DNA of 23,697 nucleotides, from contig DATMBG010000052.1 in the NCBI GenBank assembly GCA_035559535.1, positions 62,001 through 85,697 on the forward strand. The letters run 5' to 3'. The notes under the pieces are model-generated. The model was not told the DNA's origin. It did no database searches and saw only the letters and a program-made list of their open reading frames with translations. Shown here one piece after another: positions 1 to 23,697 of the stretch. The translations under genes were made by a program, and so were the position numbers. Each line of letters starts with the position of its first letter. Positions within the stretch are counted from its first letter, which is position 1. This DNA is from Candidatus Limnocylindrales bacterium. Its GTDB lineage: Bacteria; Moduliflexota; Moduliflexia; Moduliflexales; JAUQPW01.

Positions 1-726
1 GGTGCGGATATTTCTTTATTGAAAAATCTAGGGATGGTTTCACACCTGAGGGCCAGTGCGGTGGCTCTACGTTGCTATGTACGTTCTTCATTTAATCTGA
101 ATCAACTGGTCATATCCTTTGATCGCTCCATTATCCCAGGTTATGCCTGGATATTTCCCATAAGCCGTGACGAGTACAACGTGGGTTGCGGTATGGCATA
201 CCGAAACGGTGCCAAAACCAAGGGGAATTTAAAGGAAATCTTCCATACCTTCGTAGCTGAGTTTCCCCTGGCGCGAGAATTGATGAAGCAGGGTGAAATC
301 CTTACTCCCCTTCAAGGGGCCCTTCTTCGATGTGGTTTAAAAGGTTCTTACCCTTTCAAGGGTAGGAATATATTAGCCATCGGGGAAACGATCGGGGCCA
401 CGTTCCCTTTCACCGGGGAAGGGATCGGCAAAGCTATGGAGACAGGGGAGCTGGCCGCATCGATAGTTCATAAGTCGCTGGTGGAGGGGAATTTCCAATA
501 CCTGCATGAATTTCCACGTCTCCTGGAGGAAGAGTTGAGACCTCGTTATCTGGGATACCAGATTGCCGAAAACTGGCTTTCCAAAGCCTGGCTTAACGAC
601 CTGATAGCCCGTCGTGCTCAGAAAAGCAGGTTCTTGCAGAATGCCTTTGCAGGTATTATTACCGAGACGGTGGACCCGCGAACCGTTTTCTCCGTATGGG
701 GAATTTTAAAATCGTTGTGGAGGTAA
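1..726 (+). CDS. Geranylgeranyl reductase-family FAD-dependent oxidoreductase, 5'-truncated by the window edge
   Basis: The frame is open from base 1 (GADISLLK...). Motifs PGYAWIFP, NVGCG and the FAD-binding-like segment GETIGATFPFTGEGIGKAMETG are typical of the C-terminal half of GGR-family flavoproteins. Stop TAA at 724-726. Confidence 0.8.
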   Translation, partial: GADISLLKNLGMVSHLRASAVALRCYVRSSFNLNQLVISFDRSIIPGYAWIFPISRDEYNVGCGMAYRNGAKTKGNLKEIFHTFVAEFPLARELMKQGEILTPLQGALLRCGLKGSYPFKGRNILAIGETIGATFPFTGEGIGKAMETGELAASIVHKSLVEGNFQYLHEFPRLLEEELRPRYLGYQIAENWLSKAWLNDLIARRAQKSRFLQNAFAGIITETVDPRTVFSVWGILKSLWR

Positions 727-796
727 GCCTGGGCAAGTTACAAGTAATAATCGAATTGTTGATCAACTCCCTGAGTTGAAGGCAAAGGTCCCTTAT

Positions 797-820
797 GTCA
801 AATGGGGACCTTTGACCTAC
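797..820 (-). repeat. GTAG-type REP-like palindrome (GTAG-GTCAAA-ggtcccca-TTTGAC) with a degenerate inverted partner at about 778-799
   Basis: The minus strand reads GTAGGTCAAAGGTCCCCATTTGAC, the same architecture as GTAGGTCAACCGTCCCGGTTGACC at 23609-23632. 783-792 and 805-814 form a perfect 10-bp inverted repeat. Confidence 0.55.
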
Positions 821-929
821 TAATCTGTAAATTTAATCCCTGAACTCTAAGCATGGGAAGCCTCTGCAGGGGGCTTTCCCATTGTGTCAAACAGGCCTTT
901 TGAAAATTTCTGAAGAGTTGATATATCTG

Positions 930-958
930 TTGACACCCATTTACCTACCTGGTAGCAT
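930..958 (+). promoter_or_regulatory. sigma70-type promoter for the Uma2 gene
   Basis: TTGACA (930-935), 17-nt spacer, TAGCAT (953-958), about 70 nt upstream of the start codon. Confidence 0.65.
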
Positions 959-1025
959 ATTCTTAAAAGGGAATATCGTCATTTTAAAACCCAGTATTAT
1001 TTTTTAAAACCGAGGAGTGAGGCTT

Positions 1026-1814
1026 ATGGAAGAAAGGCATAACGCTGGAGTGACCCTGGAAGAGGTGGAAATACCTCCTACCGAGGATGAACTTCCTTAC
1101 AGTGATGGAATCCCCATGGAATCCGAACGACATGTCTTACAAATGTACCTGTTGATCCTTCCGCTGCGACAGTTTTGGAGAGATCGAGAGTTTTTCGTGG
1201 GGGGGAACATGTTTATCTACTTTAGCCTGAAACAGTTACGCCATCAGGACTTTCGAGGGCCAGATGTATTTGTGGTGTTAGATGTACCGAAACGGGAGCG
1301 GAAGAGTTGGGTAGTGTGGCAGGAGGGAAAAGGTCCGGATGTGGTGATTGAGTTGTTGTCGGAGAGTACGGCCGGAATAGACAAAGGGGAGAAAAAGCGG
1401 GTGTATCAGGATCAGTTGAAAGTAACAGAGTATTTTTGGTATGATCCGTTTACGGGGGAACTGGCCGGGTTTCAATTACAGGGTGGAATCTATGTGCCGA
1501 TCGAGCCGGACGTTGAGGGAGGATTGGTAAGTAAGCGGTTAGGGCTGAAGTTGGTAAAATGGGCGGGAAAGTATGCAGGGGTAGATGCAGTGTGGCTGCG
1601 GTGGGCGACGAGGGAAGGTGAGTTATTGCCCACGGAGGAAGAGTTAGCCGAACAGGAAAGACAACGGGCCGAACAGGAAAGACAACGGGCCGAACAGGAA
1701 AAACGACGGGCCGAACAGGCAGAGCAGCTTGCCAGACAGCAGAAGCAGAGAGCAGATGAGTTAGAGGCGCTGTTGGCTCGTTACCGAGAACGTTTTGGAG
1801 AGGTACCAGAATAA
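1026..1814 (+). CDS. Uma2 (DUF820) family PD-(D/E)XK nuclease-fold protein with a C-terminal coiled-coil tail
   Basis: Motifs PMESERH, GPDVFVV, RKSWVVWQEGKGPDVVIELLSEST, DKGEKK and EYFWYDP. GAGGAG at 1012-1017 favours ATG 1026 over GTG 1017. Confidence 0.9.
   Translation: MEERHNAGVTLEEVEIPPTEDELPYSDGIPMESERHVLQMYLLILPLRQFWRDREFFVGGNMFIYFSLKQLRHQDFRGPDVFVVLDVPKRERKSWVVWQEGKGPDVVIELLSESTAGIDKGEKKRVYQDQLKVTEYFWYDPFTGELAGFQLQGGIYVPIEPDVEGGLVSKRLGLKLVKWAGKYAGVDAVWLRWATREGELLPTEEELAEQERQRAEQERQRAEQEKRRAEQAEQLARQQKQRADELEALLARYRERFGEVPE
1647..1719 (+). repeat. 21-bp coding tandem repeat (about 3.5 copies, AEQERQR heptads)
   Basis: GCCGAACAGGAAAGACAACGG at 1647 and 1668, a variant at 1689 and a partial copy at 1710. 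Confidence 0.9.
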
Positions 1815-1861
1815 TCTGTAGGGTTAGCAGCAGTTGTCAAAAACTTTGAATAGCTATTCTA

Positions 1862-1977
1862 CCCCCCCCCCTACCCCCTCTCCCGAGGCTTCGGGAGATG
1901 GGATTCACCGAGAGCTGGCCCATAAATCCTCTCGCTCCCCTTTCCCGCAGCGTGGGAGCGGAGGGTGGGAGTGAGGG
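1862..1977. repeat. C/G-rich inverted intergenic element (CCCTCACCCC...CTCTCCC-type repeat pair)
   Basis: Hairpin TCTCCCGA-ggct-TCGGGAGA at 1879-1898. A second half, TTCCCGCAGCGTGGGAG...GGGTGGGAGTGAGGG, lies at about 1941-1977. A related CCCTCACCCCC motif occurs near 23480. Confidence 0.5.
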
Positions 1978-2073
1978 CCACTTAAAAGTTAAGCCAAAAT
2001 TAAGTAAACGATGTACTACACTAAAAGAAAAAATGTAAAAAGATTTTTGCACTTTACTTACTGAGGAGGTGTT

Positions 2074-3219
2074 ATGGCTTTAAATCCACTTATTGAATTA
2101 CAAATTTTTGGCCAGAGCGTCTGGTATGATAATCTCAGTCGCGGGTTGATAACCTCTGGCGAACTCCGGAAAAAAATCGAAGAGGATGGGCTCCGGGGGG
2201 TAACCTCAAATCCGGCCATTTTTGAAAAAGCTATCACAGGAAGCACAGAGTACGATGAAGCCTTGAAGGAACTGGCCAGACAGGGTAAGAGCCCAGAGGA
2301 AATTTATGAGGAGCTGGTCGTTCAAGATATCCAGATGGCTTCAGATCTCCTCCAACCCGTTTATGAGAAGACAAATGGAATAGATGGCTATGTGAGCCTG
2401 GAAGTCTCACCCCATCTGGCACGGGATACCACAGGGACCATCTCTGAAGCCCTGCGACTTTGGCAACGGGTAGATCGTAGGAATCTGATGATCAAAGTCC
2501 CGGCGACCCCAGAAGGTTTACCGGCTATCGAACAGCTCATCACCAGAGGCCTTAATATTAACATCACGCTCATATTTTCCCAAGAAGTCTATGAACAGGT
2601 TGCCTATGCCTACCTCTCGGGTCTGGAGAAACGTGTGGCCGAAGGAAAACCCCTGGATACCGTCGCCTCTGTAGCCAGCTTCTTTGTAAGTCGTATCGAT
2701 ACTGCAGTGGATGCACTGCTTGAAGCCCGTATCCGACAGGCTATCCATGAACAGGAGAGGATAAAGCTCTCCTCTTTGCTCGGTAAGGTAGCCATCGCCA
2801 ATGCGAAACTGGCTTACCAGAGGTTTAAACAAATCTTTCACAGTGACCGATTCCGTGCCTTGGAAAAGAAAGGTGCGCGGGTACAACGACCCTTATGGGC
2901 CTCAACAGGTACTAAAAACCCAAAATACAGCGATGTACTCTATGTGGAATCCCTTATCGGTTCAAATACCATCAATACTATGCCACCTGCAACTTACCAA
3001 GCTTTTCGAGATCACGGTCGGGTACGTCCAACCCTGGAGGAAGATATCCCGGGGGCACGTCAAACCCTTCATACCCTTGCAGAGGTGGGTATCGATCTCG
3101 GACAGGTGACCGCAGAGCTCCTGGAAGCAGGAATTAAATTGTTTGCCGAACCCTTTGATAAGCTCCTCCGGGCCATCGAAGAAAAGCGAAATACCGTTCT
3201 TCATGAAAAATCTTCATGA
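2074..3219 (+). CDS. tal: Transaldolase (long, type II / actinobacterial-cyanobacterial-like)
   Basis: GQSVWYDNLSR, GVTSNPAIFEKA, GYVSLEVSP, Schiff-base Lys in NLMIKVPAT, NITLIFS, SVASFFVSRID and QRPLWASTGTKNP. RBS GAGGAGG upstream. Confidence 0.95.
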   Translation: MALNPLIELQIFGQSVWYDNLSRGLITSGELRKKIEEDGLRGVTSNPAIFEKAITGSTEYDEALKELARQGKSPEEIYEELVVQDIQMASDLLQPVYEKTNGIDGYVSLEVSPHLARDTTGTISEALRLWQRVDRRNLMIKVPATPEGLPAIEQLITRGLNINITLIFSQEVYEQVAYAYLSGLEKRVAEGKPLDTVASVASFFVSRIDTAVDALLEARIRQAIHEQERIKLSSLLGKVAIANAKLAYQRFKQIFHSDRFRALEKKGARVQRPLWASTGTKNPKYSDVLYVESLIGSNTINTMPPATYQAFRDHGRVRPTLEEDIPGARQTLHTLAEVGIDLGQVTAELLEAGIKLFAEPFDKLLRAIEEKRNTVLHEKSS

Positions 3220-3367
3220 AAGAATTTCCGGCATCCAACGACCTATCAAGGAACTCCCATATAAAAATGGGTGAAAACTGAAACTAAAAACGAATTTCAG
3301 TGTCTATATAAGTAATAGCTATAGTGACTGTTCGTGTAAGTTGAATCGAGTTTAAATGAGGAAAAGG

Positions 3368-3383
3368 TGGCATGTTGTTTGAA
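3368..3383 (+). promoter_or_regulatory. Possible sigma54-type promoter (non-canonical -12)
   Basis: TGGCATGTTGTTTGAA is GG-N10-GA. The -24 box is good, but the -12 has GA rather than GC. Confidence 0.4.
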
Positions 3384-3536
3384 TAGTTTAAAACAGAGTC
3401 ACCTTGTAAATTCCTGGTGAGGTTCTTTGAATTATGAACTATGGGTTTCTGGAAATTGGAATGCACAGGAGGAGAGAGAACTTATAACTCCTAAAACTCT
3501 TTGCATTTCATAAGGGAAACAAAATTGGAGGTTATC

Positions 3537-3728
3537 ATGAAAATTGCCGAAAAACAAGAATATACACTGGAAGAACTGATTTCCATCTTTAATGAGGAGG
3601 CATTTAGAGTCTGCGAGGATCCGGAGGAAGCCCGCGTCCTGGCTATGGATGCGCTGATCGACTTTGTTAACATTTACAGTGATAACGTCATTATCGACGG
3701 GATTAGTTATCCTGAGGAAGGAGAATAG
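3537..3728 (+). CDS. Small acidic hypothetical protein (63 aa)
   Basis: GGAGG at 3527-3531 precedes ATG 3537. The protein MKIAEKQEYTLEELISIFNEEAFRVCEDPEEARVLAMDALIDFV... has an amphipathic helical pattern. Confidence 0.7.
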   Translation: MKIAEKQEYTLEELISIFNEEAFRVCEDPEEARVLAMDALIDFVNIYSDNVIIDGISYPEEGE

Positions 3729-4058
3729 CCCTACTAAACTTTCTCCTCAGGAGACCTGGCATATTTTATGAGGACTCAGAAAATTTCAATTCTAACCGGT
3801 CTTATCCGGGGATCCTTCATTCGGTGTCTCCAGCAACCATCCTATCCCTCCATTTTTCGGGCTGAGGAATCCTACCTCCTTAGCCCAACCCTTCCCTCTA
3901 TACCCCTTTTTTAAACCGTCTGTTTTCCTTGCCTGATTAAAGGCCCTTTAAGGGGAGTCTGTTTTTACCCCTGAAGATCAAAAACCTCTTCAAAAGGACT
4001 ATCTTTTAACCCTCCTTCCTGGGGAATTGTCACTTTGTCAGAAATCTTTAGTTCGCTA

Positions 4059-4087
4059 TTGACAAATCTTCTCGACCTGCGGATAGT
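4059..4087 (+). promoter_or_regulatory. sigma70-type promoter for the DUF4139-type gene
   Basis: TTGACA (4059-4064), 17-nt spacer, GATAGT (4082-4087). Confidence 0.5.
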
Positions 4088-4214
4088 AGAAGCAAAGCGT
4101 CAGAGGCCAGGAGTTCAGGTTTAAGCATCGGAATAGTAGCCAAGGATGGGAAGTTGGATTTCTATCCATTCTGGCTCCTGACCCCGGACCCTTAAATAAA
4201 AAGGAGAATTGTCC

Positions 4215-6326
4215 ATGTCCCATTCTACAGTTTTTCTAATCACTTACCTGATTCTCTTATTGCTGATCCCCCTATCGGGAGGGGCTGCAACCCCGGAGAT
4301 GATCTCACTTCCAATTCGAAAAGTTGTTCTCTATAAACATGGGGTGGGTTATTTCGAGCATCAAGGAAAGGTCAGGGATAATCAGGTGATTTCCCTTCGG
4401 TTCAAAGCCGGTCAAATGAACGATATGCTTAAGTCTCTGGTGGTCTTGGACCTGGGTCAGGGGAATATTTCGGAAATTGCCTTCGATTCAAAAAAACCTT
4501 TAGATAAGTTATTAGATGATTTTTCCGTGAACCTGTCGGGAGAGGCTAATTTGATAACTCTCCTGGGCCAGATTAAAGGAGCTCGGGTAGAGGTTCAGGT
4601 AGGAGCAGAGGGGATCTCAGGCTTCATTCTTGGGCTTGAAACCAAAACCTTTATCCAGGACAGTCATGAGGTTCATACCCGTCTCCTTAATATCATGAAG
4701 GAGAACGGGGAATTGGTTCGTTTTAACCTGGACGATATCAAGGGAATTCAGGTATTGGATGAGTCTCTTCGACGGGATGTCCAGGATTATCTGACAACCC
4801 TCCTGGCTTATCGAAAGAAGGATATCCGCATGGTCACTATTTCTACCAACGGAACGGGAGAACGGGAGGTAATGTTGGGTTATACGGTGGAGGTACCGGT
4901 TTGGAAGACTTCTTATCGAATGGTACTGGAAGAGAATAAAAAACCTCTTCTTCAGGGTTGGGCCATCGTCGATAACATCCAGGATGAGGATTGGGAAGAG
5001 GTTGAGCTTTCCCTGGTATCGGGCCTGCCGGTATCCTTCATTCAGGATTTGTACACCCCGCGTTATAAAAGAAGACCTGTGGTACAGGTGGAAGAGGAAC
5101 TGGCCATAGCTCCCCAGGTTGCCGAGGCTCCGCTGGAAGAAGGTCCGGCCGAAGAGAAGGCTGCGGAAACCAGAACCCTGGAGTCACTTCCAGGAGCCAT
5201 CGAAGGTAAAATGGCTCCAACACCTGCCCCTCCACCTACTTCCATGCCAAAGCGGGAAATGCTGGCTAAGGCTCGTACGGCCGAAACAAGTAAACCTTCT
5301 CTGGCTACCGGCCTCGCACAGGCTCAGCCCCTTCAAACGATTACCCAGGAGGTCGGTGATCTGTTTGAATACCGTATCGACCATCCGGTTACCATCAAGC
5401 GAAATCGATCCGCCCTGCTTCCCATTGTTCAAAGGGAGATGGACGGAGAAAAGATAGTCTTGTATAATGAGGGGGTTCGGGCGGAGAATCCTTTGCGGGC
5501 GCTGAGAATTACCAATACCACAGGTCTAACCCTGGAAGGAGGACCTGTTACCGTTATCGATGAAAATACCTACGCCGGAGAAGCTCTTCTGGGTACCCTT
5601 AAACCCAATGAGAAAAGTTTTATTTCCTATGCCGTGGATTTGGGAAGTCTGGTAAATACAGCCCATGAAAGCAAACGCGATCGGGTCTTTCTGGTTAAGA
5701 TTATCAACGGAAATCTTTCCATTCATTATAAGCAGGTGGAGAGCAAAACTTATACCGTTCGTAATAAAGAAGAGAAGACAAAGGTTCTCTATATCGAGCA
5801 TCCTTATCGGTCAGACTGGACCCTGGCCGATAATTCTAATCTGGTGGAAACAACTCCGAATTTCTACCGCTTCCGGGTGGAACTAAAGCCCAATGCTACT
5901 ACCAAGTTTGATGTCAGAGAGGAGAATAGCTTTGCGGATACTTATGTATTGACCGATCTGACCGAAGAAAATATTACCATTTTTGCCAATCAAAAATATT
6001 TTACTCCGGAGGTTGAGCAAACCATCCATCAGATCATTCGGTTAAAGGGACAGATCGGTGATATGGATAAACAAATAAAAGAAAAAGAAGACCAGGTCAC
6101 TACCATCTTCAAAGATCAAGAAAGGGTTCGGGAGAACCTCAAAACCTTAAAAGATACCCCCGAGCAACGCAAGCTTTTAGAACGTTATACCGCCAAGTTG
6201 TCTGCCGGGGAAGACCAACTTGAACAACTCCGGAAAGAGATTCAAGCCCTTAAGGCCCAGCGTCTCCAGCTTTCACAGGAATTAAGTAAGATCTTGCAAG
6301 GATTGAGCTTTGAGAAGCAGCTTTAA
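4215..6326 (+). CDS. Secreted DUF4139-type protein with a C-terminal coiled coil
   Basis: N-terminal signal peptide. Motifs LPIRKVVLYKHGVGYFE, PVWKTSYR, LQGWAIVDN..EDW..V.LSLVSGLP, GDLFEYRI..PVTI..SALLPI and GLTLEGGPVTV. AAGGAG at 4201-4206 favours ATG 4215. Confidence 0.75.
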   Translation: MSHSTVFLITYLILLLLIPLSGGAATPEMISLPIRKVVLYKHGVGYFEHQGKVRDNQVISLRFKAGQMNDMLKSLVVLDLGQGNISEIAFDSKKPLDKLLDDFSVNLSGEANLITLLGQIKGARVEVQVGAEGISGFILGLETKTFIQDSHEVHTRLLNIMKENGELVRFNLDDIKGIQVLDESLRRDVQDYLTTLLAYRKKDIRMVTISTNGTGEREVMLGYTVEVPVWKTSYRMVLEENKKPLLQGWAIVDNIQDEDWEEVELSLVSGLPVSFIQDLYTPRYKRRPVVQVEEELAIAPQVAEAPLEEGPAEEKAAETRTLESLPGAIEGKMAPTPAPPPTSMPKREMLAKARTAETSKPSLATGLAQAQPLQTITQEVGDLFEYRIDHPVTIKRNRSALLPIVQREMDGEKIVLYNEGVRAENPLRALRITNTTGLTLEGGPVTVIDENTYAGEALLGTLKPNEKSFISYAVDLGSLVNTAHESKRDRVFLVKIINGNLSIHYKQVESKTYTVRNKEEKTKVLYIEHPYRSDWTLADNSNLVETTPNFYRFRVELKPNATTKFDVREENSFADTYVLTDLTEENITIFANQKYFTPEVEQTIHQIIRLKGQIGDMDKQIKEKEDQVTTIFKDQERVRENLKTLKDTPEQRKLLERYTAKLSAGEDQLEQLRKEIQALKAQRLQLSQELSKILQGLSFEKQL

Positions 6327-6328
6327 CC

Positions 6329-7060
6329 TCACCACTTCCATTTTAAGGCAAGGCCTACGGAGTTCCATTTAAATAAAGGTACTATGGGAAGGCCGCGGGA
6401 AGAAGGGGAAGATCCACTGGAGGATTCTGTGGAATCAGCGATTTTGGATTTTACAATGGTAAAGGGGGCTATATCCGGCATCCCTTCCAGAAGCCGGGAC
6501 CGGAGGCCATCAAAAAATGCCAGTTGTTTGGTCACATCTTCGGTCAGTAAAGTCGGCATATTATCCTCTGCAAGATAAAGCTCTAAGGCCAGATCGGAGC
6601 TTATCCCCAGGTTCATAAATGCCTTTGATGAGACAATCCCCCAGGCCGGTTCAGAGGGAGCTGATAGGTTTTTTTCTAAAGGGGAGATCATCTGACCCTT
6701 CTCTCCGAGTAATGCAGGTAACGTGCTTTGGGGAGAGCAAACCGTTTTTAAAAGATCAATGGGTGAACCTGCCGCATACAGAAGACAGTAATCTCGTGGA
6801 ATCTTTGGACCGTTTTCGGATAAAAGGTTGGATATTTCCTCCCCGTTTAACAAGGTGAGATGAACCGGTTTTGGTTCCGGACTTATATAAAGCTGAGAAA
6901 GATTTAATGTAATTCGTGGCCGGGGTTCTTGGACCGACAACTTAGGGGCTTCGAAGAGAAAAAATTCTTCAGAAAAGGCCTGTAAGGGGAAAGATACCAT
7001 ACCGATTAAAACAGCCAGGGTAAAAAAACCCGAACAGGGGAAAGTCGCTCTAAGATCCAT
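6329..7060 (-). CDS. Hypothetical exported protein ending in an alternating-hydrophobic C-terminal Trp motif
   Basis: RBS AAGGAG upstream, signal-peptide-like N-terminus (...PLQAFS) and C-terminus SVGLALKWKW. No family recognised. Confidence 0.6.
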   Translation of the reverse strand: MDLRATFPCSGFFTLAVLIGMVSFPLQAFSEEFFLFEAPKLSVQEPRPRITLNLSQLYISPEPKPVHLTLLNGEEISNLLSENGPKIPRDYCLLYAAGSPIDLLKTVCSPQSTLPALLGEKGQMISPLEKNLSAPSEPAWGIVSSKAFMNLGISSDLALELYLAEDNMPTLLTEDVTKQLAFFDGLRSRLLEGMPDIAPFTIVKSKIADSTESSSGSSPSSRGLPIVPLFKWNSVGLALKWKW

Positions 7061-7077
7061 AATCGCTCCTTTCTATT

Positions 7078-7998
7078 TTAACAGGTGAACACCTTTAAAG
7101 CTCCAGGTAAAACGGTTACACTCACTTCTGGGCCACACATCACAGGTTCTCCATCCACCTGGACGGGGGTCGAAGACTTTCGAGTGATGTTCAAGCTCGT
7201 TATAGGGTACATCATCATTTGAGGCACCCGGGTGATGTTTCCTGTAAAAAGCTTGGGAGCATGATAAAGTGCCTGAAGAAAGCTGAGTTTGTAAATAATA
7301 CAAAGATTTAAAACGCCATCATCCGGTAATGCTCCTGGAGCAATAATAGCCCCACCCCCAAACTGCTCCGTATTAGCAATGGTTACAATAAAGGGATTCC
7401 CTATTATTTTCTTCTGTCCTATCGGGGTGGTAAATTCCAGCATCATTTCAGGCGGTTGAAATTTATGGAATTCTCGAAGGGCCAGGAAAAAGTAGGGCCA
7501 TATACCTCGACGGGAGGTCGCATTTTTATCATATAAACAGCCCAGGTAAGCCTCAAATCCCACACCTGCTGTGGCAAAGAAATATCTTGTATGGAACCCT
7601 GAGCTCAGTTTTCCAATATCTATCTTATGAATTCTTCCGTTGAAGAGAAGTTGACAGGCTTTCTTCCAATCCAGAGGAATCTTTAGGGCACGGGCAAGCC
7701 CATTACCCGAACCGATGGGAATAATTCCTAAAATCGCCTCGGTGTGAACGAGAGCATTGCCGACCTCATTGATCGTTCCATCCCCTCCTGCGGCAACTAT
7801 GCGAAGATAACCTTCTCGGATCGCCTCCTGCGCTAATTTCATACCATCCCTCCGCTTCTGGGTTATTTGAATATCGTATTTTATACCTGTCTCCGAGAAA
7901 GTCAGATGAATCCACTGGATGAGTTTTTCTAGGTATTTTCCGCTTCCTGCTCGGGGATTTAGAATAAATCGAACTTTGGTATCAGATAAATCAGGCAT
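7078..7998 (-). CDS. Diacylglycerol/lipid kinase family protein (YegS/DagK-like)
   Basis: ILNPRAG, AAGGDGTINEV, GIIPIGSGNGLAR, ANTEQFGGG, A.PDDG and QVDGEP. Confidence 0.92.
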   Translation of the reverse strand: MPDLSDTKVRFILNPRAGSGKYLEKLIQWIHLTFSETGIKYDIQITQKRRDGMKLAQEAIREGYLRIVAAGGDGTINEVGNALVHTEAILGIIPIGSGNGLARALKIPLDWKKACQLLFNGRIHKIDIGKLSSGFHTRYFFATAGVGFEAYLGCLYDKNATSRRGIWPYFFLALREFHKFQPPEMMLEFTTPIGQKKIIGNPFIVTIANTEQFGGGAIIAPGALPDDGVLNLCIIYKLSFLQALYHAPKLFTGNITRVPQMMMYPITSLNITRKSSTPVQVDGEPVMCGPEVSVTVLPGALKVFTC

Positions 7999-8049
7999 AC
8001 AGGAGCCGGAAGTCAGAAATCAGAAAGGGTTCTAACCTCTGACTTCTGT

Positions 8050-8823
8050 TTAAAGGGCATATCCCCCGTCGACCACCAGATTATGACCAGTAACAAAATT
8101 GGATGCAGAAGAAGCCAGATAAACCACAGCCCCTCCCAGGTCCTGATAAGGCTCTCCATAACGTTTAATAACTCCCTGATCAACACGAATCGCCCGGATG
8201 GCCGGGGTATTAGCCCGGGCTGCATTCATAGGGGTAAGGAAAAACCCGGGACTGATGGCGTTCACATAGATATGATACTTTGCCCACTCCACAGCCAGGG
8301 CTTTGGTCAGCGTGATAACTCCGCCTTTGGCAGCATGGTAATGGACGTAATCTGCATCCCGATTGATATAAAATCCGGCCATAGACGCAATATTGATAAT
8401 TTTACCTCCCCCCTGTTGGATCATATAGGGGGCTACTGCCCGGCAGCAGAGAAAAATGGCTTTGAGGTCGACAGCCAAAACCTTATCCCACTCCGCCTCG
8501 GAGATCTCCAAAGCCGGTCGAACAAACGTGATTCCGGCATTGTTCACCAGAATGTCGATCCGTTTCCACGACTCGATGACGGTCCTGACCATGGAATTCA
8601 CCTCTCCCATCTGGGAAACATCCACCTTTACCACAAGAGCTTGCCGTCCCCTTTCTTGAACCATTTTAGCCGTTGTTTCTCCGGCTTCTTGATTGAGTTC
8701 GGCAATCACAATATCGGCTCCGGCTTCGGCCAGAGCCAGCGCCATTCCTTGTCCCAGGCCCTGTCCAGCCCCTGTTACCACAGCGACTTTCCCATCTAAA
8801 CGGAAGAAATCTAAAACCCCCAT
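8050..8823 (-). CDS. Classical short-chain dehydrogenase/reductase (KduD/gluconate-5-dehydrogenase-like)
   Basis: TGAGQGLG Rossmann motif, NNAG, catalytic YHAAK, NAISPG, and TGHNLVVDGG. Confidence 0.92.
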   Translation of the reverse strand: MGVLDFFRLDGKVAVVTGAGQGLGQGMALALAEAGADIVIAELNQEAGETTAKMVQERGRQALVVKVDVSQMGEVNSMVRTVIESWKRIDILVNNAGITFVRPALEISEAEWDKVLAVDLKAIFLCCRAVAPYMIQQGGGKIINIASMAGFYINRDADYVHYHAAKGGVITLTKALAVEWAKYHIYVNAISPGFFLTPMNAARANTPAIRAIRVDQGVIKRYGEPYQDLGGAVVYLASSASNFVTGHNLVVDGGYAL

Positions 8824-8924
8824 ATAGGTTGAATCTAAAATCTGAATCTTAAAATCCTTTCAAAGTCACTCTAGCTTTACGCCAGAAAAGAAGAAAGGTC
8901 AAGAAAAAAGTGGGGTTTTTTTAC

Positions 8925-10691
8925 TTAAAGGGGCCAAAAAATAGGAACCATCATAACCACCATCAGGAGAACTAAAAGGGTTAAAGGGAATCCTACCTTG
9001 AAAAAATCAAGAAAGGTGTATTTGCCAGGCCCATAGACCAACAAACACGCCGGCTCCAGAGGCGTCATAAAAGAACAAGAGGCCGCCATGGTTACAGTAA
9101 CCATAAAGGCCCTGGGGTTAACATTCATCTGAGTAGCCAGGTTGAAAGCAATGGGAGCAACCAGCGCGGCGGCGGCTGCATTGGATAAAGGCTGACTGAG
9201 GAGCATGGTTAAGAGAAACAACAACAGAAGGGTGAGCATCGGTTTGGGAGATCCCATCAGGCTTAGAAGTTGATCGGATAGAAATCTGGCCGTTCCCGTC
9301 TTTTCCATGGCAACCCCCGCGGAAAGTAGACCGGCAACAAGAACCAGGGTTTTCCAGTCGATGGAATCATAGGCTTCTTTAAGGGTCACACATTTTGTTA
9401 AAATGGTCAAAATAGCCCCGGATAACATGGCAATGGAAAAAGGTACCATCTGAAGGCTTCCTACCAGCAGAGATAAGGCAAAGATGCTTAAAGCATAAAC
9501 AGCCCTTTTTTTACGATACGACCGGCCTTCTACCTCTCCGAGTACCATAAAGTCCGGATCCTGTCTGAGGAGTAAAAGGCTATCCCGATGGCCCTGGGTC
9601 AGCAAAATATCCCCGGATGCAAGTCGAATCCGGCTGAGTTTATCCCTCAAAGTTTCTCCATGCCGGTAAATGGCTAAAACCGTTAAGCCATACCGGGGAC
9701 GAAAATTGAGTCCTTTGAGATTTTCTCCGATCAATTTGGAACGGGGAGGAATCAAAATCTCCATGAGTTTGATATCTTCAGATTCCAGATCCTGGTCGCT
9801 CATAAGGGCTTCCCCTTTAATCTCAAGCCCTTCCTCTGCTTTTAATTTCAGGATGCTCTCTATCCTTCCCTCTAACAAAAGACGATCTCCTTCGCGGATA
9901 GTTTCATACGTTCGAGGCGCTAAGATATATCGATTTCCGCGGATAATACTTAGAACATTCAGATCTAACTCCGTGCTAAAAGCACACTCTGCCAAAGTTT
10001 TACCAATGAGCGGGGAATCGGGGAGTACCATAACTTCTGTAACATACTCCCGAAGATGGTACTCTTCACTCAGACTTTCTACCTGTCTTTCTGGAAGCCA
10101 TCGAATTCCCACAAAAAGTAAATAGAGCAGGCCTGTGACGGTAATCAAAATACCCAACGGAGTGAACTCAAAAAGTGAAAAGGCCGGGAGATCATATTTT
10201 TGGAGGATTCCGTTCATGATAATATTCGTGGAGGTCCCTACCAGGGTACAGGTTCCTCCCAGAATAGAAGCGTAAGCCACAGGTATTAAAAGCTTGGATT
10301 CATGGATTCTGGCTTTTTGGGATGCTCCCAAAGCTATGGGAAGAAAAATGGCTACCGTTGCCAGGTTGCTGAGAAAAGAAGAAACTCCGGCAACCAGAAG
10401 CATCATCACCCCCAGGAGTCTCCAGGGATTTGTTCCTCCAAACCGAATAATTCTCTGACCGATATAGTTTATAACTCCGGTTCGAAGTAAAGCGGCCGTT
10501 AAAACAAATAATCCTCCAAAGAAAATAATGACGTCGTTGCTCAATCCGGCAAAAGCCTCTTCTGGAGTAAGAATACGGAACGTTACAAAGGCTATCATTA
10601 AAAGGAGCGCAACCAGATCCACGGAGATGATTTCGAGTATGAAAAATACAACGGCCAGGGACAACAGAAATAAAACAAGGGCAATTTGCAT
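8925..10691 (-). CDS. SLC13/DASS-family permease with two central TrkA-C (RCK_C) domains
   Basis: Multiple TM segments, SSFLSNLAT, LGGTCTLVGTSTN, two repeats of V/I.P.S.LIG..L, LSNAAAA, and SFMTPLEP...YGPGKY. Confidence 0.9.
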   Translation of the reverse strand: MQIALVLFLLSLAVVFFILEIISVDLVALLLMIAFVTFRILTPEEAFAGLSNDVIIFFGGLFVLTAALLRTGVINYIGQRIIRFGGTNPWRLLGVMMLLVAGVSSFLSNLATVAIFLPIALGASQKARIHESKLLIPVAYASILGGTCTLVGTSTNIIMNGILQKYDLPAFSLFEFTPLGILITVTGLLYLLFVGIRWLPERQVESLSEEYHLREYVTEVMVLPDSPLIGKTLAECAFSTELDLNVLSIIRGNRYILAPRTYETIREGDRLLLEGRIESILKLKAEEGLEIKGEALMSDQDLESEDIKLMEILIPPRSKLIGENLKGLNFRPRYGLTVLAIYRHGETLRDKLSRIRLASGDILLTQGHRDSLLLLRQDPDFMVLGEVEGRSYRKKRAVYALSIFALSLLVGSLQMVPFSIAMLSGAILTILTKCVTLKEAYDSIDWKTLVLVAGLLSAGVAMEKTGTARFLSDQLLSLMGSPKPMLTLLLLFLLTMLLSQPLSNAAAAALVAPIAFNLATQMNVNPRAFMVTVTMAASCSFMTPLEPACLLVYGPGKYTFLDFFKVGFPLTLLVLLMVVMMVPIFWPL

Positions 10692-10708
10692 GGAGTTTCT
10701 TTTCTTCT

Positions 10709-11581
10709 TTAAGTTTGGGGTTCCAGGACGCCTATAAGGGTAAGAAATGAGCTATATTTCACTTTAAAGCGGATGACCTCTCCCCGATAGGGACCTTGTT
10801 GAGCCACCCAGGTAATCATCTCACCCTTATTTTTTATCATCTTTCCGGTTTCGAGGCTCTTTAATGTGAACTCCCAACGGGTAACGGGATAAGGGTTTCC
10901 GTTAACTTCTATATTTTCTTCTTCCGCTTCAGCCAGACCCAATTCATAGGATTCTCCATTGAAAACAAAGGCAAACGATTGGTCTTTGCCCATTCCATTT
11001 TTTTTGATAAAATCCATCAGGGACAGGATCCCCATGAAACTCCCTCTCTTTTCCACCGGCTCCTTTCCAGAAACCCGCGAAATCAATCTATCCGGTAAAA
11101 TTTGGATGGTCTCTCGAAGTTCTTTTCCATGCCGGTTCATATACCCCGAATACTGAATAGAAAGGATTCCCTGAGGTCCTGTGATTTTCTTTTCCTCAAA
11201 ATAAATGGCTGCCCTGTAACCCTTTCGGTTAACCTCTTCTGATGAACCCCCTCGCATTTTAAACGTAGTCTGGATGTTCTTCTCATTAATTCGGTGAGAA
11301 CTTTCTTCCCAAATAAGATATCCGGCGTTCTCAATGTCGTCCAGTTTTTTTGTAGGGTCTCCGGTTATCACGGCAACCCCGGCCGATAGGCCGGATACTA
11401 CAGAGGGAAACCGGGCGATGATTCTATAACGAAGGATTTTTTCCAGGGTATGAAGGCGATTCCGATCCTCCTTAGCCGGTCTGTTCATCTTGCTTTTCTG
11501 ACTTTTCCCATAAGCAGGAACCACCAAAATTACAACCAGCATTAAGAAAAGAGACAAGGTACTAACAGTTGAAGATTTCAT
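10709..11581 (-). CDS. Hypothetical exported protein (possibly DUF3108-like beta-rich fold)
   Basis: Signal-peptide-like N-terminus (...VPAYG). The segment EENIEVNG..YPV...ITWV resembles DUF3108-type proteins; the family call is tentative. Confidence 0.6.
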   Translation of the reverse strand: MKSSTVSTLSLFLMLVVILVVPAYGKSQKSKMNRPAKEDRNRLHTLEKILRYRIIARFPSVVSGLSAGVAVITGDPTKKLDDIENAGYLIWEESSHRINEKNIQTTFKMRGGSSEEVNRKGYRAAIYFEEKKITGPQGILSIQYSGYMNRHGKELRETIQILPDRLISRVSGKEPVEKRGSFMGILSLMDFIKKNGMGKDQSFAFVFNGESYELGLAEAEEENIEVNGNPYPVTRWEFTLKSLETGKMIKNKGEMITWVAQQGPYRGEVIRFKVKYSSFLTLIGVLEPQT

Positions 11582-11630
11582 AAGACTTTTCCGGGAACCC
11601 TGCTCGGTTTAGGATCATTCTTTCAAACAA

Positions 11631-11662
11631 CAGAAGGCGAGAATTCCAATTCTCGCCTTCTG
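11631..11662 (-). terminator. Intrinsic terminator of the DUF3618-like gene
   Basis: Perfect 15-bp inverted repeat CAGAAGGCGAGAATT-cc-AATTCTCGCCTTCTG, followed on the minus strand by TTGTTTG, 14 nt after the stop. Confidence 0.7.
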
Positions 11663-11676
11663 AATAGCCCGGGATT

Positions 11677-12066
11677 TTAAAATAGAGAAGCTCTGACTCT
11701 TCCTGAACCGGAGGTTACAGATCTTCCCAGTCCTTCAATAAACTCTGTGGTCTTTTTTGTAAGGAGACCGGCAAGCATAGATCCTAATATATTTGGAATT
11801 TGACTTACATCCCTCCTGGCTTCTGAAGACCTAGCTTCGGCGGCCGAAGGTGTAAAATTCCGTCCGATCCAAAACCCTATGGCCAGGGCTCCTAAAGCAA
11901 ATTCGGTTGGATATCTTTGAACCCAGGATCGCCAGTCCAACGTCTCCTTAAGCTCATCGGTAATGTTCTCGACGGTATGGGAAATATTCTCCTTCGCTTC
12001 CTCTATAGACTGTTTTAAATCCGTTTTAACTTGTTGAGAACCTATAGTATAATTTTTCTGATCCAT
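11677..12066 (-). CDS. DUF3618-like small membrane-anchored stress protein
   Basis: LKQSIEEAKENISHTVENITDELKETLDWRSWVQRYP followed by a hydrophobic ALGALAIGFWIG segment, the typical DUF3618 layout. Confidence 0.65.
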   Translation of the reverse strand: MDQKNYTIGSQQVKTDLKQSIEEAKENISHTVENITDELKETLDWRSWVQRYPTEFALGALAIGFWIGRNFTPSAAEARSSEARRDVSQIPNILGSMLAGLLTKKTTEFIEGLGRSVTSGSGRVRASLF

Positions 12067-12189
12067 TTTTTGTTTTTCTCCGTTTCTGGAGTGCCTTCTC
12101 CAAGTTCACGATAAAACCAGAAACTCCCTGGTAACAGAAGAAACACCCAGAGTGAGAGGAGATTACCTCCCTTTTAAAGATGGTAAAGG

Positions 12190-12525
12190 CTACTTGCGTC
12201 TGAATAAAGAGCCGAGAATAAAACCGGCTGCCAGGGACATAAAGAGCGCTTTATCCGGATTAGCCTGGACATAGTCCAGAGTATCTCGGTATAAGCTTTC
12301 AAGGTTCCATCTATTGATATTTACCTCGGGAAGGTTTCTTTTTACACCCTCGATCATTTCTCCTACCCTGGCCTTTCCGGCCTCATAACCTTCTTGAACC
12401 TGATCTTTCATTTTCGTTACCTGCTCTCCTACGCGCTCTTTCAAGTTTTCCATATTTCCACCGGGTTTCTCTTCTCTTGGATAATCGGGATAATTTGGAT
12501 TGTTGGGATTGTAATGGGTAGCCAT
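12190..12525 (-). CDS. ElaB/YqjD/DUF883-like tail-anchored protein
   Basis: Helical charged N-terminus and C-terminal YVQANPDKALFMSLAAGFILGSLFRRK (the YV..NP...A..GF.LG.L.RR signature). RBS AAGGAGG. Confidence 0.8.
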   Translation of the reverse strand: MATHYNPNNPNYPDYPREEKPGGNMENLKERVGEQVTKMKDQVQEGYEAGKARVGEMIEGVKRNLPEVNINRWNLESLYRDTLDYVQANPDKALFMSLAAGFILGSLFRRK

Positions 12526-12795
12526 AAAACCTCCTTTATGATATAAGTTAATTCACTTTCCTGAGTCTTTAGATTCTTCTCCTCGTGCTTCTCGGGAGAA
12601 GGGATTATAGAATTGCCTTTTCTACTCTATCAAACGCCCCTATCGGTTAAAACCATCAGAAAATTGAAAATAATTCCCTACAGGCTTGCTCTTTCTATGG
12701 AATTGACCAAACCTGACAAGCCGGATTTATAATCCATCTTCTTGAAAGTTTTTGAGTTTTTTAAGGGCCCAGCTGAGTGATCTGCCCTCTTGAAG

Positions 12796-12811
12796 TGCAT
12801 AAATCCTGCCA
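12796..12811 (-). promoter_or_regulatory. sigma54 (-24/-12) promoter facing the ElaB-like/DUF3618-like operon
   Basis: The minus strand reads TGGCAGGATTTATGCA (GG-N10-GC). Confidence 0.6.
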
Positions 12812-13049
12812 TTTCCCATCTTCCCAAAAATTACCGGACTTGGAAGAGGTTCAAATACCTGGTCATAAAAACCAAAAGTCTTAAAGGAGTCATAACGCGG
12901 CATATTCTCCCTTCAAGGGGTCAGACTCTTCCCTAGCAAGCTTGATTTGGCCTTTTATCCCTTCTACCTTCCTTATTCAGGGTTTAATTTAACCCACTAT
13001 ACTCCAACAGACCCTCTTGTAGGATTAAATATCTTTATTAGTTGTAAAA

Positions 13050-13065
13050 AGGCATGCTAAATGCA
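13050..13065 (+). promoter_or_regulatory. sigma54 (-24/-12) promoter facing the HhH genes
   Basis: AGGCATGCTAAATGCA (GG-N10-GC), about 100 nt upstream of ATG 13165. Confidence 0.6.
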
Positions 13066-13164
13066 CCTATAACACTTTAGGTAAGTAAAATATTTACTTT
13101 GGTCATAGGATAAAGGGTATTCTCTGTTTCAGGGAGGATCCTTAAAAAAACAGGAGAGGAAGAA

Positions 13165-13512
13165 ATGGAAAAGAAATCAGATAGGAACAAATCCCGGATC
13201 AATCTTAACACCGCCAGTGATGAAGAGTTAAAAAGAATCCTTAAAAGCGATCAATTGATACAAACCATTAAAGAAAAACGACCTTTTCATAACCTGGAAG
13301 ATCTTTGGGAGATTCCAGGGATCAACCGGGAACTCTTTGATGAGCTGAGAAAGATCGTCTATCTGAGTGGTGGGGAAGCAGAAGGAAAGGAAGGAATATC
13401 ATCTACCCTACCGGCTTCGGGTCCTATCGTTGATCCCGAGCTGAGTGAGGAAATGGGAACCGACCATCCGGGTAAGACCGGGAGAGATACCCAGTTCGAA
13501 TCGGAAAGATAA
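13165..13512 (+). CDS. Helix-hairpin-helix (ComEA/HHH_3-like) domain protein, no signal peptide
   Basis: RINLNTASDEEL...RPFHNLEDLWEIPGIN..LFDEL, followed by an acidic low-complexity tail. RBS AGGAGAGG. Confidence 0.8.
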   Translation: MEKKSDRNKSRINLNTASDEELKRILKSDQLIQTIKEKRPFHNLEDLWEIPGINRELFDELRKIVYLSGGEAEGKEGISSTLPASGPIVDPELSEEMGTDHPGKTGRDTQFESER

Positions 13513-13576
13513 CCTTTTTTATCCGTTATCTGCTATCTATTTTAAAGAAAATAGGGAGCGGATAACGGGTGATTCC

Positions 13577-14239
13577 ATGAATCCACCTTATTCTAAAAAG
13601 AAAGAAGCTTTGTTAGGGACAGGACCGGAAGCCGATAAACCGGATGATCAAAGGTCGGAGCACTCCGGTGAAGTGGACGATATAATTAATATTAACAGGG
13701 CCGATGATGCAGCCCTTCTCCGGGTATTTAAAGATGAGGAACTGGTCCGTGCCGTTAAATCCGGTCGTCCCTATGAGAGCCCGGAAGATCTTTACCGGAT
13801 AGAAGGTATCAATGAGGATGTTTTTGAGAGGGTCCGGGATAGAATTACCGTAGAAAACCAGGCAAAGTCCGGATTTAGAAGTGTTACGGATATACGGGAG
13901 ACCCAGGAGTTGCAGGAAGGGTCCATTCCGGGTTTTGACAGGGATAAACAGGAAGAAATCACCGGGGCTAGGGATCGACTCATAGCTCGGGGTGTCATCG
14001 ATGAGGAAGGGGAAGTCTTCCGGCAACTGGAGAATATAGAACCGGAGATACAGGAAGATCTTAAAGTGATCGAGACCCTTCCGGAACTAACTCCCGTAAG
14101 CGAAACCGAAGAGGCTCAGGAGGAAGAACTTCCAGATGGGGATGTTCAGAAGGATGAGGTAAAAACTCGAGGGTCCGAACGAAGGATAATACCAGGAAGT
14201 GAAGCTGAAACCCCAGAAGAATCGGAGAAACCCGATTAG
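13577..14239 (+). CDS. Second HhH (HHH_3-like) domain protein with long acidic, probably disordered flanks
   Basis: IININRADD..L...RPYESPEDLYRIEGINEDVFERVRDRITV. ATG 13577 is preferred over GTG 13445, which overlaps the upstream gene. Confidence 0.75.
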   Translation: MNPPYSKKKEALLGTGPEADKPDDQRSEHSGEVDDIININRADDAALLRVFKDEELVRAVKSGRPYESPEDLYRIEGINEDVFERVRDRITVENQAKSGFRSVTDIRETQELQEGSIPGFDRDKQEEITGARDRLIARGVIDEEGEVFRQLENIEPEIQEDLKVIETLPELTPVSETEEAQEEELPDGDVQKDEVKTRGSERRIIPGSEAETPEESEKPD

Positions 14240-14332
14240 TGAGGGGAATAAAAAATAAAGGCTTTAAGAGAAGAACTTTTCTGTTTGAAAAGCGTCTAAT
14301 TTTTAAAGGGGACTTTTAAAGGAGGCTTGGGT

Positions 14333-14656
14333 ATGAGAATCTTATTGGTGATTCTGATTGTTGTCCTTATTTTGGTTGCCAGCGGGATTATCTATATCCG
14401 GCAAAGTCAGGATCGCGTGACCATCACCATTGATACCAGCAAAGTTCAACAGAAAGCCGGGGAGGTTATTGAAACCGGTAAAGAAGTTGGATCTGAGGCC
14501 TTAAAGCAAACCGGGAGGGTTATGGAAAAGGTTGGGGAAAAACTGAGTGGAGGAAAAACGGAGCCAAAAAATCAAAATGAGGCTCAGGTACCTCCGGTAC
14601 CGGGTCGGGGAGAAGCTAAATCCGAAAACCGGGAAGAAGCGAAACCCCATCGCTAA
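14333..14656 (+). CDS. Small N-terminally membrane-anchored hypothetical protein
   Basis: GGAGG at 14321-14325 precedes ATG 14333. One TM helix, then VTITIDT.KV and an amphipathic helix. Confidence 0.7.
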   Translation: MRILLVILIVVLILVASGIIYIRQSQDRVTITIDTSKVQQKAGEVIETGKEVGSEALKQTGRVMEKVGEKLSGGKTEPKNQNEAQVPPVPGRGEAKSENREEAKPHR

Positions 14657-14669
14657 ATTGATAAAAATA

Positions 14670-14698
14670 GGGAGGGTTTCCAAAAGTAAAACCCTCCC
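14670..14698. terminator. Bidirectional terminator between convergent genes
   Basis: GGGAGGGTTT (14670-14679) pairs with AAACCCTCCC (14689-14698). It is flanked by an A-rich tract on the left and a T-rich tract on the right. Confidence 0.7.
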
Positions 14699-14719
14699 CT
14701 ACGTTTATCTTTCGGCTCT

Positions 14720-15610
14720 TCAATTTAGATAGTCTTCTAAACTTCGGGTTATAGCCCTTTTCTTTAACCGCTCCTTGGCCCTTTTCTCGAGTTGACGAAC
14801 TCTTTCTCTACTCAGGTTTAATTGTTTCCCTATTTCTGCCAACGTCATAGGTTTTCCCCCATTAATTCCATACCTCAGTTTTAGAATGGTCTCTTCCCTG
14901 GGATCAAGTCCACTGAGCAGTTCCCTAAGCTCCTCCATGAGAGACTCTTTAATTACCCACTGCTCCGGAGAGAGGTAGTTTTTTCCTCGGATGGTGTCCA
15001 CAAAAGTGGTTCCTTCATTATCGGAGATGGGAGTGTCCAGGGATAAAGGACCCCAGGATAATCCTAAGAGAGATTCGACTTTTTTGACCGGAATATTTAA
15101 TCTACTCGCCAAATCTTCCGGGCTGGGGGATTCGGCTATTTTTTCCTGCATGAGATCCTTATAGACTTTACCCAGTTTGATGATCATATCGGCCTGTCGC
15201 ATAGGAATCCGAATAATACTCCCTTGCTCAGCCAAGGCTTGCATGATGGCCTGTCTAACCCACCATACCCCATAGGAGATAAATTTGACTCCTTTCGAGG
15301 GGTTGAATCTTTTAGCGGCTTCGATTAAGCCCAAATTCCCCTCATTGATAAGATCAAGTAAATCCAATCCACATCCTTGATACTGCTGAGCAATATTGAC
15401 TACAAATTTTAAGTTTCCTTCTACAAGCCGATTAAAAGCTTGCTCATCACCGTTTTGGATCCCTTTCCCCAGCTCTATTTCTTCTTCTCGGGTTGTTATA
15501 GGAATGCTGCCTATCTTTCTAAAATAGGCTTGAAGAGGACTTGCTGTAGTCATTTTCTGTGAAAATTTAAGTTTAGATTTTTTTAGCTTCTTTTTGGATG
15601 GTCTTACCAT
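14720..15610 (-). CDS. Alternative sigma70-family factor (group 2, RpoS-like; regions 1.2-4, no region 1.1)
   Basis: Region 1.2 LQAYFRKIG.IP..TREEE, region 2 NLKFVV.IA..Y...DLINEGNLGLIEAA.RF and SYGVWWVRQAI, region 3 LSLDTPI, region 4 TLAEIG..LNLSRERVRQLE. 296 aa, RBS AAGGAG. Confidence 0.92.
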   Translation of the reverse strand: MVRPSKKKLKKSKLKFSQKMTTASPLQAYFRKIGSIPITTREEEIELGKGIQNGDEQAFNRLVEGNLKFVVNIAQQYQGCGLDLLDLINEGNLGLIEAAKRFNPSKGVKFISYGVWWVRQAIMQALAEQGSIIRIPMRQADMIIKLGKVYKDLMQEKIAESPSPEDLASRLNIPVKKVESLLGLSWGPLSLDTPISDNEGTTFVDTIRGKNYLSPEQWVIKESLMEELRELLSGLDPREETILKLRYGINGGKPMTLAEIGKQLNLSRERVRQLEKRAKERLKKRAITRSLEDYLN

Positions 15611-15741
15611 TTCGTTACTCCTTGACTAGATTAGAATTTTTTTTAATAGCAGTCCTTCTCTTTATTATTACCCATCAGATTGAGGAGGTTATCTTTAAAA
15701 ACAAATTTAACTTAAAGCTGTGTTCTTTAAGGATAGAAATG

Positions 15742-15757
15742 TGCATTTTTAGTGCCA
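15742..15757 (-). promoter_or_regulatory. sigma54 (-24/-12) promoter upstream of the sigma70 gene
   Basis: The minus strand reads TGGCACTAAAAATGCA (GG-N10-GC, perfect TGGCAC -24 box), about 130 nt upstream of ATG 15610. Confidence 0.7.
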
Positions 15758-16056
15758 AGGTCGGAGTCCCTATCCTGGAAGTCTTTAAACAGAACGCGTC
15801 TTTCTGGGAATCGGTTTTGGAATCTCTCCCCTAAAAGCCTTTAAATACTTCAAGTTTTAAAGCCTGGAAGAACGTAACCTTCCCTAAGAAGGACTTATTA
15901 TTCACATCTTTTCATTTTAATCAAGTCTTTTTTGAAAAAAATTAAATTTTTTTAAAAAAAATGTATAACTTCTGGTCAACCGGTTAAATTAAAAGTGTAT
16001 GTGCAGGTGTTTTAGTGCAATTGGTTGTCATAATAGTTCCTAGGAGGCGAAAATTT

Positions 16057-16938
16057 ATGATAAAAAGTATACTTATCCCCTTTGATGGCTCTGAGCATGC
16101 CAGGACGGCTCTTAGATATGGTATTCAACTGGGTCGATGGGATCGGGCCAGGATAGATGGACTGTTTGTGATCGATATTCGGGCTATCCTCCAACCTCCC
16201 ACAACCCCCTTAGCCGTTGAAGCGTTCTTACCGGATACCGGAAATGTAGAACTTAACTTCAATTTAGAACTTCAAAAAAAGCTGGCTGAAACCGGTGAAT
16301 CTATTCTTAAAGACTTTGAAGACCTCTGTGATAGAGAAGGAGTCCGGCATGGAAGAATTTTTTTAGAAACAGGTTTTATTGCACCCACCATTTGTGAAAG
16401 AGGGAAAACTGCCGATATAATTATACTCGGAAAAGAAGGGCTTTTTGAGGAGACGGGGGCTTCTGGAGAGTCTAAGGCGCAAGTTCCGGATAAACTCCTG
16501 GGTCCGGTAGTCACTGAGGTTATGAGGACGGCTATCCGACCGGTCCTGGTGGTCCCCTGCGAATATAGGGAAATAAAACGTATCCTGATCGCCTATGATG
16601 GCCATGAGGCTGCAAGTCGAGTTCTCCAAATAGCAGCCTACCTGGGGGCCGTCGGGGAGTTTGATCTGAAAATTCTGGTGGTCACAGATTCCCCCTCTGA
16701 AGGGAGAAAGATCGGTCAACAGGCCGAGGACTACCTCCAGGCTTATGAACTCCAACCTCACCTTATCATGGAGACCGGAAATCCCGTTGAGAAAATATTA
16801 GCAGTTGCCAGACAAGAGGCTATCGATCTCATCGCCATGGGCGCTTTTGGGAAAAGTAAAATACGGGAATTGTTTTTGGGAAGTACCACCGAAGCGGTAG
16901 TCAAAGAAGCGGATTGTCCCGTGCTTTTGCATCAATAG
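16057..16938 (+). CDS. Tandem-domain universal stress protein (USP)
   Basis: IKSILIPFDGSE, ADIIILGKEG, LLGPV...RPVLVV, second domain RILIAYDG, DLIAMGAFG.SKIRELFLGSTT...CPVL. AGGAGG at 16042-16047 favours ATG 16057. Confidence 0.92.
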   Translation: MIKSILIPFDGSEHARTALRYGIQLGRWDRARIDGLFVIDIRAILQPPTTPLAVEAFLPDTGNVELNFNLELQKKLAETGESILKDFEDLCDREGVRHGRIFLETGFIAPTICERGKTADIIILGKEGLFEETGASGESKAQVPDKLLGPVVTEVMRTAIRPVLVVPCEYREIKRILIAYDGHEAASRVLQIAAYLGAVGEFDLKILVVTDSPSEGRKIGQQAEDYLQAYELQPHLIMETGNPVEKILAVARQEAIDLIAMGAFGKSKIRELFLGSTTEAVVKEADCPVLLHQ

Positions 16939-17018
16939 GAAAAAGGAAGGGTCATTTTTAACCCCCCCCCTTCTAAGCAAAGCTTCAAAAAGGAAGGAGC
17001 CTTTTATGGAATCTATAG

Positions 17019-17429
17019 CCAAAATGGGGAGAATATCCGGCAGCCTCCATTCTTAAAGTCGTGGAGAGGAAAAAAGTCGATGAAATAGATGATCGGACCC
17101 TTATTTTGGCGGATATCGCGGAGAAAGCCAGGCGTCAGGTCTATGTCCGGGTGCGGGAAATCTTGATAAGTAATAAAATGGAAGCAGAAAAAGCCGATCA
17201 ATTGGCCCAGATTCTAACGGAAGGGCGCTGGACCCATGATTACCCCATCAGTTATGAGGAAGCCGTAGAATTAGGATTACCCGTGCGGGACTCTTTACCC
17301 GAAGAGGTATTGATCCTTATGAGTTTATACCCTCAACCGCCGCAACGCCGTCCCTCTGTTCAATATATTCCTGTTCCTTATAAGAAAGAGGGAGAAGAAA
17401 AAAGAACCCGGTCTAAAATTTTGGAATAA
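17019..17429 (+). pseudogene. N-terminally truncated ClpP-class 'SDH_sah' (DUF114) serine protease fragment
   Basis: The frame is open only from 17019 (after TAG 17016-17018) and reads GEYPAASILKVVE..EIDD.TLI.ADIAEKA...GRWTHDYPI...LYPQP..RRPSVQYIP. The N-terminal half containing the catalytic Ser is absent. Confidence 0.65.
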
Positions 17430-17462
17430 CCGGGGGAAATTCTCTTAAGGCTCTTTCTCCTG

Positions 17463-17605
17463 ACTCCGAGGTTTTCAAAACCCCGGAGTTTTCCTCCCTA
17501 AAGTTCTGAAAATCCCGAGATCTCCCATATTTGGGGATTTTGGAATCGTTGCCAACTCTTAGGTTGGGCTTAAACCTCCTGAGGTTTTAAATACCTCAGA
17601 GATCT
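17463..17605. repeat. Cluster of about 3 degenerate copies of a ~30-bp palindrome (CTCCGAGGTTTT-n-AAAACCTCGGAG type)
   Basis: ACTCCGAGGTTTTCAAAACCCCGGAGT (17463-17489), a degenerate copy at about 17494-17523, and AAACCTCCTGAGGTTTTAAATACCTCAGAGATCT (17572-17605). Confidence 0.6.
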
Positions 17606-17822
17606 ATCCGGTTCTCCATCAAGGCTTGAATTCTCACCCCTCTTATAGAGGGGTAGAAATGTACCTGAATCCCGGTTTGTGGACTCCGGGTTCTCTTCCG
17701 GGGATCCGGGTGTTTCTCATCCTCCCTTTCTGAGATCTCCTGGTTCTGTAAGCACTGCATGGAGGGCAAAAGCCCGGAGAGAGGACTCTCCTTCCTCCCT
17801 TGCCCGGGAAAGAAAAGATCCC

Positions 17823-17838
17823 TGGTACCAGAATTGCA
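17823..17838 (+). promoter_or_regulatory. sigma54 (-24/-12) promoter facing the 17948 gene (and possibly the BON gene)
   Basis: TGGTACCAGAATTGCA (GG-N10-GC, canonical TTGCA -12 box). Confidence 0.65.
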
Positions 17839-17947
17839 AGTTTACTTTTTTAGAGCTATTTAAGCTAAACAAAACTAAAAATAAGAATATATTGGAAAAG
17901 TTTACAAACCTTGTTTGAATTAACTATAAAGAGTGGAGGTATTTTCT

Positions 17948-18355
17948 ATGCCGGTAGGTGCATGGAGTCCAGAACGAGAGCAAGAATACGAAAAGCTCAA
18001 GGAGGAGTTTAAAAAGGAAGGAAGATATAAGGGAAGAGAAGAAGAAGTAGCTGCACGCATTGTAAATAAACAGCGCCGGGAATTCAAAGAGACTAAAGAG
18101 GCCAGCGAAGAAGATAAAAATGACCAATTAGATCAGGAACTGCCCATTGAAAATTACGATCGGTTGACCGTTCAGGAGTTAACCAGGAAGTTGGGATCTC
18201 TTTCAGAAAAAGAGCTTCAAGAAATTGAAGAGTATGAAAAGAAGCACAAAAACCGAAAAACCGCTTTAGAAGCCATGGAAAGACAAAGGAAGAAACTCCA
18301 GGACGGGAAAGAAAAAGCAAAGACGAAAGAGACCAGGGGTTATTGGGATCTCTAG
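17948..18355 (+). CDS. Small highly charged two-module stress-associated protein
   Basis: GGAGG at 17935-17939 precedes ATG 17948. N-module WSPEREQEYEKLK...G..EEVAARIVNKQR; C-module LPIENYDRLTVQEL...L..IEEYEKKHKNRKT. Confidence 0.75.
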   Translation: MPVGAWSPEREQEYEKLKEEFKKEGRYKGREEEVAARIVNKQRREFKETKEASEEDKNDQLDQELPIENYDRLTVQELTRKLGSLSEKELQEIEEYEKKHKNRKTALEAMERQRKKLQDGKEKAKTKETRGYWDL

Positions 18356-18468
18356 GGTGATCCAGGGGCTATTATCCTTGATTTCTCCTACACGGTAAAG
18401 GATAAAAGGCTCATAATCCTCATAATCCTATGGAAAAAGGGAAAATTCAGATTCATCGGGAGGAAGTT

Positions 18469-19053
18469 ATGAAATTACTTCTGGTTTTAGGGAAAGGATT
18501 CCTATCTGTATTTTTGGTTTTTATGCTGATTTCTTACCTGGTGGGGGGCAGTGGGGCCGAAGCCCGGGAACCGGCTAAGGATCCCGATCCTGCTCAAACG
18601 AAAACCCGCCCCGACTGGTGGTTGACTTTTAAAACTAAAATGGCCCTTCTGGCCAGTCCGGAGGTGAGCGCTTTTGATATTGATGTAGATACCAAAGATG
18701 GGGTCATTTACTTAAAAGGGACGGTTTCTTCAGAAAATGAAAAACAGCGTGCCGAACAAGTAGCCCAGGGAATAGAAGGAAAACGGGGGGTAGTAAATAA
18801 TCTAGTCGTTTCCGATAAGGCAAGACCGGAATATCTTTCCGACAAAGATGAAAATATTCGGGCTGCCGTCGAAAAAAATCTGGCCAGTGATCCGAACTTT
18901 AAGAATGTCCAGGTAGACGTCAAGGATGGAATTGTGACCTTAACCGGATCGGTGGAAACCTATTCTTTAAGTGCAGAAGCTGCCAGACTGGCCCGAGTTA
19001 AAGGTGTAAAAGCCATTCAAAATGAGTTGATCGTAGAGAAGGAACCTTCCTGA
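18469..19053 (+). CDS. Dual BON-domain (OsmY-like) periplasmic protein
   Basis: Signal peptide, BON1 (DWWLTFKTKMALL...IDVDTKDGVIYLKGTV...VVNNL) and BON2 (DENIRAAVE...VDVKDGIVTLTGSV...GVKAIQNEL). GGAGG at about 18459-18463 favours ATG 18469. Confidence 0.9.
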   Translation: MKLLLVLGKGFLSVFLVFMLISYLVGGSGAEAREPAKDPDPAQTKTRPDWWLTFKTKMALLASPEVSAFDIDVDTKDGVIYLKGTVSSENEKQRAEQVAQGIEGKRGVVNNLVVSDKARPEYLSDKDENIRAAVEKNLASDPNFKNVQVDVKDGIVTLTGSVETYSLSAEAARLARVKGVKAIQNELIVEKEPS

Positions 19054-19101
19054 TAGAACGGAGTGGAGTTTTGCCCGAACGGGCCAAACTTTGTATAGAT
19101 A

Positions 19102-19206
19102 CCGAACGGTAGGGAAAAAGGTGGATATATTATAGACCCTGGATAAAAAATCAACACAGATCCCTCCTCATCCAGTCCGCATATTCCATACTTCCTTACC
19201 GTTCGG
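19102..19206. repeat. Long imperfect inverted repeat between convergent genes; probable terminator or MITE-like relic
   Basis: CCGAACGGTA...TACCGTTCGG ends, internal TGGA/TCCA and CTGGAT/ATCCAG pairs, and a T-tract right after 19206. A smaller hairpin lies at 19067-19090. Confidence 0.55.
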
Positions 19207-19245
19207 CTTTTTTATTTTTTCCGTTTCCCAGGGATACCTTCTGAT

Positions 19246-19692
19246 TTATGTGGACCCGGATTCTGGATCCTCCCCTACTAAGGAGCTGATAATCTGATTG
19301 GTTCGAGTTAAGGTCAGATGGACTGGGCATTTATTGGCAATTTGTAAGAGCCGTTCTTGTTGCTCCCTGGTCAGGTTGCCCTTTACCCTTATGTTTCGTT
19401 CAATCCTGTCAATTTTTCCCTCCTTATTTTCACACTCTGCACAGTCTTTGGCATGGATTTTCTGATGACTGAGGATCACTTCGACCTGCTCTAGAGGCCA
19501 TCCTTTACGCCGCGCATACAGCAGCAAAGTCATCGATGTTCAGGCACCCAGCGCAGATAAGATGAGTTCATAGGGGTCGGGTCCTTTTCCATCTCCCCCA
19601 GCTTCTTGGGGTTCATCGGCTATAAACCGATAAGTCGAAGTAATGACCTCTTGCTGAAGGTTTTCTCTGGATCGTACCGTTACAGTTGCCAT
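19246..19692 (-). CDS. OsmC/Ohr-family (YhfA-like) peroxiredoxin with an in-frame UGA at the catalytic position; probable selenoprotein (148 aa, Sec51)
   Basis: ATG 19692 reads MATVTVRSRENLQQEVITSTYRFIADEPQEAGGDGKGPDPYELILSALGA, then TGA (19540-19542), then TSMTLLLYARRKGWPLE...DCAEC...IANKCPVH. The OsmC motifs ADEP..GG..GP.PYE and CPV are intact on both sides of the TGA. Confidence 0.85.
19499..19539 (-). promoter_or_regulatory. Candidate bacterial SECIS element directly 3' of the UGA
   Basis: The mRNA after UGA can fold as A-CAUC-gauga-CUUU-GCUGC-[UGUAUGC]-GCGGC-gu-AAAG-GAUG. The apical loop starts 19 nt after UGA and has G in its second position. Folded by eye only. Confidence 0.6.
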
Positions 19693-19768
19693 ATGAGCAA
19701 TCAGAAGCCAGAAGCAAGGGAAGCTTTTTTGGTTTCTTACTTCCGGCTTCGTATCTCCTGGTTCCAGA

Positions 19769-20545
19769 TTAAGCTATTTTAATGATTCCCTCTTCTACAG
19801 GTTGAAATCGGGTAACCACCTGAGGATCGTGCCCGGCAACAATGAGATCTTTAGAGCCGGCCAGCTCTTCTATTTTCTCAAAGGCCATGAGCATCTGGGG
19901 TAGATGGGTGATGATCTGGACCGGCTCTCTTCTTTCAATATTTCTATAAAAGTGTGAGGCGTCAGAAGCCAATACAACGTTTCCGCGGGCCGTCTGTACG
20001 GTCACAATCTGAGTACCTGCCGTATGCCCTCCCACCCAGTACACCCGGACCCCCGGGATCACCTGTCGGTCTCCTTCCACCATAAAAATTCGACCTCCAT
20101 AGTTTAGCCTGACCAGCTCCGCCAGTGTCGCCGGATTCGTAACCCTTTGATAGGGCTCATAGCGGGCCATAGGACCGGTAAAGAAGGCAACCTCTTCCCT
20201 TTGAACCCAGAAAGTGGCCCTGGGGAACAAAGAATATCCCCCCCAGTGGTCCCAGTGGAGATGGGTAACCAGGACCAGGGAAACCTCCAGCGCATCAACA
20301 CCGATCTTACCTAATAAGGATGTCGGATTGACATAGTTAGATATCTCTCGAACCTGGGCATCTTCATAACAAAAGCCGGTATCTACCAGGATGGGAAAAG
20401 GTCCACCTAAAATACACCATATATAAAAATAGAGAGTTACTTTCTCATGGGAAGGATTTCGATAAAAGAATTGACAGGCATCCAGTTGTTTTTCTGCATA
20501 CTTTAAAGCGTAGATTTCATACCTCTCAGGCTGATTGAGGGACAT
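19769..20545 (-). CDS. Metallo-beta-lactamase-fold hydrolase, N-acyl homoserine lactonase family
   Basis: LVDTGF, THLHWDHWGG (HxHxDH), GGHTAG, LASDASH and AGHDP. Confidence 0.88.
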   Translation of the reverse strand: MSLNQPERYEIYALKYAEKQLDACQFFYRNPSHEKVTLYFYIWCILGGPFPILVDTGFCYEDAQVREISNYVNPTSLLGKIGVDALEVSLVLVTHLHWDHWGGYSLFPRATFWVQREEVAFFTGPMARYEPYQRVTNPATLAELVRLNYGGRIFMVEGDRQVIPGVRVYWVGGHTAGTQIVTVQTARGNVVLASDASHFYRNIERREPVQIITHLPQMLMAFEKIEELAGSKDLIVAGHDPQVVTRFQPVEEGIIKIA

Positions 20546-20587
20546 GATCTCTCATAACCTGTTCACCGTGAAAAGGGTCCATAAAGG

Positions 20588-20642
20588 GTAGGAGCAACAC
20601 TACCGAATCCCCCCAGTGGGGCAACTTACAGGTTGCTCCTGC
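20588..20642. repeat. GTAG-type REP-like inverted element
   Basis: GTAGGAGCAAC (20588-20598) pairs with GTTGCTCCTGC (20632-20642). An inner GGGGCAAC-ttacag-GTTGCTCC hairpin is also present. Confidence 0.5.
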
Positions 20643-20764
20643 CGGTTATGTTCTATCCCAACACGGAAACGGTATAAACTGTAAAATATATAACGTAAGA
20701 AGAATCCGGGGCAGATCCTCTTTACGTTTTATGTTTTATCCGATCTAGGGTATCTTTTAATCCC

Positions 20765-21940
20765 TTACTTTTGGTGAATAAAATAGGCTTCCAAAGTCTC
20801 CGCGTATAAAACACTCCCCCATAGAAGGTCCTCGATTTTTACGAATTCATTGGGTACATGGGCTAATCTATCATCCCCAGGGTAGTGAACGACTGAAAGA
20901 ATCCCGGCGAAGAAGAGATCTTTAGCCACGGTGTTACCCCCCATGGTGGTGTATTCCATGGGGATACCCAGCTTTTTTGCGGCCTGGTCGAAGCTTTTCA
21001 TAATGAGGGATTGTTTATCGGAAAGGTGAGGTTGGGTTTCGTGGAGGACTTTGATCTGGAAGCTGGCATCGGGGGATTTTCTCTTCACTGCCGCTATCTT
21101 GTCTTCTACGGCCCTCAAGACCTGTTCTTTATTGATACCCAGAGGAAGCCTGAAATCGATGGTAATTCGGGCACTGGCCGGGACCGTATTGGTATTTGTC
21201 CCTCCGTGGAAAGTACCGATATTCATGGTCCATCCATCAAAGGCAGGGTCGTATTGATCCCCCAGGTCCAAAGTTTTAAGCTCTGCCACCAACTCTGCCA
21301 GGGGAACAATGGCGTTCTTCCCCAGTTGGGGCATGGAACCGTGAACCTGAACGCCCGTACTGATAACCTCCAACCAGAGAACACCTTTTTCCCCATAAAT
21401 GGAAACATTCATCTTCCCCCCATCGGGGATGATGGCTACATCAAAGTGCAATCCACATTCCTGGATCAGGTAAATAATTCCCAGTTTAGAACCCATTTCC
21501 TCGTCGGCAGCAGCAACCAGATACAGGGTTCCATCAAAGTCAGGATACTCTGCCAGGAAAGCTTTGCAGGCACTATAAGCACAGGCGAAAGAACCTTTAT
21601 CGTCGAGGGTCCCCCGACCAAAAATTTTTCCATCCCGAAGGGTGGGCGTAAAGGGATCTGTTTCCCATAAGCTCCTCTCACCGGGTGGAACTACATCCAT
21701 ATGGCTTACAAAACCCAGGGATCGCTTCCCCCGACCTATTTTTCCAACCACGTTGGTTCGTCCGGGCTCCTTCTCATAATAACTCACTTCCATCCCCAAA
21801 TGCTTCATCTTTTCCGTAACAATCTCTTTGCAGAGATATTCGTTACCGGGAGGATTTACAGTATTCTGCCTGACCAGATCAGAAACGATCTGGATAATTT
21901 CTGTTTCATCGATGTATTTTTCGTATTTGGATTTTTTCAT
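20765..21940 (-). CDS. M20 family metallohydrolase (ArgE/DapE-like)
   Basis: TVNPPGNE, SHMDVVP, GRGTLDDKG, ADEEMG, HGS.P.LG.NAI and AHVPNE. Confidence 0.9.
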   Translation of the reverse strand: MKKSKYEKYIDETEIIQIVSDLVRQNTVNPPGNEYLCKEIVTEKMKHLGMEVSYYEKEPGRTNVVGKIGRGKRSLGFVSHMDVVPPGERSLWETDPFTPTLRDGKIFGRGTLDDKGSFACAYSACKAFLAEYPDFDGTLYLVAAADEEMGSKLGIIYLIQECGLHFDVAIIPDGGKMNVSIYGEKGVLWLEVISTGVQVHGSMPQLGKNAIVPLAELVAELKTLDLGDQYDPAFDGWTMNIGTFHGGTNTNTVPASARITIDFRLPLGINKEQVLRAVEDKIAAVKRKSPDASFQIKVLHETQPHLSDKQSLIMKSFDQAAKKLGIPMEYTTMGGNTVAKDLFFAGILSVVHYPGDDRLAHVPNEFVKIEDLLWGSVLYAETLEAYFIHQK

Positions 21941-22013
21941 ACGTGTGGGCTTGAATGATAAAACTGTTTTATCGAAATAGTTAATCCGATCCTTTTCCTA
22001 TCTCTTTTATCAG

Positions 22014-22042
22014 ATGTTAGGTACTAATTCCCCCCCCGTCAA
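22014..22042 (-). promoter_or_regulatory. sigma70-type promoter for the M20 gene (possibly the M20-MBL-OsmC run)
   Basis: The minus strand reads TTGACG, 17-nt spacer, TAACAT. Confidence 0.6.
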
Positions 22043-22277
22043 GCAAGTTTTTAATCTCATAGAGAAAACTTGAGGGAGGAGAAGAGAAGTCTGGGTCAGC
22101 TTTCCCAAAATCAAAGGGATATTCCCCAAACCTTGACGATCGCAGGTCCGGAGACGTACTCTGATAATATTCGATCCTGCTTTTACGGAATTGAGCCTTA
22201 TCGTTCCCACTGGAGTTAACCTGAAGTAGACTCTCTTACTCCAGGAGGGAATTTACAGCCTGCTCCCCTATAAGTTC

Positions 22278-22339
22278 CTGGGAGTGTGGGCGTCTGGCCT
22301 GCATATTCCCCTTGCGATCCAGACGGTCAACACGCCCCA
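22278..22339. repeat. Degenerate REP-like inverted element
   Basis: CTGGGAGTGTGGGCGTCTGG...CCAGACGGTCAACACGCCCCA, with CGTCTGG/CCAGACG pairing. Confidence 0.4.
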
Positions 22340-22455
22340 TCGCAGATTGGGAAAGCATGATATTCCATAAAGATAAAGATTCAGAAATCAAGGGCCAGGA
22401 ATCTGAGATCGGAATTTAAAAACCAAGACCAGAATTTCTGGCTCCTGACTTCTCT

Positions 22456-23427
22456 ATGGAAAGGAAAAGAATGAAGAAAAGTTTGATTCCCCTTACGGTC
22501 AGGGTTATCTTGCTGTCATGGGTTATGAGCTTATGGATGCTGGGACATGAAGCCGCTTCCCACGTTGAGACTTCCTCTCCCCCTTCTCAACCTGCAGAAG
22601 ATAAAGAAAAAATCGAAGCTGTTGTAAAGGCTTACATCAAGGCCATTTACACCCGAAACTACTCAAAAGCCTACGAATTAACTTCAACCTCAGATCGCCA
22701 ATTTAAAACCTTGGAGGATTATCTTCGAGAGAACGGTTCTTTTACCGGTTTGACCCTGGAGTTGGCCGAAAAACTGGCCAGTTTTATCACATATAAAGAT
22801 ATCAAAACCGAAATCCAGGGAGATCGGGCCAAAGTTACCGTAAATATCAGTCTTCCCGATGGAAACGCCCCGGAAGTTGAAAGTATCCTTCTAGAAGAAG
22901 AGCGTCCCAAGGGAGCCTCTCGGGAGGAACTTTTAGAAAAACTGGAAACCCTTCAAAGAGCCGGAAAAATTCCTTTAGTGGAAGGGGAGCAACCTCTGGA
23001 GTTGATAAGGGAAAACGAGGTCTGGCGGGTCTTTCTCAACTGGGGCGGCGGGGTTCGTGTAAACTTTAAAGGGGTCGTCAAAAACAATCTTCCCTGGTCC
23101 TTTGAACCGGTACAAAAGTTAGTTCTGATACAACCGGGGGAAACGTTACGAAACGCTTATCGGGTGAAGAATCTCTCGGATAAACCTGTAACCGGGAAGG
23201 CCCTTCACGGGATTGAACCCAGGAGCCAGGAGTCTTATCTCCACATTATCCAGTGTTTCTGCTTTCTACAAGAAACCCTTCAACCCGGTGAGGAGAAGGA
23301 GCTTCCCCTGACCTTCCAGTTAAGCTGGGATACTCCCAAGGAGGTTAAGGAACTGGAGGTGACCTACGAGTTTTATCCTTTAGAATTTTTTGAAGAAAAA
23401 TGGGGAAAGACTCCAGAACTTAAGTAA
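22456..23427 (+). CDS. CtaG/Cox11-domain copper chaperone-like protein with an extra N-terminal NTF2-like domain
   Basis: The C-terminal VRVNF.G.V...LPWSFEP.Q..V.IQPGE...Y...N.SDKPVTGKA...IQCFCF.QETLQPGEEKELP..F is the Cox11 domain. N-terminal hydrophobic segment present. ATG 22471 is an alternative start. Confidence 0.8.
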   Translation: MERKRMKKSLIPLTVRVILLSWVMSLWMLGHEAASHVETSSPPSQPAEDKEKIEAVVKAYIKAIYTRNYSKAYELTSTSDRQFKTLEDYLRENGSFTGLTLELAEKLASFITYKDIKTEIQGDRAKVTVNISLPDGNAPEVESILLEEERPKGASREELLEKLETLQRAGKIPLVEGEQPLELIRENEVWRVFLNWGGGVRVNFKGVVKNNLPWSFEPVQKLVLIQPGETLRNAYRVKNLSDKPVTGKALHGIEPRSQESYLHIIQCFCFLQETLQPGEEKELPLTFQLSWDTPKEVKELEVTYEFYPLEFFEEKWGKTPELK

Positions 23428-23521
23428 TACCCTGTTACCTTAATTTTGACCTCATAGGGCTGCTTTCACTCCCCAGCTCCCCTCACCCCCATCCCCCCCC
23501 TAGCCCCCCAGTTCCCCCTCT

Positions 23522-23549
23522 GTAGGGGCGGGAGGCCTCCCGCCCCTAC
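23522..23549. repeat. Perfect 28-bp GTAG-type palindrome (REP-like)
   Basis: GTAGGGGCGGGAGG-CCTCCCGCCCCTAC. Confidence 0.7.
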
Positions 23550-23608
23550 TGGGGGACCTTATCTTTACCCACATTTTTCGATTTGGGAGGATGGGTTCAA
23601 AACGGTTA

Positions 23609-23632
23609 GTAGGTCAACCGTCCCGGTTGACC
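23609..23632 (+). repeat. GTAG-type REP-like hairpin
   Basis: GTAG followed by the stem GGTCAACCG-tcc-CGGTTGACC. Confidence 0.6.
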
Positions 23633-23675
23633 CACCTTGCAAAAAGAGGGAGCTTGCCCTCACGAAGGAGATTCA

Positions 23676-23697
23676 ATGCATTTCGCTACTCAACCAG
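23676..23697 (+). CDS. Probable start of a CDS running off the window (MHFATQP...)
   Basis: AAGGAG at 23665-23670 followed by ATG 23676. The frame is open to the window end but too short to classify. Confidence 0.4.

Follow-up and report, generated by a model that had tools for sequence, protein, structure and literature searches.

The window (the whole stretch of DNA analysed, 23,697 nucleotides) contains an island of putative stress genes in which four GG-N10-GC motifs, m1 to m4, each precede a gene or operon. The features of the island are the following:

11631-11662, minus strand: terminator-like hairpin closing the m1 operon (14-pair stem, then a T-rich tail)
11677-12066, minus strand: gene for a 129-aa protein (p129) of no known family (no Pfam family)
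12190-12525, minus strand: ElaB/YqjD-like 111-aa protein (p111) with a C-terminal membrane anchor, sub-threshold matches only
12604-12633, minus strand: sigma-70-type match TTGATA-18-TATAAT with 11 of the 12 consensus bases, located downstream of m1 and ahead of the ElaB-like gene
12796-12811, minus strand: putative promoter m1, TGGCAGGATTTATGCA, heading the ElaB-like and 129-aa genes
12980-12995, no strand: dyad GGGTTTAATTTAACCC, candidate activator-binding site between the divergent m1 and m2
13050-13065, plus strand: weaker putative promoter m2, AGGCATGCTAAATGCA, heading two helix-hairpin-helix genes and the 109-aa gene
13165-13512, plus strand: ComEA-like helix-hairpin-helix protein, 115 aa (Pfam HHH_3, E 1.2e-8)
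13577-14239, plus strand: helix-hairpin-helix protein, 220 aa, with an acidic tail (Pfam HHH_3, E 1.4e-4, under cut-off)
14327-14656, plus strand: 109-aa protein (p109) with an N-terminal membrane helix, no Pfam family
14669-14699, minus strand: terminator-like hairpin where the m2 operon and the sigma gene converge (12-pair stem, then a T-rich tail)
14720-15610, minus strand: sigma-70-family sigma factor, 296 aa, RpoD/RpoS-like group 2 (Pfam regions 1.2, 2, 3 and 4)
15742-15757, minus strand: putative promoter m3, TGGCACTAAAAATGCA, upstream of the sigma gene
15866-15883, no strand: dyad GGAAG-N8-CTTCC, candidate activator-binding site 109-126 nt upstream of m3
15894-16003, no strand: A/T-rich block lying between m3 and usp, near-invariant between two species
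15982-15993, no strand assigned: second copy of the 12-mer TTTAATTTAACC, lying on the reverse strand, upstream of both m3 (by 225 nt) and usp (by 64 nt)
16057-16938, plus strand: tandem universal stress protein (Usp) gene (Pfam Usp, E 1.2e-34, two stretches)
17061-17429, plus strand: 122-aa reading frame (Pfam SDH_protease, positions 171-284 of 286, E 2e-38)
17823-17838, plus strand: putative promoter m4, TGGTACCAGAATTGCA, heading the 135-aa and BON genes
17948-18355, plus strand: highly charged 135-aa protein, no Pfam family
18430-19053, plus strand: OsmY-like protein, 207 aa, with two BON domains (two stretches)

The initial annotation had named ElaB/YqjD and OsmY/BON genes here, and the BON assignment is firm (Pfam E 1e-33), whereas the NCBIfam OsmY match of the same protein (73 bits) lies under the cut-off of 174 and p111 remains below threshold with all its models (NCBIfam ElaB, E 0.078, model positions 15-100 of 101; DUF883_C, E 0.16; YtxH, E 0.1). 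The atlas neighbours of p129, which is probably co-transcribed with the ElaB-like gene, are unnamed clusters, one of them with DUF3618 in 13% of its members. The 135-aa protein has a weak NCBIfam lipid-droplet match (28 bits against a cut-off of 110) and atlas leads at 0.87 only, and the 115-aa protein also matches the NCBIfam ComEA helix-hairpin-helix repeat (E 4e-7, under cut-off). The 296-aa sigma factor scores best with the NCBIfam models for RpoD and RpoS, none of which reaches its cut-off, and about nine paralogues with 53-60% identity are encoded in the genome. Usp is the island's most typical stress gene; in the 122-aa frame, similarity to an SDH-type ClpP-like protease is confined to the C-terminal third of that protein.

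In enterobacteria, the RpoS general stress regulon includes osmY, elaB, yqjD and usp genes. The island is like it in gene content (OsmY-like double-BON, ElaB/YqjD-like tail-anchored and Usp proteins), as is the genome at large, which encodes DUF1328 and Transgly_assoc proteins elsewhere, with the proviso that the ElaB and OsmY matches are under the NCBIfam equivalog cut-offs. By contrast, the promoters predicted here are of the sigma-54 type, for which an ATPase activator is needed, and not of the sigma-70/sigma-S type.

The four motifs lie exactly at the positions and on the strands first reported for them, all are intergenic and each is oriented into the next gene, whose start codon, with gene calls that are crude (longest open reading frames), is 271, 99, 131 and 109 nt away for m1 to m4, respectively. 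With a first sigma-54 weight matrix, whose frequencies are approximate, they score 13.9, 11.25, 14.21 and 14.03, and are four of the top five among the 14 sites of the window that score at least 8. The fifth, at 3368-3383 (score 11.65), is without a GC at –12, and the nearest 800 nt contain no gene for it. In the 2425 nt of island intergenic DNA tested, four sites reach at least 11.2 (2000 dinucleotide shuffles average 0.0565 and never exceed 2), and three reach at least 13.9 (shuffle average 0.0065); 0.53 and 0.20 sites, respectively, would be expected at the intergenic rate of the rest of the genome, which already contains real promoters. With four sites in 7.5 kb, the island ties for the densest such cluster of the genome. 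The proposed wiring of the stress island to sigma-54 holds to the extent that four operons are headed by sites, and fails for usp, which has no sigma-54 site scoring at least 8 on the plus strand in 15611-16056. Three motifs do share the ATGCA variant of the –12 box that had been noticed; this form differs from the local TTGCT consensus, and an A at –15 is found in 10% of 84 other genome sites. The sigma-70-type promoters proposed outside the island (930, 4059 and about 22014) can be found as matches to the consensus, but such matches are no commoner than in shuffles.

The machinery presupposed by the initial annotation is encoded in the genome, with one complete rpoN (activator-interacting, core-binding and DNA-binding domains) and 36 Sigma54_activat matches, of which 28, at 212 bits or more, are strong enhancer-binding proteins (bEBPs); no bEBP gene lies within the window. 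There are 64 sites scoring at least 14 in the 0.79 Mb of intergenic DNA and 46 in the 4.82 Mb of coding DNA (40.6 versus 4.8 per Mb-strand). Among the genes behind the 84 best non-island sites are classical sigma-54 targets, namely those for P-II, urease gamma, amino-acid and peptide binding proteins, pilin, PilM/N, exosortase, proline dehydrogenase and a bEBP; the matrix finds real promoters here. When the matrix is retrained on these 84 sites, m1, m4 and m3 fall in the low tail (8th, 12th and 14th percentile), and m2 scores 8.38, under all 84 training sites, a score at which there are 301 intergenic versus 931 coding hits, intergenic DNA being only about twofold richer. m2 is weak and, on its own, unconvincing.

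Conservation of the motifs, an earlier suggestion for checking them, was tested in two close relatives only, and was found in the sister species G001, in the paralogous C6 operon and, in the case of the sigma gene, in L228. In G001, the closest relative (about 90% identical in DNA), 61 of the 64 motif bases are identical, compared with 69.3% identity over the 1554 other intergenic columns (2.6e-7 by a naive binomial), and the three changes affect a spacer or –11. The m3 motif is unchanged, in a 46-nt perfect block (15719-15764). The m1 motif, whose predicted transcription start is near 12785, has one spacer change, overlaps a fully conserved block (12775-12800) and is kept together with the 26 nt downstream of it. 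A single spacer change is also seen in m2, within a region of 79% identity, and only the –11 base differs in m4 (TTGCG), which has a perfect block at 17809-17837, again in a region of 79% identity. The m4 counterpart stands directly ahead of the BON gene, the 135-aa gene being absent from the sister species, where the alignment skips 17933-18382.

The operon on C6 consists of adjoining paralogues of p111 and p129, the latter 64% identical (49-64% protein identity for the operon). It and its G001 counterpart carry TGGCAAAATTTATGCAC among unrelated flanks, and the two operons share TGGCAnnATTTATGCAC, again between unrelated flanks, in both species; the ElaB-like promoter appears to have been retained through an old duplication. 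In L228, a more distant metagenome relative, the sigma factor is 86% identical in protein and the intergenic DNA is unalignable to the window. There TGGCATCAGAAATGCAC precedes an M50/CBS peptidase gene by 57 nt, with the sigma gene following 120 nt later on the same strand, which suggests that the link between sigma-54 site and sigma gene is kept in this relative as well.

An upstream activator site (UAS) common to all four promoters, which the initial annotation had suggested looking for, was not found; of the lineage-specific sigma-54/bEBP stress regulon that it had put forward, the lineage-specific sigma-54 wiring is supported among the genomes sampled and a single regulon is not. The dyad GGGTTTAATTTAACCC is perfect in G001 (block 12977-13001), and GGGTT-N6-AACCC has nine intergenic copies genome-wide, five of them within 350 nt of a sigma-54 site, with 0-1 copies of GGGTT/AACCC at spacings N3-N5 and N7-N9. 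For GGAAG-N8-CTTCC, both arms are kept in G001 and four of the eight spacer bases are changed. The A/T-rich block is made up of two perfect blocks (15894-15953 and 15955-16003) and has no second copy in the genome, while the 12-mer TTTAATTTAACC has four genome copies, its only two intergenic ones being in the island, both in blocks identical in G001.

The reading preferred here, with a probability of roughly 0.7, is that m1 to m4 are working sigma-54 –24/–12 promoters of four stress-island transcription units, including a two-tier cascade. The ElaB-like membrane-anchored protein and its 129-aa partner would be expressed from m1, two helix-hairpin-helix proteins and a small membrane protein from m2, the group-2 (RpoD/RpoS-like) sigma factor from m3, and the 135-aa charged protein together with the OsmY-like double-BON protein from m4. 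The holoenzyme would be expected, as is general for sigma-54, to sit on the promoter as a closed, silent complex that fires only once the controlling activator, a signal-activated enhancer-binding ATPase (28 such ATPases are encoded), remodels it. Since a sigma factor is among the sigma-54 targets, the island may form two tiers, from sigma-54 to the group-2 sigma, resembling the RpoN-RpoS pathway of Borrelia, and the tandem Usp gene, being without a sigma-54 site, is a candidate second-tier target. If true, this would be a two-step stress switch of a kind hitherto known mainly from the Lyme disease bacterium.

It is conceivable, but rather unlikely, that sigma-54 binds these sites in an auxiliary, poised or repressive role and that the genes are transcribed mainly from sigma-70 or group-2 sigma promoters. 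Transcriptionally inactive binding at many sites is reported for E. coli sigma-54 (PMC4591121), usp manages with no sigma-54 site at all, the island motifs are weak when compared with the genome's other sites, and the TTGATA-18-TATAAT match is nearer to the ElaB-like gene than m1, 271 nt away. That match, however, is not conserved, since the segment with its –35 hexamer is deleted in G001, where m1 is kept; sigma-70-type matches in the island show no excess (12 versus 10.7 in shuffles), and the four sites face genes at typical promoter distances.

The 16-mers might also be sites of another DNA-binding protein, one that recognises the near-palindrome GCA-N7-TGC, and merely resemble sigma-54 promoters, in keeping with the unusual extended ATGCAC at three of them, which has few other intergenic places, and with the partly palindromic nature of the sigma-54 consensus itself. 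This is very improbable: a symmetric operator has no need of the promoter-like strand orientation seen at 4/4 sites, the pair GGYA/ATGCA shows intergenic enrichment at the sigma-54 spacing alone (17 copies of GGYA-N6-ATGCA versus 2-7 at five other spacings), and the changes between species hit bases at which the sigma-54 consensus is degenerate. Chance matches, conserved only through the closeness of the two compared genomes, look the least likely of all; the 90% identity of the closest relative and m2 taken alone speak for them, while none of the 2000 shuffles reaches the observed count, motif identity exceeds that of the surrounding intergenic DNA, and the promoter persists both between old paralogues and in L228, whose flanks cannot be aligned.

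Working sigma-54 promoters with one leading to a further sigma factor would be like the Rrp2-RpoN-RpoS pathway of Borrelia burgdorferi, in which one alternative sigma switches on another and a sigma-54 –24/–12 promoter lies directly before the RpoS-like sigma gene (PMC3037356, PMC2940757). Among 54 distant sigma-homologue loci, two have a site scoring at least 12 within 500 nt upstream, both from spirochaete records and 25-55 nt before the start codon, and the other 52 have none. The spirochaete sites agree with the published Borrelia wiring (PMC3037356), and serve as a positive control for the cascade reading. Unlike Borrelia, the organism studied, which is free-living, uncultured and unrelated, has 28 bEBPs in place of one dedicated activator, and its RpoD/RpoS-like sigma is one of about ten paralogues; sigma-54 is also predicted here to drive stress effector genes directly, besides acting through the second sigma.

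Stress genes under sigma-54 and bEBPs have been reported elsewhere, in sigma-54 tables of D. vulgaris (Desulfovibrio) that include phage-shock, envelope and general stress regulons (PMC4641369), and in a PSSM survey in which UspA-domain genes are enriched among predicted sigma-54 targets in Planctomycetia (PMC12316311). The excerpts of these two sources describe neither a sigma factor nor BON/OsmY-like or ElaB-like targets, and report no clustering of four promoters in an island.

As to spread, rpoN is present in 9/9 genomes of the order, and p111 and the BON gene, the only island genes searched for, were not found in seven sister-family genomes; among the genomes sampled, the wiring appears to be lineage-specific. 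Sigma-54-like matches near sister-family sigma homologues proved false, lying inside a coding gene. Elsewhere in the genome there is a second, larger sigma-54 stress regulon, which has an activator-site pair of its own and does not include the island; it is the genome's one clear UAS-defined stress regulon, no such site being present in the window, and its activator site was not found in the seven sister-family genomes. A paralogue of the 220-aa protein (50% identical) at C37:3033 is behind a sigma-54 site and the UAS of this second regulon. Since island-gene paralogues elsewhere in the genome also have sigma-54 sites, sigma-54-wired stress genes would be a genome-wide habit, and the island is probably one of several such clusters in the genus; the p109 paralogues on C6 and C33 and the L228 orthologue have sites of their own, scoring 12.2, 13.1 and 14.9.

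General stress responses are usually credited to sigma factors of the sigma-70 family (RpoS, SigB, EcfG). Sigma-54 promoters, by contrast in their mode of control, stay silent until an ATPase activator fires, so that stress genes placed behind them would be governed by a tight, signal-gated on/off switch. In the island at 11677..19053, stress effector genes and a sigma factor apparently lie behind such promoters, and it is probable (roughly 0.7) that four GG-N10-GC motifs, here m1 to m4, function as sigma-54 promoters and make the region a stress island with a cascade from sigma-54 to a group-2 sigma factor. The region from 11.6 to 19.1 kb contains five transcription units.

Motifs and transcription units of the island
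12796-12811, minus: m1, ahead of the genes for a 111-aa ElaB-like tail-anchored protein (p111, 12190-12525) and a 129-aa protein without family; a strong hairpin (11631-11662) ends the unit
13050-13065, plus: m2, ahead of the genes for two helix-hairpin-helix proteins and a 109-aa membrane protein (p109); a hairpin (14669-14699) ends the unit
15742-15757, minus: m3, ahead of the gene for a 296-aa sigma-70-family sigma factor with regions 1.2, 2, 3 and 4
Usp unit: a tandem Usp gene and an SDH-type protease fragment; no sigma-54 site was found for the Usp gene
17823-17838, plus: m4, ahead of the genes for a 135-aa charged protein and a double-BON, OsmY-like protein (18430-19053)

Membership in the ElaB/YqjD/DUF883 group was taken to require a family-model match including the C-terminal glycine-zipper anchor. 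The layout of p111 fits, and its scores are below threshold with both the ElaB model (E 0.078, 13.5 bits, cut-off 139) and the DUF883_C model (E 0.16, 12.1 bits, cut-off 27). The gene at 18430-19053 has the layout that defines the OsmY/BON type, an N-terminal signal or anchor followed by two BON domains (Pfam BON, E 1e-33, two stretches); its identity as an OsmY equivalog was rejected (NCBIfam OsmY, 73 bits vs a cut-off of 174).

The positions and orientations in the initial annotation were reproduced for all four motifs, each of which is directed into its neighbouring gene. A sigma-54 promoter was defined by a spacing of exactly 10 bases between the GG and GC doublets of TGGCAC-N5-TTGCW; GG-N10-GC is present in 4/4 motifs, all intergenic, and in three of them A replaces T at -15, as it does in 10% of the other sites in the genome. 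Scored with a weight matrix of approximate frequencies, which is a lead and no reference, the motifs reach 13.9 (m1), 11.25 (m2), 14.21 (m3) and 14.03 (m4). Genome-wide, hits of this matrix are equally dense in coding and intergenic DNA below a score of about 10, and at 14 or more they number 64 in 0.79 Mb of intergenic vs 46 in 4.82 Mb of coding DNA. Among the genes preceded by the best 84 sites outside the island are well-known sigma-54 targets, namely those for P-II, urease, binding proteins for amino acids and peptides, pilins, PilM/N, exosortase and proline dehydrogenase. Chance accounts poorly for the island sites: its 2425 nt of intergenic DNA contain four sites scoring at least 11.2, compared to 0.0565 in dinucleotide shuffles (0/2000 reach four) and to 0.53 expected at the intergenic rate of the rest of the genome, and no 7.5-kb stretch of the genome surpasses its site density. 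When the matrix is retrained on sites of this genome itself, whose local consensus is TGGCAT-N5-TTGCT, the motifs of the island stand at the 8th to 14th percentile, m2 falling beneath every training site, at a score where intergenic hits are only about twice as dense as coding ones.

The promoter of p111 could also be of another type, since m1 lies 271 nt from the gene and a near-consensus sigma-70-type match is found nearer to it. In G001, a sister species of the same genus, the -35 hexamer of this match is lost, and m1 is kept together with the 26 nt downstream of it. A 58-aa ORF overlapping m1 (12727-12903) was discarded as a gene because gaps in the G001 alignment break its frame. A site resembling m1 on contig C6 (52212-52227) was left uncounted, as no plausible gene follows it within 280 nt.

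The machinery presupposed by the initial annotation is present, with one complete rpoN gene (503 aa; AID 62 bits, CBD 208 bits, DBD 216 bits) and 28 strong enhancer-binding ATPases (bEBPs), these being the Sigma54_activat matches of at least 212 bits among 36 in the genome. Two bEBPs examined in full have the architectures REC-AAA-HTH_8 and REC-PAS-AAA-HTH_8. An rpoN gene occurs in 9/9 genomes of the order.

Conservation was assessed in one genome of the same genus and seven of the same order, the next relatives sharing only the domain. The motifs proved conserved at orthologous genes: G001, with about 90% DNA identity, keeps all four, with one spacer change each in m1 and m2, none in m3 and only the -11 base changed in m4, so that 61/64 motif bases are identical vs 69.3% of 1554 other intergenic columns. 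The 135-aa gene is absent there, and m4 therefore directly precedes the BON gene; the difference (window 17933-18382) is a gain or loss of about 450 bp within the m4 operon. A paralogous pair of ElaB-like and 129-aa genes on C6 (49-64% protein identity) shares with the island pair, in both species, the sequence TGGCAnnATT[T/C]ATGCAC in otherwise unrelated surrounding DNA. In L228, a more distant metagenome relative whose sigma factor is 86% identical in protein, coding DNA is about 77% identical and intergenic DNA is unalignable, and sites are found at both the sigma-gene and the p109 locus: TGGCATCAGAAATGCAC lies 57 nt upstream of a gene for an M50/CBS peptidase, after which the sigma gene comes on that strand, and a site scoring 14.9 precedes the p109 orthologue. 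The interposed gene (L228:2652-3818, plus) encodes an M50 site-2-type peptidase with CBS domains, and the L228 usp gene is followed by that of a TreT-type trehalose synthase.

Searches of the seven sister-family genomes with p111 and BON as queries found neither gene. Sigma-54-like matches upstream of the sigma homologues in these genomes initially seemed conserved, and were rejected because they lie inside a MerR/HspR-like coding gene. The closest sister-family sigma homologue is directly 3' of this gene (L097, L101, L096, L100, L098, L099; about 1100-1460 in sigma-oriented coordinates), a regulatory context unlike that of the island.

In the proposed cascade, m3 is placed 131 nt upstream of the sigma gene, as is characteristic of a sigma-54 promoter immediately preceding the gene of a stress sigma of the sigma-70 family; this link is kept in G001 and, with one gene interposed, in L228. 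In a cascade of the RpoN-RpoS type the second sigma would be an RpoS orthologue in charge of a stress regulon; here the NCBIfam RpoS model gives 230 bits (cut-off 378.7), and RpoD models score higher. Ten paralogues of the sigma-70 family were checked for a site of at least 12 within 400 nt upstream, and the island gene is the only one to have it; those on C33 and C25 lie 1.5-2.1 kb downstream of a same-strand sigma-54 site and may be operon members of these sites. On C25:26933-30232, a GGGTT-N6-AACCC dyad and the sigma-54 site TGGCATGGTAAATGCT lie ahead of a DUF1328 gene, three small ORFs and another sigma paralogue, all on one strand, which may constitute a second operon linking sigma-54 to a sigma factor. 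Seven further group-2-like sigma paralogues (53-60% identity) are found on C33, C39, C12 (two), C10, C25 and C58, with a similar set in the sister species; matches to the island sigma are far fewer in the sister-family genomes, at 2-6 vs 11-12. As a positive control for cascade wiring, 54 loci of distant island-sigma homologues were scanned, and strong upstream sigma-54 sites were found at 2/54, both spirochaete records, which suggests that within this set of loci the arrangement is infrequent outside spirochaetes.

The initial annotation had proposed a lineage-specific, sigma-54/bEBP-driven general stress or dormancy regulon including several uncharacterised proteins. Its sigma-54 part is largely right, but a single regulon is tentative: neither inverted repeats nor 8-mers gave an upstream element common to the four promoters. 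Upstream activator sites (UAS) are expected roughly 80-250 nt ahead of a sigma-54 promoter. Exact 5-nt inverted repeats (spacers 0-12) in the 290 nt upstream of m1-m4 and of the promoter of the C6 paralogue include none that all five share, and a comparison of conserved footprints by 8-mers gave a single element, TTTAATTTAACC, found in the m1/m2 and m3 regions. Individual candidates are as follows.

Candidate UAS in the island
12980-12995: dyad GGGTTTAATTTAACCC, between m1 and m2
15982-15993: upstream of m3, a 12-mer also within the 12980-12995 dyad
15866-15883: GGAAG-N8-CTTCC, at -109 to -126 of m3; relative to G001 the arms are kept and the spacer drifts

The 12-mer has only two intergenic copies in the genome, both of them these. 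Of GGGTT-N6-AACCC, 5/9 intergenic copies genome-wide are near sigma-54 sites, vs 0-1 at other spacings. The C6 paralogue operon has, as its back-to-back neighbour, a sigma-54-driven operon for a histidine kinase and the REC-PAS-AAA-HTH_8 activator, which for this reason is a reasonable first candidate for the activator of the island, with adjacency as the sole basis. The GGGTT-N6-AACCC copy on C6 was considered as an element of the p111-paralogue promoter (400 nt away, vs 637 nt in G001) and rejected: it keeps its place beside the histidine-kinase/bEBP operon, and thus is no evidence for serving that promoter.

Paralogues of island genes elsewhere in the genome are likewise behind sigma-54 sites. 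A pair of sites about 58 nt apart, TGTCTTAATTTCTGACA and TGTAAGATTTTAAGACA, lies 110-250 nt upstream of no fewer than 15 promoters, which belong to the class TGGCATAnnnATTGC[GC].

Places of the site pair in this genome (about 10 more occur)
C37:20608-20682
C37:2775-2849
C41:11345-11419
C46:28173-28247
C33:8854-8925

Of the intergenic matches to the first site, 26/27 are within 350 nt of a sigma-54 site. The genes concerned encode three tandem Usp, two DUF2267 proteins, Hsp20, Hsp70, hemerythrins, an HhH paralogue and a p109 paralogue, together with an operon for a PAS kinase, an NtrC-type activator and a hemerythrin, a content resembling that of a dormancy (DosR-like) regulon. The activator site occurs 17 times in this genome, 15 times in G001 and 0-2 times in the seven sister-family genomes, and is absent from the window. 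These promoters make up a second sigma-54 stress regulon, so that the sigma-54-wired stress genes form at least two separate modules, with the island outside the best-defined one.

A broader and more tentative reading, to which we give somewhat less than even odds, is that the lineage has placed its response to general stress and dormancy under sigma-54, with two layers of control, the second an independent invention of the sigma-54-to-RpoS-like cascade. In the first layer, at least 15 promoters with their own activator sites would drive Usp, Hsp20, Hsp70, DUF2267 and hemerythrin genes; in the second, the island would supply envelope and DNA-protection proteins and a group-2 sigma factor. Control of stress genes by sigma-54 is in itself already known, as the portions of the literature cited here describe phage-shock, envelope and "general stress" sigma-54 regulons in D. 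vulgaris (PMC4641369) and predicted sigma-54 targets enriched in Usp genes in Planctomycetia (PMC12316311). The sigma-54-to-RpoS-like cascade is, as far as these portions go, known from spirochaetes, the core of the Borrelia Rrp2-RpoN-RpoS pathway being a sigma-54 promoter that directly drives the RpoS gene (PMC3037356). The island resembles it in the sigma-54 promoter ahead of a sigma gene, but belongs to a free-living, uncultured organism. If confirmed, the wiring of the island would be a second, independent sigma-54-to-sigma cascade besides that of Borrelia, in a free-living organism, and would give several small proteins of unassigned function a place in a defined stress programme. As the organism is uncultured, the present value lies in clear, testable promoter and activator-site predictions.

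Some further features of the region were observed. The window contains no Rfam match at or above a family's gathering score. A long 5' leader begins after m1, and its initial stretch of about 60 nt (12738-12800) hardly differs between the two species, whereas the sister species lacks roughly the next 95 nt; the conserved stretch could be a small RNA or an element of the leader. An A/T-rich segment between the sigma gene and usp (15894-16003), with no second copy in the genome and no Rfam match, differs at one position between the two species, the flanking genes being less conserved. The 122-aa frame at 17061-17429 matches the SDH-type ClpP-like protease model (286 positions) over 171-284 only; because three similar short paralogues exist in the genome, it may be a C-terminal domain that stands by itself and not a remnant. 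Between it and m4, short G+C-rich hairpins are found in series (17440-17710), several of which are kept in the sister species, e.g. CTGAGGTTTTAAATACCTCAG at 17579-17599.

Follow-up and report, generated by a model that had tools for sequence, protein, structure and literature searches.

OsmC-like selenoproteins have been known since 2005, when the Sargasso Sea survey of Zhang, Fomenko and Gladyshev reported, in the part of that paper available to us, an OsmC-like selenoprotein of COG1765 with the motif UxxT, represented by 3 sequences (PMC1088965). The GOS survey of 2008 contains 5 sequences of an OsmC-like selenoprotein (PMC2398784), a study of Olavius symbionts lists one as well (PMC1976440), and the accessible text of reviews from 2022 (PMC9312934) and 2026 (PMC13188914) has a single OsmC entry apiece. 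An earlier note on the DNA described here had said that OsmC-like proteins with selenocysteine (Sec) were already predicted in computational surveys, and the available portions of two of these sources bear it out (PMC1088965, PMC2398784). In the parts of the four selenoprotein catalogues that are open to view (PMC1088965, PMC2398784, PMC9312934, PMC13188914), there is no separate entry for an OsmC subfamily bearing a CxxC motif.

Two groups of Cys-containing proteins are also relevant. In the OsmC-esterases, an OsmC domain with Cys at the catalytic position is fused to an N-terminal alpha/beta-hydrolase. According to the accessible text of Jensen et al. 2016 (PMC5113044), this OsmC domain and E. 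coli OsmC have both active-site Cys residues in common, and several OsmC-esterases have an extra CXXC. With DTT as reductant, no peroxidase activity of the OsmC domain was detected on either H2O2 or cumene hydroperoxide, and the authors term the function of the domain enigmatic. The OsmC/Ohr thiol peroxidases (E. coli OsmC, Xylella and Pseudomonas Ohr) have two conserved Cys residues at corresponding places, as the same partly available source describes for the esterase-linked domain (PMC5113044).

Here we describe an OsmC-like gene in a bacterial genome whose reading frame runs through a TGA codon. Throughout, "the window" is the whole stretch of DNA analysed, 23,697 nucleotides long. We conclude that this is very probably an intact gene encoding a selenoprotein of the OsmC fold, with TGA at codon 51 specifying Sec where Cys would occupy the first catalytic position. 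OsmC-like selenoproteins having been known since 2005 (PMC1088965), the gene adds another subfamily member, and its recoding is the standard bacterial mechanism.

An OsmC-fold reading frame that runs through a TGA codon

The complete gene lies on the minus strand at 19246..19692. When TGA is read as U, it translates into 148 residues followed by a TAA stop, and the only departure from translation table 11 is U51, the proposed Sec at the in-frame TGA (19540..19542, minus strand). The product contains the motifs LILSALGA-U51-TSMTLLLYARRKGW (immediate context LSALGA-U-TSMTL) and later DC84AEC87E and KC122PVH. Its CxxC motif, C-A-E-C in the context DCAECE, occupies codons 84-87 (19432..19443, minus strand), and C122 of KCPVH (19327..19329, minus strand) is the second conserved Cys of a catalytic position and the proposed resolving residue. 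A list of ORFs made with table 11 retains just 19246..19533 from this 148-codon frame, which is 95 amino acids.

The part of the frame upstream of the TGA is clearly related to OsmC proteins. The match to the Pfam OsmC family, PF02566, spans residues 33-134 and so bridges the TGA, with a score of 66.7 bits against a gathering score of 27.5 (E = 2.7e-18), and eight columns that are invariant in the family lie 5' of the TGA (D26, E27, G32, G33, G37, P40, Y41 and G49). Codons 1-50 are therefore homologous coding sequence and not a chance open stretch. TGA is used as a stop by 4 of the 23 long ORFs that we examined in the window, namely a transaldolase gene (2074-3219), an ORF at 6329-7060, a gene for a sigma factor of the sigma-70 family (14720-15610) and the BON-domain gene described below, which argues that the genetic code is not reassigned here. 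Retranslation of the minus strand agrees with the earlier note in its frame, coordinates and residue numbers, in its observation that an ORF track shows the C-terminal 95 residues only, in its claim that a single TGA is the sole lesion, and in its remark that UGA is an ordinary stop elsewhere in the window, including the transaldolase, sigma factor and BON genes.

An AlphaFold2 model built from an alignment of 119 sequences has a mean pLDDT of 90.8. Searched with Foldseek, it matches the OsmC-like and Ohr structures 2opl, 2onf, 2pn2, 1vla, 1lql, 6mjn, 4xx2 and 1n2f with probability 1.00 at 15-23% identity. In the model U51 is situated within a long helix (residues 40-63) and C122 immediately before another helix (residues 123-129). 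The CxxC motif falls between strands 67-80 and 93-105, in a loop (residues 81-90, mean pLDDT 66) that is modelled with lower confidence than any other internal part.

A search of a large protein collection gave 3255 matches, the best full-length ones being 129-196 residues long and 53-69% identical. We aligned 118 full-length homologues with the query (119 sequences in total). Every one of the 118 has Cys in the column of U51, and C84, C87, C122, P123 and V124 are invariant across the whole alignment. The start of the gene agrees with that of stand-alone homologues, whose consensus is MAxVxV. The only near-identical public records are two fragments of 95 residues: P0002, which is the call for the window gene itself, and P0014, which is 95% identical and comes from a congener. 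Public gene calling therefore cuts the gene short, both here and in the congener, just as the earlier note had expected of standard annotation pipelines.

The congener (G001, same genus) has an orthologue with 93% protein identity that keeps the TGA. Over the 447 bases of the gene, 34 codons differ between the two. There are 8 synonymous and 4 non-synonymous changes in codons 1-50, and 13 synonymous and 1 non-synonymous in codons 52-138, so that mostly synonymous change on both sides of the TGA points to purifying selection on both; the C-terminal tail (codons 139-148) has 0 synonymous and 8 non-synonymous changes. Codon 51 is also covered by contigs from three other public runs (from two further studies, of soil and hot-spring metagenomes) that are 90-95% alike, and at the level of contigs, not reads, no other letter at 19540-19542 is among the differences listed, a list from which 8 less-supported differences are left out. 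The probable source run has a mean word depth of 29.3, with no variant listed at codon 51. The TGA is thus not private to this strain, being present both in the congener and in the contigs of two other studies.

Selenocysteine machinery and a hairpin downstream of the TGA

The window's genome (G000) is 95.76% complete, in an assembly of 58 contigs. The earlier note had pointed to selA, selB, selC and selD as the genes to look for, and all four are present, each above its curated cut-off: selA with 622 bits, selB with 408.6 bits, selD with 388.6 bits and the tRNA-Sec gene (selC) with 74.5 bits, which ARAGORN also reports as tRNA-SeC (tca). The selD gene itself has one in-frame TGA. We also found selB above the cut-off in all five of the other Sec-form genomes that were tested.

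A SECIS-like hairpin with 11 pairs, CUUUGC-(U)-GCUGU [AUGC] GCGGC-GUAAAG, is located within the coding sequence at 19503..19529 on the minus strand. Its stem begins 10 nt past the UGA, its apical loop AUGC follows the UGA by 22 nt, and its minimum free energy is -11.7 kcal/mol in a 32-nt window. It has the small apical loop containing G, shortly after the UGA, that the available text of the Sargasso Sea survey gives as its stem-loop criterion (PMC1088965). Folded as one stretch, the 66 nt that follow the TGA are about as stable as shuffled sequences (z = 0.13), and it is the local hairpin alone that stands out. An Rfam scan of 19200-19760 with E-values up to 10 returned chance-level matches only, with no SECIS family. 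In the congener the hairpin has one substitution, G to A (R62H), by which the C-G pair beside the bulge is replaced by a U-A pair that uses the formerly bulged U; the bulge shifts and the stem is kept at -10.3 kcal/mol. The genome's own selD has a hairpin, GCCCAAC [GGU] GUUGGGC, whose loop is 20 nt after the UGA, compared to 22 nt in the OsmC gene, and both loops agree with the stem-loop criterion.

Other Sec forms of the subfamily have a hairpin at the same position, mostly UCGCGC [UGUAY] GCGCGA, formed by the codons for A-L-Y-A-R. We compared the Sec forms with 24 Cys forms, made up of 22 from the Gemmatimonadales sample described below and those of genomes G058 and G037 (L024 and L025). The local 32-nt fold has a mean of -12.4 kcal/mol in 86 Sec forms versus -5.6 kcal/mol in the 24 Cys forms (Mann-Whitney p = 4e-12), and when a fixed 8-pair structure is imposed on an alignment of 81 Sec forms, 79.2% of cells pair, 5 of the 8 pairs have changes on both sides, and the covariation score is 0.151 as against 0.083 in shuffles (none of 500 reaches 0.151) and at most 0.090 with a slid partner; all of these statistics are inflated, because the stem overlaps conserved codons and the sequences share ancestry. 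Two of the Cys forms (L149 and L150) have hairpins of -10.9 and -10.7 kcal/mol, as stable as those of Sec forms.

Distribution of the Sec and Cys forms and their relation to the catalogued family

We searched a collection of species-representative genomes with a degenerate DNA pattern for A-L-G-x-TGA-T-S-M-T-x3-Y-A. At least 106 stretches match it, and we retrieved and examined 80 of the 106. All 80 retrieved loci have the TGA in frame, with motifs of the OsmC family on both sides. As labelled, their lineages are Methylomirabilota/Rokubacteria, Gemmatimonadota, Acidobacteriota, Chloroflexota/Dehalococcoidia, Desulfobacterales, Planctomycetota, Krumholzibacteriia, Myxococcaceae, Gammaproteobacteria and a few others. 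The subfamily is widespread in soil and sediment bacteria, with Sec forms in at least 80 genomes.

From one order that has Sec forms (labelled Gemmatimonadales) we took an even sample of 151 genomes, accepting homologues with E-values up to 1e-20. A homologue is present in 28 of the 151, and codon 51 is TGA in six of them and TGC or TGT in the other 22. Two of the six TGA forms read U-M-S-M-T and so escape the search pattern, which makes 106 a lower bound. Among 7 genomes from the same order as the window's organism, there was no match with this query. The occurrence of the subfamily is patchy. Taken with the homologue alignment and the 80 Sec loci, the sample agrees with the earlier note's expectation that relatives would keep either TGA or TGC/TGT at codon 51 within conserved flanks.

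A quick maximum-likelihood tree was made from 26 Sec and 28 Cys forms, chosen by removing long-branch rows and then sampling at random. It requires at least four switches between Sec and Cys, of which two are forced by its starred branches. The window gene and its congener orthologue are placed in the mostly-Cys half of the tree (SH-aLRT 82-89). An AU test in which these two were joined to the other Sec forms did not reject the grouping (p = 0.33), which we had defined with the tree already in view. It may be that Sec was acquired or retained in the window's lineage separately from the main Sec clade, with a hairpin that is built differently.

The closest relatives by sequence contain Cys. They include stand-alone proteins some 140 residues long as well as C-terminal domains of proteins of 400-404 residues. 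In G058 and G037, the OsmC part of such 400-404-residue proteins has 50-53% identity to the window protein. The architecture of these proteins is like that of the alpha/beta-hydrolase-OsmC fusions in the part of the OsmC-esterase paper available (PMC5113044), and we regard them as putative OsmC-esterases. OsmC-esterase OsmC domains and the window protein have the motifs GxCTxMT, DCxxCE and CPVH in common, with U in place of the first C in the window protein. Unlike these fusions, which have Cys, the window gene encodes a stand-alone protein and has a Sec codon: it is only 148 codons long, it has no fused N-terminal esterase domain, and the ORF upstream is a separate MBL-fold gene. The family profile also finds a deposited structure of a 400-residue protein, PDB 9wo1 ("Osmotically inducible protein C"), over residues 267-398 with an E-value of 3.3e-50; a literature search for it gave unrelated papers only, none of them on the structure. 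Judged by sequence, the gene belongs to a CxxC-bearing subfamily, and among Cys-containing proteins the OsmC domains of OsmC-esterases are nearest to this subfamily.

The OsmC/Ohr thiol peroxidases and the window protein have the same fold, with a Foldseek probability of 1.00 to 1vla, 4xx2, 1n2f, 1zb9 and others. Identity between them is about 15-21% (PMC5113044 and the Foldseek matches), and the window protein has the additional CxxC. On the peroxidase model TIGR03562 it scores 19.4 bits against a cut-off of 85.8, and scores on the OsmC and SACOL1771 peroxiredoxin models are just 19-24 bits.

The catalogued OsmC selenoproteins and the window protein have Sec at the same place, the first catalytic-position Cys, 11 residues past a conserved Pro. 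Both have the OsmC fold (PF02566 / COG1765 type) and, after the UGA, a hairpin whose small apical loop includes a G, and the catalogued proteins and the window's subfamily alike are known from computational prediction alone. Against the model NF041052 ("OsmC-related (seleno)protein"), however, the window protein scores 58.5 bits (49.2 bits in a genome search), below the cut-off of 95. Other Sec forms in its subfamily score 39-76 bits, and 13 of 13 are under the cut-off. In a sample of 401 genomes, NF041052 has a match above its cut-off in 5 genomes, and 7 of the 8 matches have one TGA. Three NF041052 members that we translated read GF-U-LLT (a UxxT motif) and are without both CxxC and CPVH, as opposed to GA-U-TSMT in the window protein, which lacks the UxxT motif of NF041052 (U-T-S-M-T versus U-L-L-T in the members). 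Over 84 residues, one member has 18% identity to the window protein, and the Sec residues of the two fall in the same BLASTP column. The window gene thus has the same fold, Sec position and recoding as the catalogued family, and it falls outside the NF041052 family. Whether the CxxC-bearing, esterase-related OsmC subfamily should go further and be counted as a selenoprotein family of its own, apart from the catalogued UxxT family, is a suggestion that we make tentatively and think doubtful.

The genes around the Sec loci differ among lineages. In the window, an MBL-fold hydrolase gene (19769..20545, minus strand; PF00753, 56.4 bits) is upstream, 76 nt from the start of the OsmC gene, and a BON-domain (OsmY-like) gene ending in TGA (18430..19053, plus strand; PF04972, 115.9 bits) is convergent with it downstream. 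The window also has a tandem Usp gene near the OsmC gene, together with the gene for a sigma-70 family factor. The BON-OsmC-MBL arrangement recurs in the congener only (L023/L097) and is absent from the other Sec loci. When 150 of the 152 flanking frames from the 80 Sec loci were compared to Pfam, no family was common across lineages, and no conserved neighbour hints at a substrate or a reductant; recurrent neighbours include URO-D-like genes at some Methylomirabilota loci and SDR genes at Desulfobacterales loci. Some GC-rich loci have long upstream frames that were candidates for a Sec-containing fusion (L052, for example), but we rejected such a fusion because there was no hydrolase match on the sense strand. 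A scan of 18900-20800 for promoters and terminators gave counts at or below the shuffled expectation.

Decoding of the TGA and possible function

The codon at position 51 could be read in other ways. If the TGA were a nonsense mutation, the locus would be a pseudogene from which fragments or nothing is made, in keeping with the fact that gene callers give the 95-residue C-terminal ORF alone. This is very improbable, because the congener also has TGA at this codon, with 21 synonymous versus 5 non-synonymous changes across codons 1-138, because all 80 retrieved loci, from many phyla, have it too, and because the frame has no second lesion and the genome has the full Sec machinery. An error of sequencing or assembly, with TGC or TGT as the true codon, is a concern in so far as the genome is a 58-contig assembly and the support is at contig level, but an identical TGA in the independent genome of the congener, contigs of two other studies that cover the codon with no other letter listed, and a source run of the depth given above with no variant listed reduce its probability almost to nothing. 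The TGA might instead be read through without selenium. Near-cognate decoding or a Cys-loaded tRNA-Sec would then insert Cys, Trp or some other residue, and the product would effectively be a Cys form. Insertion of Cys at UGA through the Sec pathway is possible when selenium is scarce, and this lends the reading some plausibility, but we consider it highly unlikely here: the Sec pathway is kept complete, including a Sec-containing selD, the hairpin is retained at a SelB-type spacing, 4 of 23 window ORFs end with TGA as an ordinary stop, and TGA (six) and TGC/TGT (22) alleles coexist among 28 homologues in one order, which argues that the codons are not equivalent.

On the preferred reading, that of a selenoprotein, UGA at codon 51 would be decoded as Sec by SelB and tRNA-Sec, guided by the downstream hairpin within the coding sequence. 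Sec would take the place of the first catalytic-position Cys in the long central helix, where selenol-based redox catalysis is likely. We suggest that the U51 selenolate would attack an oxidised substrate, for which the OsmC/Ohr families make a hydroperoxide the default guess, to form a selenenic acid. C122 of KCPVH could then resolve the selenenic acid to a selenenylsulfide, and an external thiol reductant would recycle the enzyme. The invariant CxxC (C84/C87), in its flexible hairpin loop, might act as a relay or form a metal site.

A hydroperoxide peroxidase function for the window's subfamily would be an extrapolation from the superfamily, and the closest characterised Cys relatives, which have the same Cys pair and CxxC, are negative for peroxidase activity. 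The gene could encode a real selenoprotein that is not a hydroperoxide peroxidase, in which the Sec/Cys pair and the CxxC have another redox or a metal-linked function, for instance as a thiol-disulfide or selenenylsulfide relay to a specific partner or as a metal site formed by the CxxC. The recoding would be unchanged, with a difference in the chemistry alone. We think this somewhat improbable, but it deserves serious weight: the protein is 50-53% identical to OsmC-esterase domains, its profile matches residues 267-398 of 9wo1 (E = 3.3e-50), the CxxC is invariant in the subfamily and missing from the NF041052-type members that were translated, and the scores on the OsmC and SACOL1771 peroxiredoxin models are weak (19-24 bits). 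On the other side, both catalytic-position Cys residues are invariant in the alignment, and the stress-type context of the window (sigma factor, Usp, BON) suits an antioxidant role. Sec is found almost solely at redox-catalytic positions in proteins, which also favours a peroxidase. Lipoyl proteins are often required by Ohr/OsmC enzymes. The negative result for OsmC-esterases comes, in the available text, from one assay in which DTT was the sole reductant (PMC5113044).

The truncated annotation, as 95-residue fragments, is probably shared by the 100-odd genomes that match the TGA pattern, and because NF041052 misses the subfamily, a model made for it would correct many annotations. Having Sec at residue 51 also indicates independently which residue is catalytic in an OsmC subfamily that includes the OsmC-esterase domain. 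If the subfamily is indeed a selenoprotein family of its own, the repeated use of Sec would mark residue 51 as the true catalytic nucleophile, and the chemistry of the subfamily may differ from hydroperoxide reduction. The natural Sec/Cys pairs inside one order offer a handle for finding the substrate.

Gene neighbourhood of the OsmC selenoprotein candidate

The OsmC gene (window 19246-19692, minus strand) is adjoined by a cluster of stress-type genes spanning window positions 14720-19053. The cluster contains a sigma-70 family factor gene on the minus strand (14720-15610). A universal stress protein of the tandem type is encoded at 16015-16938, and 18430-19053 codes for a BON/OsmY-like protein. 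An ORF of 122 aa at 17061-17429 partially matches the Pfam profile PF01972 (SDH/ClpP-like serine protease), with the match confined to profile positions 171-284 of 286; truncation of the gene and a mis-called start are both possible explanations. For two long ORFs in the window, at 4209-6326 (705 aa) and 10709-11581 (290 aa), the Pfam comparison gave no hit with an E-value up to 1e-5.

selD, and OsmC genes in other genomes

The selD gene of the same genome is also a selenoprotein gene, with the Sec context ECGG-U-AAKL (locus L010, contig C29, about 1528-1590), and its hairpin is GCCCAAC[GGU]GUUGGGC, with a distance of 20 nt from the UGA to the loop. Elsewhere, one genome (G424) contains four OsmC selenoprotein paralogues of the NF041052 type on four contigs (locus L176 among them), each with a single in-frame TGA. 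On a contig labelled Myxococcaceae, a second OsmC-domain ORF lies immediately upstream of the Sec-form gene (L103:1-339).

Cys forms with a SECIS-like hairpin

In the Gemmatimonadales sample, two Cys forms with the motif C-M-S-M-T (loci L149 and L150) retain a SECIS-like hairpin, whose energies (-10.9 and -10.7 kcal/mol, calculated for the local 32-nt fold) indicate a stability equal to that of Sec-form hairpins. Both are similar to the Sec forms at L172 and L173 (U-M-S-M-T), and this likeness makes it possible that L149 and L150 switched recently from Sec to Cys.
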